Positions 1 through 64,000 are shown, numbered from the stretch's first letter. The stretch: 64,000 nt of DNA from Planctomycetota bacterium (GCA_965223545.1 OZ245006.1:704001-768000), one strand, 5' to 3'. Made by a program: numbers and translations. The notes: a model not told the origin generated them from the letters alone.

Positions 1-946
1 CTCCCAAACCGTCGATCAGCTGCTCGAACGCGCGAAACACCGCCAAGTAGGCGTCGGGGTGCGGCTCGGCGCGCATCGCCCCCACCGCCGCCTCACCCAC
101 CGTGCGCCACGCCGTCTCGGGCTCCGCCGACGGCAGCGGCGGCAGCACCGCCAGCGACAAGCCGTTGGCGGCGTAGCCCTCGAAGTTGCCGAGCAGCTGC
201 TCGAGCGCGGCGCGCTCGGCATCGATGCGCTCCCGGTCGAACTCCGCCGGCAACTCCTGTCCGCGCAAAAACAGACCGTAGACCCGCCCCAACGCCGGCG
301 CGTGCCGGTAGACCTCGCTGAAACGCACGCTCGACGCGTCGTCGAACATGCCGCGCAGCCCCTTTGACTCGGCAACCTTGTAGCTGCGGCGCGCGAACTC
401 CAGCCCGTGCAGCAGGCTGTAGACCTCGACCACGTTGTGGTAGAGGTCCAGCGTCTGCCCGGTGATCCGATCCAGCGTCTTGCGCTCGGCGCGGCCGTGC
501 CGGTCGAAGATCTTCTGCAGCGCTTCGCGTCCGGCGATCAGCTGCTCGAAGCTGTAGCGATCGCTCTTGCGGCCGGCGATCTCGCTGAGGCCGATCGCCT
601 GCAGCACGTCCGAATCGCGCACCAGGAACACCGGGTAGTGCCGCGCCTGCTCGGGGTAGAACAGGCAGTCCAGCATCCATTCCGTGGGCGCCAGTCGCTC
701 GTCACCGGTTGTCGCCGCCCGAGAATGCCCGTTGATCCGGACCAGGGTCCACTTGGCGTGGGTCGACAGCGGCATGATCCGACCGCCCACCTGCACCGGT
801 AGCACTTCGAACTGAGCGACCGCATCCGCGGACCAAGCCGACGTGCGCGCCGCCGGCGGCACCGTCTGCGCCACCGCCGCAGACACCAGCGAAACGACCC
901 AGAGCGCGGCGAGCAGGACACCGCTGCGAGCAGATCCGGACATCAT
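1..946 (-). CDS. ccsA: Cytochrome c biogenesis protein CcsA/ResC-type, N-terminal part (runs off the window edge)
   Basis: Not in the ORF track; translated by hand from ATG 946 (GGAGG upstream, ATGA overlap with the resB stop): MMSGSARSGVLLAALWVVSLV... LPVQVGGRIMPLST... WMLDCLFYPE. This matches the 'Q..GR..P' N-terminal motif of long CcsA proteins and lies directly downstream of a ResB-like gene. Confidence 0.7.
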   Translation of the reverse strand, partial: MMSGSARSGVLLAALWVVSLVSAAVAQTVPPAARTSAWSADAVAQFEVLPVQVGGRIMPLSTHAKWTLVRINGHSRAATTGDERLAPTEWMLDCLFYPEQARHYPVFLVRDSDVLQAIGLSEIAGRKSDRYSFEQLIAGREALQKIFDRHGRAERKTLDRITGQTLDLYHNVVEVYSLLHGLEFARRSYKVAESKGLRGMFDDASSVRFSEVYRHAPALGRVYGLFLRGQELPAEFDRERIDAERAALEQLLGNFEGYAANGLSLAVLPPLPSAEPETAWRTVGEAAVGAMRAEPHPDAYLAVFRAFEQLIDGLG

Positions 947-2127
947 GTGGTCCTCCGCTGTTCCGACTTGGCGTAGCGTCCGAGCTTGCTGCCGAAGTGC
1001 AGCAGCAGGCCGATCGCGATGATGATGCACGAGTAGAGCGGCCACTGGTCGGAGGGGTTGTAGACCACCGACAGGCCGGAGTAGAGCCGAGTGCCCGGCG
1101 GCGCATTCGACGGGCCGTAGGTGGCCTGGAAGATCGCGTAGTTGCCGTGGCGCAGCGGCTCGTTCATCCGGATGCGCACCGAGCGCACCTCGTCGGCGAG
1201 GCCGTGCGTCACCGTGCTCTCGTAGTTGGACGCCATCCGCGTGCGCGGGTGGAACTCGGCCTCGAAGTCGTCGAGCTGGAGCTCGAATGGCAGCTCGTAG
1301 CGCACGTGGCGCAGCTCGATGCCCCAGTCGGTATCACCGACGCGCACCACCCACGGCGCGGTCGCGGTCGAGGTCGGACCGCCGGGCCAACCCCAGAGAA
1401 CGGCCTCCCGACGGCTGCCGTCGGGCTCGATGACCGCGGCGTAGAGGCCGGCGATGTTGAGCTCCGCTTCGGTACGCGGCGGGAGCTCGTGCAGGTAGAT
1501 CCCATCGACCACCGCCACCGGCACGCGAAACATCGGCCCCTTGCGCCGTGGCTCGCAGTTGCGCTGGAAACCGCCCAGCTCGAGACCGAACGGCAACCCC
1601 TCGCCAGTGAACAGCTCGCGGCGCGGACCGATGAGGTCGGCGAACCGCGCCTGTGGGATCCGGCGTTCTTCCAAGTTGCCGTCGGGCAGCTGGCGGGTGA
1701 TCGCCACTTCCCAGTCGTAGGTGTTGGCGAAGTGCGCGGCGCGCTCGCCGGGGTACAGCGTCGTGTAGCCGTCGTGCGAGTAGGCGAACTTGACCAGCGC
1801 CGCCATCAACATCACCGCGATGCCGATGTGCGTGATCAGGATGCCCAGGGTGCGGCGGCTCTTGCGCATTCGCCATAGACCGCCAACAGCCAAATTGACC
1901 GCCAAGAGCCCCATCACCGGCACGCCGCCCGGCAACGGAATCACCACCGGACCCGCTTGGGCGAGCACGAACCAGGACTCGAAGTACTGCTTCTGCGCCG
2001 AGTAGAGGCCGTGCTCGACCTGGGCCAGGGTCCCCAGCCAAGTCAACACGAACAACAACAGCAAGAGCACGCAGCTCAAGCCGTACGAGGCCAGCAGGGC
2101 CGTGATCGAACGCAGGACGGCAGCCAT
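943..2127 (-). CDS. resB: ResB-like cytochrome c biogenesis protein
   Basis: Three N-terminal TM helices (LGTLAQ, THIG with conserved His), LPFELQLDDF...YES...IRMNEPLRHGNYAIFQ motif, C-terminal TM helix. Confidence 0.8.
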   Translation of the reverse strand: MAAVLRSITALLASYGLSCVLLLLLFVLTWLGTLAQVEHGLYSAQKQYFESWFVLAQAGPVVIPLPGGVPVMGLLAVNLAVGGLWRMRKSRRTLGILITHIGIAVMLMAALVKFAYSHDGYTTLYPGERAAHFANTYDWEVAITRQLPDGNLEERRIPQARFADLIGPRRELFTGEGLPFGLELGGFQRNCEPRRKGPMFRVPVAVVDGIYLHELPPRTEAELNIAGLYAAVIEPDGSRREAVLWGWPGGPTSTATAPWVVRVGDTDWGIELRHVRYELPFELQLDDFEAEFHPRTRMASNYESTVTHGLADEVRSVRIRMNEPLRHGNYAIFQATYGPSNAPPGTRLYSGLSVVYNPSDQWPLYSCIIIAIGLLLHFGSKLGRYAKSEQRRTT

Positions 2128-2138
2128 ATCGGCAACTC

Positions 2139-3191
2139 CTACTGCGGGCTCCGCAGCGATCCACAGAAGGCCAAGAAGCCCTCCCGCTCATCCGCGAGTA
2201 CCGCGGCGGGACCGGTCATCTTGACGCACACCACCCAATCGGGCACCTCGGCGAACACGGCGAGCATCGCGTGCTCCTCGTGCCCCTTGCCGGCCATGTC
2301 GGTGTACGAGCCAGCCAGATCGACGAGGTGTCTCGTCTGACCGAGGAGCTCGATCGTCGGCAGCGCCGCCAGCCCCTCGGCCGGCATCTCGACCCCCATC
2401 TGCTCGTACCAGCGGACCACGTTCTCGTGCTCCGTGCCGCCCGCCGGCCGGCGGAACCGGAACAGCACACACTCGACGCCGAGGTCGCCGTTGGGGTGGA
2501 ACGTCGCCGCCCGCATCTCGGTGCGGCGGCCGGCGGTCCAGTGCTCCGGCGTCTCCCACGTCAGCTCGAGGTCACCACCTCCCGCCGCGTCGGCCGGCAG
2601 ACGCACCGACGCACAGAACGCATCGAACGCATCATCCTGGGGATCGAGGATGGCGCGCGGCCCGACCATCTTCACGGTGACGGCGTTGGCGCCGATCTCG
2701 AGGATCGCACCCACCATCCGGTAGTCCGGCTTGCCCTCACCACCGCCCATACCGGCGTAGCTGCCGTCCAAGGTGACGCGCACCGCCTGCCCGCCCAACA
2801 GCGGGATCCGCGGCAGTGCCTCGACGGCCTCCTCGTCGACCGGCTCGAGCCCCATCTGACCCCGCCAGCGATTGATGTTGTCGAGCGCCAGACCGCCGCG
2901 CACCAGCGACAAGAAGCACTCCGCGTCGGCGTCGCCGCCGACTCGGAAGTTCGCCATGCGCATACTGGTCGCCGGCAGGGGCTGCCAACCCTCGGGAGTG
3001 TCCCACTCCAGGCTGGGCGCGCCCGAGGCCGCGCTGCGCAGACCGAGGCGTTGGTCGGTGTCGATCGGCTGCAGGTCGCGCTGCGAAACCGGGGTGAACA
3101 CCGTCGGGGGATCGATCACTCGCTCGACGTCGCCGCGCACACAGCCACCGAGGAGGAGACACAAGCCGAGGGCGGGAGCGGTACGGGTCAT
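2139..3191 (-). CDS. Lipoprotein with two tandem copies of an uncharacterised domain
   Basis: Start MTRT with lipobox LLGGC. Two repeats of W.TPE.W...MR.A.F...GG...N..RW..QMG...LLG...V.L.GSY..M.G...VKM.GP......FC.S.R. Confidence 0.75.
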   Translation of the reverse strand: MTRTAPALGLCLLLGGCVRGDVERVIDPPTVFTPVSQRDLQPIDTDQRLGLRSAASGAPSLEWDTPEGWQPLPATSMRMANFRVGGDADAECFLSLVRGGLALDNINRWRGQMGLEPVDEEAVEALPRIPLLGGQAVRVTLDGSYAGMGGGEGKPDYRMVGAILEIGANAVTVKMVGPRAILDPQDDAFDAFCASVRLPADAAGGGDLELTWETPEHWTAGRRTEMRAATFHPNGDLGVECVLFRFRRPAGGTEHENVVRWYEQMGVEMPAEGLAALPTIELLGQTRHLVDLAGSYTDMAGKGHEEHAMLAVFAEVPDWVVCVKMTGPAAVLADEREGFLAFCGSLRSPQ

Positions 3192-3342
3192 CTCATGCAG
3201 CCAATTCACGGGCGGGTCGCGGAACTTCACCTTGGACAACAACTCCCGGAACCGCATCCGCGACGGCGCGAGAAGGGCGTCCATCCACGACCACGGGCAG
3301 GCCGCCTCCCCCATACCTCTCGGCTCCCAGCGGGGGCCGCGA

Positions 3343-3573
3343 TCAGGGTTTGGCTTCTTGCTGCTGCGTCGCCGTGTGCGATCGCTCGATCTCGGCGCCC
3401 TGTTTGCCCGCCTCGAGCTTCTCGTTGTCGCCGCTGCGCAGTCCCTTCTTGAACTCGACGATGCCGCTGCCCAGCGAGCGCGCCATCGAGGGAATGCGGT
3501 GCCCGAACACCAGCAGCACGACGACCAGAATGATCACCCACTCGAAGCCGCTCGGGAAAACGAAAGCCGTCAT
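3343..3573 (-). CDS. tatA: Twin-arginine translocase subunit TatA/E
   Basis: EWVIILVVVLLVFG..IP.MARSLG.GI.EFKKG motif; GGAG upstream. Confidence 0.92.
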   Translation of the reverse strand: MTAFVFPSGFEWVIILVVVLLVFGHRIPSMARSLGSGIVEFKKGLRSGDNEKLEAGKQGAEIERSHTATQQQEAKP

Positions 3574-3659
3574 CTGTTTAGTTCCGCTCCACCACAATTA
3601 TTGGCCACGGCGGGGCGCGGCGCCACCCCGTGACCGGGATTCGGCCGATTCCCGGGGGG

Positions 3660-4133
3660 TCAGTCCGGCGGGGCGGCCTCCGCCCTCGACCGCCACCAAC
3701 GGCGCCATGCCACCGGATCGTCGCCGAGGTCCTCCCCGGTCAGGCGTTTAAGGTGCTGCACACAGGACCGCCGAACTTCGACATCGGCGCTGGCCAGGGC
3801 ACCGATCAGGATGGGCACCGCCGGATCCACGCCCGCCGGGGGCTTGCCTCCGGCCGCTCCGCTGGGAAGCCCCCCGGGTCCCGCCGCCGCTCCCCCGCGA
3901 TGGAACTCGCGGAACGCGCCGAGAACCTGTTTGAACGCGCCCTCCATCCGCTGGCGCTCGATCACCAGCAGCAGCACGTAGAGGCAGAGGAGGCCGATGA
4001 CGAACCGCGGCACCGCGTCGTCACCGAATCTGGCGGCGAAGCCGCCGGCGCCGGGGATCCAGCGCTCGAACCACACCAGCGCGGCGAGGGCCAACAGCGC
4101 GAACGGCGTCGCGCGACGGAGAAAGCGATCCAC
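3660..4133 (-). CDS. Hypothetical membrane protein with C-terminal HEAT-like motif
   Basis: Two TM segments, then [14 protein letters not shown]...L..LTG.DLG.D...W..WW; follows sucD. Confidence 0.65.
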
Positions 4134-4138
4134 GGCGG

Positions 4139-5020
4139 TTACGCCAACACGTCGCGCATCGTCGCACCGAGCACGCTCGGCGTGTCGACGACGTGGACTT
4201 CGGCGCGCCGCAGCGCTGCCTGCTTGTCCGCCGCGGTGCCCTTGCCGCCGGAGATGATCGCGCCGGCGTGGCCCATGCGCTTGCCGGGGGGCGCGGTCGC
4301 GCCGGCGATGAACGACACCACCGGCTTGTCCACTTCGCTCTGGATGAACTCGGCGGCCTCTTCCTCGGCGGTGCCGCCGATCTCACCGATCATGATGATG
4401 CCCTCGGTCTGCGGGTCGGCCTCGAACATCTGCAGACAGTCGATGAAGTCGGTGCCGTTGATCGGATCGCCGCCGATGCCGACGCAGGTCGACTGCCCCA
4501 GCTCGACGCAGGTCAGCTGCCACACCGCCTCGTAGGTCAGCGTGCCGCTGCGGGAGACGACGCCGACGCGGCCCGGCCGGTGGATGTAGGCCGGCATGAT
4601 GCCGATCTTGCAGCCGCTGTCGGCCGTCGCCGGCGTGATGATGCCCGGGCAGTTGGGGCCGATCAGCCGCGCGCCGCTCTCCGCCAGGTAGCGCTTGACC
4701 CACGCCATGTCGAGCACCGGAATGCCCTCGGTGATGGCGACGATCAGCTTGATGCCCGCGTCGGCGGCCTCGCAGATGGCGTCGGCGCAGAACGCCGCCG
4801 GCACGTAGATCACCGACGCGGTGGCGCCGGTGGCCTCCACCGCCGCCGACACCGAGTCGAACACCGGGATGCCGTCGACCTCTTGGCCGCCCTTGCCCGG
4901 CGTGACCCCGCCGACCATCGCGGTGCCGTAGGCGACCGCGTTGAGAGAGTGGAACCGACCGGCATCGCCGGTGATGCCCTGACAAATGACCTTGGTGTCG
5001 GCGTCGATCAGGATACTCAC
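4139..5020 (-). CDS. sucD: Succinyl-CoA synthetase alpha subunit
   Basis: [36 protein letters not shown] motifs. Confidence 0.98.
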
Positions 5021-5030
5021 GAATCTGCTC

Positions 5031-6191
<1,161 letters not shown>

Positions 6192-6354
6192 GGCGGCGGG
6201 CAAGGTAGCAGCCGACAGGGCGAATACAATGCCGGGGGTCCGCGCCGCCCCTCGGGCAGCGGGCCTTTGGCCCCAGGGCGGCCCCGCACGGGATTTTGCG
6301 CGGCGCGCGGACGCGGTGGTGCGGCCGGTGCGGTGCTGTGGTTTGCTGTGCGGC

Positions 6355-7476
6355 ATGCAAGGCGACGGCATCCTCGTGTACCAGCAGATCCGCGCGCTGA
6401 TCGAGCGCGGCGCGCTGCGCAGCAACCCCGACATCGCCCCCGCTCAGGTGCAGCCGGCCAGCCTGGACCTGCGGCTGGCGACGCGCGGCTATCGCGTGCG
6501 CGCCGGCTTCCTGCCGCAGAACGCGCTGGTCGCCGACCGCCTGGAAGAGACCACGCTCTACACCTTCGACCTCACCGACGGCGCCGTCCTCGAGCGCGGC
6601 CACTGCTACGTGCTGCCGCTGCTGGAGCACATCGCCGAGCCGCTGCCGTATCACCTGCGCGCCAACCCGAAGTCGTCGACCGGCCGCGTCGATCTGTTCA
6701 CCCGGTTGTTGGCCGACCGCAACGGACGGTTCGAGGAGGTCCAACCCGGCTACCAGGGCCCGCTGTATCTGGAGGTGGTGCCGCGCTCGTTCCCGGTGCG
6801 GGTGCGGACCGGGCTGAGCCTGTGCCAGGTGCGCTTCTGCTCCGGCCGCTCGCACTTGAGCGACGAGGAGCTCGCCGCCGAGTACGAGCGCAGCCCGCTG
6901 CTGCTGCGCGACGATGGCACGCCGATCCCGCTGAGCGAGGCGCAGATCGACGGTGGTTTGTGCATGAGCGTGGCGATGCGGCGCGACGCCGATCTGGACG
7001 GCCCGATCGGCTTCGTCGCCCGCCGCTACACCCCGGTCATCGACATGAGCGAGGTCGAGGCCTACGACCCGGACCTGTTCTTCGAGCCGATCCACGAGGC
7101 ACGCAACGGCCACACGATCGTCGAGCCGGAGGAGTTCTACATCTTCGCCAGCAAGGAGCGCGTCGCGGTGCCCGCCCACCTGGCTGCGGAGATGAACTGC
7201 TACGACGTCGGCATCGGCGAGCTACGCACCAACTACGCCGGCTTCTTCGACAACGGCTTCGGCGGCCGCAACGGCACCCGCGCGGTGCTCGAGGTGCGCC
7301 CGCACGACGTGCCGTTCATGGTCGAGGACGGTCAGGTCTTCTTCAAGTTGCAGTTCTTCCGCGCCCTGGAGCAGCCCGAGGTCGTCTACGGCGACCAGCG
7401 TCTGCAGAGCCACTACCAGGGTCAGGGCCTCAAGCTGTCCAAGCACTTCCGCACCGTGCACCGAGAGCAGCCGTGA
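6355..7476 (+). CDS. dcd: 2'-deoxycytidine 5'-triphosphate deaminase (long DCD type)
   Basis: [48 protein letters not shown]. Confidence 0.9.
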
Positions 7477-7742
7477 GCACCGATCCGGCTGCCCGCGCGG
7501 CCTACTGGCGGGCCAACCTGCGCTGCGTCGCCATCCTCTTGTTGGTGTGGGCGCTGGTCAGCTACGGCTGCGGGATCGTCTTCGTCGAGCAGCTCAACGC
7601 GTTCCGCATCCCGGGCACCGGCTTCAAGCTGGGCTTCTGGTTCGCGCAGCAGGGCGCGATCTACGTGTTCGTCGGCGAGATCTTCGTCTACGCGTGGTGG
7701 ATGAACCGCCTCGACCGCCGGTTCGGCGTCGCCGAGGACTGA
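7473..7742 (+). CDS. DUF4212-type small membrane subunit of solute:sodium symporter
   Basis: GTG start overlapping the dcd stop; AYWRAN..., GFKLGFWFAQQGAI, MNRLDRRF; precedes an SSS gene. Confidence 0.88.
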   Translation: MSTDPAARAAYWRANLRCVAILLLVWALVSYGCGIVFVEQLNAFRIPGTGFKLGFWFAQQGAIYVFVGEIFVYAWWMNRLDRRFGVAED

Positions 7743-7761
7743 AGGCCAAAGGACTGCTGTC

Positions 7762-9444
7762 TTGAGCACCCACGATTGGACCTTGCTCATCGTCGGCGCC
7801 ACGTTCGCCCTCTACGTCGGCGTCGCGCTCTGGGCCCGCGTCGCCTCCACCAAGGAGTTCTACGTCGCCGGCACCGGTGTGCCGCCGCTGGCCAACGGCA
7901 TGGCGACGGCCGCCGATTGGATGTCGGCGGCGTCGTTCTTGTCGATGGCCGGCTTGATCTCGTTCGCCGGCTACGACGGCTCGGTCTACCTGATGGGCTG
8001 GACGGGCGGCTACGTCCTCCTCGCCCTGTTGCTGGCGCCCTACCTGCGCAAGTTCGGCCGCTTCACCGTGCCCGAGTTCGTCGGCGACCGCTACGACTCC
8101 AGCGTCGCGCGCGTCGTCGCCGTGGTCTGCGCGATCTTCGTGTCGTTCACCTACGTCGCCGGCCAGATGCGCGGCGTCGGCATCGTCTTCAGCCGCTTCC
8201 TCGAGGTCGAGATCGACGTCGGCGTGATGATCGGCATGGCGATCGTCTTCCTCTACGCGGTGTTGGGCGGCATGAAGGGAATCACCTACACCCAGGTGGC
8301 CCAGTACTGCGTGCTGATCGCCGCCTACATGGTGCCGGCGATCTTCATCTCGATCATGATCGCCGACACGCCGATCCCGCAGCTCGGTTTCGGCGCCGCG
8401 GATCCGGCGACCGGAACCTGGCTGCTCGACAAGCTCGACGGCCTGCACGCCCAGCTCGGCTTCGCCTCCTACACCGACGGCAGCAAGTCGACCCTCGACG
8501 TGCTCTGCATCACCGCGGCGCTGATGATCGGCACCGCCGGCCTGCCGCACGTGATCGTGCGCTTCTACACCGTCCCCAAGGTGCGCGACGCGCGCACCTC
8601 GGCGGGCTGGGCGCTGCTGTTCATCGCGATCCTCTACACGACCGCGCCGGCAGTGGCGGTGTTCGCCCGGATCAATCTGATCGAGAGCGTCTCCGAGCAA
8701 CCCTACGCCGAGGCGCCGGCCTGGTTCTCGACCTGGGAGGAGACCGGGCTGATCGCGTTCGAAGACCACAACGACGACGGCGTGATCCAATACACCGGAC
8801 CCGCGGCCATCGACGCGGCTGGCCAGCCACTGGCCAACGAGCTCACGTTCGACAAGGACATCATGGTGCTCGCCAACCCCGAGATCGCAGCATTGCCGAC
8901 TTGGGTGATCGGCCTGGTCGCCGCCGGCGCACTCGCCGCCGCCCTGTCGACCGCCGCCGGCCTGCTGCTCGTGGTGTCGAGCGCGATCTCGCACGACCTG
9001 CTCAAGCGCACCCTCCGCCCACAGATCTCCGAACGCAACGAGCTGCGCGCCGCGCGCATCGCGGCCGCGGTCGCGGTGGTCATCGCCGGCTACCTCGGCA
9101 TCAACCCACCGGGCTACGTCGCGGAGGTCGTCGCCTTGGCCTTCGGTTTGGCGGCGTCGACCTTCTTCCCGGTGCTGGTGCTGGGCATCTTCACGGTGCG
9201 CCAAAACTGCTACGGAGCCATCGCCGGCATGCTCACCGGTTTGTTGTTCACCGGCGGCTACATCGTCTACTTCCGCTTCCTGGCGCCCGAGTCCAACGCA
9301 TGGTGGCTCGGCATCTCGCCCGAGGGCATCGGCGCTTTGGGCATGCTGGTGAATGGGGTGGTGTGTCTGGTGGTGTCGGCAGCGACGCCCGCGCCGCCGG
9401 CGCGTGTGCGGGCGTTGGTCGAGGACTTGCGCACGCCGCTGTAG
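7762..9444 (+). CDS. Sodium:solute symporter, ActP-like (cation/acetate)
   Basis: FYVAG..V..LANGMATAADWMSAASF, GTAGLPHVIVRF, AAALSTAAGLL; multi-TM. Confidence 0.92.
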   Translation: MSTHDWTLLIVGATFALYVGVALWARVASTKEFYVAGTGVPPLANGMATAADWMSAASFLSMAGLISFAGYDGSVYLMGWTGGYVLLALLLAPYLRKFGRFTVPEFVGDRYDSSVARVVAVVCAIFVSFTYVAGQMRGVGIVFSRFLEVEIDVGVMIGMAIVFLYAVLGGMKGITYTQVAQYCVLIAAYMVPAIFISIMIADTPIPQLGFGAADPATGTWLLDKLDGLHAQLGFASYTDGSKSTLDVLCITAALMIGTAGLPHVIVRFYTVPKVRDARTSAGWALLFIAILYTTAPAVAVFARINLIESVSEQPYAEAPAWFSTWEETGLIAFEDHNDDGVIQYTGPAAIDAAGQPLANELTFDKDIMVLANPEIAALPTWVIGLVAAGALAAALSTAAGLLLVVSSAISHDLLKRTLRPQISERNELRAARIAAAVAVVIAGYLGINPPGYVAEVVALAFGLAASTFFPVLVLGIFTVRQNCYGAIAGMLTGLLFTGGYIVYFRFLAPESNAWWLGISPEGIGALGMLVNGVVCLVVSAATPAPPARVRALVEDLRTPL

Positions 9445-9549
9445 AGACCGTCTTCCAGCAGTCAGTGCCGGCGTCGCCGATCGCCGACTCGGTGACCCCC
9501 AACTCGACGCGCGCTATCATGCACCCACCCAAGCTGCTTGCCTCGCGTC

Positions 9550-12090
9550 ATGACTACCGAACGCACGTCGCTCGCCCTGATCGTTCTGACCCTTGCCTTG
9601 CTGCAGACGACTCGAGAAGACGCGCCAATCCCCGTGCAGGCGCGGCACGAAGCCACAACGGCACCAGCGCTCTCTCGCCTGTTCGAGACATTCGTGGAGA
9701 ATCAGGGGCAATGGCCACACCCATCGAGATTCGTGACTCGATGCGGCCCAACGGACGTCCATCTTGATCCCTCGGGCTTGACGTTCTTTTGGCGTGGTCG
9801 CCACGACACACCGGTGTGCGAGCTCAAAATCGAAGGTTTGTCAGAGGAGCTGCGCATCGTCGGGCGTGAACGCACCCGCGAATCCCACAGCTTCTTTCGG
9901 GGCAACGATCCGAACCATTGGCGAAGTGACGTCGGCTCTTATCGGCAAGTCGTCTATGAGGATCCTGTTTCCGGCATCGGCGTCAGAGTGCGCCGTTGCC
10001 AAGCCGGCAACTTGGAGTACGACCTCGAACTGGGCCCCAACACCAGCTTGAGTTCCGTTGTCCTCCAATGGAAAGCTGCCGGTCGCATGCAGCTGGGCTC
10101 CGATGGAGCGCTGGAGATCGAAACCAGCGTGGGACGGCTCCGGCAGCGGATACCCGCGGCTTGGCGAGTCGGCCAGGACGGAGCCCACGAACTGGTGCGG
10201 TGCGAGTTCCGCCTTATCGACGATCAACGCTTTGGGTTCGCGGTGCACGACCTGGCTTCTGGAGAGCACCTGGTCATCGATCCGGTACTGGAGTGGTCAA
10301 CCTTCTTGGGAGGCGCCGGCGCGGACGCAGTTGTCAACATCGTACCGCACAGCGACGGCAGTGTGGTGCTGTTGGGGGCTACTGGCTCGACCAACTTGCC
10401 GGTGGCCCAAGGCGCGTTCGCACCCACCTTCTCCGGGCCGCTGTCAGCCGGCCCTTTCGGCGATATGTTCGTCGCACGACTCTCTCAAGATGGTCAGAGC
10501 CTGGACCAGTGTACGTACTTGGGAGGAAGCGGCATGGAGGTGCCGCAGATGATCCGTCTCACGAGCAGTGGGGACGCGGTCATATCGGGAAGCACCGCTT
10601 CTCCTGACTTCCCTACGACTCCTGCTGCTTTCGACCGGACGTACGGGGGCGGCCGCCGTGATGGATTCCTGGCCAAGCTCTCGGCGGACGGGCGACAGCT
10701 CATGTTCGGAACGTTCCTGGGAGGTCGCGGACAGGACGATCTCGGAGAACTGACACTGGATGGGTCTGGTGCGCTGATCGTCCCCGGGGCAACGGACTCA
10801 CCGGATTTTCCGGTCACGCCGAACGCCTTCTCGATGAGCGGCAGCGGCCAGCTCGACGGCACGCTCGCGGTACTTTCGCCGGACGCAAGTACCCTCTTGT
10901 ACAGCACGCTCATCGGGGGCAGTGGCATTGACGGCGTCGCGTGGTCCTCGATGACGAACAACGGAGACCTCGTGTTTGCCGGGAGCACATACTCGGCGGA
11001 CTTCCCGGTGACCGCAGGAGCTTTCGATCGCTCCCACAACGGCGAATCCGACGTGTTCGTGGGACTGCTCGATCCACGAACCAGCGCACTGATCTACTCC
11101 ACTTTTGTCGGGGGAGAGCTTACAGAGCGCTTGACTGGAATCGCACTCGACACCAGAGATGCGGTGACCATTGGTGGAGAAACCCATTCACTGCGCTTCC
11201 CGGTGACGACCGGTGCGTTCGACAGTAGTCCGAACGGCAACCTGGACTCGTTCGTCGCGCGTGTTGCCCCTGATGGTTCTCGCCTGGAGTTCTCGACATA
11301 TCTCGGCGGCGGCGGGCACGACCACGTGACAGCGATTGCTTTGGATGGCCGCGGAACCGTAACCATCGTCGGGGGCACGAGCTCACCAAACTTCCCTGTG
11401 ACGGCCGGCTGCTACGATCCGACCTACAACAGCCCCGTGCCACCCTACCTACCCGACGCGTTCGTGGCACGAATGGCTCCGGCCGGGACGGAGCTGTACT
11501 ACGCGACGTTCTTCGGCGCACGAAACAACGACTTCGCCTACTGCGTGTCGCACACCCCCGAAGGCAGTGTCGTTGTCAGTGGAGAGAGCGCATCTCCGGC
11601 ATTCCCCATAACTCCCGGCGTCCTGATGCCCGTGCCAGCCGGTGGATTCGACGGGTTCATTGCCGAGCTGGATCTGCTGCCAACCGGCGTGCGACGCGTA
11701 GGGGACGGTTCCGCCTACTGCGGCGGCACCCCCACCGCGGGGGTCACCGCCATGCCCTACGTTGGCAACCGAAACTTTCGCCTGACTTGCGACGACGCCC
11801 CAACGTTGGGCGTGGGGGAGATCCTGTTCGCTGGCGCGTCGCTTGCGACGCCCTTCTCGGTGGCCGCGGCAGCGATCTGGCTTGACCTGAACGGTCCGTG
11901 GTGGTTCGGGGTCCCAGTGCGCGCAGATAGTGTCGGCGGCATCGAGTTCGCCGTGCCGATTCCCTCCCGGCCGAGCCTCGCGGGCTTTGCGTTCCATGCG
12001 CAGTTCTTGTGGTACGTTCCGGGCTCGGGCAGCTGTCCGACCAACGGTCTGTCGGCATCAAGTGCGCTCGAGATCGTGGTGCAACCGTGA
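9550..12090 (+). CDS. Secreted SBBP-repeat beta-propeller protein
   Basis: Signal peptide; FVENQGQW...LVIDP N-terminal domain; repeated (Y/F)ST(Y/F)LGG...G.T.S.DFP.T.GAFD units; C-terminal ~130-aa domain. Confidence 0.85.
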   Translation: MTTERTSLALIVLTLALLQTTREDAPIPVQARHEATTAPALSRLFETFVENQGQWPHPSRFVTRCGPTDVHLDPSGLTFFWRGRHDTPVCELKIEGLSEELRIVGRERTRESHSFFRGNDPNHWRSDVGSYRQVVYEDPVSGIGVRVRRCQAGNLEYDLELGPNTSLSSVVLQWKAAGRMQLGSDGALEIETSVGRLRQRIPAAWRVGQDGAHELVRCEFRLIDDQRFGFAVHDLASGEHLVIDPVLEWSTFLGGAGADAVVNIVPHSDGSVVLLGATGSTNLPVAQGAFAPTFSGPLSAGPFGDMFVARLSQDGQSLDQCTYLGGSGMEVPQMIRLTSSGDAVISGSTASPDFPTTPAAFDRTYGGGRRDGFLAKLSADGRQLMFGTFLGGRGQDDLGELTLDGSGALIVPGATDSPDFPVTPNAFSMSGSGQLDGTLAVLSPDASTLLYSTLIGGSGIDGVAWSSMTNNGDLVFAGSTYSADFPVTAGAFDRSHNGESDVFVGLLDPRTSALIYSTFVGGELTERLTGIALDTRDAVTIGGETHSLRFPVTTGAFDSSPNGNLDSFVARVAPDGSRLEFSTYLGGGGHDHVTAIALDGRGTVTIVGGTSSPNFPVTAGCYDPTYNSPVPPYLPDAFVARMAPAGTELYYATFFGARNNDFAYCVSHTPEGSVVVSGESASPAFPITPGVLMPVPAGGFDGFIAELDLLPTGVRRVGDGSAYCGGTPTAGVTAMPYVGNRNFRLTCDDAPTLGVGEILFAGASLATPFSVAAAAIWLDLNGPWWFGVPVRADSVGGIEFAVPIPSRPSLAGFAFHAQFLWYVPGSGSCPTNGLSASSALEIVVQP

Positions 12091-12155
12091 TCCGACGTCC
12101 ATGGCGTCGAGTACGCGCAGGAGATGAACTGCTTCGGGGTTCGAGTTCGTGCTCG

Positions 12156-12432
12156 TCAGCGTCCATCCGGATCCTCCTCCAGCATGCCGAGCTGATCCAG
12201 GTCGTCGAGGGCCGGCATCGAGCACGAACTCGCCACCCTCGATTCGGTAGCCGATGTGACCGAGCACGCGACGCGCGGGAGCCAGGTCGTGGGGACGCAG
12301 CAACAGATCGATGTCCTTGGTTAGCCTCGGGTAGCCGTGGATCGCGACCGCAAATCACCCGCAAACGGCGTAGTCGATTCCGGCCTTGGCCAAGGCATCG
12401 ACGACTGCGAGGAACTCGTCGCGAAGAATCAT
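12156..12432 (-). pseudogene. Degraded minimal-nucleotidyltransferase-like gene
   Basis: MILRDEFLAVVDALAKAGIDYAVCG*FAVAIHGYPRLTKDIDLL: in-frame TGA at 12355-12357 inside the GG.A...G..R.T.D.D motif. A C-terminal-like DDLDQLG..* follows in another frame after an apparent deletion. Confidence 0.7.
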
Positions 12433-12511
12433 CCGCCTGCACTGTACGCCGACCTCCACGCAAGGGGGCACACCGATCTGCTCCGGGGTCAGGCCGCTGG
12501 CCGGTTCTCGG

Positions 12512-15091
12512 TCAGCCCCCGTCGAGTCGAGCCAGAATCTCACGCAGCACCACAACGCGCGGATGCCCAGCTCCAAACCGCTGTTCGATCACCGCCAGTG
12601 CGGCCTTGATGCGCTCGGCGACCTCGGCGGCACGCCCCTGTGCCTGCAGACACACGCCCATCAGATAGTCCAGCAACGCACCCTGCAACGGCGACAGCTC
12701 CACGCCGCCCCTCACCGCGCGCTCGACGCCCTGCACCGCGGGCCATCCGGCAGCCCACCCGTCGTGCTCGACGACGAACAGCGCGTGGTCGAGGCGCGCG
12801 CGCACGCCGGCCGGGTGGTCTTCGGGCATGGCATCGAACACCTCCATCGCCCGCACCCACTCGTCGCGCGCCGCGTCCACGTCGCCCACCCCGAGCAGCG
12901 CACCGGCGAGCAGGCTGCGTGTGCGCCCGACCTGGGGGTGACGGGCTGGCAGCAGCTCGAGCTGCAGGACCAGACACTCCCGCAGGCGATCCACGGCGGC
13001 GGCGTGACGCTCGCCGTGCACGTCGAGCACGGCGAGGTTGGCCAACGTCCGCGCCAGCCCCTCGCTGCCGCGCCGACCGAGCGCGCGCAATCCACTCTCG
13101 ACGCGCTCGAGCAGCTCCGCCGCGCGCTCTAGGTCGCCCCGCTGCTGGGCGCAGGCGGCGAGGTTGGCGGTCGTCTGCAGCGTGCGCTCGTGACCGCTGC
13201 CGAGCAGCCGCTCGCGAATCGCCAGTGCCTCGGCCAGCAGTGGCTGCGCCGCTTCCCCCGCGCCGGCGCCCAGGTGCAGCACGCCGAGATTGTTCAAGCT
13301 CTCGGCCACCGGCAGTCCGCCCGGCACCGAGTCCCGCCGCAGCTGCAACGCCTCCTCGTGCAACCGGAGCGCGCCGTCGCGGTCGCCGACGACGCGGTGC
13401 GCCACCGCCAAGTCATTGGCGGCGCGGCCGAGATCGCTGTGCGCCCCACGCGGCAGAGCGCGCTGCAGCTCGTAGCTCTCAGCCAGGACGCGCAGCGCGC
13501 GGTCGTGCTCACCGACGGCGTAGTGGTACTGGCCGAGGCGCGACAGGCTCAGCGCATACTCGAGCGAACGCTCGCCGTAGAGCGCGCGCCGGGTCGCCGC
13601 GGCCTCTTCGATCAACGCCAGCGCCGCCGGCTGGTGGTGCAGAGCCAACTGCACCCCTCCCAGGCCGTCGAGCAGGTTCGCGCGAACGTGCGGGACGGTC
13701 TCGAACCGGCGGCGCACGCTGTCGGCAAACCGCCCCACCTCGGCGCCGATCTCGACAACGCGGTCGTCGGTCAGCGATTCCGCGCGCAAGAACGTGTCCA
13801 TCAAGAACTCGACCATGACCTGCGCCGACTCCGCCTCGCTGCCGGCGTGGTTGCGCTCGCGACGCGCCTCTGCCGCCCAATACAAGCTCAACCCCATGCC
13901 GACCAACAGGGAAGCCAGCACCGCACCGGCGGCGGCGACCGGCACCCGGTGCCGGCGGACGAACAGGGCGGCGCGGCGCAGCCCACTCACCGGCCGGGCA
14001 CGCACCGGCAACGCCGTCAACCAGCGCTCGAGATCCACCGCGAGCTCGGCCACCGATCCGTAGCGCCGCGCCACGTCGCCGGCCATCGCCATGCCGACGA
14101 CCGCGTCGAGGTCGCCGCGCAGGCGCTGCGCCAGCGCGGCTGCGGTGCTCTCGCCCCGCCGTGCCGCGGCCGCGTCACCAGCGCGCAGTGCCGCCGCACT
14201 CGGTGCTCCTGCACCACTTGCCTCTGCGGTCTCACCGGTCAGCAGAGAGTGCAGGACACCGCCCAGCGCGTACACGTCCACCGCCGTCGACAGCGCTTCG
14301 CCAGCCTGCTGCTCCGGACTGGCGTAGCCCGCCGTAAAGGCCGGCACCGCGGTCGACGACGCCGCTCCCCCCGCCCCGTGATCCGCCAGGACCTGCGCGA
14401 TGCCGAAATCGACCAACACCGGATCGCCGCGCTCGGTGACCAGAAGATTCGCCGGCTTGAGATCGCGGTGGATGATGAGACAGCGGTGCGCGTGCTCGAC
14501 GGCCTGGCAGACCCGCAGCACCAGCCTCACGCGACCGGCGAGGCCGATGCGCAGCCGATCGCAGAACGCATCGATCGGCTCGCCATCGACCAGCTCCATC
14601 ACCAGGTACGGCAAGCCCTCGGCCGTGGTGCCGCCGTCGAGCAACCGCGCGATGCCGGCGTGGGACAACCGCGCCAGCGTGTGTCGCTCGCGTTCGAAGC
14701 GCCGCACGGCATCGCGCGACAACGGGCCGCTGATCAACTTGACCGCGGCTTCGCCTTCGTAGGCGCCATCGTCGCGCCGCGCGCGAAACACCACCCCCAT
14801 GCCGCCTTCACTGATCCGCTCCAACAGGCGCCAACGACCGATCCGCGTAGGCGGCGCGTCGCCGCCCCATGCGCCGATCAGGCCCACTGCCGCGGGCCGC
14901 GACAACGGCCCTTCGGCGGCGGCGTCGGCGACGAGCATGCGCTCCACTTCGCGCTGCAGGAGAGCATCCCCCGCACACTGCGCCGAGAGCCAGACACCGC
15001 GCTCCGCCTCGGGCAGCGCTGCGGCGCCCTCGAACAGCCGTTCGATCCGCTGCCAGCGCTCTCCCGTCAGCCGACTGCTCGCGTCACCCAC
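12512..15091 (-). CDS. Membrane Ser/Thr protein kinase with TPR repeats
   Basis: GGMGVV, AVK, HRDLKPAN, DFG, YASPEQ; TM segment; TPR repeats (SLNNLG..., H..T..T.ANLA). Confidence 0.93.
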   Translation of the reverse strand: MGDASSRLTGERWQRIERLFEGAAALPEAERGVWLSAQCAGDALLQREVERMLVADAAAEGPLSRPAAVGLIGAWGGDAPPTRIGRWRLLERISEGGMGVVFRARRDDGAYEGEAAVKLISGPLSRDAVRRFERERHTLARLSHAGIARLLDGGTTAEGLPYLVMELVDGEPIDAFCDRLRIGLAGRVRLVLRVCQAVEHAHRCLIIHRDLKPANLLVTERGDPVLVDFGIAQVLADHGAGGAASSTAVPAFTAGYASPEQQAGEALSTAVDVYALGGVLHSLLTGETAEASGAGAPSAAALRAGDAAAARRGESTAAALAQRLRGDLDAVVGMAMAGDVARRYGSVAELAVDLERWLTALPVRARPVSGLRRAALFVRRHRVPVAAAGAVLASLLVGMGLSLYWAAEARRERNHAGSEAESAQVMVEFLMDTFLRAESLTDDRVVEIGAEVGRFADSVRRRFETVPHVRANLLDGLGGVQLALHHQPAALALIEEAAATRRALYGERSLEYALSLSRLGQYHYAVGEHDRALRVLAESYELQRALPRGAHSDLGRAANDLAVAHRVVGDRDGALRLHEEALQLRRDSVPGGLPVAESLNNLGVLHLGAGAGEAAQPLLAEALAIRERLLGSGHERTLQTTANLAACAQQRGDLERAAELLERVESGLRALGRRGSEGLARTLANLAVLDVHGERHAAAVDRLRECLVLQLELLPARHPQVGRTRSLLAGALLGVGDVDAARDEWVRAMEVFDAMPEDHPAGVRARLDHALFVVEHDGWAAGWPAVQGVERAVRGGVELSPLQGALLDYLMGVCLQAQGRAAEVAERIKAALAVIEQRFGAGHPRVVVLREILARLDGG

Positions 15092-15115
15092 CGATCGCTC
15101 CCCCCGCTCCCCGCG

Positions 15116-15679
15116 TCAGCCGGCGGCCCCCGTGGCCGGCAACCGACTCTCGAGCCACGCCCGCGCGACGCGCCAGCGGCGCGCCACGGTGCTCGGCGAC
15201 ACGCCGAGCAGCTCCGCGATCTCCTCGACCGTGAGGCCGACGAAGAAGCGCAGCTCGACCAGCTGTGCCGCCTCCGGGCTGGCTTCGCCCAGATCGCCCA
15301 GCGCTTCGTGCACGGCGAGCACCACCGCATCCGCGTGCTCGTCGGGCAGCCCCGTGGCGTCGAGGGTGGTGCGCTGCTGCACGCCACCACGCTTGTCCGC
15401 GGCGCGGGCGCGCGCGTGCTCGGTCAAGATCCGGCGCATCGCCGTGCCGGCGGCGGTGAAGAAGTGCGCGCGGTTGTCGAACGCGCCGCCCGCGGTCTGC
15501 AGCCGCATCCAGGCCTCGTGGACCAGCGCCGTGGGCTGCAGCGTGTGGCTGCCGCGCTCGTTCTGCATCGCGGCCCGCGCCATCCTGCGCAGCTCGTGAT
15601 AGACCGCGGCAACGAGTCGCTCGACCCCGTCGCCGCCGTCCTCTCGCGCCACCTGCAGCAATCGGGTGATGTCGTCCAT
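15116..15679 (-). CDS. ECF sigma factor, Rhodopirellula/kinase-associated type
   Basis: DITRLL...VY.ELRRMA...HTLQPTALVHEAW...LVELRFF.GL...W..ARAWL. Confidence 0.92.
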   Translation of the reverse strand: MDDITRLLQVAREDGGDGVERLVAAVYHELRRMARAAMQNERGSHTLQPTALVHEAWMRLQTAGGAFDNRAHFFTAAGTAMRRILTEHARARAADKRGGVQQRTTLDATGLPDEHADAVVLAVHEALGDLGEASPEAAQLVELRFFVGLTVEEIAELLGVSPSTVARRWRVARAWLESRLPATGAAG

Positions 15680-15753
15680 GCCGAGACGATACCGCCGCTG
15701 CGGCGCTGCGCGCGGGCACGGACGCGACCCATGGAACCGTCGTTGCCACCGGA

Positions 15754-18700
15754 TCAGCGGACGTCGACCTCGAGGCCGTTGCTGGCGACGTAGCCGAACA
15801 CGCCCGCGCGGTCGGCGACGAAAGCCTGCGCCGTCAGCACCGCCTGCGCGGTGCCGACCGGCACCGCCACCGGCAGCCGCAGCCGCCCGTCGCCGTCGGT
15901 GACGAACGGAAGCTGGGCCAGCGGCGCCTGGATCCACAGGGTGCAACCTCCACCGAGCGGCGTCGCCGCCCGGCCGGTCCCGACCCACAGCACGCCGGCG
16001 GCCCCGGGGGCGGCACCGGCGACGCGCAGGGCGAACGCCTCCCCCCCCGCCGGCGTCCCTTCGCCCGCGAGCCACACCAGGCCGTTGCTGCCGGCACAGC
16101 CGCGGCCATAGGGCACGGTCAGCAGTGGGTCCAGGCGGAAGGCGGTGGTCTCGCAGTTGACGAGCGCGCTCCACCGCGCGTTCGCCCTGCTCTCACCTTC
16201 GCCGACGATCTGCCCCAGATCGTTGACGCCGTGCGCCGCGCGCAGCTGCCAGCCAAACGCGTCGGCAGGGTCGACGAGATCCTGCAGCGAGACGATGCCG
16301 TCGGTGTCGGTGTAGAGGAACCCGCGCGCGACGAAGCGCGCGTCCGAGGACGTGCCGACGACGTGGCCGTGGTCGTTGACGTGCAGACCGCGCGCCTTCT
16401 CGTCGCCCGGCAGCCGTCCGACCTCTTGCATGACACCGGCCTGCCAGCGGAACGCGCGGCTGTCGCCAGTGCGCCAGTCGACGGACGTCCCGGTCACTTC
16501 ATCGACGTCGTTGACGGCATAGGCAAACGAGTAGAGGTCGCCGGGGAGCGTGCCGAGTCCGCGCATGCCGGCCGCCGGCGTCCACAAGAACGCCTCCTGC
16601 CCGCCGTTGCGCGGGCCACTCGGGTCGGTGAACGACTCGCCCACCACGTGGCCGCGGTTGTTGACGTCGTAGGCCGTGCTCGCCACGCCGTTGAGAGTGC
16701 CGAGATCGATGCTGCCGGCGCCGGGGGTGAACAGGAGGGCGCGGGCAAAGCCCATCGGGTCGGCCCGCCCGGCGACCTGCCGGGCATCGTTGACGCCGTG
16801 CCCGGCGCCGGTGGTCGCGCCGCCGAACAACGGCACGTTCAGCAACGCCATGCCGGGCACGAAGAGCACCGGCTGCCGCCCTTGATCGCCGGCCATCGCT
16901 CCGGTCTCGGCCAAGTCGGCCGGCACGATCGGCAGCGCGCTCAGCCCGGTGGCATCGTCGTGCGCGAATCCACTGGTCGAGCCCCGCCCGCCGAAGCCGA
17001 CCGTCAGGCCGCGGTTGTTGATCTTGCGCGCGTGCATCGGCACGCCCTGGCCGCCGCCCAAGCGCCCGAGATCGACGATGCCGTAGCGCGCTCCGTACCA
17101 GACGTCGACGACGTCGCTGGCACTGCCGGCGCCACCGATGGCGGTGATGGTCGCCTGTCCGCGCGGCGCCGACGACGAACTGCTCACCGCGAACTGCACG
17201 CTCACCGCCCCCGGCGGCACCGTGACCTGAGCCGGCACCGAGACCGACCCAGCCGGACTCGCGCGCAGCGCGACGACGAGCCCCGTTGCCGGCGCGGGGC
17301 CGTCGAGCGCGACGGTGGCCGTCGTCTGGTCACCACGCGCCAGCTTGTCGGTGGCGACCGCCAACCCACTCACACCGCTCACGGTCTCCGCCAGGCGCAC
17401 CACGAACCCGTCGGTGAGCGAGCCCGGAGGTCCGACCAGCTGGGGCTGGAATGCGCCGGCGGTGACCGGCACCGAGTTGGGCGACGACGTCGAGCCGCCG
17501 ATCCAAACGCCTCCCGCGCCATCGATCGCCAGCGCCGCCCCGCCTGGACGGGTGACCGCACGGTACTCGTAGCACAGCAGCGCCCCATCGGTGCTCATCC
17601 GCACGACCTTCGCACCCGCCGTCACTCCACCGGGCACCGCGTCGCCGTTCAGCAGCGCCACGACCTGCCCCAACCGATCGACCTTGAGGTCGGCCACGGC
17701 GTCGGCGGAGTTGTAGACGCCGAGGTAGGTCGCCCAAGTCAGCGCGCTGCCGTCGGGGCGGAGCGCGCCCAGCCAACCGTCACCCTGGCCACTGGAGCCG
17801 GCGGCGAACGTGTAGTCGGTCTGCCACGCGCCATACGTCACGGGAAAGCAGGGATCCCGCGTCGAGCCACCGAGGTAGACCGCGCCGGTCGCGTCGACAT
17901 CGATCGCGGCCGGCGCGCTCGGCAGCCGGGTGGCCCAGGTCAACGCCGCGCCCGCCGGATCGAGCTTGGCGACGTAGCCGCCACCGCGCGCCGACCAAGC
18001 TCCCGGGGAAACCGGAAAGTCCGCCGAGCCGGTGACGCCCGCGACCAAGACACCGCCGCCGGCATCGACGCGGACCGCATTGGCGGTCTCGGCCGAGCTG
18101 CCGCCGAAGTACGTCGACCACAGCAGGCCCCCCGCGGGATCGAAGCGCGCGACGAACGCGTCCTGGCCGCCGCCCAGCGAGGGCTGCAGTGCGTTGCGCA
18201 CCGGAAAGTCCGCCGAGCCGGTGGTGCCGACGACCCACGCGCTGCCGGCCGCGTCGACGAACACATCGCCGCCGTTGCTGATGCTGGAGCCGAGCCGCGG
18301 CGGGGTGTTCTCCTCAGCGCTTCCACCCAGGTAGGTCGAGTAGACGAAGCCCGAGCCATCCGGCAGCAGCTTGGCGACGAACGAGTCGACGTTCCCATTG
18401 AGCTGCGGCTGCACCGCGTTCTGCACCGGAAAGTCGGCCGCCGCGGTCTTGCCGACGACCACGGCATGCCCGCCGGCGTCGGCACCCACCGCGAGCGCGG
18501 TCTCGTAGTCGTCGAACGCGCTGTTGCCGCCCAGGTAGGTCGAGTAGATGAGAGCGGTGCCGGTCGGGTCGACCTTGGCGACGAACGCGTCCCAAGTGGA
18601 AGTCAGGCCACTGCTCGGGCCCGCGGTGGGCAGATCGGGAGACGCCGTGATGCCGACGACGTAGGCGTTGCCAGCCGGGTCGATGGCGAGATCCAAGACC

Positions 18701-19428
18701 CGGTCGCTGTTGCTGCCGCCGAGGTACGAGCCGTAGACGACGACGGGGTCGATCACCAGCGGCAGCGCCGGATCGAGGGACCCGGTGCGAAAGCCGAACG
18801 CGCCACCTTCGCTGGTGTAGGAGACTTCCACCGGGACGCGGGCGCCACCGTCGCCGACCTGCCAGGCCGTCGGTTCCGGTTGCCGCAACACGTGCTCACC
18901 GACGACAAGCTCCAGCACGCGCCCATCCTCGGCGACGCGCACAGCGTCGGCGCCCTCGACCTCGATGCGGATGGCTCCCGGATCGACGCCGGCATCCAGC
19001 ACGAAGTCGTACTCGAGCTGCCGCTGGACGCCGTAGAGCTCGACGTCCACGCCGGGGTAAGCGGACTCGCACCGCAGCCGGCGATAGCGCGGAATGCCGC
19101 GCCGCCACTGCCGCGGAGCGCCGCGCAGATCGTGGGCCACTCCGGGCAGGCGCTGGGTGCCGGAGATCGCCCGGGCCGTCCCAGTCCCCCACCGCAACCG
19201 CAGCTCCACGACACCTTCGAGATCCCGCAGCGCGAGCGCGACGCCCGCGGCATCGGCGACCACTCCGTACCCCGCGCCGCGCGCGACAAAGCGGCGGCCA
19301 TCCGGAGTCGGTTCGAATGCCATGGGCAACGCGGCCATGTCGGGACGCGTTGCCGAGGACAGGGACTGACCGGGCCCAGCGATGCAAAGAGCGAGGGGCG
19401 CGGCCGCCAAAGGAAGCAGCTTTGTCAT
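15754..19428 (-). CDS. Secreted multidomain protein: SBBP propeller + Ig-like domain + HAF-type repeats
   Basis: Signal peptide; YPGVD..LEYDF...LVIDP; YSTYLGG repeats; DLGTL...A..VN..G.VVG..AF.W repeats; C-terminal domain similar to that of 9550..12090. Confidence 0.87.
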   Translation of the reverse strand: MTKLLPLAAAPLALCIAGPGQSLSSATRPDMAALPMAFEPTPDGRRFVARGAGYGVVADAAGVALALRDLEGVVELRLRWGTGTARAISGTQRLPGVAHDLRGAPRQWRRGIPRYRRLRCESAYPGVDVELYGVQRQLEYDFVLDAGVDPGAIRIEVEGADAVRVAEDGRVLELVVGEHVLRQPEPTAWQVGDGGARVPVEVSYTSEGGAFGFRTGSLDPALPLVIDPVVVYGSYLGGSNSDRVLDLAIDPAGNAYVVGITASPDLPTAGPSSGLTSTWDAFVAKVDPTGTALIYSTYLGGNSAFDDYETALAVGADAGGHAVVVGKTAAADFPVQNAVQPQLNGNVDSFVAKLLPDGSGFVYSTYLGGSAEENTPPRLGSSISNGGDVFVDAAGSAWVVGTTGSADFPVRNALQPSLGGGQDAFVARFDPAGGLLWSTYFGGSSAETANAVRVDAGGGVLVAGVTGSADFPVSPGAWSARGGGYVAKLDPAGAALTWATRLPSAPAAIDVDATGAVYLGGSTRDPCFPVTYGAWQTDYTFAAGSSGQGDGWLGALRPDGSALTWATYLGVYNSADAVADLKVDRLGQVVALLNGDAVPGGVTAGAKVVRMSTDGALLCYEYRAVTRPGGAALAIDGAGGVWIGGSTSSPNSVPVTAGAFQPQLVGPPGSLTDGFVVRLAETVSGVSGLAVATDKLARGDQTTATVALDGPAPATGLVVALRASPAGSVSVPAQVTVPPGAVSVQFAVSSSSSAPRGQATITAIGGAGSASDVVDVWYGARYGIVDLGRLGGGQGVPMHARKINNRGLTVGFGGRGSTSGFAHDDATGLSALPIVPADLAETGAMAGDQGRQPVLFVPGMALLNVPLFGGATTGAGHGVNDARQVAGRADPMGFARALLFTPGAGSIDLGTLNGVASTAYDVNNRGHVVGESFTDPSGPRNGGQEAFLWTPAAGMRGLGTLPGDLYSFAYAVNDVDEVTGTSVDWRTGDSRAFRWQAGVMQEVGRLPGDEKARGLHVNDHGHVVGTSSDARFVARGFLYTDTDGIVSLQDLVDPADAFGWQLRAAHGVNDLGQIVGEGESRANARWSALVNCETTAFRLDPLLTVPYGRGCAGSNGLVWLAGEGTPAGGEAFALRVAGAAPGAAGVLWVGTGRAATPLGGGCTLWIQAPLAQLPFVTDGDGRLRLPVAVPVGTAQAVLTAQAFVADRAGVFGYVASNGLEVDVR

Positions 19429-19548
19429 GAGGATCAGGGCGACATGCGCCGGGGACCCCGCACACCCTGTCAGACTGACCGGAGAATCCTGGTCGAATGA
19501 ACGTACGGAGCCAGGCTCCCATTCATCACACCCTGACGCCCCTCCCCC

Positions 19549-21885
19549 TCACCGCAATTGCGTGTTGAGGATCGGATACCGCTGCCAATCGCGGTAGTCG
19601 AAGTGCCACCACTCGTGCTCGTACACCGTGAACCCCGCCTCCTCCATGACACGACGCAATAGGTCGCGGTGCCAGCGCTGGCGGCTGGTGCCGCCGGGGT
19701 AGTGCGGGAACGCGCGCGCAGTGAACTCATCGTACCCACTGACCATCTCGACCGGCTCGCCACTGGCCAGGTCGTACAATGTGACGTCGACCGCGCTGCC
19801 GCGGTTGTGGCGCGAACCCTTGGCGGGATCGGCGACGAAGTCCTTCATCGACGCGGGCGTCGCGTCCCAGAACATCTTGGTGACGAACCACGGCCGGTAG
19901 GCGTCGAACACGCGCACGCCGAAGCCGTGCGGCGCCAGCGCGCGATGGGCAGAGACCAAGGCCTCGGCGGCCGGCCGCTGCAGGAACGCCACCGGGCGCG
20001 GGTAGAAGACCATGCCCATGAAGTTGTTCTTGGTGGCGTAGCGGATGTCGAGCTGGATCCCGGGTTCGAGCTCGGTGGGCTGCACCAGGTCGGGCCGCAG
20101 GAAGGGCCCCTCCTCGACCGGCGGCTCGGCCGCGCCGGCGGCGCGCCGCAGCTCGGCCTCGGTGCGCACCGGGGTGATGCGGAAGGTCTCGTCGACGCCG
20201 TGCATCGCGCGGCGCGCGAACAGGACACCCCCCACCCGCACGCCGCGCACCGCGCCACCGGCGTCGCGCTCGAACTCGACGCGCTCGCCGGCGTAGAGCC
20301 CGCCGGCGGCGAGCTCGAAGCGATCGGGACCGAGCTCGCGCAGCGGATACTCCGCCAACCACTCGATCAGAATGCGCAGCACGCCACCGCGCTCGAGCAC
20401 GAACAGCGTGTTGTGGTCCCATCCGTACTCGCCGATCAGCGGCCGCCATTTGGGCGCCACCGGCGCCGGCGGCCGCTCCGCCAGGCGCCGCAGCTGACGG
20501 CCGCCGAAGACCAGCGTGTCGCCTTGCAGGCGGCCCCGCGCACCGAACGTCAACCGGTCGTCGACCACCAGCTCGTCGCCGGCGGCGCGCAGCCGGCGGC
20601 GAAACCCGGCCGGTGGCACCAACCAGGGCTCGCCGAAGGCCTGCTCCACTCGCCACGGTGCGCCCCCGTCGCTCCACGTGCCGACCAACGCCGCGGTGCG
20701 CTCGGCGGACACCGCGGTCGGCGCCGGCGGCATCGCCGGCGGCACCCCACCGTCGCGCTTGGCGATGAGCCACCGCAACGCCCGGTCCGCGATCCGCTGC
20801 GGCACCTCGTTGGCGAAGTCGACGTTGGTGACCACCGCCACCGCGAACCCCTCCTCGGGCAGCACCGCCAGCTCGCTGGCGAACCCGTACATCGCGCCGC
20901 CGTGGCCGACCCGCAGGTGGCCGTCGAGCTCGCGGCGAAAGAACCCCAAGCCGACCCGGCGGTTGCCCATCTGCGGCTCGTACATCGAGGCCAAGGTGGC
21001 GTCCTGCAGCAACGCCGGCGGCCGCGCCGCCAAGCCCGAGAAGCAGGCCCGCCCGAAGCGCACGAGATCGGTGACGGTCGCGTACAGACTGGCGGCTGGC
21101 AGCATGCCGAGCTCGAACGTGGGCGCCGGAAACTCGCGCCCGTCGTAGGTCCACATCCAGCCCTGGCCCAGCGCCGCCACCAGATCCGAACGCGGCAGGA
21201 AGTCGGTGTCCCGCAGCCCGAGGGGCTCGATCACCGCCCGCCGCACCGCCTGCGCGAACGGCGCTCCGGTCAGCGCTTCGACCACGCGGCCGAGCACCGC
21301 GATGCCCGCATTCGAGTACTTGAACACCGTGCCCGGCTCATACACCAGCTCGGTGTCGTTCAGGCTGGCCACGGTCGCCGCCAAACCGGGCTCGGACGGG
21401 TCGAAGTAGTTGCCCACCGGCGGCTCCCGCACCAGGCCCGAGTGGTGCGTCATCAAGTGCCGCAGCGTGATCCGCGTGCCGAACGGATTGCGCGGCGCGA
21501 AGTCCGGCAGCACGGTGACGACTGCTGCGTCGAGGTCGACCCGGCCCTGCTCCACCAGCTGCATGACGGCGATGTCGGTCAGCAGCTTGCTGATCGAGCC
21601 GACCCGGTGGACGGTGTCCGAGCCGGCGGCCACTCCGGGACGCGCCTCGCCGAAGCCGCGCGCCCAGATCGTCCGGTCGCCGTCGAGCACCGCGATCGAC
21701 ACCGCCGGCAGGCGCTTGTCGGCCATCTCGCGCTCGATGAAGGCCGTCAGGTCGTGCACGGCGGCGGCGAACTCCGCCGGCGCGGCGACCTCGTGCGGTT
21801 GAGTGCGACAGCCGGTGGCGCCCACCACCGCGCCGAGAACCAGTGCGGCCTGCGCCGGCACTGCCCGCATTCGCAAGCGCTGCAT
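19549..21885 (-). CDS. Serine hydrolase (beta-lactamase/AmpC family) fused to D-Ala-D-Ala dipeptidase (VanX/DdpX, M15D)
   Basis: SISK, YSN and HGG motifs; C-terminal DIRYAT.NNF, DAYRP, SRHNRGSAVD, EWWHF; possible lipobox (ATGC). Start position uncertain. Confidence 0.88.
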   Translation of the reverse strand: MQRLRMRAVPAQAALVLGAVVGATGCRTQPHEVAAPAEFAAAVHDLTAFIEREMADKRLPAVSIAVLDGDRTIWARGFGEARPGVAAGSDTVHRVGSISKLLTDIAVMQLVEQGRVDLDAAVVTVLPDFAPRNPFGTRITLRHLMTHHSGLVREPPVGNYFDPSEPGLAATVASLNDTELVYEPGTVFKYSNAGIAVLGRVVEALTGAPFAQAVRRAVIEPLGLRDTDFLPRSDLVAALGQGWMWTYDGREFPAPTFELGMLPAASLYATVTDLVRFGRACFSGLAARPPALLQDATLASMYEPQMGNRRVGLGFFRRELDGHLRVGHGGAMYGFASELAVLPEEGFAVAVVTNVDFANEVPQRIADRALRWLIAKRDGGVPPAMPPAPTAVSAERTAALVGTWSDGGAPWRVEQAFGEPWLVPPAGFRRRLRAAGDELVVDDRLTFGARGRLQGDTLVFGGRQLRRLAERPPAPVAPKWRPLIGEYGWDHNTLFVLERGGVLRILIEWLAEYPLRELGPDRFELAAGGLYAGERVEFERDAGGAVRGVRVGGVLFARRAMHGVDETFRITPVRTEAELRRAAGAAEPPVEEGPFLRPDLVQPTELEPGIQLDIRYATKNNFMGMVFYPRPVAFLQRPAAEALVSAHRALAPHGFGVRVFDAYRPWFVTKMFWDATPASMKDFVADPAKGSRHNRGSAVDVTLYDLASGEPVEMVSGYDEFTARAFPHYPGGTSRQRWHRDLLRRVMEEAGFTVYEHEWWHFDYRDWQRYPILNTQLR

Positions 21886-21937
21886 GGCCGCCGATCTTCG
21901 AGGCCGCCGGACGCGATTCAAGCGCCCCGCCGGCGCG

Positions 21938-24900
21938 TCAGAAGCCGACCTGCTCCTCGCCGGCGATGCGCTGCGCCTCCGGATCGGCCGCGGCAGCGCG
22001 GCCGCCGTCGGAAAAGCTGTCGACCTGGTCCAGCGAGACCGCCATCCGGCTCGACACCCCGCGCTTCTGCATGGTGATCCCGTAGAGGCGCTGGCACTCG
22101 GCCATGGTGCGCTTGTGGTGGGTCACGATGCAGAACTGGGTCGGGCCGACGAAGTCGCGCAGCACGCGCAAGAAACGCTCGACGTTGGTGTCGTCCAGCG
22201 CCGCATCCACCTCGTCGAGAATGCAGAACGGCGACGGCTTGACCTTGAACACGGCGAACAGGATCGCCAGCGCGGTCATGCTGCGCTCGCCACCCGACAG
22301 CAGGTTGATCGACTGCAGCTCCTTGCCCGGCGGCTTGGCGACGATGTCGATGCCGGACTCGAGCGAGTCCTCGCCGTCGGTCAGCGTCATGTCGGCGCGG
22401 CCGCCCTGGAACAGCTTGCGGAAGATCAGCTGAAAGTTCTCGCGGGCCTGCTCGAACGTGTCCTCGAACAGCGTCCGCGACTCGGTCTCCAAGCGCCGCA
22501 GCGTCTCCATCAGCGAACGCCGCGCCTGCTTGAGATCCTCGACCTCCTGCTCGAGGAACTGCAGGCTCTCTTCCATCTCCTCGAGCTCGGCCACCGCGTC
22601 GAGGTTGACGTGGCCGAGACGCTCGACCTGTGCCTGCAGCAGCCCGGCGCGCCGGCGCACCTCGGCGACGTCGAAGTCGGACTCCTCCCACAGCCGGTTC
22701 AAGCCCGCCTCGACGGCGATCCAGGCGGGCGGCAGCGGCGGGCCGCTCAAGCACTCGACCCCGGCCGGCGCGGGTGGCCCATCGAGCGCGTCGGCGGTCA
22801 AGCCGAAGCCGCGGATCTCGCCGAGGCAGCGCCGCAGCTCGATGCCGGTCTCCTCGCGCAGCCGATCTTCGAGCCGAGTGAAGCGGTGTTGTAGATCGGA
22901 GACCGCCAACACGGCCGCCGTCGACGCCTCGCTCAGCTCGCCGCGACGCCGCTCGACCTCGGCCAGCGAGCGGCGCGCAGCGTCGCGTTCGCTCTCGCAG
23001 TCGCCCAAGTCGGCTTGCCGCGCGTCGCGCTCGGTCTCGAGCTCGGCCACTTGCTGCGCGACAGTCGCCACCTCGCCGTCACACGCGGCGGCCTCGGCCT
23101 GCGCGCGCTCGGCGCCCGCGCGCGCCTCGGCCTCGCGCACCGCGAGCTCCTCCAGTGCCTGCGCGAGGTCTTGCAGGCCGCGCTGGTGCACGGCGACGGT
23201 GCCGGCCAACGCCTCGCGGTCGGTGGCACACGCCACCTGCCGCAGCCGCACGTTCTGCTCGGCCTCCTGCGCGGCGCCCCGCCGTGCAGCCGCGTCGGCG
23301 ACCGCCGCGGCCGCGCGCTCCTCGGCCTCGGCCGCGCGCCGCTCCTGGCGGCCGAGCAGCAGCGCGTCCAGCGACGCCCGCCCCAGGGCGGAGTACGCCG
23401 CCGTTGCCAGTCCACACAGCTCGACGCGCTCGGCTTCCGCCGCCTCGTGCTCGCGCCGCAGATCCTCGACGCGCCCCTCGAGCCGGCGCAGGTCGCCCAT
23501 CTGCTCCTGCTCGCGGGTGCGCGCGGCGTCCAGGTGCAGGGCCAGCTCCTTGCTGCGCGTGCGGACGCGGTCGACGACCGTGGCGACCTTCTGCTTGCCG
23601 GACAGCAGCTCCTCGAGCTCGGCCTTGGCACCGGCCTCCTCATCGCGCAAGGCGCGCAGCTGCGCGCGCCGCACCACGAGGCCCGACTGCCCCTCGCCGC
23701 GCCCGCCCTCGACGCGAGGCCCGCACAACAGCGCGCCCTCACGCGTGACGAAGCACAGGTCGTGGCGGTCCGCGCGCGCCTGGGCCAAGTCGTCGACCAT
23801 GCACACGCCGCGCAGCAGCCAGTTGACCAATGACCGCGCCCGCTCGTCACAGCGCACGCGCTTGAGCAGCAGCTGCGCGCCCGCCGGCAGCGAGACCACG
23901 GGCTCGCGGGCGAACTCCTGGCTCATCTCCTCCTCGACCAGCAGCAGCGCCCGGCCGCGCTGCCCCTCGTCGAGCCAGGCCAGCATCGCATCGGCGTGGG
24001 CGCGGGTATCGACGACCAACGCCTGCACCAACGGCCCCAGCGCGGCCTCGAGCGCCGGCCCGTACTCGATGTCGATCTCCAACAGGTCGAGCAGGCGGCC
24101 GCGGAGCCCGTCGGGCGCGCGTTCCAACAGAGCGCGCGGCCCCTGGTCGAAGCCCTCGAGGTGCTGCTCCATCTCCGCCAGCACCTGCAGCCGGCCCGAG
24201 ACCGACGACAGCTGCTCGCGCAAGCCCGATTCGCGCCGCGCCAGCTCCGCCGCCTGGCGGTCGGCGGCTTCCAGCTCGCGGTGGGTCTCGGCCTCGCGCT
24301 CCTTGAGCCCCTCGATCTCGGTGCGGGTCGCCGACAGCGCGTCGCGCCCCTCGGTCAGCCCCTGCTCGACTTCGAGCGCGGCGCGGTCCAGCACACCGAG
24401 GCGCTCGAGCAACCGCCGCTCGCGGGCGCGCGCCGCGCGGTGCTCGGCCTCGCGCGCGTGCGCCTCGTTGCGCACGCCGGTCTTCTTGTCCATCCACTCG
24501 AGCAGCTGCCCGCGCACCGCCTCGCGCTTCTCCTGCGCACCGTGCCAGTCACCGCTGCACAGGCTCACCGCGCCACGGCGGATCTCCAGCTCCTGGCCGA
24601 GCGTGGCGTGCTCGACGCGCAACTGCTCCTGCCGGGCGAAGGCCTGGTCCAGGGTGGCGAGCCGCTCCTGGTGCTGCTCGCGGGCCGCTTCCTGGCGGCC
24701 GACGCTGGCCTCGGCATCCCGCCGCAGCTCGTCGGCGCGCGCGCGCTGCGCGTCACCGCGATGCCGGGCGGCATCCGCGGTCGCGCGCGCCTCGCGCAGT
24801 CGTTCGGCGACCTCGTCGATGTCGCCGCGCAGCATGGCGATGCGACCCTCGCTGTCGGCCAGCGCTTCGGCGGCGTGTCGCTGCTCGACCTCGACCGCTT

Positions 24901-25663
24901 CGATCTCCTGCTGCAGCTCGACCCGCGCCTGCTCGCGCTCGCGCATCTCGCCGCGCACCGCCGTGCCCTCGGTGACCGCCAGCCCCGTGCGCAGCTCCCG
25001 CAGCTCTCGACTGAGTTCTTGGTAACGCCGCGCCTTGCCGGCCTGCACCTTGAGGCTGCGGATCCGACGGCCGCGCTCCTCGAGCAGATCGACCACCCGG
25101 CTCAGGTTCTGCTCGGTCCGGTCCAGCCGGCGCAGGGTCTCGCGCTTCTGCAGCTTGAAGCGGCTGATGCCGGCGGCCTCCTCGAAGATCGCCCGCCGCT
25201 GTTGTGGGTCGGCCGACAGGACCGCGTCGATGCGCCCCTGCTCCATCACCGAGTACGCACCGACGCCGAGGCCGGTGTCCATCATCGCCGCGCGCACGTC
25301 GCGCAGCCGCACCGGCTCGCCGTTGAGCAGATACTCAGACTCCTTGTCGCGCGACAGCCGCCGCCCGACCGACAGCTCGGTGCGCCCCTCGAAGGCGCCC
25401 TCTTCGTCTTCCAAGAAGATCTGCACGTCGGCGACCGGCAGCGCATCGCGCCCCTCGGCCCCCTTGAAGATGACGTCGGTCATCTCCTTGCCGCGCAGGC
25501 TCCGCGCCCGCTGGTCGCCCAGCACCCACTTGAGGGCGTCGACGACGTTGGACTTGCCACAGCCGTTGGGGCCGATGATGCCGGTCAGCGACGAGTCGAA
25601 GTCGAACTCCGTCTTGTCGGCGAACGACTTGAAGCCGCGGCAAACGAGTCTCTTCAGGCGCAT
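21938..25663 (-). CDS. smc: Chromosome segregation protein SMC
   Basis: GFKSF, GPNGCGKSN, long coiled coils, hinge, LSGGE, LDEVDAALD, VTH. Confidence 0.97.
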   Translation of the reverse strand: MRLKRLVCRGFKSFADKTEFDFDSSLTGIIGPNGCGKSNVVDALKWVLGDQRARSLRGKEMTDVIFKGAEGRDALPVADVQIFLEDEEGAFEGRTELSVGRRLSRDKESEYLLNGEPVRLRDVRAAMMDTGLGVGAYSVMEQGRIDAVLSADPQQRRAIFEEAAGISRFKLQKRETLRRLDRTEQNLSRVVDLLEERGRRIRSLKVQAGKARRYQELSRELRELRTGLAVTEGTAVRGEMREREQARVELQQEIEAVEVEQRHAAEALADSEGRIAMLRGDIDEVAERLREARATADAARHRGDAQRARADELRRDAEASVGRQEAAREQHQERLATLDQAFARQEQLRVEHATLGQELEIRRGAVSLCSGDWHGAQEKREAVRGQLLEWMDKKTGVRNEAHAREAEHRAARARERRLLERLGVLDRAALEVEQGLTEGRDALSATRTEIEGLKEREAETHRELEAADRQAAELARRESGLREQLSSVSGRLQVLAEMEQHLEGFDQGPRALLERAPDGLRGRLLDLLEIDIEYGPALEAALGPLVQALVVDTRAHADAMLAWLDEGQRGRALLLVEEEMSQEFAREPVVSLPAGAQLLLKRVRCDERARSLVNWLLRGVCMVDDLAQARADRHDLCFVTREGALLCGPRVEGGRGEGQSGLVVRRAQLRALRDEEAGAKAELEELLSGKQKVATVVDRVRTRSKELALHLDAARTREQEQMGDLRRLEGRVEDLRREHEAAEAERVELCGLATAAYSALGRASLDALLLGRQERRAAEAEERAAAAVADAAARRGAAQEAEQNVRLRQVACATDREALAGTVAVHQRGLQDLAQALEELAVREAEARAGAERAQAEAAACDGEVATVAQQVAELETERDARQADLGDCESERDAARRSLAEVERRRGELSEASTAAVLAVSDLQHRFTRLEDRLREETGIELRRCLGEIRGFGLTADALDGPPAPAGVECLSGPPLPPAWIAVEAGLNRLWEESDFDVAEVRRRAGLLQAQVERLGHVNLDAVAELEEMEESLQFLEQEVEDLKQARRSLMETLRRLETESRTLFEDTFEQARENFQLIFRKLFQGGRADMTLTDGEDSLESGIDIVAKPPGKELQSINLLSGGERSMTALAILFAVFKVKPSPFCILDEVDAALDDTNVERFLRVLRDFVGPTQFCIVTHHKRTMAECQRLYGITMQKRGVSSRMAVSLDQVDSFSDGGRAAAADPEAQRIAGEEQVGF

Positions 25664-25700
25664 CGGTGGATCAGTCCGCTCCCAAGTTTGCCGTCTCGAC

Positions 25701-26108
25701 TCAGTTGCGGCCGGCCGACCGGCCCTCGGCGGCGCCCGCCCGGCTCCGCGAAACGACGCCAACCGGCGACGGCACCGGGACATCCGTGGTTTGCACACCG
25801 ATCGCGCACGCCGCCCATTCGCGCCGCCGCCGGCGCTCGTCGGCCACCGCGCCGTAGCGCGCCGCCGCCTCGAGCCGGCCCGCCGCGGCGAGTGCCCGCT
25901 CGACCGCCTCGGCGATCGCGCTGCTGCGCACGACGCCCGTCCGGCGGCACACCGGCCGCAGCTCGGCCAGCACCACGCCGGTCAGATCGGCCGCGGTGAC
26001 CGCGTCGCCGCCCAACGCCAGGTGCAGCGAGCGCGCCACCTTGGTCGCTCGCAATCGCTCGCGCGCGCCGCCGCGCTTCTCAACCTGAAAGCTCGGAGCT
26101 CTGGACAT
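25701..26108 (-). CDS. Stand-alone ATP-cone domain protein
   Basis: VEKRGG.RE.L...KV..SL..A...I...VE..L...G...AA..Y pattern; overlaps the nrdR 3' end. Confidence 0.6.
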   Translation of the reverse strand: MSRAPSFQVEKRGGARERLRATKVARSLHLALGGDAVTAADLTGVVLAELRPVCRRTGVVRSSAIAEAVERALAAAGRLEAAARYGAVADERRRRREWAACAIGVQTTDVPVPSPVGVVSRSRAGAAEGRSAGRN

Positions 26109-26580
26109 GGTTGGCGCCCTCCCCGCGCCGCTTCTCCAACATGGGCTTCAGCTCGTCCAAGAACTGGGTGACGTCCTTGAAGTCGCGGTACACGGACGCG
26201 AACCGCACGTACGCGACCTGATCGAGCTGCCGCAGCTCTTGCATCACCAAGTTGCCGATCACCTTGGTGGGCACCTCCTTGTCGAAGGCCTCCATGCACT
26301 GCCGCTCGACGCGATCGACGACCTGGTCCAGCTGCTCGCTGGACACCGGGCGCTTCTCGCACGCCTTGAGCAGTCCACCGAGGATGTTGACTCGATCGAA
26401 CTCCGAACGCTCACCGCTCTTCTTCACCACCCGCAGCGGCGCGCTCTCGACGCGCTCGTAGGTGGTGTAGCGGCGCTGGCACTCCAGACACGTCCGCCGC
26501 CGGCGGATCGCGAAGCCGTCCGCGCTCGCCCGCGAATCGATCACCCGGTCGTTGTCGGATTTGCAGTACGGACAGCGCAT
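26080..26580 (-). CDS. nrdR: Transcriptional repressor NrdR
   Basis: MRCPYC...VIDSR...IRRRR.C..C..R.TTYE; ATP cone; VAYVRFASVY. Confidence 0.97.
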   Translation of the reverse strand: MRCPYCKSDNDRVIDSRASADGFAIRRRRTCLECQRRYTTYERVESAPLRVVKKSGERSEFDRVNILGGLLKACEKRPVSSEQLDQVVDRVERQCMEAFDKEVPTKVIGNLVMQELRQLDQVAYVRFASVYRDFKDVTQFLDELKPMLEKRRGEGANHVQSSELSG

Positions 26581-26666
26581 GGCACCCCCGCCACCCGGGT
26601 CCGGGTGGGCTTCTCCGGCGACCGGCGGGCTGACCCCCGCCGGTCGTCGGAATTGGTCAGCGCGAC

Positions 26667-26696
26667 ACCATACCTCTACAACCGGTTGTGTGTCAA
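26667..26696 (-). promoter_or_regulatory. Sigma70-type promoter of nrdR with a palindromic operator (NrdR-box-like) in the spacer
   Basis: Minus strand TTGACA-N18-TATGGT; the spacer holds the perfect palindrome ACAACCGGTTGT (26678-26689). Confidence 0.7.
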
Positions 26697-26735
26697 AGGT
26701 TGGCGCTGGCCCGACCGCCGGCCGGGGGGTCGCGC

Positions 26736-28049
26736 TCACTTGCCGAGACAGAACGCGGCGAACACCCGATCGAGCACGTCCTCGGGCGACGAGCTCCCGT
26801 CGACCGCGTCGAGCTCCTCTACCGCCTCGCGCAACAGGAGCGCGACGATCTCGGGGGCCTCGCCCGCGGCCAGCGCCGCGCGGGCAGTGCCGACCGCCGC
26901 GCGGCAGCGCTCGAGCAGATCCGCGATGCGGGCCCCCGCGCCCCGATCGCCGCCGGCGTACGCCCCACAGCGCTCCGCCAAGAACCGGCGCAACGCGTCG
27001 ATGCCCGCCCCGGTGTGGGCGCTGACGCGGAACGCCGGCACCCCGGCCGGCACTTCGACCGCCGCGGTCACGTCCGGCATCAGGTCCAGCTTGGTCCCGA
27101 CCCACGCCACCAGTGGAAGCCGCAGCGACGGCAGGGGCGCCGGCGCGGCGAGGTCCACCACCCCGATCGCGCCCGCCGCCTGGCCGGCGGCCTCGTCGCG
27201 CGCATCGATGGCGGCGCGGTCGACGGCGGCGCCGCCGGCGAAGTCGCCGGCCGCGTCGAGCAACACCACCCCGGGGCCGAGCGCGGCCCGCAGCACGTCG
27301 CGGGTGGTGCCCGGCCGCGCCGCCACCGCGTGGCGCGCCGCCGGACACAGCGCGTTGACGAGGGTCGACTTGCCGGCGTTGGCTGCGCCGACCAGCAGCA
27401 GCTCGCCGCCGCTGCGGCCCGCCGGCGCCTGCGCCGACAGCTCTTCCAGAGCACCGGTCACGGCGGCGAGCGCCGCTTCCACCTCGGCCGGTTCGACCGC
27501 GCCGGTCTCGTCCTCGGCGAAGTCGAGGCCCGCCTCGAGCGTCGCCCGGGCATCGTCCAGCCGGCTGCGCACCGCGGCGACCGCCCGCGACAATCCGCCG
27601 GCCAGCACCGCCGCGGCGCGCTCGCCGGCGTCGGCGTCGGCGGCGTGGATCAACTGCAGCACCGCCTCGGCCTGCGCCAGATCCAGCTTGCCGTTCTCGA
27701 ACGCCCGGCGCGTGAACTCCCCCGGCGTCGCGTCGCGCGCCGACCCGCGCAGTAGGGCACAGACCTGCTCGAGCAACAGCGGACTGCCCAGCAGGTGCAG
27801 CTCGACCACGTCCTCGCCGGTGTAGGAGGCCGGCGCCGGCATCACCAGCAGGCGCACCGGCACGGCAAAGCCGAGCACCGAGACCTCCGCTGCGACCACC
27901 CCCCGGCGCCGCTCGAGCGCCGGGCGATCCGGCGACGCGGCCAGCAACCCGGCGACCACTTGCACCGCCGCCGGCCCCGAGACCCGGACGATGCCGCGCG
28001 CCGCTCCGCCGGGCGGCGAGGCGACGGCGAAGATCGTGTCGCCGAGCAT
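26736..28049 (-). CDS. mnmE: tRNA modification GTPase MnmE
   Basis: DTIFA, SYTGED, GEFTRRAF.NGK.DL.QAE, G..NAGKS, PGTTRD, terminal FCLGK. Confidence 0.95.
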   Translation of the reverse strand: MLGDTIFAVASPPGGAARGIVRVSGPAAVQVVAGLLAASPDRPALERRRGVVAAEVSVLGFAVPVRLLVMPAPASYTGEDVVELHLLGSPLLLEQVCALLRGSARDATPGEFTRRAFENGKLDLAQAEAVLQLIHAADADAGERAAAVLAGGLSRAVAAVRSRLDDARATLEAGLDFAEDETGAVEPAEVEAALAAVTGALEELSAQAPAGRSGGELLLVGAANAGKSTLVNALCPAARHAVAARPGTTRDVLRAALGPGVVLLDAAGDFAGGAAVDRAAIDARDEAAGQAAGAIGVVDLAAPAPLPSLRLPLVAWVGTKLDLMPDVTAAVEVPAGVPAFRVSAHTGAGIDALRRFLAERCGAYAGGDRGAGARIADLLERCRAAVGTARAALAAGEAPEIVALLLREAVEELDAVDGSSSPEDVLDRVFAAFCLGK

Positions 28050-28098
28050 GACGCGCCGATCTTAGCGAGGTCGCGCCGCGACGCTCGCGCCGCGACCG

Positions 28099-30006
28099 TC
28101 AGAACGTCGGCACCGCCGCGCCGGCCACCGCCGGCGGTGGCCCGAGGATCTTGCGCGTCACCCGCTGCTCGACGATGCCGAACACACTCGAGGTGATCAT
28201 GTAGACCATCAGCCCCGAGGCGTAGTTGTAGAGCATGATGCCGAACAGCACCGGCATGTAGCGCATGATCTTCATCATCTGCCGCTGCTGCGGGTCCTCG
28301 GGCAGCGGCGTGCCGGCCTGCAGCACGAGCCACAGCACGACCATCAGCAACGGCAGCAGGTTGAAGTACGGCACCCAGGGCAGACCCAGCGCGAACAGCT
28401 GATCGGGCTGGCTGAGGTCGTCGATCCAACCGAAGAACGGCTGGTAGCGCAGCTCGTAGGCGATGCGCAGCGCGGTGAACAGGCCGAGGAACACCGGGAT
28501 GGTGATGAACATCGGCAGGCAGCCGCCGATCGGCGGGATCAGCTTGTGCTCGCGCTGGAACGCCGCCATCTCCATCTGCAGCTTCTTGGGATCGTCGCCG
28601 TAGCGCTCCTTGATCTTGTCGAGCTTGGGCTTGAGCACCATCATCTTGGCGCCGTAGGCCCGCATGCTCTTCTGCATGCGGAAGTTGAACGGCACCAGGG
28701 CACCGCGCACCAACAGGGTCATCACCACGATGGCGATGCCCCAGTTGCCGAAGAACGAGTGCAGGTGGCGCAACAGCCAGAGCAAGAACTTGGCCATCGC
28801 CCGCGCGCCGGGGATCTCGCAGGGGCACATCGGCGCCAAATCGACGTCCATCACCGCGTCGAAGCGCGCGTAGGCCGGATCCTCGTCGAACACGCCGCTC
28901 GACTTCGGGCCGAGGTAGAGGTCGTACGACACCGTGGTGCGGCCACCCGGCGCGGGCACCGGCAGCTCGAAGCGGTAGACCGGCACCGGCACCGAGCCGA
29001 AGCCGTGGTCGTCGAGCGGCGCGCGCACCGGGTCGGGCCGCGGCCACAGGTCGCGCTCGACGCGGTAGAGCGCGTGCCGGCTCTCCTCGTCGGCGGGCAC
29101 CAAGAACGCGCCGAAGAAGCGGTTGGTGCTGCCGGCGAAGTCGATGCCGCCCGCCGTCGTGCGCTGCGCCACCGGCCCCTCGATCTGGTCGTGCGGCCGC
29201 TGCACGGCGATCGCGACTTCGCCCTCGGGCGCCGCGCTGGCGCCGATCACGAACGCCGGGTTTTGGCCCAAGACGTGGTCGACGCGCGGGTTGGTGACGC
29301 TGAGCCCGCGCATCGCGAGCAGCAGTGAGGCACCGGCCGGCGTGCGCTCCGTCGCGGCGGACGAGCGCTCCGCCGCGGCTTCGACCGACAGCTCCATCGA
29401 CAGCCCGCGCCAGCCCGGCCGGTGGTGGAACGTCTTGCGCAGGGTCAGGCCGTTGTCGGCATCGACGAGCTGCAGGACGACCTCGCCGTCACCACCAGCG
29501 ACGCGATCCCAACGGCTCTGGTAGGGATCCACGGTGAGCCCACTCTGCCGCTGGAACGCGGTCGGCAGCGAGACGAAGCCACCCTGCACCGGCTGCACGA
29601 GCGGATAGAAGTCCTCTTCGACCCGTTGCTCGACCGGCACCTGACTCGCCTCGAGCGTCGCTGGCTCGTCGAGCAGACGGACCTCGACCACCGATGCGGC
29701 GCGCCGGTCGAACACGACCCGCAGCGCACCCCGCTCGCCCGGTACCCCGAAGTCGTGCGAGAACCGGTTGTCGCCCGCCTGCCCCTCGACGACGGTCGCC
29801 GGCGACAGTGCCCGTCCGCCATTGGCCGGCGCGCCGCCTTCCTGCACCTCGCCGCCACCCGCGGGCGCAGCCTCGCCGGCGCTACTGGCAACGGCTTCGC
29901 CGGCGGGTCCCACCGGCTTGGCGGTCTCGGGCTCCCGCTGAAACAAGAACAGCAGGGGCACGAGGATGAGGAACGGGATCAGAAAGGCAGTCAGTCGACG
30001 TTCCAT
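28099..30006 (-). CDS. yidC: Membrane protein insertase YidC
   Basis: N-terminal TM, large periplasmic domain, GNWGIAI, GGCLP, WIDDLS.PD, YNYASGL.VY. Confidence 0.95.
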   Translation of the reverse strand: MERRLTAFLIPFLILVPLLFLFQREPETAKPVGPAGEAVASSAGEAAPAGGGEVQEGGAPANGGRALSPATVVEGQAGDNRFSHDFGVPGERGALRVVFDRRAASVVEVRLLDEPATLEASQVPVEQRVEEDFYPLVQPVQGGFVSLPTAFQRQSGLTVDPYQSRWDRVAGGDGEVVLQLVDADNGLTLRKTFHHRPGWRGLSMELSVEAAAERSSAATERTPAGASLLLAMRGLSVTNPRVDHVLGQNPAFVIGASAAPEGEVAIAVQRPHDQIEGPVAQRTTAGGIDFAGSTNRFFGAFLVPADEESRHALYRVERDLWPRPDPVRAPLDDHGFGSVPVPVYRFELPVPAPGGRTTVSYDLYLGPKSSGVFDEDPAYARFDAVMDVDLAPMCPCEIPGARAMAKFLLWLLRHLHSFFGNWGIAIVVMTLLVRGALVPFNFRMQKSMRAYGAKMMVLKPKLDKIKERYGDDPKKLQMEMAAFQREHKLIPPIGGCLPMFITIPVFLGLFTALRIAYELRYQPFFGWIDDLSQPDQLFALGLPWVPYFNLLPLLMVVLWLVLQAGTPLPEDPQQRQMMKIMRYMPVLFGIMLYNYASGLMVYMITSSVFGIVEQRVTRKILGPPPAVAGAAVPTF

Positions 30007-30045
30007 GGGGCTTGGCGGGCTCCGTTGGGCGCTTCGGTCGCGGCG

Positions 30046-30807
30046 TCAGCGCCCCTGCGCCAATCGGTCGGCGAGATAGTCGGGCAGCGCGGGGATGGCG
30101 CGAATCTTCTCCATGGTGCGCTCGTGGTCGTACGCGACCCGATGGAACTGCACCGCCTCGCCGTCATAGGTGGCGAACGACGCCCGCGGGTCGCCGTCGC
30201 GCGGCTGTCCAACCGAGCCCACGTTGACGATGGCGGCCTCCTCCGCGCGCGTGTAACGGCCACCGAGCTCGTCCGGCCGCTGGTAGCTGCCGTTCTCGGG
30301 GTAGACGCCGGGCACGTGCGAGTGGCCGACGAAGCACAGACGCGCTTCGCCCATCTTGGCAAACCGCGGCCCCATCACCTGCGGGTCGGCGGCGTCCTTG
30401 GGCACGACGTAGTCGCGCACCGGATCGACCGGCGAACCGTGCACGAACAGCACGTCGTCCTCGACCCGCCGCTCCTGCATCTCACCCAGATAGTTCCACA
30501 GCTTCATGTTCTGCGCGCGGGCCCCGTCGACGTCGCGGCGGTTGAGCTCATCGCGCGTCCAGTCGATGGCGGCGCGGGCCTTGGGATTGAAATCCGAGGC
30601 GTAGAACATCGCCCCGTGCTCGTGGTTGCCCAGCAGCGAGAACTCCGCCACGTCGATGATCTGCAGCAGCGTCGCGCGCGGCTCAGGCCCGTAGCCGATC
30701 ACGTCGCCCAGACAGACGATGCGGTCGCAACCGAGGCGGTCGATCTCCGCCAAGCAGGCCTCCAAGGCCTCGGTATTGCTGTGGATGTCCGAGATCAGGG
30801 CGATCAT
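30046..30807 (-). CDS. Calcineurin-like metallophosphoesterase
   Basis: SDIHSN, LGDVIGYGP, GNHE, HGSP, GHSH, NVGSVGQPRDG. Confidence 0.93.
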   Translation of the reverse strand: MIALISDIHSNTEALEACLAEIDRLGCDRIVCLGDVIGYGPEPRATLLQIIDVAEFSLLGNHEHGAMFYASDFNPKARAAIDWTRDELNRRDVDGARAQNMKLWNYLGEMQERRVEDDVLFVHGSPVDPVRDYVVPKDAADPQVMGPRFAKMGEARLCFVGHSHVPGVYPENGSYQRPDELGGRYTRAEEAAIVNVGSVGQPRDGDPRASFATYDGEAVQFHRVAYDHERTMEKIRAIPALPDYLADRLAQGR

Positions 30808-30883
30808 GGTGGAAGCCCGTCAAGGTAGCCCTCGCCCTGAGCACGCGGAAGCGACATCATCTGCGCCTGGGGCATTTTTCGCG

Positions 30884-31819
30884 ATGACCGATCCGGAGCC
30901 CGTTTGGGTGCTGACCGGCGCCACCGCAGCGGGCAAGTCCGGGCTGGCGCTGGAGCTCGCGCGGCAGCGCGAGGTCGAGATCCTGTCGATGGATTCGATG
31001 GCCGTGTACCGCGGCATGGACGTCGGCACCGCCAAGCCCAGCGCGGAGGAACGGGCGCGCGTGCCCCACCATCTGCTCGACTTGGTCGAGCCGCACGAGG
31101 AGTTCGACACCAGCCTCTACTGCGAACACGCCGAACGCGCCCTGACGGCGGTGCGCGCGCGGGGCAAACAGCCGCTGTTCGTCGGCGGCACGCCGCTGTA
31201 CCTGATGGCGTTCTTCAAGGGTCTGATGCCCGGCCCGCCGGCGCAACCCGCGCTCCGCGCCGCGCTCGAGGCGCGGGAGGAGGAAGAGCCCGGTTGGCTG
31301 CACGCCGAGCTCTCCAGGGTCGATCCCGAGGCGGCGGCCCGCATCCACCGGCGCGACCGCAAGCGGCTGGTGCGCGCGCTCGAGGTCGTGCGCGTCACCG
31401 GCCAGCCGATTTCGGCGCAGCAGACCTCGTTCTCCCGCCCCGGCTGGCGGCTGCCCTGCCGCGTGGTCGCGGTCGACTGGCCGCGCGAAGCCCTGCACGA
31501 CCGCATTCGGACGCGGACCCGGGCGATGTTGGCCGCCGGTCTGCTCGACGAGACCAAGGCGATCCTCGACCGCGGCGGCTTCTCCAAGCAGGCGGCGGCG
31601 GCGATCGGCTACGCCGAGTGCCTGCAGCTCTTGGCCGGTGCGCTGCGCGACGAGGCCGAGCTGCGCAACCGCATCCGGCGGGCCACCCACCGCCTGGTGC
31701 GCCGGCAGACCACTTGGCTGCGGCATCTCGCCGAAGTGCGGCACGTGTCCAGCGACGCCGGCGCCGGCGCGGTGCTGGCCGCGCTGACCGATCCGGCCTC
31801 CGACTCCGCGCAAGGTTGA
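30884..31819 (+). CDS. miaA: tRNA dimethylallyltransferase
   Basis: G.TAAGKS, DSM.VYRGMD.GTAKP, VGGT.LY, RALEV, RRQ.TW. Confidence 0.95.
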   Translation: MTDPEPVWVLTGATAAGKSGLALELARQREVEILSMDSMAVYRGMDVGTAKPSAEERARVPHHLLDLVEPHEEFDTSLYCEHAERALTAVRARGKQPLFVGGTPLYLMAFFKGLMPGPPAQPALRAALEAREEEEPGWLHAELSRVDPEAAARIHRRDRKRLVRALEVVRVTGQPISAQQTSFSRPGWRLPCRVVAVDWPREALHDRIRTRTRAMLAAGLLDETKAILDRGGFSKQAAAAIGYAECLQLLAGALRDEAELRNRIRRATHRLVRRQTTWLRHLAEVRHVSSDAGAGAVLAALTDPASDSAQG

Positions 31820-31900
31820 TCGCGGCGCGCGCGGGCGCCAAAGTGGCGCCCCCCGGGGAGGCGATCCGCGCTCCCCGCGCCGCGAGAACACCCACGCCGC

Positions 31901-34447
31901 ATGATCAAGCGCAAGCTGCCGGTTCTGCTCCCAGCCCTCGCCCTCCTCGCCCTGGCGCCGGCGGCGCGCGCCCAAGAGGAGGTCAGCGGGCCACCGCAGC
32001 GGCGCGCTCTGCAGGACCCCGATCTGCAGGCGCAGATCAACGACGTCTTCGGCGTGCTGCTGCAGTACGCGGCGGCGATCCCGTTCAAGAACGTCGCCGG
32101 CTGGCTCGGTCTCGATACGCCGCAGCGGCTGGTCGACGCGACCGGCCAGCCGCGCTACCAGCGCGTGCTGATGCGCGGCCACGAGGGACCGGTGCACACA
32201 GCCATGCTGTCGCCCGACGGCGCGCGCCTGCTGACGCTGGGCGACGACCGCACCGCCCGCTTGTGGAACGTGCGCCCGCGCGACGTGCACGCCCCCGACG
32301 ACACCCGCGAGGGCGTGCAGCTGCTGGAGATCGGCGCCGACGCCGCACTGACCGCAGCGGCGTTCTTCCCCGACGGGGAGGAGATCACGCTCGGCAGCGC
32401 CGATGGCACGGCGCGCGTGTTCGCGCTGAAGAGCACCGCCAATGGCTCCGCCGTCGAAGCCACCGAGGTCCTGCGGCTCGACGGCCACGAGGGCGCGGTC
32501 CGCCACGTCGCCTACTCCCCCGACGGCACCACCCTGCTGACCATCGACGCGGGCGGCCGAGCCCGCCGCTTCGACCGCGCTGGCGCGCTGATCGGGGAGC
32601 CGGTGGCACTCACCGGTCACAGTGGCGACATCGTGCGCGTGCAGTGCGCCAACGACGGCATGCTGCTGACCGCCGCCGAGGGTGATGCCAACGCGCGGCT
32701 GTGGAACTCCAGCTGGACCCCGGGCGCCGTGCTCGAGCTGGCCGATGCGGCCGCAGCCGCGGAGGCCGAGTTCGTCGACCGCGACGGTGCCACCGTCGTG
32801 CGCACACCGGCGGCCGACAACCAGATCACCTACTTCGACACCAACGGCACGCCGCTGACGACCGAGGCCAGTGATCCGCCGGCTTTCACCGCCACGCTCG
32901 AGGGCAACGACATCGCCCTGCAGGGCGCCGACGGCCAGGCGCTGACCCTCAGCGGCCACGACGCACCGATCACCCAGATGTTCTTCGGCGCGGATCACAC
33001 GCGCCTGATCAGTGCCTCGGCGGACGGCTCGGCGACGGTGTGGGAGTGGCTGGTGCGCGACCCGACTGGAGCGCTGGTGATCACCAACGTGCCGCTGGTG
33101 GTGATCTGGCTGGTCGTCGCCGCGATCGTGTTCACGATCTACATGCGGTTCGTCAACGTGCGCCTCTTCGGCCACGCGATCGCGGTGGTGCGCGGCAAGT
33201 ACGACGACCCCGACGACGAGGGCGAGGTCAGCCACTTCCAGGCGCTGTCCTCGGCGCTGTCGGGCACGGTCGGACTCGGAAATATCGCAGGGGTGGCGAT
33301 CGCCATCATGGTCGGCGGCCCGGGCGCCACCGTGTGGATGATCGTCGCCGGCTTGCTCGGCATGACCCTCAAGTTCACCGAGTGCACGCTGGGTCAGCGC
33401 TACCGCAAGGTCGACGAGGACGGCCACGTCTCCGGCGGCCCGATGCACTACCTGAAGGAGGGCCTCGACAAGCGCGGCCTGGGCTTCATCGGCGCGCCGC
33501 TGGCGGTGATCTTCACGCTGTTCTGCATCGGCGGCAGCCTCGCCGGTGGCAACAGCTTCCAAGTGAACCAGTCGCTGACGATCCTGGCCGAGCGCGTTCC
33601 CTACTTCAAGGACAACGGCTGGGTCTACGGCGCGATCATGGCCGTGTTCGTCGGCATCGTGATCATCGGCGGGATCAGGCGCATCGCGCAGACCGCCGAG
33701 CGCATCGTGCCGACGATGTGCGGCCTCTACCTGGTCGCCAGCCTGACGATCATCGTCTTCAACATCGAGCACGTGCCGGGCGCGTTCGCCGCCATCTTCG
33801 GCGGCGCGTTCACCGGCGAGGCGATGTACGGCGGCGCCCTAGGCGCGCTGATCATGGGCTTTCGGCGGGCGGCGTTCTCCAACGAGGCCGGCGTCGGATC
33901 GGCGTCGATCGCGCACTCCGCCGCGCGCACGCCGTATCCCGTGCGCGAGGGCATCGTCGCCCTGCTGGAGCCGTTCATCGACACGGTCGTGGTGTGCACG
34001 ATGACCGCGCTGGTGATCAACATCACCGAGGTGCACAAAATGCCGGAGCACGCCCACCTGGTGGCATCCACGCAGGGCGCGGCGCTGACGTCGGAGGCGT
34101 TCCAGACGGTCTCGTTCTTGGCCGGCTGGTTCCCCTGGGTGCTGATGGGCGCGGTGATCCTGTTCGCCTTCTCGACCATGATCACCTGGTCCTACTACGG
34201 CGAGCGCTGCTGGACGCACCTGTTCGGCACGCGATCGTCGATGGCCTACAAGCTGCTGTTCCTGCTGTTCGTCGTGCTCGGCTCGGTGATCCAGGCGACC
34301 AACATCCTCGAGTTCGGCGATCTGATGATCCTGCTGATGGCGTTCCCCAACATCGCCGGCCTGTACTTCCTGGGCTCGGAGGTGAAGGGTGAGCTGCGCG
34401 AGTACGAGGCCAAGCTGCACGGCAACCAGTTGAAGACCTACAAGTAG
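31901..34447 (+). CDS. Alanine/glycine:cation symporter (AGCS) with inserted WD40 domain
   Basis: GEVSHFQAL, TVGLGNIAGVA, GGPGA..WM, GGPM.Y, FSNEAG.GS, EPFIDT, WSYYG; GH..WD repeats at 32171-33049. Confidence 0.9.
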   Translation: MIKRKLPVLLPALALLALAPAARAQEEVSGPPQRRALQDPDLQAQINDVFGVLLQYAAAIPFKNVAGWLGLDTPQRLVDATGQPRYQRVLMRGHEGPVHTAMLSPDGARLLTLGDDRTARLWNVRPRDVHAPDDTREGVQLLEIGADAALTAAAFFPDGEEITLGSADGTARVFALKSTANGSAVEATEVLRLDGHEGAVRHVAYSPDGTTLLTIDAGGRARRFDRAGALIGEPVALTGHSGDIVRVQCANDGMLLTAAEGDANARLWNSSWTPGAVLELADAAAAAEAEFVDRDGATVVRTPAADNQITYFDTNGTPLTTEASDPPAFTATLEGNDIALQGADGQALTLSGHDAPITQMFFGADHTRLISASADGSATVWEWLVRDPTGALVITNVPLVVIWLVVAAIVFTIYMRFVNVRLFGHAIAVVRGKYDDPDDEGEVSHFQALSSALSGTVGLGNIAGVAIAIMVGGPGATVWMIVAGLLGMTLKFTECTLGQRYRKVDEDGHVSGGPMHYLKEGLDKRGLGFIGAPLAVIFTLFCIGGSLAGGNSFQVNQSLTILAERVPYFKDNGWVYGAIMAVFVGIVIIGGIRRIAQTAERIVPTMCGLYLVASLTIIVFNIEHVPGAFAAIFGGAFTGEAMYGGALGALIMGFRRAAFSNEAGVGSASIAHSAARTPYPVREGIVALLEPFIDTVVVCTMTALVINITEVHKMPEHAHLVASTQGAALTSEAFQTVSFLAGWFPWVLMGAVILFAFSTMITWSYYGERCWTHLFGTRSSMAYKLLFLLFVVLGSVIQATNILEFGDLMILLMAFPNIAGLYFLGSEVKGELREYEAKLHGNQLKTYK

Positions 34448-34484
34448 GTGCGGGCGCGGCCAGCGCTCGAGAAGCAAGAACGCC

Positions 34485-36221
34485 ATGAGCGGATCGCGGT
34501 TTCCCCATTCCCTCGCCCTGATCATGGCGATGATCGTGGCCGCGCAGCTGCTCGGCTACGTCTTGCCGGCTGGGCGCTATGCGGTCGACGTCGAGACGGA
34601 GGAAGTCAAAGAGGACGCCCGCACGCTGACGCTGCCGGCGGGCTCGAAAGCTCTGGTGCCGGACGAGCTGGTCCTGCTCCTGCCCGGCGGAGGCTCGATC
34701 GACCTGCCGGGCGGCCTGTCGGTCGCGTGCGGGGACGCGCCGCCGATCACACTGCCCGAGCAACGCACGCTGCAGGCCGATGGCCTGCGCTACGAGGCGA
34801 CGGTCGAGGAGCTGAAGATCGGCGGCGAGACCTACCAGCTACCGAGAGACGGGGTGCTGCGCTTGCCCCAGGCCGTGGTGCGGCCGCGTGGCAGCTCGCA
34901 GCTGCTGGTGTTTCAGGGCGAGGCCATCGAGCTGCCCGAGGGCACGCAACGCGTCACGCCCAGCAGAAAGATCAAGCCGGGCACCTACGCGCAGGTCGAC
35001 GCCGATCCCTTGCCGTGGCACGCGTCCCTGTCGCGCGTGTCCACCGGCCTGGAGGCCGCGGCGGACATCATCTTCTTCGTGTTTCTGGTCGGCGGGGTCA
35101 TCGCCGTGCTGCGCGCCACCGGCGCGATCGACGCCCTGATCGCGCTCGCCATCCGTGCGCTCGGCGGCAACCCCCTGCTGCTGGTCGGCGGCATGATGAC
35201 CGTGTTCGCAGTCGGCTCGTCGACGATCGGCATGGCCGAGGAGTACATGCCGTTCATCCCGGTCCTCGTCGCGATGTGCCTCGCGCTCAAGCTGGACGCG
35301 ATGGTGGCGCTCGGCATCGTCTACGTCGGTGCCGGCGTCGGCTACGGTTGTGCCGCGATCAATCCGTTCACCGTCGCGATCGCCAAGGACATCGCAGGCG
35401 AACCCCTCCTGCAAGGTGCTGGCGCGCGCTGGGCACTGTTGGCGGTGTTACTCGCCGTCGGCACCCACCACGTGCTGCGCTACGCGCGGCGCGTGGCCGC
35501 GGATCCCAGCCGCAGCCTGGTCGGCGACGTCGACTACTCGAGCGGCTACGACATGCCAGAGGACACCGCGATGACCGGCCGGCGCGTCGCGATCCTGACG
35601 GTGTTCGCCGCCGGCATCGCGCTGTTCGTCTACGGCGTCAGCGAGTGGGAGTGGTTCCTGAAGGAGCTGGCGACCGTGTTTCTCGCCACCGGCCTCCTCG
35701 CCGCAGTGATCGGCCGCCTGTCCCCCAACAAGGTGTGCGAGCGCTTCTGCAGCGGAGCCGCCGAACTCACCACCACCGCCCTACTGATCGGCTTCGCGCG
35801 CACGATCCAGGTGATCTTCGACGAAGCAGCCGTGACCCACACCATCATCGACGGCATCGCCGCCGGCCTCGACCAGCTCGGTCCGCAGCTGGCCGCTCTC
35901 GGCATGCTCGTGGTGCAGAGCGTGTGCAATCTGCTGATCCCCTCGGGCAGCGGCCAGGCCTACGTCACCATGCCGATCATGGCGCCGATCGCCGACCTCA
36001 CCGGCGTCGGCCGCGAGACCGCGGTGTTCGCGTACCAGTTCGGCGACGGCTTCACCAACATGATCGTGCCGACCAACGCCCTGCTGATGGGCATGCTGGG
36101 CCTCGGCAAGGTGCCCTACCAGCGCTGGCTGCGGTTCATCCTGCCCCTGATGCTCAAGATCTACATCGTCGCGGCGGTGTTCTTGTGGTTCTCGGTCGAC
36201 TGGTTCGCGGCGCCCCAGTGA
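34485..36221 (+). CDS. YfcC/DcuC-family transporter with large loop insertion
   Basis: FPHS, LPAG.Y, GMAEE, INPFT, IPSGSGQA...MPIMAP..DL, AYQFGDG. Confidence 0.88.
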   Translation: MSGSRFPHSLALIMAMIVAAQLLGYVLPAGRYAVDVETEEVKEDARTLTLPAGSKALVPDELVLLLPGGGSIDLPGGLSVACGDAPPITLPEQRTLQADGLRYEATVEELKIGGETYQLPRDGVLRLPQAVVRPRGSSQLLVFQGEAIELPEGTQRVTPSRKIKPGTYAQVDADPLPWHASLSRVSTGLEAAADIIFFVFLVGGVIAVLRATGAIDALIALAIRALGGNPLLLVGGMMTVFAVGSSTIGMAEEYMPFIPVLVAMCLALKLDAMVALGIVYVGAGVGYGCAAINPFTVAIAKDIAGEPLLQGAGARWALLAVLLAVGTHHVLRYARRVAADPSRSLVGDVDYSSGYDMPEDTAMTGRRVAILTVFAAGIALFVYGVSEWEWFLKELATVFLATGLLAAVIGRLSPNKVCERFCSGAAELTTTALLIGFARTIQVIFDEAAVTHTIIDGIAAGLDQLGPQLAALGMLVVQSVCNLLIPSGSGQAYVTMPIMAPIADLTGVGRETAVFAYQFGDGFTNMIVPTNALLMGMLGLGKVPYQRWLRFILPLMLKIYIVAAVFLWFSVDWFAAPQ

Positions 36222-36874
36222 GCGCGTCGCGGGCCGAGCAGCTGCGGCGCCGCGCGGAGGCGCTGCGCGCTCCCCTGTCCGCCACCGCCGCGGATCTGCT
36301 GGTCCGCTACGTCGACGCGATGCTCGCTCTCAACCGCACGGTCAACCTGACCGCGATCCGCGACCCCGACGCCGCCGACGTGCTGCACGCCCTCGACGCG
36401 GCTGCGTGCGGTGCGCTGGCGCTGCGGCCAGCCCGCGTCCTCGATCTCGGCAGCGGCAACGGCTTTCCCGGCGTCGCCGTCGCGGCGCTCCACCCCGGTG
36501 CAGAGGTCACTCTGCTGGAGCGGACACAGAAGAAGGCGCGCGCACTCGAAGCGCTGACCGCGACCGTCGGCCTCGCCAACACCCGCGTGCTCGCCCTCGA
36601 CGCCGCCCAGGCACCAACCCTGCTGCCCGCGCTGCGCACGGCATTCGACGTGATCACCGCGCGCGCGGTGGCGGCGCCGGCGCAGGTCGCCAAGCTCGCC
36701 CAACCCCTGCTGACACGCGATGGCCAGCTGGTGCTGTGGCTCGACGCCGACGCCAGCGTGGCAGAACTCCGCGGCTGGCGCGTCCGCGAGCAGCGCTACC
36801 GGCTGCCCGAACCGTGTGCGCGCACGCGCCGATTGGCGGTGCTGCGCCCCTCGCTCAGCGGGCGAGGAAGGTGA
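36218..36874 (+). CDS. rsmG: 16S rRNA m7G527 methyltransferase
   Basis: NLTAI, H.LD, DLGSG.GFPG, TARAV; GTGA overlap with the upstream stop. Confidence 0.9.
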   Translation: MSASRAEQLRRRAEALRAPLSATAADLLVRYVDAMLALNRTVNLTAIRDPDAADVLHALDAAACGALALRPARVLDLGSGNGFPGVAVAALHPGAEVTLLERTQKKARALEALTATVGLANTRVLALDAAQAPTLLPALRTAFDVITARAVAAPAQVAKLAQPLLTRDGQLVLWLDADASVAELRGWRVREQRYRLPEPCARTRRLAVLRPSLSGRGR

Positions 36875-37199
36875 TGCCGAACTTGCCGGTGTGCTCGATC
36901 AGGTTCGAGTCGGTGGCGTAGTTGACCGCCGGGTCGAACTCGGAGTAGCCGAACAGGTGCCGGTCCAGGGTGTTCTGGATGTCGGTCAGGCCGTTGCCGA
37001 AGGCGTTGATGCGGCCATCGCGGCGCGCGCGCACGCCGGCCCAGAACTTCTCGGTCTCGTAGTTGCGGACCAAGGCATCGATGTCCTTGATGCCGCGCGC
37101 CTGCTGGTCGCCGGTGAGGCCAGCGCCCTGACCCTGCCAGGTGAACGTGCTGCACGAGGCCATCAGGGCGAGCGGAAGGAGGAAGGCGAGTTTGCGCAT
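36855..37199 (-). CDS. Small hypothetical lipoprotein
   Basis: MRKLAFLLPLALMASC lipobox; typical codon bias. Confidence 0.7.
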   Translation of the reverse strand: MRKLAFLLPLALMASCSTFTWQGQGAGLTGDQQARGIKDIDALVRNYETEKFWAGVRARRDGRINAFGNGLTDIQNTLDRHLFGYSEFDPAVNYATDSNLIEHTGKFGITFLAR

Positions 37200-37410
37200 G
37201 CTGCTTTCTCGAACTCGAGTTGGGACGGGCGGTCGCGGCGGCCCGGCCGTCGTCCGACGGCCAAACCTTGGGCTGGGAGCCGAACGGGGCAAGTCCGGCG
37301 CCGAACCGCGCCAAGCGGTGGCGGAAGTTAGCTGTGCCCCACCCCGGAGGCAAGCGTTTTGACCGCCTCTTTGCAGCCGCGAGAGCCGCGCGGTACGTTC
37401 CGACGTCACC

Positions 37411-38700
37411 ATGAGCCGAAGGCCAGCCCCACGCGGCACCGAGGACCTGCTGCCGGAGCGTATCCCCTTCTACGAACACGTCTTCGGCTCTTGCCGTCAA
37501 GTGCTCGAGCGGGCCGCGTACCGCGAGATCCGCACCCCGCTGTTCGAGGACACCAGTCTGTTCGTGCGCTCGTTGGGCGAAGACACCGACGTCGTCGCCA
37601 AGGAGATGTTCACCGCGACCCGCGGCGACACCAGCGTGACGTTTCGGCCGGAGGGAACCGCCTCGGTGGTGCGCGCCTACCTGTCGCACAACCTCGACAA
37701 GACCCGCGCCTTCCAGAAGCTCTACTACATGGGGCCGATGTTCCGCTTCGAGCGGCCGCAGGCCGGCCGGCAGCGGCAGTTCTACCAGATCGGGATCGAG
37801 GCGCTGGGCGCCGCCGATCCACGCCTCGATGCCGAGGTCGCCGCCCTGGCGATGGACTGCTTCGCCGCGATCGGCGTCGCCAACGTCCACCTGCACTTGA
37901 ACAGCATCGGCGACAAAGAGGATCGGCAGGTCTACCGCGAGGTGCTGCGAGCCTTCTTCGAGCCGATCCTGGCGGAGCGCTGCGACGACTGCCGCAGCCG
38001 GTTTGCGCGCAACGTCTTCCGCATGCTCGACTGCAAGCAGCCGCAGTGCCAGGCGAGCAACGCCGCCGCCCCCCACGTGCTCGACCACCTGACGCCGAAG
38101 AGCGCGGAGCGGTTCGCGACGACGCGCGGCGCCCTCGAGGACTTGGGCGTGCCGTATCGGATCGACCACGGCATCGTCCGCGGCCTCGACTACTACACCC
38201 ATACGGTCTTCGAAGTGCGCTGCCCCGATCTGGGTGCGCGCGACGCGATCTGCGGCGGCGGCCGCTACGACCACCTGATCGGTGACCTCGGCGGCCCGGA
38301 CCTCGGCGCGGTCGGCTTCGCCATCGGCGTCACCCCGACCCTGCTCGCCCTCGAGCTGCAGGGGCACGGTGCTGCGGCGGAAGCTCCCGCGGCGCTCTCG
38401 ATCTTCGTCGCCCCGGTGAAGGACGCGCAGCGCGGCGCCGCGTTCGCGCTGGTGCACCGCCTGCGCGCGGCCGGTCTGCAAGCCGACACCGACTACGAGG
38501 GCAAGAGCCTCAAGGCCATGTTCAAGGCGGCCAACAAGCGCGGCGCCAAGCTTCTCCTGGTGCTCGGTGAAGACGAGGTCGCCAACGGCCAGGTACAGGT
38601 CAAGGACTTCGGCAGTGGCGACGAGCAGCGGCTGCCGGCGGGCGATGGTCTCGCGGCCGCGTTGGCCGAGCGGTTGGCGGCGGCAGCGGCGGACGGCTGA
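37411..38700 (+). CDS. hisS: Histidine--tRNA ligase
   Basis: RGT.D, RPEGTA, FR.ERPQAGR.RQF, RGLDYY, GGGRYD. Confidence 0.97.
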   Translation: MSRRPAPRGTEDLLPERIPFYEHVFGSCRQVLERAAYREIRTPLFEDTSLFVRSLGEDTDVVAKEMFTATRGDTSVTFRPEGTASVVRAYLSHNLDKTRAFQKLYYMGPMFRFERPQAGRQRQFYQIGIEALGAADPRLDAEVAALAMDCFAAIGVANVHLHLNSIGDKEDRQVYREVLRAFFEPILAERCDDCRSRFARNVFRMLDCKQPQCQASNAAAPHVLDHLTPKSAERFATTRGALEDLGVPYRIDHGIVRGLDYYTHTVFEVRCPDLGARDAICGGGRYDHLIGDLGGPDLGAVGFAIGVTPTLLALELQGHGAAAEAPAALSIFVAPVKDAQRGAAFALVHRLRAAGLQADTDYEGKSLKAMFKAANKRGAKLLLVLGEDEVANGQVQVKDFGSGDEQRLPAGDGLAAALAERLAAAAADG

Positions 38701-38705
38701 CGGCG

Positions 38706-39344
38706 GTGGCCCACACCGACCAGACCGCACCGCTGTGCCTGTTCGGCGGCGCGTTCGATCCGCCCCACACGAGCCACGCACGGCTGATCCGCACCGCACT
38801 GGACCGCTTGCCCATCGATCGGCTGATCGTGCTGCCGTCCGGCCTCCACCCGCACAAGCGCCACCGCGGCGCGGTCGACCCATCGGTCCGGGTCGAGCTG
38901 TGCCGGTTGGCCTTCGGCGACATCGAGGGGGTGCGCGTCGACGACTGGGACGCGCGCCAGCCCGAGCCGTGCTACACGGTGGAGACTCTGCAGCACTTTC
39001 GAGAATACGAGACCGCCGGCCGGCGTCCCTACTGGTTGATCGGTGCCGACAATCTGCGGCTGCTGCCGTCGTGGCACCGGCACCACGACGTGCTGCGGAT
39101 GGCGGTGCTAGTGACCTTTCCGCGCGCTGGATACCCGGTGGATCCCTCCGTGCTCGACACGCTCGAACTGACCGCAACGGAGCGGCGTGAGCTCAAGGCC
39201 CACGTGCTCGACGGCGAACCCGACGGCGTTTCGGCGACCGACATCCGCGCCCGCCTGCGGCGCGGCGAAGCCACCCAGGACCTGTTGCACCCCGCGGTCG
39301 AGGCCCGCATCCGCGCGCTCGGCTTGTACGGAGCCGGCGGATGA
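38706..39344 (+). CDS. nadD: Nicotinate-nucleotide adenylyltransferase
   Basis: GGAFDPPH..H, PHK, YT.ETL, IGAD, SAT.IR. Confidence 0.93.
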   Translation: MAHTDQTAPLCLFGGAFDPPHTSHARLIRTALDRLPIDRLIVLPSGLHPHKRHRGAVDPSVRVELCRLAFGDIEGVRVDDWDARQPEPCYTVETLQHFREYETAGRRPYWLIGADNLRLLPSWHRHHDVLRMAVLVTFPRAGYPVDPSVLDTLELTATERRELKAHVLDGEPDGVSATDIRARLRRGEATQDLLHPAVEARIRALGLYGAGG

Positions 39345-40180
39345 ACGCCGCCGCCGGGCTGCTGCTCGGCGCCGGCGTGCTGCTGGTCGCCCTGTTCGTC
39401 AACCGCGCGCTGTGGGGCTTCTTGCCGTACGATCCGCCGGGCGGCACCCGCAAGCGCCACGCGCAGCCGCTGCCGATGGTCGGGGTCGTGCTCGGCGGCG
39501 TCGCCACCGTCATGCTGGCGATGGACGGCACCATCTGGCTCGCGCTCGGGGCCTTTTTGACCACCCTCTGCGGCTGGCTCGACGACCGGCGCAAGGAACG
39601 CGGTGGCGAGCTGGCGGTCGGCACCAAGGCCGGCCTGTTGCTGGTCGCCGCCGCGCTCGCCATCGCTTCGCTGTACGGGACCGCGCTCGACTGGCACATG
39701 TGGCTGCTCGCCACGCTGCTCGTGTTCGCGATCACCAACGCCCTCAACTTCCTCGACAACACCGACGGCGTCGCCGCCGCGGTCGGCGGTCTCGGCCTGG
39801 TGTTGGCCACCGAGGGCCACGGCACGCTGGCCTGGATCGGCTACGCCTTCTTGGCGTTCCTGCCGTTCAACTGGCCGCGCGCGCGGGCGCTGCTCGGCGA
39901 CGCCGGCGCGCTCGTGCTCGGCTACGTGCTGGCGATCACCGCGTTCGGCCGCGGCCTCGAGCGCGACGTCGTGCACTGGACCGCGCTGTTCGCCCCGGTG
40001 GCGATCCCGCTGATCGACTTGGTGCAAGTCGTCTGCGCGCGCCTGATCCTCGGCTTCGCACCGTGGGTCGGCGACCGCCGCCACCTGACGCACATCGCGA
40101 TGAACACGGGCGTGCCGCAGGTGCTGGTCGCGCCGCTGTTCGCCGCCGCCGGCGCCGGTCTGTTCGCCTGGCTGCGCTGA
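39341..40180 (+). CDS. Glycosyltransferase family 4 (WecA/MraY-like polyprenyl-phosphate sugar-1-P transferase)
   Basis: G.LDD, NA.NF.DN.DG, FLPFN, LGDAG, DRRH..H; multi-TM. Confidence 0.87.
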   Translation: MNAAAGLLLGAGVLLVALFVNRALWGFLPYDPPGGTRKRHAQPLPMVGVVLGGVATVMLAMDGTIWLALGAFLTTLCGWLDDRRKERGGELAVGTKAGLLLVAAALAIASLYGTALDWHMWLLATLLVFAITNALNFLDNTDGVAAAVGGLGLVLATEGHGTLAWIGYAFLAFLPFNWPRARALLGDAGALVLGYVLAITAFGRGLERDVVHWTALFAPVAIPLIDLVQVVCARLILGFAPWVGDRRHLTHIAMNTGVPQVLVAPLFAAAGAGLFAWLR

Positions 40181-40232
40181 CCCCGGTGACGGCGCGCCCG
40201 ATCCGGCTACGATCGGTGGTGCACCGACCCGC

Positions 40233-41012
40233 ATGAGCAACCATCCCGACGGTCCCGTACGGCTCGAGTCCCTTGACGACGGCCGTCTCTGGCGCGTGGT
40301 CCTCGACCGCCCCCCGCACAACCACCTCGACGACGAGATGGTCGCCGCACTGACCGACGTGTTTCGGCGCGCGAAAGAGGCGGCGCCGCTGCGCGCGGTG
40401 GTGTTGGTCGCCAACGGCCCACACTTCTCCCTCGGCGCCGATCCGCACACGCTGCTGCCGGAGCGCGCCGCGCAGACGATCCCGCGCTTCCTCGACTTGA
40501 TCCGCGCGGTGCTCGACGCACCGGTGTTCCGCGCGGCGGTCCTGCACGGCGACTGCATGGGTCGCGGGCTGGAGCTGGCGCGGGTCTGCAACCGCGTCTA
40601 CGCCGCGCCGGACGCACGGGTCGGTCTGCCGGAGATCCAGATGGGCGTGCTGCCGCCGGTGGCCTCGATCGTCCTGCCCGAGCGCATCGGCCGCGGCGCC
40701 GCCGCCGAGCTGTGCGCCACCGGCTACGTCAAGAACGCGCAGGAGGCCAGCTGGATGGCGCTGGTCGACCACGCCGTCGAGGACCCCGAGCCGTTCGCGC
40801 TGAAGGAGATCCGCCACTTCCTGCTGCCGCTGTCGGCCTCGAGCTTGGCCCTCGCGCTGCGCGCCGTCGACCTCGGCTTTCGCGATCGGGTGCTGCGCGG
40901 CCTCGACGCGGTCGAGCGGCTCTACCTCGACGAGCTGGTGCACACGCAAGACGCCGTCGAAGGCGTCCGCGCAAGGCTGGAGCAGCGCGCGCCGCAGTGG
41001 CGCGACCGGTGA
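40233..41012 (+). CDS. Enoyl-CoA hydratase/isomerase (crotonase), Dch-like
   Basis: HFSLGAD, G.GLEL, G.PEI.MG, DAVEG...E.R.P.W. Confidence 0.85.
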   Translation: MSNHPDGPVRLESLDDGRLWRVVLDRPPHNHLDDEMVAALTDVFRRAKEAAPLRAVVLVANGPHFSLGADPHTLLPERAAQTIPRFLDLIRAVLDAPVFRAAVLHGDCMGRGLELARVCNRVYAAPDARVGLPEIQMGVLPPVASIVLPERIGRGAAAELCATGYVKNAQEASWMALVDHAVEDPEPFALKEIRHFLLPLSASSLALALRAVDLGFRDRVLRGLDAVERLYLDELVHTQDAVEGVRARLEQRAPQWRDR

Positions 41013-42166
41013 CCGACCCGGGCGGCATCGACCGGCTGGCGCACGCCAAAGACCCGACCATGGTCGACGCCGGCGGCGCGCCGCTGGTGGCGGCGCGCGC
41101 CGAGGGCGCGTGGCTGTGGACCACGAACGGCGACCGCTACGTCGACTGGGTCATGGGCCACGGCGCCGTGCTGCTCGGCCACGGCCACCCGGCGGTGTGC
41201 GCCGCGGTGGCTGCACAGCTCGCCGACGGGACCATCTTTCCCACCCACCACGCACTCGAGCTGGAGGCTGCCGCCGCGATCCACGCCGCGGTGCCGGGCG
41301 CCGAGCGCGTGCTGTTCGGCAAGAACGGCTCGGACGCCTGCACCGCCGCGGTGCGCATCGCGCGCGCGGCGACCGGCCGGCTCGGTGTACTGCACAGCGG
41401 CTACCACGGCTTCCACGACTGGTGCGCGGTGCTCGACCCGCGCGCGCGCGGGCTGCCGCCGGCGTTGGCCGCGCTGATCCACACCCTGCCGTTCGGCGAC
41501 AGCGACGCGCTCGCCGCGGTCCTCGCCAGCGACGCACACCGCATCGCCGCGCTGATCCTGGAGCCGACGCGGACCGAGACGCCGCCGGCGGGCTACCTGC
41601 AGACCGCGGCGGCGCTGTGCCGGCAGCACGGGGTGGTGCTGATCTTCGACGAGATGGTGACCGGCTTTCGGCTGGCGCGCGGTGGGGCGCAAGAACACTA
41701 CGGCGTGCGCGCCGACCTGGTCTGCATCGGCAAGGCGCTCACCAACGGTATGCCGCTGGCGGCGGTCTGCGGCGCGCCTGCGCTGCTGGAGCACGCCACC
41801 GAGATCGGCTACGGCATGACGATGCGCGGCGAAGCGCTGGCGCTGGCGGCGGCGGCCGCGAGCTTGCGCTGCTACGAGCGCGAACCGGTCGCCGCGCACG
41901 TCGCCGCCGTGGGTGCGCGAATGCGCGACGGCTTCGCCTCGCTGTGCGCGGCGCGCGGCGTCGACGGCCAGCTGGCCGGCGAGCCGTCGATGCTGACCCT
42001 GGCGCTGCCGCAGGGCTGGTCGGACCGGTTCCTCGCCGTGTGCCGCGCGCGCGGTGTGCTCAGCCGGGGACACTTGCTGCCGAGTCTGGCGCACGGCGAC
42101 GAGGCGATCGAGCGCACGCTCGCCGCCTTCGCCGCCGCTCTCGACGCCTGCTGCCGGGCGGGCTGA
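41009..42166 (+). CDS. Class III PLP aminotransferase (GSA-aminomutase-like)
   Basis: LGHGHP, KNGSDA, GYHG, FDEMVTGFR, GKAL.NG; GTGA overlap with the upstream stop. Confidence 0.88.
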   Translation: MTDPGGIDRLAHAKDPTMVDAGGAPLVAARAEGAWLWTTNGDRYVDWVMGHGAVLLGHGHPAVCAAVAAQLADGTIFPTHHALELEAAAAIHAAVPGAERVLFGKNGSDACTAAVRIARAATGRLGVLHSGYHGFHDWCAVLDPRARGLPPALAALIHTLPFGDSDALAAVLASDAHRIAALILEPTRTETPPAGYLQTAAALCRQHGVVLIFDEMVTGFRLARGGAQEHYGVRADLVCIGKALTNGMPLAAVCGAPALLEHATEIGYGMTMRGEALALAAAAASLRCYEREPVAAHVAAVGARMRDGFASLCAARGVDGQLAGEPSMLTLALPQGWSDRFLAVCRARGVLSRGHLLPSLAHGDEAIERTLAAFAAALDACCRAG

Positions 42167-42236
42167 AACCGCAGTTGGACGAAGTCTTTCCGCTTTTCCT
42201 GCAACCCGACCGCGGCCTCCGCCGGTAGAGAGCAGC

Positions 42237-42782
42237 ATGCCCTCTCGGTCGACCACCGACGCCTCCGACGCCGGCTGGGCCGACGGCGAGTGGCCGGCTT
42301 GGCTCGGCCGCCTGCGCCGCTACTTCGGACACCGCGCCCCGGCCGCGGCGGTCGACGACCTCGTGCAGGAGGCTGCCGCGCGGGCGGTGCGCTACCGCGC
42401 AAGCCACGACCGCGAACGGCCACTGTGGCCGTGGCTGCGGCGGGTGGCGGACCGCGTGCTGCTCGATCACCACGCCAAGAGCACACAACGGCCAAAGCCC
42501 CTCGGTCCCGACGAGCCCGCCGCCGCGCCCGGAGCCGACCGCGTCGCGCTCGACGACGACGTCGGCCGCCTGCTCGCGCGGCTGTCGCCGCGCGAGCGCC
42601 AGGCGCTGGTGCGCTTTCACCTGCACGGCGAGACCGTCCACGAGATCGCCGTCGCGTTTCAGACCACGCCCGGCACCGTCAAGTCGCTGCTGTCGCGCGC
42701 GCGGCACCGGCTGGCGGAGTGGCCGGCAATCGAGGGCACGCCGAGACCGCCGCAACGACCTTCGCGAGACCGAGGACCATGA
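42237..42782 (+). CDS. ECF sigma factor
   Basis: DDLVQE, WL, region-4 L...ER......G....EIA......GTVKS..SRAR. Confidence 0.85.
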   Translation: MPSRSTTDASDAGWADGEWPAWLGRLRRYFGHRAPAAAVDDLVQEAAARAVRYRASHDRERPLWPWLRRVADRVLLDHHAKSTQRPKPLGPDEPAAAPGADRVALDDDVGRLLARLSPRERQALVRFHLHGETVHEIAVAFQTTPGTVKSLLSRARHRLAEWPAIEGTPRPPQRPSRDRGP

Positions 42783-43201
42783 CCCGCCCACGCCGTCCGA
42801 CGCCGACCGCCGACCCGCTCTGGGATGCCGTATCCGCCGCTCTCGACGCGCGCCGCGACCCGTTGGCCGATGCGGATCTCCGCGCCCGCTTGGCGGCGCA
42901 ACCGGCCACCATGGCGGCGGTGCACCGGCTGCAGCGACGACTCGCCGCGCTGCCCGACGGACGCGCCGGCACGCGCTGGCGCAGCCGCGTCGTGGCCGCA
43001 GCGGTGCTCGCCGTTCTACTCGGCGGGTGGTTGCTGGTGGACACCGCACCGCGCCGGCCCGACGCCGACGCGGGTACGGGCACCATCCACCGCGCCCGCC
43101 TCGTCGCCCGCCAACTCACGCCGCCACCCCCAAGCCTTCACCGCCGCGTTCTCCAGCCTTCCGCCTCCGTCCATTGGACCGTGCACAGCTCCGTACGATG
43201 A
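42779..43201 (+). CDS. Putative single-TM anti-sigma factor
   Basis: ATGA-coupled to the sigma gene; N-terminal helical part, TM (VVAAAVLAVLLGGWLLV), short C-terminal part. Confidence 0.6.
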   Translation: MTRPRRPTPTADPLWDAVSAALDARRDPLADADLRARLAAQPATMAAVHRLQRRLAALPDGRAGTRWRSRVVAAAVLAVLLGGWLLVDTAPRRPDADAGTGTIHRARLVARQLTPPPPSLHRRVLQPSASVHWTVHSSVR

Positions 43202-44241
43202 CCCGATTCCAACCCATCGCCAGCGCTCTTCTGCTCGCCGGGCTCGCGCCCGCACAGGATCCGGCGCTGCGTTCGTCACCCACGTCGATCGACGTGACCG
43301 CGCCACCGATCGCCCCCACCACCGTCGCACCGGACCAGCGGGTGTTCGAGTGGGACGTCGGCGATCTCACCGGCCACGCGGCGCGCGAACAGCACCGACA
43401 AAGCCGCACCGACGCGGTCGGCGATGGCCCGCGCATGGCCGCCTGGCTCGAGCGCCACACCGCGCTCGAGCAGGACGCCACCGCGCGCGCGGCTGACTTG
43501 ACCACCGCGATCAAGACGCTGATCCAACCCGCGTTCGAGAAGAGTCGGCAGCGGCTCGCCGTGGTCGACGAGGAACGCCTGGTACTGATCGGCGATCCCC
43601 GCCAGGCGGCGTGGATCGAGGGATTCGTCGGCGCCGTGCGCGCGTTTCGCGGCGAGCTCCGCCTCGACGCCACGATGTTCATACTGCGCCCGGGCCAACT
43701 CGACCACCTGCTACAGAGCTCCGGGGTCGTCGTCGACGGCGAGCAGTGCCGCCGCATCGAAGCTGCAGTCGTCGAAGTCGCCGACGAGCGCGTCGACACA
43801 CCGCCGCTGACGGTGGCGCCCCTGCAGCGCGCCCACCTCGCGGTCATCAAGCAGGTCGCGTACGTGCGGGACTACTCGGTGGTCATCACCGGCGATGCCG
43901 ACACGACGGTCGCGGATCCCGAGATCGACACGCTGCAGACCGGCGTGACGCTCGACGTAGTCGCCGCACCACTGGACAGCCAGCAGGTCGCTCTACAGTG
44001 CGACCTCGTCCTGCGCGCCGCCGATCGCCCGTTCCCGACGCGCACCTACGACGTCGCGCACGGCCTGGGGCCGGTGACGATCCAGGTGCCCGAAGTGCGC
44101 GAGATCGAGGCCTCGGCGCGCTTCGACTTGAGGCCCGACCAGGCGCTGGTGCTGCGCTCGGTCGAACCAGGCGACGCCGACTCCGAGCAGCGCGAGGTCG
44201 TACTCGTGCTGCGCCTCACGCGCGACGGCGCGCCGCGGTGA
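43198..44241 (+). CDS. Secreted protein with secretin-like C-terminal region
   Basis: Signal peptide; P.LTV...QRA......Q.AYV.DY...ADP.I..L..G..LDV...IQ.PE pattern. Confidence 0.55.
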   Translation: MTRFQPIASALLLAGLAPAQDPALRSSPTSIDVTAPPIAPTTVAPDQRVFEWDVGDLTGHAAREQHRQSRTDAVGDGPRMAAWLERHTALEQDATARAADLTTAIKTLIQPAFEKSRQRLAVVDEERLVLIGDPRQAAWIEGFVGAVRAFRGELRLDATMFILRPGQLDHLLQSSGVVVDGEQCRRIEAAVVEVADERVDTPPLTVAPLQRAHLAVIKQVAYVRDYSVVITGDADTTVADPEIDTLQTGVTLDVVAAPLDSQQVALQCDLVLRAADRPFPTRTYDVAHGLGPVTIQVPEVREIEASARFDLRPDQALVLRSVEPGDADSEQREVVLVLRLTRDGAPR

Positions 44242-44257
44242 TTCGGCCGCGCCTCGT

Positions 44258-46180
44258 TCAGCGCTTCACCAGCCGCAGCGTGTCGTAGAGCCGGTTCTCG
44301 ACGTCGAACGCCTTGAGCTCGAGCTCGTCGCCGCGGATCGCCACGGTGCAGTAGTGGTGCCCGCGGCGCACGGTGTTCTGAAACCACGGCCGGATCGGCC
44401 CCGGCGTCTCCAGCGATCCACCACCGCCGCCGGTGATCATGAAGATCGTGCCGTCCTCGGCCACCTCGCCGCCACGCAGTGGCCACGTCCGCTCGTAGCT
44501 GTGGATGTGACCGTTCCAGACGACGTCGACGCCGTAGCGGTCATAGAGCGGCACCAGGGCGCGCATCCGCGTGTCCCCGTGCGTCGACTTGCCAATCCAC
44601 ATGTCGCCGTAGTCGTTCTCGTCGGACGAGTACGCGGGGTGGTGGTAGCAGACGAAGACCCAGGCGCGGTCCGCGGCGCGCGCCGCGCGCAGCCCCGCCT
44701 CCAGCCATGCGTACTGCTCCGAGCCCGGACCGACGTTGACGTTGGAGTCCAGCATGAAGAACTCCGCGTTGCCGTAGCGAAAGCTGTAGTAGAACTCGGG
44801 GTCCGGCACCGCGATGTAGTCGAAGTAGTGCCGCGCGTTCTGCTCGTGGTTGCCCAGCACGGGGAAGAACGCGACGCGGGAGACCAGCGCCTGCATGCTC
44901 GGAAAGAACGTGCGCGTCCAATGGGACTTGTCGGTGCCGGTGTCGACCAGATCGCCGGCGTGCAGCACGAAGTTGGGTCGCTGGTCGAACGCGTGGCCGG
45001 CGATCTTGCGCGCGACCTCGAGGTTGCCCTGGGTGTCGCTGATCACGGCGAACGCGAACGGCGTCTCTTCGTGCACTGCGGTCTGGAACGTCGAGACCTC
45101 GGTCTCGATCACGCGCTCCTCCGAATCGACGCATTCGATGCGGTAGAAGTAGCCGGTCTGCGGCTCCAGTCCCTCGAGCCGCACCTCGTGCAGATTGCCG
45201 TTCGCCGCCGACGCCGCGCGCCGTTCGCACGCCGCGGTCGTGCCGTAGTGCACGGCGCCCGTGGCGGGCCGGGTCGTCTCCCACAGCACCGTGATGCCGG
45301 TCTGCGTGACATACTGCAGATACGGCGCGACCACGAGCTCGAAGTCGGGGTCGACCCACACGTACGGCGGCGCCGCCGACAGCGCGGCGTGGCTCTCGAA
45401 CTCGTGCGTCACCCACTCGGGTTTGGCGGCGACGTCGTACACCGCGACTTCCCGCAGCCGGCCGTGGTGGCGGTGGTCCTCGTTGTCGTCGCGATAGCTG
45501 GCCAAGCTGAGCACCCCGTCCGCCGGATACAGTATGTCGCCGGACTGCTCGCGGCTCTCGCCCTGCAGAACGCCGTTGACGTACAGCCGCATCACCGCGC
45601 CGTCGTAGGTGGCGACCACGTGGTAGAGCTTGCCGAGCTCGTAGCGCGACCGTGCCGCGAGGTAGGTCAGCGCACCGTCGCCGTCGTCGGCCCCGGTGGT
45701 CGCCAAGCCGAAGGTGAACGATTGCTCGTCGTAGCCCAGCACCCAACCGCGCTCGGCGTCGCCGTTGTCCTGCACCGCCGAGACGATGCCACCCCAGCGC
45801 TGGCGGGTCTGCACGTCCACCCACGCCGACACCGTCAGCAGCTTGTCGGGCAGATGACGGCGCACGTCGCGCAACCCCTCGCCGACCACCGCGCAATCGA
45901 CGCCGCGGAACAGCAGGCTCTCGCCGTGCTCGTCCGCCACCACCGACGGACGCCCCTGCAACACGGCATCCGGCCCGAGACGCGCCTTGAGAACACCACC
46001 GGCGAGCCGCCGGCTGTGGAAGATCCAATGGCACTTCGGATCCGGACCGTCGTGCAGCGAGGGGCTGCGCCCATGTCCTTCGCCCCAATCGCGACCGCTG
46101 CCAGCACAGAGACCGAGCAACAGGACACAACCACTCAACCGCCGCATTCTGCGCAGCCGCCGGACGAGGGGGCACACCAT
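44258..46180 (-). CDS. LamG domain + FN3/purple acid phosphatase-type metallophosphoesterase
   Basis: YHVVATYDG..MRLYVNG (LamG); PYLQ, SDTQ, GDLV, GNHE, HHP, GHIH. Start at 46180 or 46147. Confidence 0.88.
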   Translation of the reverse strand: MVCPLVRRLRRMRRLSGCVLLLGLCAGSGRDWGEGHGRSPSLHDGPDPKCHWIFHSRRLAGGVLKARLGPDAVLQGRPSVVADEHGESLLFRGVDCAVVGEGLRDVRRHLPDKLLTVSAWVDVQTRQRWGGIVSAVQDNGDAERGWVLGYDEQSFTFGLATTGADDGDGALTYLAARSRYELGKLYHVVATYDGAVMRLYVNGVLQGESREQSGDILYPADGVLSLASYRDDNEDHRHHGRLREVAVYDVAAKPEWVTHEFESHAALSAAPPYVWVDPDFELVVAPYLQYVTQTGITVLWETTRPATGAVHYGTTAACERRAASAANGNLHEVRLEGLEPQTGYFYRIECVDSEERVIETEVSTFQTAVHEETPFAFAVISDTQGNLEVARKIAGHAFDQRPNFVLHAGDLVDTGTDKSHWTRTFFPSMQALVSRVAFFPVLGNHEQNARHYFDYIAVPDPEFYYSFRYGNAEFFMLDSNVNVGPGSEQYAWLEAGLRAARAADRAWVFVCYHHPAYSSDENDYGDMWIGKSTHGDTRMRALVPLYDRYGVDVVWNGHIHSYERTWPLRGGEVAEDGTIFMITGGGGGSLETPGPIRPWFQNTVRRGHHYCTVAIRGDELELKAFDVENRLYDTLRLVKR

Positions 46181-46242
46181 GCCGCAGAGCATAGCCGGCC
46201 GGGGGGCGGACGCGCGGACGCGCAACGCCCTCGGGTTGCGCA

Positions 46243-47784
46243 TCAAGCCACGTAGGTCTGGTCCAGCGTGCGTGCCAAACAACTCTGCCACAGCCACCGG
46301 TCGAGCCGCGACCCGCCGCGACCCTCTCGGACGCCGCGCCGCGCGCGGCCGCGCAACCGCTCGTACAGCCATCGCTGCCAGCGGCCGTCGAACACCTGGT
46401 CGGACGTCGCCAGCGGCAGGTCGTGGTTGATGAGCTGCTTGATCTCGCGCTCGTCGCGCGGCGCCAACCAGTGCATGGTCCGGCAGCCGTCGGCGTGAAA
46501 CCGCGGACGCTCCCGGAGGTAGCCGTCGAGCCGGCGCGGACGCGCCGGTATCGCGGCGTGGGCCCGATCGCCGAGCGGCGTTCCCCAGACCGGTTGGTAG
46601 TAGCGGTAGGTGAAATGGTTGTGCCGGTACGGCAAGCGCGCCAACCGGTCGATCACCCGGAGAGTCTGCTGTCGGTCCTCGCGCGTCTCGCCTGGAAAGC
46701 CGAACAGGAAGTTGTTCATCGGCACGATGCCGCGGGTGAGCATCCGCTCGGTGACGGCGACGATGTCCTCCGGCGTGTGGCGCTTGCCGATCGCGCGCAG
46801 GGTCCGCGCCGATCCCGACTCGCTGCCGAGCTCGACCTTGAGCAGCCCCCCAGCGCGCAGCACGTCCCAGTCCTCTTCGCTGTAGCGGATCAAGTCGATC
46901 GGCGAGCCCAGCGCGAACCAGCCGATGCCGCCACCGTGCGCCGCGATTCGCTGCGCCAGCCCCAGCGCGCGCTGCCGACTCATGAAGAAGTCCAGCTCGC
47001 CGATGTGGAACTGGCGCACGCCATAGCGCGCGGCCAGGTCTCGCATCAGCGCGAACGTCGGCTCGGCGCCGAGGATCTTCGCCGGGTGTTTGCTCCAGGC
47101 GCAGAACCCGCACCCCTTGGTGCACCCGCGCCCGGTGGCGATGGTCAAGGTCGGCTGGTCATTGCCCAAGACGCCGCCGATCTGGATGTAGGGGGCCAGG
47201 TCGATCTGCCGGAAGAAGTCGAGCAACCCCGGGTGGAACCGCTGGCGGCGTTCGACCGGCTGGTGGCGCAACCGACCGCCCTGCTCGCGCCAGATCAGCC
47301 CGGCGACGTCGTCGGGCTCGGTGCCGGCGGCGAGGTGGGCGAGCAAACGCGGCGCCGACTCCTCGCCGTAGCCCTGTAGGAAGAAGTCGGCGGCGGTCTC
47401 GATGTCGAAGAACTCGGGCGGGCAGATGGAGATGAACTCGCCCCCCACGACCACCGGCAGATCCGGGCGCGACCGCTTGAGCCGAGCCGCGATCGCCTCG
47501 GCGTTGTGGCACTGGTTGCTCGGGTAGAGCTCGTTCATCCACACGAACACCGCGCGCGCGCCCTGCAGCTCGCCGAGCAGCTCATCGAAGCGGTCGTCGC
47601 GGTCGAGGTCGTGCTCGGCATCGAAGAACACGACATCGAAACCGGCATGGCACAGGCCGGCGCCAAGGGTGAAGCAGCGGAACGGCACGCCCTGCGGCCC
47701 GGGGTCGTCCTTGTCGGTCCACCGCGGCACCACCAAGGCGACGCGGCCCTGGGAGCGGGACAGGCGAGACGGGACGACTCTCAT
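46243..47784 (-). CDS. B12-binding radical SAM enzyme
   Basis: N-terminal cobalamin-binding-like domain (VVVGG), TGRGCTKGCGFC, G.ESGS, GFPGET. Confidence 0.87.
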   Translation of the reverse strand: MRVVPSRLSRSQGRVALVVPRWTDKDDPGPQGVPFRCFTLGAGLCHAGFDVVFFDAEHDLDRDDRFDELLGELQGARAVFVWMNELYPSNQCHNAEAIAARLKRSRPDLPVVVGGEFISICPPEFFDIETAADFFLQGYGEESAPRLLAHLAAGTEPDDVAGLIWREQGGRLRHQPVERRQRFHPGLLDFFRQIDLAPYIQIGGVLGNDQPTLTIATGRGCTKGCGFCAWSKHPAKILGAEPTFALMRDLAARYGVRQFHIGELDFFMSRQRALGLAQRIAAHGGGIGWFALGSPIDLIRYSEEDWDVLRAGGLLKVELGSESGSARTLRAIGKRHTPEDIVAVTERMLTRGIVPMNNFLFGFPGETREDRQQTLRVIDRLARLPYRHNHFTYRYYQPVWGTPLGDRAHAAIPARPRRLDGYLRERPRFHADGCRTMHWLAPRDEREIKQLINHDLPLATSDQVFDGRWQRWLYERLRGRARRGVREGRGGSRLDRWLWQSCLARTLDQTYVA

Positions 47785-47868
47785 GCGGGCCGGCGGCCAC
47801 GGTGGGCATCGCGACCCCACAATTGTCGTGCATCGCGCCGCGGACCGTCAACCCGGTGGGTATCGGGT

Positions 47869-48681
47869 TCACAAGTGCGCCGCCACGTCGGCCAACGCGC
47901 CCCGCCAGTGCTCGAAGTCGAGCACGCGCCGCCCGCCAATCCGCTCGAGCGCGTCGACCAGCGCGGGCGAGTCCTCCAGAACGAGCTGCAGCTCGGCATC
48001 GCCGGGACGCGCGGCGGGACGCAGCGCCAACAGCAGCGCGAACATGTCCTCCGCCGAGACGGCGCGAAACACCGCGCAGCCCGGGAACGCGGGATCGAAG
48101 CTCGCGGCACCCCGGTAATCGCCGCCGTCGTCGAGGGCCACGATCACCACGCGCCCCTCCAACTCGCACTGACGCTCGAGCAAGCCCGCCGGCAAGGACA
48201 ACGCCGCCTCCGCCGGCCGCACGTCCATGGGACGCGCCGCGCGCACGGCGACGCCGCCCACCGGCAGGGCTTCGGTGCTGCTCCACTCGACCCGGACGGC
48301 CGCGCTGTCGTGAACCCGGTTCAAGCCCAGCGAGGTGTACAACGCCCGCGCCGACGAGTTGTCCGGCGCGACGTTGAGGCACCACTTGCCGCACCCGGCC
48401 ACCACGAAGCGGCGCGCCGCCTCCAACAACAGCGCCCGGCCCACTCCCTGCCGGCGCCGCTCGCGCACCACCAGCAACTGGCGGACGTAGCCGACGGCGT
48501 CCAAAGGCTGCACGAGGGCGAGCCCCACCGGCTGCCCGTCGCGCTCGCAAACGAACGCAAACGGCACAACATCTCGCTCGTAACGATCGCGACTCGGCAC
48601 CGGGTCGGGAACGTGCAGATCGGGAAACAGCCGGGCGTACAGCGCGTAATCGGCAGCGGTCGCCGGCCGCATGACCTGCAT
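47869..48681 (-). CDS. GNAT acetyltransferase
   Basis: V...RRRQGVG..LL, LNV...N..A..LY..LG. Confidence 0.85.
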   Translation of the reverse strand: MQVMRPATAADYALYARLFPDLHVPDPVPSRDRYERDVVPFAFVCERDGQPVGLALVQPLDAVGYVRQLLVVRERRRQGVGRALLLEAARRFVVAGCGKWCLNVAPDNSSARALYTSLGLNRVHDSAAVRVEWSSTEALPVGGVAVRAARPMDVRPAEAALSLPAGLLERQCELEGRVVIVALDDGGDYRGAASFDPAFPGCAVFRAVSAEDMFALLLALRPAARPGDAELQLVLEDSPALVDALERIGGRRVLDFEHWRGALADVAAHL

Positions 48682-48683
48682 GC

Positions 48684-49967
48684 CTACTCCGCGTCGGGCT
48701 GCGCGATGGCCACCGCCATCGCGTCGGCGCGGAAGTGCTCCGCCGCGCGCTCGGCGACTTCCTCGGGCGTCACGCTGGCCAGCCGCTGCAGCGCCGAGAA
48801 CGGCGGCAGCGCGTCGAGCGCCTCGCCGGCCTGCGAGAACGCCAAGTTGCGCACCGAGCCGAACGAGCGCACGTAGCGGCCCAGCGTTTTTCGACGCACG
48901 CGGTCGAGGTCTTCCTCGTCGATGCGCAGCGGCTCGAGCACCACGCCACACAGCGCATCGACCACCGCCTCGGGCGCATCGCTCTCGGCGGTCAACGTGC
49001 TGAAGCCAAAGCTCTCGGCGTTCATGTAGCCGACCGCCAGCGAGTCGTCCACCGCGCCCGAGACACGCAGCCCTTCACGCACGTCACTGGCCGCCGAGAA
49101 CCAGCGGTCGAGCGCCAGGTCGGTGAGCAGCTCGCGCCGCAGTCGCTGCTCGATGTCGCCGCCGGGTGTGGTGTCCTTGAAGCCGAGCATCACCTTGGCG
49201 CGGGGCACCTGCAGGGCGCGCACGCGGCGGCAGTCGTCCGGGTCGACCGCATCGAGCTCCTCGCGCCGAATGCCGACCGGTGCGGCGCCCTCTCTCAGGG
49301 CACAGTCGTCGGCGAGCGCGAGGATCGCCTCGGGATCGACCGGGCCGGCCACCGCCAGCGCGGCGTTGCCGGTGCAGTAGAACGCCTCGTAGCAAGCGCG
49401 CAGCTCGGCGACGTCGATCCGTCCGATCGACGCCACGGTGCCGCCGACGGGGTGGCGCACCGGGTGCCGCCGATAGAGCGCGCCGATGCAGTCGAAGAAC
49501 AGCCGGTAGTCCGGCGAATCCTCGTACATGCGCAGCTCTTGCGCGATGATGCCGCGCTCCTTCTCGACGTTCTCCTCGGTCAGATGCGCCCGCGACACGA
49601 GGTGCAGCAGGTCTTGGAGGTTGGCTGCGACCTCGCTCGTCGCGGTGAAGTGGTAGCTGGTGCGAGTGAACCCCGTCATCGCGTTGACCCGCGCGCCCCG
49701 TCGCGAGAAGCGGTCGAACGCCTTGATCTCCTCGTCCTCGAACAGCTTGTGCTCGAGGTAGTGGGCCACTCCCTCGGGGCTCTCGTGGCGGCGGCCACCG
49801 ACGTCGAAGCCGAGATCGGTGCTGCCGTAGCGAAACGTCACCATGGCGGCCGCCTCCGAGAAGCGTTTCGTCGGCACCACGCGCACGGCCAAGCCGCGCC
49901 GCGAGGTCGCGATCCACACTTCTTCGTCGAGCAGCGGCTCGCGCTGCACTTCGAATCGATCGCTCAC
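48684..49967 (-). CDS. M16 zinc peptidase, active subunit (YmfH-like)
   Basis: G.AHYLEHKLFE, NA.T, EKE.GII.QE, HP....GG. Confidence 0.9.
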   Translation of the reverse strand: MSDRFEVQREPLLDEEVWIATSRRGLAVRVVPTKRFSEAAAMVTFRYGSTDLGFDVGGRRHESPEGVAHYLEHKLFEDEEIKAFDRFSRRGARVNAMTGFTRTSYHFTATSEVAANLQDLLHLVSRAHLTEENVEKERGIIAQELRMYEDSPDYRLFFDCIGALYRRHPVRHPVGGTVASIGRIDVAELRACYEAFYCTGNAALAVAGPVDPEAILALADDCALREGAAPVGIRREELDAVDPDDCRRVRALQVPRAKVMLGFKDTTPGGDIEQRLRRELLTDLALDRWFSAASDVREGLRVSGAVDDSLAVGYMNAESFGFSTLTAESDAPEAVVDALCGVVLEPLRIDEEDLDRVRRKTLGRYVRSFGSVRNLAFSQAGEALDALPPFSALQRLASVTPEEVAERAAEHFRADAMAVAIAQPDAE

Positions 49968-51253
49968 GACGCGCCTCCCGCGGTCCCTGCCGCCAACAAG
50001 TAGCTGTAGTCGAGCCAGACGCCCTGCATCGACGCCGCCACCGCCTCGCGGTCGAGGCCGAGGTACAGCTCGGCCTGCTGCTGCGGCGTGCGATCATGCC
50101 CCAGCCGCCACTGCCGCGCGGTGAACTCGAGCCGCTCGCCGACGCTGTCCTCCAGCGCCTGCAGCGTCGACAGCACGCCCAAGCGCGCGGTGTGCAGCTC
50201 CTCATCGGTGAACTCGCCGCGGCTCAGCTGGTCGATCTGCCGCTGGACCTCGGCCTCGACGCGCTCGGCGGCGCTCTCGTCGAGCCCGGTGTGGACTTGC
50301 AGCAAGCCCTTGTGCCGTTCCAGCCCGGCCGATGCGTAGTAGGCCAGCGACTGTTTCTCGCGCACCTCGCGGAACAAGCGCGAGTGCGGCCCACCGCCGA
50401 GCATGCTGGTGAACAGGATCCGCGCCGCCCAGCGCTCGGCATCGTCGCTCGGCGGCAGCCGGTAGATCAGGACGAGCTTGCCCTGCTGCACGGCGGCGAC
50501 CTCGCGGTGCGCACGGCGCGGCCGCGGCGGCGGCTGCGCTGGGTCGGGAACCGGCTCGGCGGCACCGGCCGGCAGGCGGGAGAGAAACGGTTCGATCGAG
50601 CGGACCGGGTCGTCCGGCAGCGCACCGTAGGCCAGCGCACACATCACCCCGCGGCCGGTGAAATCGAGCCGCGCCGCGTCGACATCTGCCTGGCGCACGG
50701 CCTCGATCGAGGCCAGATCGCCGTGCTCGGGGATCGCCATCGGCTCACCCTCGCAGGCGAGCTGCAGCGCCCGCAGCGCCGCGTACTGCCCCTTGTCGTT
50801 GAAGATCGCCCGCACCGCGTGGATGGTCTGCACGCGTTCGCGCTCGAACACGGCTTCGGGCAGGTCGGCTCCAGCGAGCAGCGGCCGCTCGACGAAGTCG
50901 GCGAGAAACTCGAGCCCGGCGGCGAGCAGGTCCGGCTGCCCGGGCGCGTGCGCGCCGGCGATCGAGTCGAGCGAGTAGCGCAGGACGTGGGTCTCGCCGA
51001 TCTTGTGAGTGCCCGGCACCACCGCAGCACCGTAGAGCCCCTCCATCCGCCGCGCCAACGCCGGCCGGTCCCGGTCGCGCTGCGTGCCCTGCAGCAACAG
51101 CGACGGCAGCAGCGAGCGCGCCGCCGCCCTGTCATCCAGCGGTCGCGTCGCCTGCAGTAGGAAGCGAAAGGTCTTGTAGCGACGATCGCGCCGCCAGAGC
51201 ACCGGAACGCCACTCACCTCGGTCACCGCGAAACCGGCGAAGCCATCCTGCAT
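49964..51253 (-). CDS. M16 peptidase, inactive subunit (YmfF-like)
   Basis: YKT, LYGA, GG.PHSRLF..VREK.SLAYY; no HxxEH motif. Confidence 0.87.
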   Translation of the reverse strand: MQDGFAGFAVTEVSGVPVLWRRDRRYKTFRFLLQATRPLDDRAAARSLLPSLLLQGTQRDRDRPALARRMEGLYGAAVVPGTHKIGETHVLRYSLDSIAGAHAPGQPDLLAAGLEFLADFVERPLLAGADLPEAVFERERVQTIHAVRAIFNDKGQYAALRALQLACEGEPMAIPEHGDLASIEAVRQADVDAARLDFTGRGVMCALAYGALPDDPVRSIEPFLSRLPAGAAEPVPDPAQPPPRPRRAHREVAAVQQGKLVLIYRLPPSDDAERWAARILFTSMLGGGPHSRLFREVREKQSLAYYASAGLERHKGLLQVHTGLDESAAERVEAEVQRQIDQLSRGEFTDEELHTARLGVLSTLQALEDSVGERLEFTARQWRLGHDRTPQQQAELYLGLDREAVAASMQGVWLDYSYLLAAGTAGGAS

Positions 51254-51343
51254 GCAGCCCATCGTGCAGGGCCCGCCCGCCGTGGGCGAGGGAAAAGGCA
51301 TCGCGCGGCCGGCGTGGTCGCTCCGGCTGATAAGATGCCGCGC

Positions 51344-52276
51344 ATGCTGCCGATCCATCGCGATCACCGCCCGCCCTCCCGGCTGCCGCTGCGCGCGGGC
51401 GCCGCCGCGCTGGCGCTGGCCACTGCGGTGTCGGCGCAGGCCGCGCCAGGGCAGACGCCGCCCGCGGCTGGGGCCGAGAGCACGGCCGACGAGCGCGCTG
51501 CTGTCGAGGTGGACGAGGTCGTCGGCCTGCTGCGCCGGGCCCATCTCGGCGACAACCCGGCCCCGGATGCGCGCGCGTTCCACGGCACGCTGCAGCTGCA
51601 CCACCGTACCGAGGAGTACCAGGCCGACATCCTGCTCGACGTGCGCTACGCCAGGACCGAGCGCTCGGCCTACGTGCGCTACCGCGTGCAGGAGGGCGAC
51701 CGCAGCATCGAGCGCGGCCGCGACAGCGACGGCCCGTGGCACCAGGTCGGCAACGGTGCCGAGAGTCTGAACGCCGCGGAGTTCACCAACGACCGCCGGC
51801 AGGTGCTGCAGCACCTTCAGTTGTGCGACCAGCTGCTGCGGTTCACCGATCCGACCCGGATCGTCGCGGCGATGCGCACCCCGACGGCCGACCGGCAACG
51901 GCTGCGCGTCGGCGCCGGTCGCGAGGAGGAATGCCTGCGGGTGCGCGGCACGATCGACGACTTCCCGCTGTATGCGGCCGCGCCGGAGCAGACCGAGCAC
52001 GGCGTCCACGTCGAGCTCTACGTCGGCGCCGGCGGTCGCTTGCGCGCCGTGCAGGCGATGCCGCTCAACGAGCGGGGCCGCCTCGCCGGGACAGGCGAGC
52101 GCATCTTGATCAAGGAGCTGGCATCGCAGGACGGCCTGCTGCTGCCCACCGACCTGGTCATGCTCGGCATCGGCTACGGCGAACAAGACCGCGTCCTGGC
52201 CAAGGTTCGCTTGGTCACCCTGGAGCTGAAACCCGGCCTTCCCGCCGAGCAGTTCGATCGCAAGCAGCCGTGGTGA
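51344..52276 (+). CDS. Secreted hypothetical protein (possibly LolA-like fold)
   Basis: Signal peptide (ALALATAVSAQA), beta-rich body, DGLLLP...F terminal pattern. Confidence 0.6.
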   Translation: MLPIHRDHRPPSRLPLRAGAAALALATAVSAQAAPGQTPPAAGAESTADERAAVEVDEVVGLLRRAHLGDNPAPDARAFHGTLQLHHRTEEYQADILLDVRYARTERSAYVRYRVQEGDRSIERGRDSDGPWHQVGNGAESLNAAEFTNDRRQVLQHLQLCDQLLRFTDPTRIVAAMRTPTADRQRLRVGAGREEECLRVRGTIDDFPLYAAAPEQTEHGVHVELYVGAGGRLRAVQAMPLNERGRLAGTGERILIKELASQDGLLLPTDLVMLGIGYGEQDRVLAKVRLVTLELKPGLPAEQFDRKQPW

Positions 52277-52374
52277 GCGGCGGTCCTTGTGTCGCGGGTC
52301 GATCCGCGGCGCCACGAGGCCCATGGCACGGCCCGGACGCGCGCGATGCCAGCGCGGCCCGCGCGCCGGAATCC

Positions 52375-52408
52375 TTGACGTAAGTTACGATGAATAGTTA
52401 GCTTGCGC
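52375..52408 (+). promoter_or_regulatory. Putative promoter/operator of the epimerase-DprE cluster
   Basis: AT-rich patch: TTGACG-N18-TAGCTT, overlapping the imperfect inverted repeat CGTAAGTT...AGCTTGCG. Confidence 0.45.
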
Positions 52409-52443
52409 GACTCGACTGAACGAACTGTACCGGAGTCCGGACC

Positions 52444-53421
52444 TTGAAGAATTTGATCACCGGCGGCGCTGGCTTCGTCGGCTCCCACCTCTCGGAGCAC
52501 CTGCTCGAACGCGGCGACGAGGTCTACGTCCTCGACAACTTATCGACCGGGTCGATCACCAACCTCGACGGTTGCAAGGAGCACCCGAACTTCCACTACC
52601 ACACCGGCGATTCGCTGAACGCGCCGATCCTGGCCGAGCTCGTCGACCGGTGCGACCGCATCTACCACCTGGCGGCGGCGGTCGGCGTCAAGCTGATCGT
52701 CGAGAACCCGGTGCACACCATCGAGACCAACATCTCGGGCACCGAGACCATCCTGCAGATGGCGGTCAAGAAGAAGAAGCCGGTGCTGATCGCCTCGACC
52801 TCCGAGGTCTACGGCAAGTCGACCGACATCCCGTTCCGCGAGGATGGCGACATGGTGCTCGGCCCGACGTCGAAGGGGCGCTGGGCGTACGCCTGCAGCA
52901 AGGCCGTCGACGAGTTCTTGGCCATCGCCTATCACCGCAGCAAGGACCTGCCCACGGTCGTCGCGCGCCTGTTCAACACCGTCGGCCCCCGGCAGACCGG
53001 GCAGTACGGAATGGTGATCCCGAACTTCGTCAAGCAAGCGCTCTCCGGCCAGCCGATCACCGTCTACGGCGACGGCAAGCAGTCGCGCTGCTTCGGCTAC
53101 GTCGGCGACGTGGTGCCGGCGCTGGTCCAGCTGATGGACACCGCCAAGTGCTACGGCGAGGTCTACAACGTCGGCAACGACCGCGAGATGAGCATCGAAG
53201 ACCTGGCCAAGCTGGTGCGCGACAAGGTCGACTCCTCGCTGGACATCAAGTACGTGCCCTATAGCGAGGCGTACAAGGCCGCCGACTTCGAGGACATGCG
53301 CCGGCGCGTCCCCGACCTGAGCAAGATCAAGCGCGACATCGGCTACCAGCCGACGACCTCGGTCGAGCAGATCGTCGACAAGGTGATCGCCTACTTCCGG
53401 GCGGACCGCTCGGCACGGTGA
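52444..53421 (+). CDS. NAD-dependent nucleotide-sugar epimerase/dehydratase
   Basis: TGGAGFVG, STSEVYG, YACSK, R.FN.VGPRQ; TTG start with GGAG. Confidence 0.93.
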   Translation: MKNLITGGAGFVGSHLSEHLLERGDEVYVLDNLSTGSITNLDGCKEHPNFHYHTGDSLNAPILAELVDRCDRIYHLAAAVGVKLIVENPVHTIETNISGTETILQMAVKKKKPVLIASTSEVYGKSTDIPFREDGDMVLGPTSKGRWAYACSKAVDEFLAIAYHRSKDLPTVVARLFNTVGPRQTGQYGMVIPNFVKQALSGQPITVYGDGKQSRCFGYVGDVVPALVQLMDTAKCYGEVYNVGNDREMSIEDLAKLVRDKVDSSLDIKYVPYSEAYKAADFEDMRRRVPDLSKIKRDIGYQPTTSVEQIVDKVIAYFRADRSAR

Positions 53422-53524
53422 TCGGCGCCGGCGCACCGGCAACGGCGTTGCGCGACCGCAACGCGAGGATCCCTTTGTCTCCCGCCTCCGCCCGGCCGAT
53501 GATCGGCTGGAGCACTCCGCGCCG

Positions 53525-54928
53525 ATGTCGTCGATCCGCGATCCCATGAGCCCGCCCGCCGCCGCCGGCAACGACCCCGCTCAACCCCCGCCCGCCGCGG
53601 CCGGCGCGCCGGAGACCACGTTGTGGGGTTGGGGCCGAGTGCCCGTGCGCGGCCGCGAGCGCCACTCGGAAGACCTCCGCGGTGCCACCCGCGGCGCGGT
53701 CCTCACCCGCGGCTTGGGGCGCAGCTACGGCGACTCCTCGCTGCCGCCGTCGAGCCGAGCCGTCGCTGCCAACAGCACGAATGCCGACCGCATCCTGAGC
53801 TTCGACACGGCGAGCGGCCGGCTGCGGGCCGAGGCCGGCCTGTCGCTGTTCGACCTCAACCAGACCCTGCTTCCCCGCTGCTGGTTCACGCCCGTGTCGC
53901 CCGGGACGCAGTTCGTCACCCTCGGCGGCATGGTCGCCTCCGACGTACACGGCAAGAACCACCACCGCGACGGCTGCATCGGCGAGCACGTGACCGAGCT
54001 GCTGCTGCGCGTCGCCGACGGCCGCTTGGTGCGTTGCTCGCCGTCGATCGAGCGCGACCTGTTTCGCGCGACCGTCGGCGGCATGGGCCTGACCGGCCAC
54101 ATCCTCGAGGTGGAGCTGACCATGCGGCGCGTGCCGTCGCCGTGGATCGTCATGGAGTCCGAGCGCATCCCCGACATCGACGCGTACGTCGAGGGGCTCA
54201 AGCGCGACGGACCGGACTGGCCGTTCACCATGGGCTGGATCGACTGCCTGTCCCGGGGCGCCAAGCTCGGCCGCGGCATCCTCATGCGCGGCCGCTGGGC
54301 GCGACCGGACGAGGCGCGCAAGCCGTTCCGTCCGCTCGGCAACCGGTTGGGGGTCCCTTTCGTTTTGCCCGGCTGGGTGATGGGGCCGTTCAGCGTGCGC
54401 GCCTTCAACACGCTCTACTACAACGCGCATTGGCGGCGGCAGATGCGCCGTGTCGTCCACCCGCAGAAGTTCTTCTACCCGCTCGACGCGATCGAGAACT
54501 GGAACCGCCTGTACGGGCCGCGCGGCTTCACCCAGTACCAGTGCGTGCTGCCGGCCGAGGCCGGCACCGGCGTCGCGCGGCGCTTCCTCGAAGTGCTGAC
54601 CGAGCGCGGCGGCGCGTCGTTCCTGTGCGTGATCAAGGACTGCGGTGCCCAGGGAGTCGGCCTGCTGTCGTTCCCGCGGCCGGGCATCTCGATCGCGGTC
54701 GACCTGCCGATCCGCGACGACACCCAAGAGCTGGTCGACGCGCTCAACGCGTTCGTCATCGGCGAGGGCGGCCGGATCTACCTGACCAAGGACACCTTCA
54801 CCCGGCCAGCGGACTTCCGCCACATGGAGCCGCGGCTGTTGGAGTGGACGCGCGTGCGCGACCAATGGGACCCCGAGCACCGGTTGCGCAGCGCGCAGTC
54901 GGTGCGCCTGTTTGGAGACCGACCATGA
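53525..54928 (+). CDS. FAD-binding oxidoreductase, DprE1-like
   Basis: GWG, RGLGRSYGD, PGT..VT.GG..ASDVHGKNHH, FFYPLD, YG..GF.QYQ, GGR.YL.KD. Confidence 0.88.
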   Translation: MSSIRDPMSPPAAAGNDPAQPPPAAAGAPETTLWGWGRVPVRGRERHSEDLRGATRGAVLTRGLGRSYGDSSLPPSSRAVAANSTNADRILSFDTASGRLRAEAGLSLFDLNQTLLPRCWFTPVSPGTQFVTLGGMVASDVHGKNHHRDGCIGEHVTELLLRVADGRLVRCSPSIERDLFRATVGGMGLTGHILEVELTMRRVPSPWIVMESERIPDIDAYVEGLKRDGPDWPFTMGWIDCLSRGAKLGRGILMRGRWARPDEARKPFRPLGNRLGVPFVLPGWVMGPFSVRAFNTLYYNAHWRRQMRRVVHPQKFFYPLDAIENWNRLYGPRGFTQYQCVLPAEAGTGVARRFLEVLTERGGASFLCVIKDCGAQGVGLLSFPRPGISIAVDLPIRDDTQELVDALNAFVIGEGGRIYLTKDTFTRPADFRHMEPRLLEWTRVRDQWDPEHRLRSAQSVRLFGDRP

Positions 54929-55662
54929 AGGTGGCAATCCTCGGCGGAACCCGCGGCATGGGCCGCGCGCTGGCGCGGGCGATGGCGGCGCGCGGCGACG
55001 CCATCTGCCTGCTCGGCCGCGACGAGAGCGAGCTGCGCCGCTCGCGTGCCGACTTGCTGGCACGCGGCGAGAGCGTCGTGGTCAGCACGGCGACCTGTGA
55101 TCTCGCCGAGCCGAGCGGCTTCGCCGCCGCCCTGACCACCGCCCGCGACAGCCTCGCCGGTCTGGACTGCGTGGTCGTCACCGCCGCTCAGTTCGCGCCG
55201 CAGGAGGAGCTCGAACAGGACCTCTCCCGGACTGCCCAGCTGCTGCAAGCCAACTTCACCAACACCATCCTGTTCTGCGAACACGCGCGGCAGCGGCTGC
55301 TGGAGCACGGCGGCGGCACTCTCTGTGTGTTCAGCTCGGTGGCGGGCGAGCGCGGCCGCAAACCACAGGTGATCTACGGCGCCAGCAAGGCCGGCCTGTC
55401 GGCCTACCTCGAGGGGTTGGACCACCGCTATCACGCCGCCGGTCTGGTCACGATTTGCGTCAAACCGGGCTTCGTCAAGACCGGGATGACGCAGGGGTTG
55501 AAGCCACCGCCGTTCGCCGGCGAGCCCGACGCCGTCGCCCGCGACGTGCTGCGCGCGATCGACCGGCGCAGGCCGGTGTTGTTCACCCCGTGGCCGTGGC
55601 GCTGGGTGATGCTGGTGATCCGCAACCTGCCGCGCTTCGTGATGCGCCGCATCAACTTCTGA
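54925..55662 (+). CDS. Short-chain dehydrogenase, DprE2-like
   Basis: GGT.GMG, SSVAGERGR, YGASK, KPGFV.T.MT; ATGA-coupled to the upstream gene. Confidence 0.87.
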   Translation: MKVAILGGTRGMGRALARAMAARGDAICLLGRDESELRRSRADLLARGESVVVSTATCDLAEPSGFAAALTTARDSLAGLDCVVVTAAQFAPQEELEQDLSRTAQLLQANFTNTILFCEHARQRLLEHGGGTLCVFSSVAGERGRKPQVIYGASKAGLSAYLEGLDHRYHAAGLVTICVKPGFVKTGMTQGLKPPPFAGEPDAVARDVLRAIDRRRPVLFTPWPWRWVMLVIRNLPRFVMRRINF

Positions 55663-55680
55663 CCGCGGCTCGGCCGCGCT

Positions 55681-57558
55681 TCACAACCGGCGGCGGAAGA
55701 AGCGCTCGAGCTCGGCCCGGTCGAAGGTGAGCACCGTCGGGCGACCGTGCGGACAGTTGTGGGGATGCCGCAGCTTGGCGGCGGCCACCAACAGAGCTTC
55801 GATCTCCTCTTCGCACAACGCATCGCCCGCCATCACCGAGCTGCGGCATGCGCGGCTGTGGAAGCGCTCGAGAATCGCCTCGCGGGCACGCGGACGGGCG
55901 TCGTCGTCGACGTCGCCGAGCAGGAAGGACTCGACCAACGCAGCCGGCCGCGCCTTGCCGAGCACCGCCGGAACGCCCTGAATGGCGACGCTGCCGCCGC
56001 CGAAGTCCTCGACCAGAAAGCCCTCCGCTGCCAGCACGTCACGCGCCTCCAGCAGGTAGGCCTTGTCGGCGGCGGTCAGCTCGAGGACCTCCGGCACCAG
56101 CAGCCGCTGCACCGTCCGCGGCGACGCCGCGTCGCGTTGCTGCAGCTCCTCGAACACGACGCGCTCGTGCAGGGCGTGCTGGTCGACCACGACCAGGCCG
56201 TCCTCGCCCTCCAGCACCAGGTAGAGGTTCATCACCGACAGGAAGCGGTGGCTGGCGAGCCGCGCGAAGGGGTTGGCGCGCGGCGCGGGTTCCGCGGCAG
56301 CTTCGAGGCCGGGAGCGGCAGCCGCCGGCTCCGGCTCGCGACGCTCGACGCGCCCGCCCGCCGCCGGCCGCGGCTCGGACCGCGCCTTGCCGGCGCTCGG
56401 GCCGGGACCACCCGCGGCCCGCCGCCCCGCGGGACGCCCCGGCGCGGCCTCGGGCAACGGCGGCGGTCCGCCGCTTGCCCGGCCGAAGAGATCGCGCGGC
56501 AGATCGGGGAACCCCGACCGCGCCCGCGGCTTGTCCTCCCCGACCGCCAAGGCCGGACCGCTGCGCGAGGCCGCCCGCGACTCGAGCGCGCCCAGCACCG
56601 CATCGTGCAGCAAGCCGGCGACGCGCCTCCCCTCGAGAAAGCGCAGCTCGGCCTTGGTCGGGTGCACGTTGACGTCGACCGCGTCCGGCGGCATCGACAG
56701 CATCAAGAAGTAGATCGGGTACTTGCCGCCCATCGTGAAGGCGCGGTACGCCTGCCGCACCGCATGCGTCGCGCTCTTGTCGCGCGCGTTGCGGCCGTTG
56801 ACGTAGAGCAGCTCCAAGGTCGAGTCCCGACGGGCGCCGTCGGGGTGCACGGTGAGCCCCTCGACCACGTAGTCGCCGCTGCCCCGCGACACGTCGAGCA
56901 GCTCGCCCACCAGCCGGGCGCCGAACGCGCGGCGCACGCGGTCGCGCAGCGATTCTCCCGCCGGCAGGTGCAAGACCCGTTTGCCGTCGACGCTGAGGGC
57001 GAAATCGACGTCGAGGCGGGCCAACGAGAGGCGCACCAGCAGGTCCTGGATGCGCGCCTTCTCGGCGGCCGGCGTGCGCAGGAAGCGCCGCCGCGCCGGC
57101 ACGTTGAAGAACAGATCGCGGACCTCGATCAGAGTCCCCGGCGGCGCGCCGCACGGCCGGGCATCACCGATCGCACCACCGTCGCATCGAATCTCCGCGC
57201 CACTGCTCTCGGCCGGCTGCCGGCTGACGATCTTGGTGCGCGCCACCGAGCCGATCGAGGCCAACGCCTCGCCGCGGAAGCCGAGACTGGCGATGTGGTC
57301 CAGGTCGCTCGACACGGACAACTTGCTGGTCGCGTGGCTGACGAACGCCAGCGGCAAGTCATCGGCGGCGAAGCCACCGCCGTCATCGCGCACCCGGATC
57401 AGCGCGCGACCGCCGTCCTCCAGCTCGACGTGCACGCGCTGGGCACCCGCGTCCAGACTGTTCTCGACCAGCTCTTTGACCACGGAGAACGGCCGCTCCA
57501 CGACCTCACCGGCGGCGATCTGATTGACCACTTCGGGCGGCAGCACGCGGATGCTCAT
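55681..57558 (-). CDS. mutL: DNA mismatch repair endonuclease MutL
   Basis: IAAGEVVERP, GFRGEAL, DVNVHPTK, DQHALHER, CPHGRP. Confidence 0.97.
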   Translation of the reverse strand: MSIRVLPPEVVNQIAAGEVVERPFSVVKELVENSLDAGAQRVHVELEDGGRALIRVRDDGGGFAADDLPLAFVSHATSKLSVSSDLDHIASLGFRGEALASIGSVARTKIVSRQPAESSGAEIRCDGGAIGDARPCGAPPGTLIEVRDLFFNVPARRRFLRTPAAEKARIQDLLVRLSLARLDVDFALSVDGKRVLHLPAGESLRDRVRRAFGARLVGELLDVSRGSGDYVVEGLTVHPDGARRDSTLELLYVNGRNARDKSATHAVRQAYRAFTMGGKYPIYFLMLSMPPDAVDVNVHPTKAELRFLEGRRVAGLLHDAVLGALESRAASRSGPALAVGEDKPRARSGFPDLPRDLFGRASGGPPPLPEAAPGRPAGRRAAGGPGPSAGKARSEPRPAAGGRVERREPEPAAAAPGLEAAAEPAPRANPFARLASHRFLSVMNLYLVLEGEDGLVVVDQHALHERVVFEELQQRDAASPRTVQRLLVPEVLELTAADKAYLLEARDVLAAEGFLVEDFGGGSVAIQGVPAVLGKARPAALVESFLLGDVDDDARPRAREAILERFHSRACRSSVMAGDALCEEEIEALLVAAAKLRHPHNCPHGRPTVLTFDRAELERFFRRRL

Positions 57559-58628
57559 GCCGTCTCCGCGAAGTAGCCGGCCGCGAAGCGACGCAGCAGC
57601 CAGCCCGGATCCTCGCCCGTCTCCCGTAGATCGCGTTGGGCTTCGTACAGCAGCAGCAGCCCGCGGCGCAGCCGCGGCGTCGGGTTGGTCTGCACTTGAC
57701 GGTGGAACCGATCGACGAACACGCGCACTCCCAACGCCTGCGCGACCTGGCGGGGGGTGTGTCCACGCTCGAGCAACAAGCGCCCCTCGTAGGCCTTTGC
57801 CAGGGCCGTGTACAGCCAGCTGGTGGCGAACGGGAAGACGCCTCCCCGATCGACCAGCGAACCGTCCCGGCTGCGCACGCCGCGGGCCAGCATGGCCTCG
57901 AGCGAGCGCTCGGTGCGCGCCCGATCGAAGTCGAGCAGCGCCTCGGCCAGCTCGAAGGGGTTGGACTCGTAGCCACAGTGCAGCGCCGGTGCCAGCGCTT
58001 CCGGCGGTATGGCTCCCGCCTGGCCACCGAGCAGCGGCGCGAGCCGGACCAGCTCGTTCTGGCACTCGGCCGGATCGCTGCCGACCGTGTGCATCATCAA
58101 CAAGGCGGCTTCGGCGGTCAGCGAGAGGCCCTGCGCGCGCCCACGGTCGACGATCCAGCCGACCATCTCGGCGTCCTGCGGACTGCGCGTCCGGTCGTAC
58201 GGTTCGGTGTACAGCGCGCGAAACTCGAACACCTCGGCGGCCGCGGTGAGGGCCTTGCCCACTTTCGTGCGGCGGTCGAGCTTGACCACTTCGACCACCA
58301 GCGCGCAGCCCTTGGCGATGCGCTCGAGCATCGCGGCGAGGGCGGGCCCGTGCTGCTGCAACCAACCCTCGCCCCGGCGGACGACCACGCAAGCGCCGGC
58401 GCCGAACAGCGACCCGCCGAGCAAGTCGCCGAGCTCGGCGCCGTCGGTGTCGGCGTCACCGCTGATCCGGCGCAGCTCGACCCCGTCGGCAACGGCGGCG
58501 ATGGCCATGTCGACCGCCTGATCGCGGAAGTAGGCCGCCGGCCCGCTGATCAACAGCAGCCGCGGCACGCCGCGGCCGAGCACGGCGCGCAAGCGGCCGA
58601 GCTCGCGTTCCGGGTTGGGGGTCGCCAC
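57555..58628 (-). CDS. holA: DNA polymerase III delta subunit-like
   Basis: L.I.G..., SLF, KLDRR, W+...G..L...AA..L...VG.D....NE, F.L..AL pattern. Confidence 0.7.
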   Translation of the reverse strand: MATPNPERELGRLRAVLGRGVPRLLLISGPAAYFRDQAVDMAIAAVADGVELRRISGDADTDGAELGDLLGGSLFGAGACVVVRRGEGWLQQHGPALAAMLERIAKGCALVVEVVKLDRRTKVGKALTAAAEVFEFRALYTEPYDRTRSPQDAEMVGWIVDRGRAQGLSLTAEAALLMMHTVGSDPAECQNELVRLAPLLGGQAGAIPPEALAPALHCGYESNPFELAEALLDFDRARTERSLEAMLARGVRSRDGSLVDRGGVFPFATSWLYTALAKAYEGRLLLERGHTPRQVAQALGVRVFVDRFHRQVQTNPTPRLRRGLLLLYEAQRDLRETGEDPGWLLRRFAAGYFAETA

Positions 58629-58645
58629 TTCGGTCGAGCTTTCCG

Positions 58646-59368
58646 TCAGGTGGTCAGATAGTAGTGCACATCGTACAGCGCGTGCGCATACACGGTCACG
58701 CCGAAGCCGCGCACGACGAACATCACGCCCAGGATCAACCCGGCGATCGCGCGGAACACGAACTCGCGCTGGTCGAACGGCGCCGCACCCGGACCCACGT
58801 GGTGGAACAGCGAGAACACCACCGCGCTGACCAGGACCGCGCCGGCGACACCGAACACCTTGTGGAAGCCGAACGACTGCGCGACCCTGGTGAACGCCAG
58901 CGCCAGCACCGACAGCAGGATCAAGCGGAACACCAGCTCTTCGAACAGACCGGCGCCGAGCGAGCCGACCAGATCGCGCAACAGCTGGTTCTGCGGCACC
59001 GCGCCGAGCAGCCGCGCCGACGATGCCTCGAGGCCGCCGGCGAGGGGCCCGAGCACCAGGGCGTAGACCAAGCCCTCGAGCGCCGTCACCAGGGTGACCT
59101 TCAACCACGGCACGCTGCGGCGCAGCAACGACAGCGCGCTCAGCAGCACCGCTATGCCGAACATCAAGCGCAGGATGGTGAAGGCGGTGGGGCCCAACAG
59201 CCGCAGCACCTCGGCCAGCAGCGCTTCGGCGCCGTTGCGCTCCTCCGGCGCCAAGCACAGCCGCAGCCCCTCGTAGGCCAGCCAGAGGGGCAGCACCGCG
59301 AACAAGCCGACCGCGGGATCGCGGGACCACGCGAGGTAGCCCGTGGGTTCGGCGTCAGGATCGGACAC
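58646..59368 (-). CDS. CPBP (Abi/CAAX) intramembrane metalloprotease
   Basis: EELVFR, FSLFHH, H..YD motifs; multi-TM. Confidence 0.88.
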   Translation of the reverse strand: MSDPDAEPTGYLAWSRDPAVGLFAVLPLWLAYEGLRLCLAPEERNGAEALLAEVLRLLGPTAFTILRLMFGIAVLLSALSLLRRSVPWLKVTLVTALEGLVYALVLGPLAGGLEASSARLLGAVPQNQLLRDLVGSLGAGLFEELVFRLILLSVLALAFTRVAQSFGFHKVFGVAGAVLVSAVVFSLFHHVGPGAAPFDQREFVFRAIAGLILGVMFVVRGFGVTVYAHALYDVHYYLTT

Positions 59369-60104
59369 GAGCGCGGTAGAGCATGGCGATTCCACCAGTC
59401 AATCCGCGGTACTGCGCCGATTCCAGCCCGGCGTCGCGCATCAACGCCAGGAAGGCGTCGCGCTCGGGAAACTGCATGACCGACTCGGGCAGGTAGTCGT
59501 AGGCACCGTCGCGGTCGCCCGAGATCCAGCGTCCCAACCGCGGCAGCACTTTGCGAAAGTACCACAGGTAGCCGGCGCTCAAGACCGGCACGCGCGGCAC
59601 GCCGAACTCGAGCACCACGACCGCTCCGCCGGGCTTGACGACGCGCGCCATCTCGGCCAGACCGCGCACCGGGTCGCTGACGTTGCGGATGCCGAACGCG
59701 ACCGTCGCCGCATCGAAGCTGTCGTCGGCGAACGGCAGCGCCAGGGCGTCTGCGGTGGCCCAGCGCGGGGCGTGAAGCGCGCGCCGCCCCTTGCCGACCG
59801 CCCCGGCGAGCATCTCGAAGCAGAAGTCGACGCCGGTGACGCGCGCGCCGGCGGCGGCCAGCGAGGCGGCCAGATCGCCGGTGCCGGCACAGACATCGAG
59901 CACCCGGTCGCCGGCCGCGACCTCCGCGGCCCGCACGGCGGCACGCCGCCACAAGCGGTCCACCCCCATCGACAGGAGGTGGTTGGCGCGGTCGTAGCGG
60001 CCGGCGACCCGCGCGAACATCGCGCGGACCGCCGCGCCGTCGGGCGCGCCCGGGGTCGGCGCGGGCGCGCCCTGCTGAGCGCGCCGCGCGGCGGCGTCGG
60101 TCAC
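59355..60104 (-). CDS. ubiE: Ubiquinone/menaquinone biosynthesis C-methyltransferase (UbiE/MenG)
   Basis: MF..VA.RYD..NH.LS.G, LDVCAGTGD, FGIRNV, AY.YL.ES. Confidence 0.92.
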   Translation of the reverse strand: MTDAAARRAQQGAPAPTPGAPDGAAVRAMFARVAGRYDRANHLLSMGVDRLWRRAAVRAAEVAAGDRVLDVCAGTGDLAASLAAAGARVTGVDFCFEMLAGAVGKGRRALHAPRWATADALALPFADDSFDAATVAFGIRNVSDPVRGLAEMARVVKPGGAVVVLEFGVPRVPVLSAGYLWYFRKVLPRLGRWISGDRDGAYDYLPESVMQFPERDAFLALMRDAGLESAQYRGLTGGIAMLYRARVRS

Positions 60105-63100
60105 TGGCGCCAGTAGGTGCCCAGCACGTTGACGCCAGGCGCGTCGATCGTGGCGAGTCTGCGGCCGCTCGACAGCTCGAACACGTCGACCTTGCCGACA
60201 TCGCCGAGCGCGACGAACAGGAAGTTAGGCACCGAGGGAGGGGCAACGAAGCCCAAGATAGTCTTCACCGCCCCCTTGCCCGAGTGTCCCGTGGGCGGCA
60301 ACGGAATGTTCGGCGCGAGCTGATCCGCCGCCGCACCGTTGTTGACGATCTCGTCGACCGTCATGTCGACCGGCGAATTCCCGGAGAACAGATCCTTGAC
60401 CGGCGTCGTCGCGCCCACGCCACCGAACCGCTGGGTCACCGTCCACTCCTTCTGGCGGAAGGTCGGCGGGACGATGAACCCGCCCTGGTTCTGGTTGGTG
60501 GACAGCGCGCCGACCGGCGACGACGTCAGCGTCAATCGCGAAACCTGGCCGAGACCACCGTCGTCGACGTGGGCGACGAAGACCGCGCCGAAGTTGGTGA
60601 TCGCCGGGGCACCGCCCGACGAGTTGTAGTCGATCCTCAGCTTGCGGGCACGCTTGAACGAGACGTTCGGCACGCTGCCGATGATGTCGTCGAAGCCGAA
60701 GCCGTTGACGCCCGTCGGCCCCGACTCATAGATCGCGATCGTGCCATCGGCGTTCAAGATGTAGGCGTAGTAGATCGTGCTCAGGTTGCCGGTACCGTTG
60801 TAGCGCTCGGTCACGGCGACATCGACCGGCTGGTTGAGGAAGCCGGACACCACCTTGCGCACCGAGAAGTCGGTCGCACTGATGATGCTCGCCGTGTTCG
60901 ACGGCGTGCTCAGCACGATCACATCCTCGTTGTCAGGCTGGTAAACGACCGCGGTCGGACCCGGGTCGACCCGCGACTCGCCAATGATCGTATGGAAGGT
61001 CGGACTCAGCGGGTTGATATCGATGAAGGTCACCGAACCCGAGGAGAAGTTCGACACCGCCAGGTGCATCAGGTTGGGCGAAACCGCCATATCGATCGGG
61101 TCGGTCAGGCGAATCGTGTCCAGCACGGTCATCCGGTTGCTGTTGACGACCAACACCTGCCGGTTGTCCCTGTCGAGCACGTAGAGGAAATGACCGATCT
61201 GCTGCCGCGACGTGAAGGGGCAGAACGGCGTCGGCGGCGGCGGCGAGCCCGGCGGGGGCTGCGGCCCGTAGAACACGCCAGGCATCACTGCGCCGAACAC
61301 GCCGATCTCGCCCGGCTGCGACGAAAACGGGTTGCCGACGTTCAGCAGGTTGACCGGCGACGGGCTGCAGGGCGGCACGCTGACGAACACGGCCCCCGGC
61401 GGACCGGCCGACGAGGTCTGCGTCGGCTCCTGGCCGAAGATCGCGCGCGCCGGGTTGGGCGGCGGGAAGATCAGCGGCGGCGGGTTCGGGTGCGGCGCGA
61501 TGGCGATCGAGTTGCCCGGCTGGTTCAGGAACAGCAGCGGGTTGATCTGGTTGGACGCGTTCGAGTTGCGGTTGATGTTCTGGTTGTTGAACACCAGGTC
61601 CAGCGGGTTGCCCACCTGGATGTCGCCGATCTGGCCGATCAGCGGCTCGCGCAGCAAGCGCGTCTCGCCATTGGTGTCCTGCGTCATCGTGAACACACCG
61701 GCGCTGCCCGCGTTCAGGTTGGAGTCACCCGGCGACAGCGGCGGCACCACGCCCGGCGCGCCGACGTTGGGGTTGTTCGGGAATCGGGTGTTGTTGATGT
61801 CACCGGTGCCTTGCCCGAAACCGTTGAGGTCGATGACACCGAGCCCGGGCTCGGAGCCGCCCATGCCGACGTAGACGACCTCCGGACAGACCGGAGCATT
61901 GACCAAGCCCGGCCCGTCGCCGGTGGTGTAGTCGGTCGTCGCCGTGTTGCCCAGGTTGTTGATCGTCAGTCCACCGACGGTCGGCCCGTTCACGGTGACG
62001 TCGACCTGCGCCTGGCCGGGAATCGGGTAGGCCGGCTGCAACCGGTAGTTGCAGAAGTCGCCGAAGCCGACCGGGTCGGCGTAGTAGATCATCGGGAACG
62101 ACGAAGAGCCGCTCTGCACCTGAATGGTGACGCCGCCCGAATCCGGAATCAGGTTTTCGGGATCGAAGAAGGTGCCGACGTCGGCCGGCTGCACCGGCTT
62201 GTTGAAGCGGACCAAGATCGAGGTCGTGGGATCGACGTTGGTCTCGCCGTTGCCGGGGTTGATCTCCAGGCGGCTGCCCGAGATCACACCGAGCACGTCC
62301 GGAGGATTGGGATCGGCACCGACCGTGGTCGCAGTGCAGACCTCGTGCTCCAGCACCTTGTTCTCCGAGTTCCGCACCGCGTTGGTGACGATCACCCGCA
62401 ACAGGGTGTTGCTGGGGAAGGTCTCGACCGTCGACAGATCGCCATCGGCGTCCGGGACGAAGACGAACGACTGCGGCGCCACCAGATCGGTATCGCCGGT
62501 GAAGCCGGTCGGAAACCCTGCCGCCTCACCGTCCAGCACGACCACCGAGCCGCTCTGGTTTTCGACCGCCTGCACCAGCTCGAGCTGGCCGCCGCGGTTG
62601 AAGTAGGTGTAGCCACCGACGAAGCCACGGCCGTCGATGACCGTGGTCGCCTCCGTGGTCGGGTTGTAGGCCAGCAGGCTGACCGCCGTCGTCAAACCCG
62701 AGTTGGTCTGGTTGGCCAGCTGGTCGCTCAAGATGCTGTTGATGTCCAGCTTGTGGCTGAACCGCATCAGCAGGAACTGGTTGCCCGCCGCGCCGTTCGG
62801 CAGCGTCGCCGTCGTCGAGAACGTGGCCACCGGCAACACCTTGTTGGTGCCGCTGACGTTGTTCTTCAGCGTGTCCAAGTCCTCGATGTTGAGGACGGTC
62901 GTCGTCGGGTTGCCCTGTGCGTCCGCGGCGCGGATCCGATACGGGAAAACCTGACCAAGACCCGTCGAGATCAGCGAAACGCGAAACGCCCCGCGGTTGT
63001 CCGGGTCTCCAGAGCTGCCGCCGTCGCACGCCGGAAGCGCGCACAGGGCAGCAGCCATGAGTCCCAGACCAACCCGATGGGTGATCACGCCGAAGGAGGA

Positions 63101-63112
63101 GGTTCTGTTCAT
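60101..63112 (-). CDS. Large surface lipoprotein with Ig-like domain and YVTN-like propeller
   Basis: Lipobox (LPAC), P.NG.TNV.P...I.V.FNKPV Ig-like motif, Pro/Asn-rich linker, propeller-like repeats (P.D.AVSP, GP..V...P). Confidence 0.75.
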   Translation of the reverse strand: MNRTSSFGVITHRVGLGLMAAALCALPACDGGSSGDPDNRGAFRVSLISTGLGQVFPYRIRAADAQGNPTTTVLNIEDLDTLKNNVSGTNKVLPVATFSTTATLPNGAAGNQFLLMRFSHKLDINSILSDQLANQTNSGLTTAVSLLAYNPTTEATTVIDGRGFVGGYTYFNRGGQLELVQAVENQSGSVVVLDGEAAGFPTGFTGDTDLVAPQSFVFVPDADGDLSTVETFPSNTLLRVIVTNAVRNSENKVLEHEVCTATTVGADPNPPDVLGVISGSRLEINPGNGETNVDPTTSILVRFNKPVQPADVGTFFDPENLIPDSGGVTIQVQSGSSSFPMIYYADPVGFGDFCNYRLQPAYPIPGQAQVDVTVNGPTVGGLTINNLGNTATTDYTTGDGPGLVNAPVCPEVVYVGMGGSEPGLGVIDLNGFGQGTGDINNTRFPNNPNVGAPGVVPPLSPGDSNLNAGSAGVFTMTQDTNGETRLLREPLIGQIGDIQVGNPLDLVFNNQNINRNSNASNQINPLLFLNQPGNSIAIAPHPNPPPLIFPPPNPARAIFGQEPTQTSSAGPPGAVFVSVPPCSPSPVNLLNVGNPFSSQPGEIGVFGAVMPGVFYGPQPPPGSPPPPTPFCPFTSRQQIGHFLYVLDRDNRQVLVVNSNRMTVLDTIRLTDPIDMAVSPNLMHLAVSNFSSGSVTFIDINPLSPTFHTIIGESRVDPGPTAVVYQPDNEDVIVLSTPSNTASIISATDFSVRKVVSGFLNQPVDVAVTERYNGTGNLSTIYYAYILNADGTIAIYESGPTGVNGFGFDDIIGSVPNVSFKRARKLRIDYNSSGGAPAITNFGAVFVAHVDDGGLGQVSRLTLTSSPVGALSTNQNQGGFIVPPTFRQKEWTVTQRFGGVGATTPVKDLFSGNSPVDMTVDEIVNNGAAADQLAPNIPLPPTGHSGKGAVKTILGFVAPPSVPNFLFVALGDVGKVDVFELSSGRRLATIDAPGVNVLGTYWRQ

Positions 63113-63699
63113 CGCAGAGATTGCCGACCGCTGCCGGGTCGCGAGAGGGGTCGAAAAGGGCTTGGACAGTGAAACTTACCCGCTGGCCCCCACCAAACAA
63201 GCCACCGCAAGGGGTCCACCGGAGCTGTCCGACAGCCCATCCCGACACGAGTACGCGCCGGGCGGACCGCCGGAGAGCGTGGTCGTCGCCACGCCATGGC
63301 GGGATCCCCTCACGTGCGCGGTGGCGGCGGGCCCAGGTCGCTCACACGGAGGTTCCGATACCAACTGACTCGCCCGAACGCCGCCACCGGGTGCGGCAAA
63401 CCGCGAATTCTGCCGCTGCCGTCGAAGCCTGGCCCGGAGGCGGGGTCGCGCAGCGCATCGATCGGTGTTGGACATCTCGTCAGCCAGGGTCGGAAACCCA
63501 GCTCTCTTCAAGGGGCGTGCCGCCACCCAAAGCTCGGCAAAGTCGCCCGTTTTGACGGACCGCTGACCCGATCGGAGGACACCCGATGCCCCCCCGGGTG
63601 AGCGGTTGCGCACATGCGACTTCGCACACCCGGCGGCCGCCGACCACTTGCCCCCGCGCTCGCGCATGTCGGGCCCCGCGGTTACGTTGCGACGCACCG

Positions 63700-64000
63700 A
63701 TGATCTTCGACCGCGACCCCCAGCCCGGCGAGGTGGAGTTCGACCGCGCGCTGCGCCCCGGCAGCTTGGCGGAGTTCATCGGCCAAGAGCGTGTGCGCGA
63801 GAACCTCCGCGTGGCCATCGCCGCCGCCCGCGCCCGACAAGAACCGCTCGATCACGTGATCTTCGCCGGCCCTCCCGGCCTCGGCAAGACCACGCTCGCC
63901 CACCTGATCGCCTCGGAGATGGGCACCAACCTGACGGTGAGCTCCGGGCCCGCGCTCGCCAGTCCGCGGGACGTGGCCGGCGCACTGACCCGTCAGGAGC
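63700..64000 (+). CDS. ruvB: Holliday junction helicase RuvB (5' part; runs off the window edge)
   Basis: Translated by hand: LRP..L.EFIGQ...[18 protein letters not shown]...SSGP. Confidence 0.95.

What the first reader, a model, noticed from the sequence alone, without database searches (positions are those of the whole stretch)
31901..34447. WD40 beta-propeller inserted into an alanine/glycine:cation symporter
Seen: signal peptide, a short AGCS-like N-terminal helix (DLQAQINDVFG...IPF), then about 290 aa with at least five WD-like repeats (e.g. GHEGPVH...ARLWN, GHEGAVRHVAYSPDG, GHDAPIT...ATVWEW), then an intact AGCS core, all in one uninterrupted frame. Known: AGCS carriers are normally single-domain membrane proteins, and bacterial WD40 domains are mostly cytoplasmic scaffolds. 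Inference: an exported propeller caps the transporter as a ligand-capture, sensor or partner-docking domain. I do not recognise this architecture as described.
Basis: partly seen in the sequence, partly recalled or inferred. Interest (0 to 1): 0.72.

Follow-up and report, generated by a model that had tools for sequence, protein, structure and literature searches.

The report
Amino-acid importer carrying a periplasmic propeller
In one family of uncultured planctomycete bacteria, an ordinary-looking sodium-driven amino-acid importer gene carries an extra ring-shaped protein domain, predicted to face the outside of the inner membrane; it is likely an optional docking or shielding add-on, plugged into a spot where related importers have picked up many unrelated domains.

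Summary
Real and conserved. The frame 31901-34447 (848 aa) encodes a signal peptide, an amphipathic helix, a WD40 insert (aa 87-383) and a complete AGCS core. Among the 120 best core relatives, 19 (this one included) share the fusion; 7 of 22 orthologue-bearing genomes of the family carry it, and fused and unfused alleles share one locus. A confident model (pLDDT 90) matches AgcS (Z 47) and seven-bladed propellers (Z 24). The insert lies before TM1, so it is predicted periplasmic. The propeller drifts fast (32% identity against 76% for the core; 242-347 aa), which argues against a conserved substrate-capture pocket. Sodium and backbone-binding residues are intact; an Ile165-to-Gly change across the subfamily suggests substrates larger than alanine. 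Best reading: a working importer with an optional docking or shielding module. Five paper searches and three scan look-ups found no description of the fusion.

The parts
31901..34447 (+). Whole gene: WD40-AGCS fusion, 848 aa; the only AGCS match in this genome
   Evidence: tblastn of the core against G000 gives only itself
31901..31972 (+). Predicted Sec signal peptide, aa 1-24
   Evidence: read from the sequence; A24/Q25 at least 90% conserved in 63 relatives; no predictor run
32000..32005 (+). Arg34-Arg35 motif typical of the fused forms; likely a latch between the N-terminal linker and the propeller (inferred)
   Evidence: R34 invariant in 19 of 19 fused; an RR/RK/KR pair at the matching place in 3 of 69 unfused; aa 31-40 pLDDT 80 against <50 for aa 22-28
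32024..32086 (+). Amphipathic N-terminal helix ending in Pro-Phe, aa 42-62, shared with unfused relatives
   Evidence: helix 42-58 in the model; peak 19-residue hydropathy 1.2, too low for a membrane span; present in unfused kin
32087..32158 (+). N-terminal arm of the beta-hairpin stalk, aa 63-86
   Evidence: same Asp-x-x-Gly hairpin in unfused relatives
32159..33049 (+). WD40 beta-propeller, aa 87-383; five clear repeats plus two degenerate blades
   Evidence: VIA Z 23.6, rmsd 4.2, 273 aligned to WDR5
33050..33091 (+). C-terminal arm of the stalk, aa 384-397
   Evidence: R386 and P388 invariant in fused forms; P388 also near-invariant when unfused kin are added
33092..34447 (+). AGCS transporter core, aa 398-848, starting at TM1
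   Evidence: aligns to M. maripaludis AgcS from residue 17; Foldseek TM 0.93; VIA Z 47, rmsd 2.1, 426 aligned
33545..33547 (+). Gly549, in place of the pocket-limiting Ile165 of AgcS
   Evidence: alignment; Gly in 88 of 88 subfamily proteins; I165A widens specificity in 10.1101/293811
30884..31819 (+). miaA (tRNA isopentenyltransferase), conserved upstream neighbour; context only
   Evidence: PF01715; synteny
34485..36221 (+). YfcC/DcuC-family transporter; context only, not a conserved partner
   Evidence: PF03606; no match in any of 13 relative loci
36218..36874 (+). rsmG/gidB, conserved downstream neighbour; context only
   Evidence: PF02527; synteny

Best explanation
This gene encodes an AGCS-family transporter, likely a working sodium-coupled amino-acid importer, with a WD40 propeller inserted before its first membrane helix; the propeller is predicted to sit in the periplasm and likely acts as an optional docking or shielding module rather than as part of the transport cycle. 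Shown: the fusion, its conservation, the shared locus, the intact sodium and backbone-binding residues, and the fast drift of the propeller. Inferred: after signal-peptide cleavage the N-terminal helix lies on the periplasmic face; a two-stranded stalk between it and TM1 holds the propeller; TM1 lies outside the transport bundle in AgcS, so the site tolerates bulk; a few anchor residues (R34, E161, W383, R386) fix the orientation while the exposed surface varies. The domain was likely taken once, in one family, from the periplasmic WD40 domains that abound in this lineage. The substrate is likely larger than alanine because Ile165 is glycine. The binding partner is unknown.
For: Core intact: T456, G458, N461, Q554, F659, S660, E662, D694, T759 and W763 (AgcS T75, G77, N80, Q170, F273, S274, E276, D308, T366, W370) are kept in 88 of 88 proteins, 19 fused and 69 unfused (residue roles from 10.1101/293811). 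Topology: AgcS has a periplasmic N-terminus and a TM1 outside the bundle; the core aligns from AgcS residue 17; the segment before the insert is not hydrophobic enough to cross. Optional: 15 of 22 family genomes with the orthologue show no propeller match, and 5 fused and 5 unfused family loci share the miaA and rsmG neighbours. Under structural selection: open frame and fold kept across 7 genera, whole-chain pTM 0.86, invariant anchor residues. Not a fixed small-molecule pocket: mean pairwise identity 32% (blades 4-6: 23%) against 76% for the core, length 242-347 aa. Permissive site: 29 of 70 representatives carry >100 aa there, in 22 groups not linked by BLASTP at E 1e-4; a second WD40 insert (P0258) lies in another clade, and grouping it with these is rejected (AU p 0.014). 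Local source of such domains.
Against: No partner gene travels with the fused allele in the loci examined, so docking has no named target. The data do not separate 'docking or shielding' from 'tolerated passenger'. A single origin is not shown: the most careful core tree needs two changes, in 0 of 200 bootstrap trees were the fused rows one side of a branch, and P0001/P0014 fall outside a 98/96-supported group of the other fused proteins plus five unfused ones; one-clade trees were not rejected, though (p 0.52; p 0.21 and 0.26). P0001 and P0014 have Gly at the AgcS Ala74 position, unlike the other 86. Transport was not assayed.
Confidence: 0.5

Rival explanations
1. The propeller is a tolerated passenger: it landed in a permissive loop, is kept only because it must fold so as not to harm the transporter, and does no useful work.
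For: The site takes many unrelated inserts. Unfused orthologues are the majority at the same locus. Non-synonymous divergence in the propeller is 0.54-1.07 against 0.10-0.27 in the core over 21 genome pairs. The core tree allows a secondary loss.
Against: A 240-350 aa exported domain has been kept in frame across 7 genera, where a clean deletion back to the short hairpin is a viable state. Residues outside the repeats, such as R34, are fixed in fused forms only.
Confidence: 0.25
2. The propeller captures substrate (amino acids or peptides released in the periplasm) and hands it to the transporter.
For: Periplasmic position and a confident whole-chain model, pTM 0.86. WD40 propellers bind peptides in eukaryotes (established knowledge, recalled).
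Against: Low and patchy conservation and variable length. The invariant insert positions are few, and most are Gly or the Tyr-Ser-x-x-Gly turn, typical WD40 structural sites (recalled). Pocket residues are the same in fused and unfused forms.
Confidence: 0.12
3. The propeller is a captured receptor ectodomain that makes the protein a regulated transporter or co-receptor: a periplasmic ligand or a Ser/Thr kinase ectodomain binds it and tunes uptake or reads transporter state.
For: The closest WD40 proteins in this genome are kinase-membrane-WD40 receptors and two proteins with leader-like N-termini. Such periplasmic arrays are proposed signal inputs in Planctomycetota (PMC11032199, passages).
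Against: No kinase or regulator gene was seen among the conserved neighbours (which compared only the window's own neighbouring genes). The propeller hangs on TM1, which does not take part in translocation in AgcS. No core position separates all 19 fused from the unfused outside the junction.
Confidence: 0.1
4. Assembly chimera or a cytoplasmic propeller.
For: Among the listed contig pieces only one, possibly from the source sample, spans the 5' junction. No topology predictor was run.
Against: 18 other proteins from several sources have the same junctions. The signal peptide and AgcS topology both place the insert outside.
Confidence: 0.03

Closest known systems
AgcS of Methanococcus maripaludis (PDB 6CSE/6CSF; 10.1101/293811, parts 1 and 2 of 3 read: abstract, introduction, results)
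   Same: Fold (TM-score 0.93 to the target; Z 47), sodium site and backbone-binding residues, N-terminus outside.
   Different: AgcS has no signal peptide, stalk or propeller. Ile165 is Gly, Thr78 is Leu and Gly304 is Glu here, so the pocket is likely larger.
Unfused signal-peptide-bearing AGCS orthologues of the same family (for example P0126, P0128, P0149)
   Same: Signal peptide, amphipathic helix, hairpin stalk, pocket residues and genomic position.
   Different: Only a short or nested hairpin at the tip of the stalk; no propeller; the Arg motif is mostly absent.
Planctomycete Ser/Thr kinase-membrane-WD40 receptors (PMC11032199, passages)
   Same: WD40 arrays predicted in the periplasm, in the same phylum; 14 kinase-motif WD40 ORFs in this genome.
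   Different: Single-pass kinases with C-terminal arrays; here one propeller is nested inside a multi-pass transporter, with no kinase.
P0258, a distant AGCS protein with a WD40 insert at the same site (database protein, not described)
   Same: Same site, WD40 family hits, profile match to the insert (probability 96%).
   Different: Another clade of the core tree; joint origin rejected at p 0.014.
GutA (Cj0903), glutamine-importing AGCS member (PMC12795558, passages)
   Same: Shows that AGCS members can carry amino acids other than Ala and Gly, and that few members are characterised.
   Different: No sequence comparison was made here; no extra domain is mentioned in the passages seen.

Membership tests
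AGCS (TC 2.A.25) | Family profile above the curated cut-off | tested here: met
   TIGR00835 395.5 against 272.65 bits; PF01235 414 against 24 bits
AGCS (TC 2.A.25) | AgcS/LeuT-type membrane fold | tested here: met
   predicted model against 6CSE: TM 0.93, rmsd 2.4; Z 47
AGCS (TC 2.A.25) | Sodium site (T75, N80, S274, D308) and backbone/gate residues (G77, Q170, E276, T366, W370) | tested here: met
   T456, N461, S660, D694, G458, Q554, E662, T759, W763 in 88 of 88
Ala/Gly-specific AgcS (M. maripaludis type) | Small pocket closed by Ile165 and Phe273 | tested here: not met
   F659 kept, but Ile165 is Gly549 in 88 of 88
AGCS (TC 2.A.25) | Cation-coupled amino-acid uptake | not testable with these tools
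   needs an uptake assay
WD40 beta-propeller | WD40 repeats above cut-off | tested here: met
   PF00400 89.9 against 27 bits; five repeats
WD40 beta-propeller | Closed ring of about seven four-stranded blades | tested here: met
   predicted only: aa 74-385 align over 273 of 304 residues of WDR5, Z 23.6, rmsd 4.2; blades 4-6 are irregular and less confident
Substrate-binding accessory domain of a transporter | Conserved ligand pocket and hand-over to the membrane domain | tested here: inconclusive
   overall conservation is low; conservation was not mapped onto the faces of the propeller
Kinase-WD40 receptor of Planctomycetota | Cytoplasmic protein kinase domain | tested here: not met
   no kinase family hit in P0001

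The most novel reading that the evidence does not exclude
A whole subfamily of signal-peptide-bearing AGCS importers has a periplasmic socket before TM1 into which lineages plug exchangeable domains, WD40 propellers at least twice. In this family the plug is a receptor-type propeller, latched by an N-terminal arginine, that lets a periplasmic protein or a Ser/Thr kinase ectodomain regulate or read amino-acid uptake: a bacterial transporter-receptor built from a eukaryote-like scaffold domain.
Probability: 0.12. Interest if true: 0.75.

Novelty: new variant of a known kind. Interest (0 to 1): 0.45.

Why it matters
The AgcS structure paper describes only short loops around the membrane core. Here an AGCS subfamily carries a modular periplasmic site, filled by many unrelated domains and by WD40 propellers in at least two lineages. 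Fused and unfused alleles at one locus, with identical pockets, form a ready natural comparison for asking what a periplasmic add-on does for a secondary transporter, and what bacterial periplasmic WD40 domains bind. The Ile165-to-Gly pocket suggests that the 'alanine/glycine' label is likely wrong for this group. If the propeller proves to be a passenger, the value falls to an example of domain accretion in planctomycetes and a natural fusion site in a LeuT-fold protein.

Tried and rejected
Complex prediction of core (aa 393-848) with propeller (aa 76-392): no answer, score 0.00 in two runs; neither support nor evidence against. Structure prediction of P0239, a suspected third propeller insert: the insert is mostly under pLDDT 50, and profile comparisons of the P0239/P0240/P0246 inserts with WD40 gave probabilities under 4%, so these are not counted as propellers. 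dN/dS between 7 fused genes: synonymous sites look saturated in this high-GC lineage, so no selection test is claimed. The first repeat profile rested on only 18 repeats and was rebuilt. The first 118-row tree did not finish. Sequencing runs: no RNA holder listed. A contig of run X6 (another study) matches 33007-33112 without difference, but its other 50 bases do not match the window, so it is weak. Short joints listed for X1 and X3 have sides of 21-73 bases at relaxed likeness and were read as other organisms' genes. No Rfam match in 29000-38000; no sigma-70-like promoter, and terminator-like sites at chance level. yfcC as a functional partner: rejected, no match in 13 relative loci. Paper searches: none held all terms; two searches listed nothing on this architecture (listings only); PMC5587647 has no occurrence of 'transporter' or 'symporter' in its main text (term search only; supplements not opened, and they may list domain architectures). 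Look-ups of earlier scan findings gave nothing on this architecture.

Full report
Observation. The window holds one open frame at 31901-34447 (+), 848 aa. Its C-terminal 450 residues are an AGCS transporter: TIGR00835 395.5 bits against a cut-off of 272.65, PF01235, aligned to M. maripaludis AgcS from that protein's residue 17. Residues 89-382 hold five WD40 repeats by a profile built from other proteins. The N-terminus reads as a Sec signal peptide; A24 and Q25 are at least 90% conserved in 63 relatives. It is the only AGCS match in the 8.1-Mb, two-contig genome. The nearest named relatives are labelled Planctomycetota.

Is it real? Of the 120 best-scoring relatives of residues 340-848 (8000 candidates scored, 120 listed), 19 including this protein carry both WD40 and PF01235 hits and are 785-900 aa long; their alignment shows the same entry and exit points. 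In the genome's family, 22 of 91 genomes have a match at E 1e-100 or better, and 7 of those, from 7 genera, are fused (judged by score and coverage, five read out and one). In a class-wide sample, 149 of 278 genomes have a match, and the 6 scoring above 1000 bits are all in this family (very divergent propellers could be missed). One contig of run X1 spans the whole gene without difference but may be the source; a contig from another sample spans the 3' junction. A chimera is excluded in practice.

Anatomy. Unfused relatives have the same signal peptide, an acidic linker, an amphipathic helix ending in Pro-Phe, and a hairpin with Asp-x-x-Gly turns that leads into TM1. The propeller sits at the tip of this hairpin. 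AlphaFold2 with 63 sequences gives mean pLDDT 89.8 and pTM 0.86. The core matches AgcS (TM 0.93; Z 47, rmsd 2.1), and residues 74-385 match seven-bladed propellers such as WDR5 (Z 23.6, rmsd 4.2, 273 aligned; many propellers tie). AgcS has its N-terminus in the periplasm and TM1 outside the working bundle (10.1101/293811). The helix before the insert peaks at hydropathy 1.2. Both anchors therefore place the propeller in the periplasm; this is inference, with no topology predictor run.

The transporter. Mapping the AgcS residues through the alignment: T75, G77, N80, Q170, F273, S274, E276, D308, T366 and W370 are kept in 88 of 88 proteins (19 fused, 69 close unfused). Ile165 is Gly in 88 of 88, Thr78 is Leu in 88 of 88, and Gly304 is Glu in 87 of 88. 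I165A lets AgcS carry valine and leucine, and another AGCS member carries glutamine (PMC12795558, passages), so the substrate is likely not limited to Ala and Gly. This holds for the subfamily, not only for the fusion. This protein and P0014 alone have Gly at the Ala74 position.

The propeller. Mean pairwise identity among the 19 fused proteins is 76% in the core, 32% in the propeller and 23% in blades 4-6; insert length runs from 242 to 347 aa. Invariant positions outside the core are few: R34 before the helix, and E161, G169, Y205, S206, G209, G219, G376, W383, R386 and P388. A basic pair at the R34 position occurs in 3 of 69 unfused proteins, and residues 31-40 are ordered in the model (pLDDT 80) while 22-28 are not, which suggests a latch. 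Conservation by propeller face was not computed, and contacts could not be read from the model.

Context. Five fused and five unfused family loci share miaA upstream and rsmG downstream; three loci from other families share none of the window's neighbours. The insertion thus happened in the resident gene. The yfcC gene next to it here has no match in the 13 loci.

History. Core trees need two changes of state. In the most careful tree, this protein and P0014 fall outside a 98/96-supported group of the other fused proteins plus five unfused ones with long hairpins, and 0 of 200 bootstrap trees put all fused rows on one side (33 of 120 rows used). Constrained trees are not rejected (p 0.52 with 50 rows; p 0.21 for fused only and 0.26 for fused plus the long-hairpin group). 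Shared junctions and R34 favour one gain, perhaps followed by a loss; this is not proven.

A hot-spot. A profile search of 1.84 billion representatives (best 150 listed, so not a random sample) returned many AGCS proteins of 600-920 aa. Of 70 in which the helix could be located, 29 have more than 100 residues between helix and TM1, in 22 groups unlinked by BLASTP at E 1e-4. Of 59 long ones scanned, one (P0258) has WD40 hits, one ankyrin repeats, and most nothing beyond the core. P0258's insert matches this propeller's profile at 96% probability, but its core lies in another clade and joint grouping is rejected (p 0.014; 90 rows, quick tree). WD40 was therefore likely gained at this site at least twice.

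Source of the domain. Periplasmic WD40 arrays are predicted for planctomycete Ser/Thr kinases (PMC11032199, passages). This genome has 18 ORFs with two or more repeats; 14 have a kinase motif, and 13 of these a hydrophobic segment before the repeats. They are the best matches of the insert profile in the genome. A donor was not tested on a tree.

Mechanism. Best supported (0.5): a working sodium/amino-acid importer whose permissive periplasmic stalk carries an optional, firmly anchored but fast-drifting propeller for docking or shielding. Rivals: tolerated passenger (0.25), substrate capture (0.12), signalling co-receptor (0.10), artefact or cytoplasmic position (0.03).

Novelty. Searches for the fusion in the held library gave no paper with all terms and nothing relevant in two wider listings; a survey of prokaryotic WD40 proteins has no mention of transporters in its main text (supplements not opened). 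Most subscription papers are not searched. Both parts are known families and the databases already hold the proteins under a plain AGCS name, so this is a new variant of a known kind. Interest 0.45: real, apparently undescribed and easy to test, but confined to one family, with no partner identified and a fair chance that the propeller does little.

Noticed in passing
window 34485-36221 (+): The neighbouring YfcC/DcuC transporter (578 aa) also seems to have an enlarged first loop; most listed relatives are about 450-570 aa, and most align to only about half of residues 1-260. It sits between agcS and rsmG only in this genome among the loci examined.
   Followed up: partly
P0250, P0257, P0262, P0269, P0272, P0273, P0280, P0309, P0326; P0277: Further insertion sites inside the AGCS core of distant relatives: one about 175 residues into the core, and in P0277 a roughly 200-aa insert about 300 residues in.
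   Followed up: no
P0358; P0141; P0281: Domains added before the amphipathic helix instead of after it: ankyrin repeats (P0358), an unnamed beta-rich-looking stretch (P0141), and a long acidic helical repeat (P0281).
   Followed up: no
P0239, P0240, P0246: A separate clade with inserts of up to 410 aa at the same site that look like degenerate propellers by eye; not confirmed by profile or model.
   Followed up: partly
P0260, P0268, P0274, P0297, P0353, P0361: A recurring unnamed insert family of 150-230 aa at the same site, with no fitting Pfam name in the four scanned.
   Followed up: no
L033:9589-13093, L034:9331-12778, L035:9833-11290: In three fused loci extra genes lie between miaA and agcS: a flippase-like membrane protein in all three and an asparagine-synthase-like gene in two (names recalled from the look of the sequences, no family scan).
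   Followed up: no
window 28099-30006 (-): YidC of 635 aa whose long periplasmic part barely matches the YidC periplasmic family (E 0.02).
   Followed up: no
window 36855-37331 (-): Small ORF with a lipoprotein-like leader and no Pfam match, conserved near rsmG and hisS in 9 of 10 family loci.
   Followed up: no
G229:C30:7696-9081, G232:C8:122214-123587, G235:C4:330702-332087, G238:C7:175254-176639: AGCS matches in four genomes of one genus of another family each contain one in-frame TGA; recoding, a shorter C-terminus or decay was not examined.
   Followed up: no
G000 C1:585923 (-) and C1:1368923 (+): Two kinase-less WD40 proteins with leader-like N-terminal stretches are among the closest matches of the insert in this genome.
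   Followed up: partly
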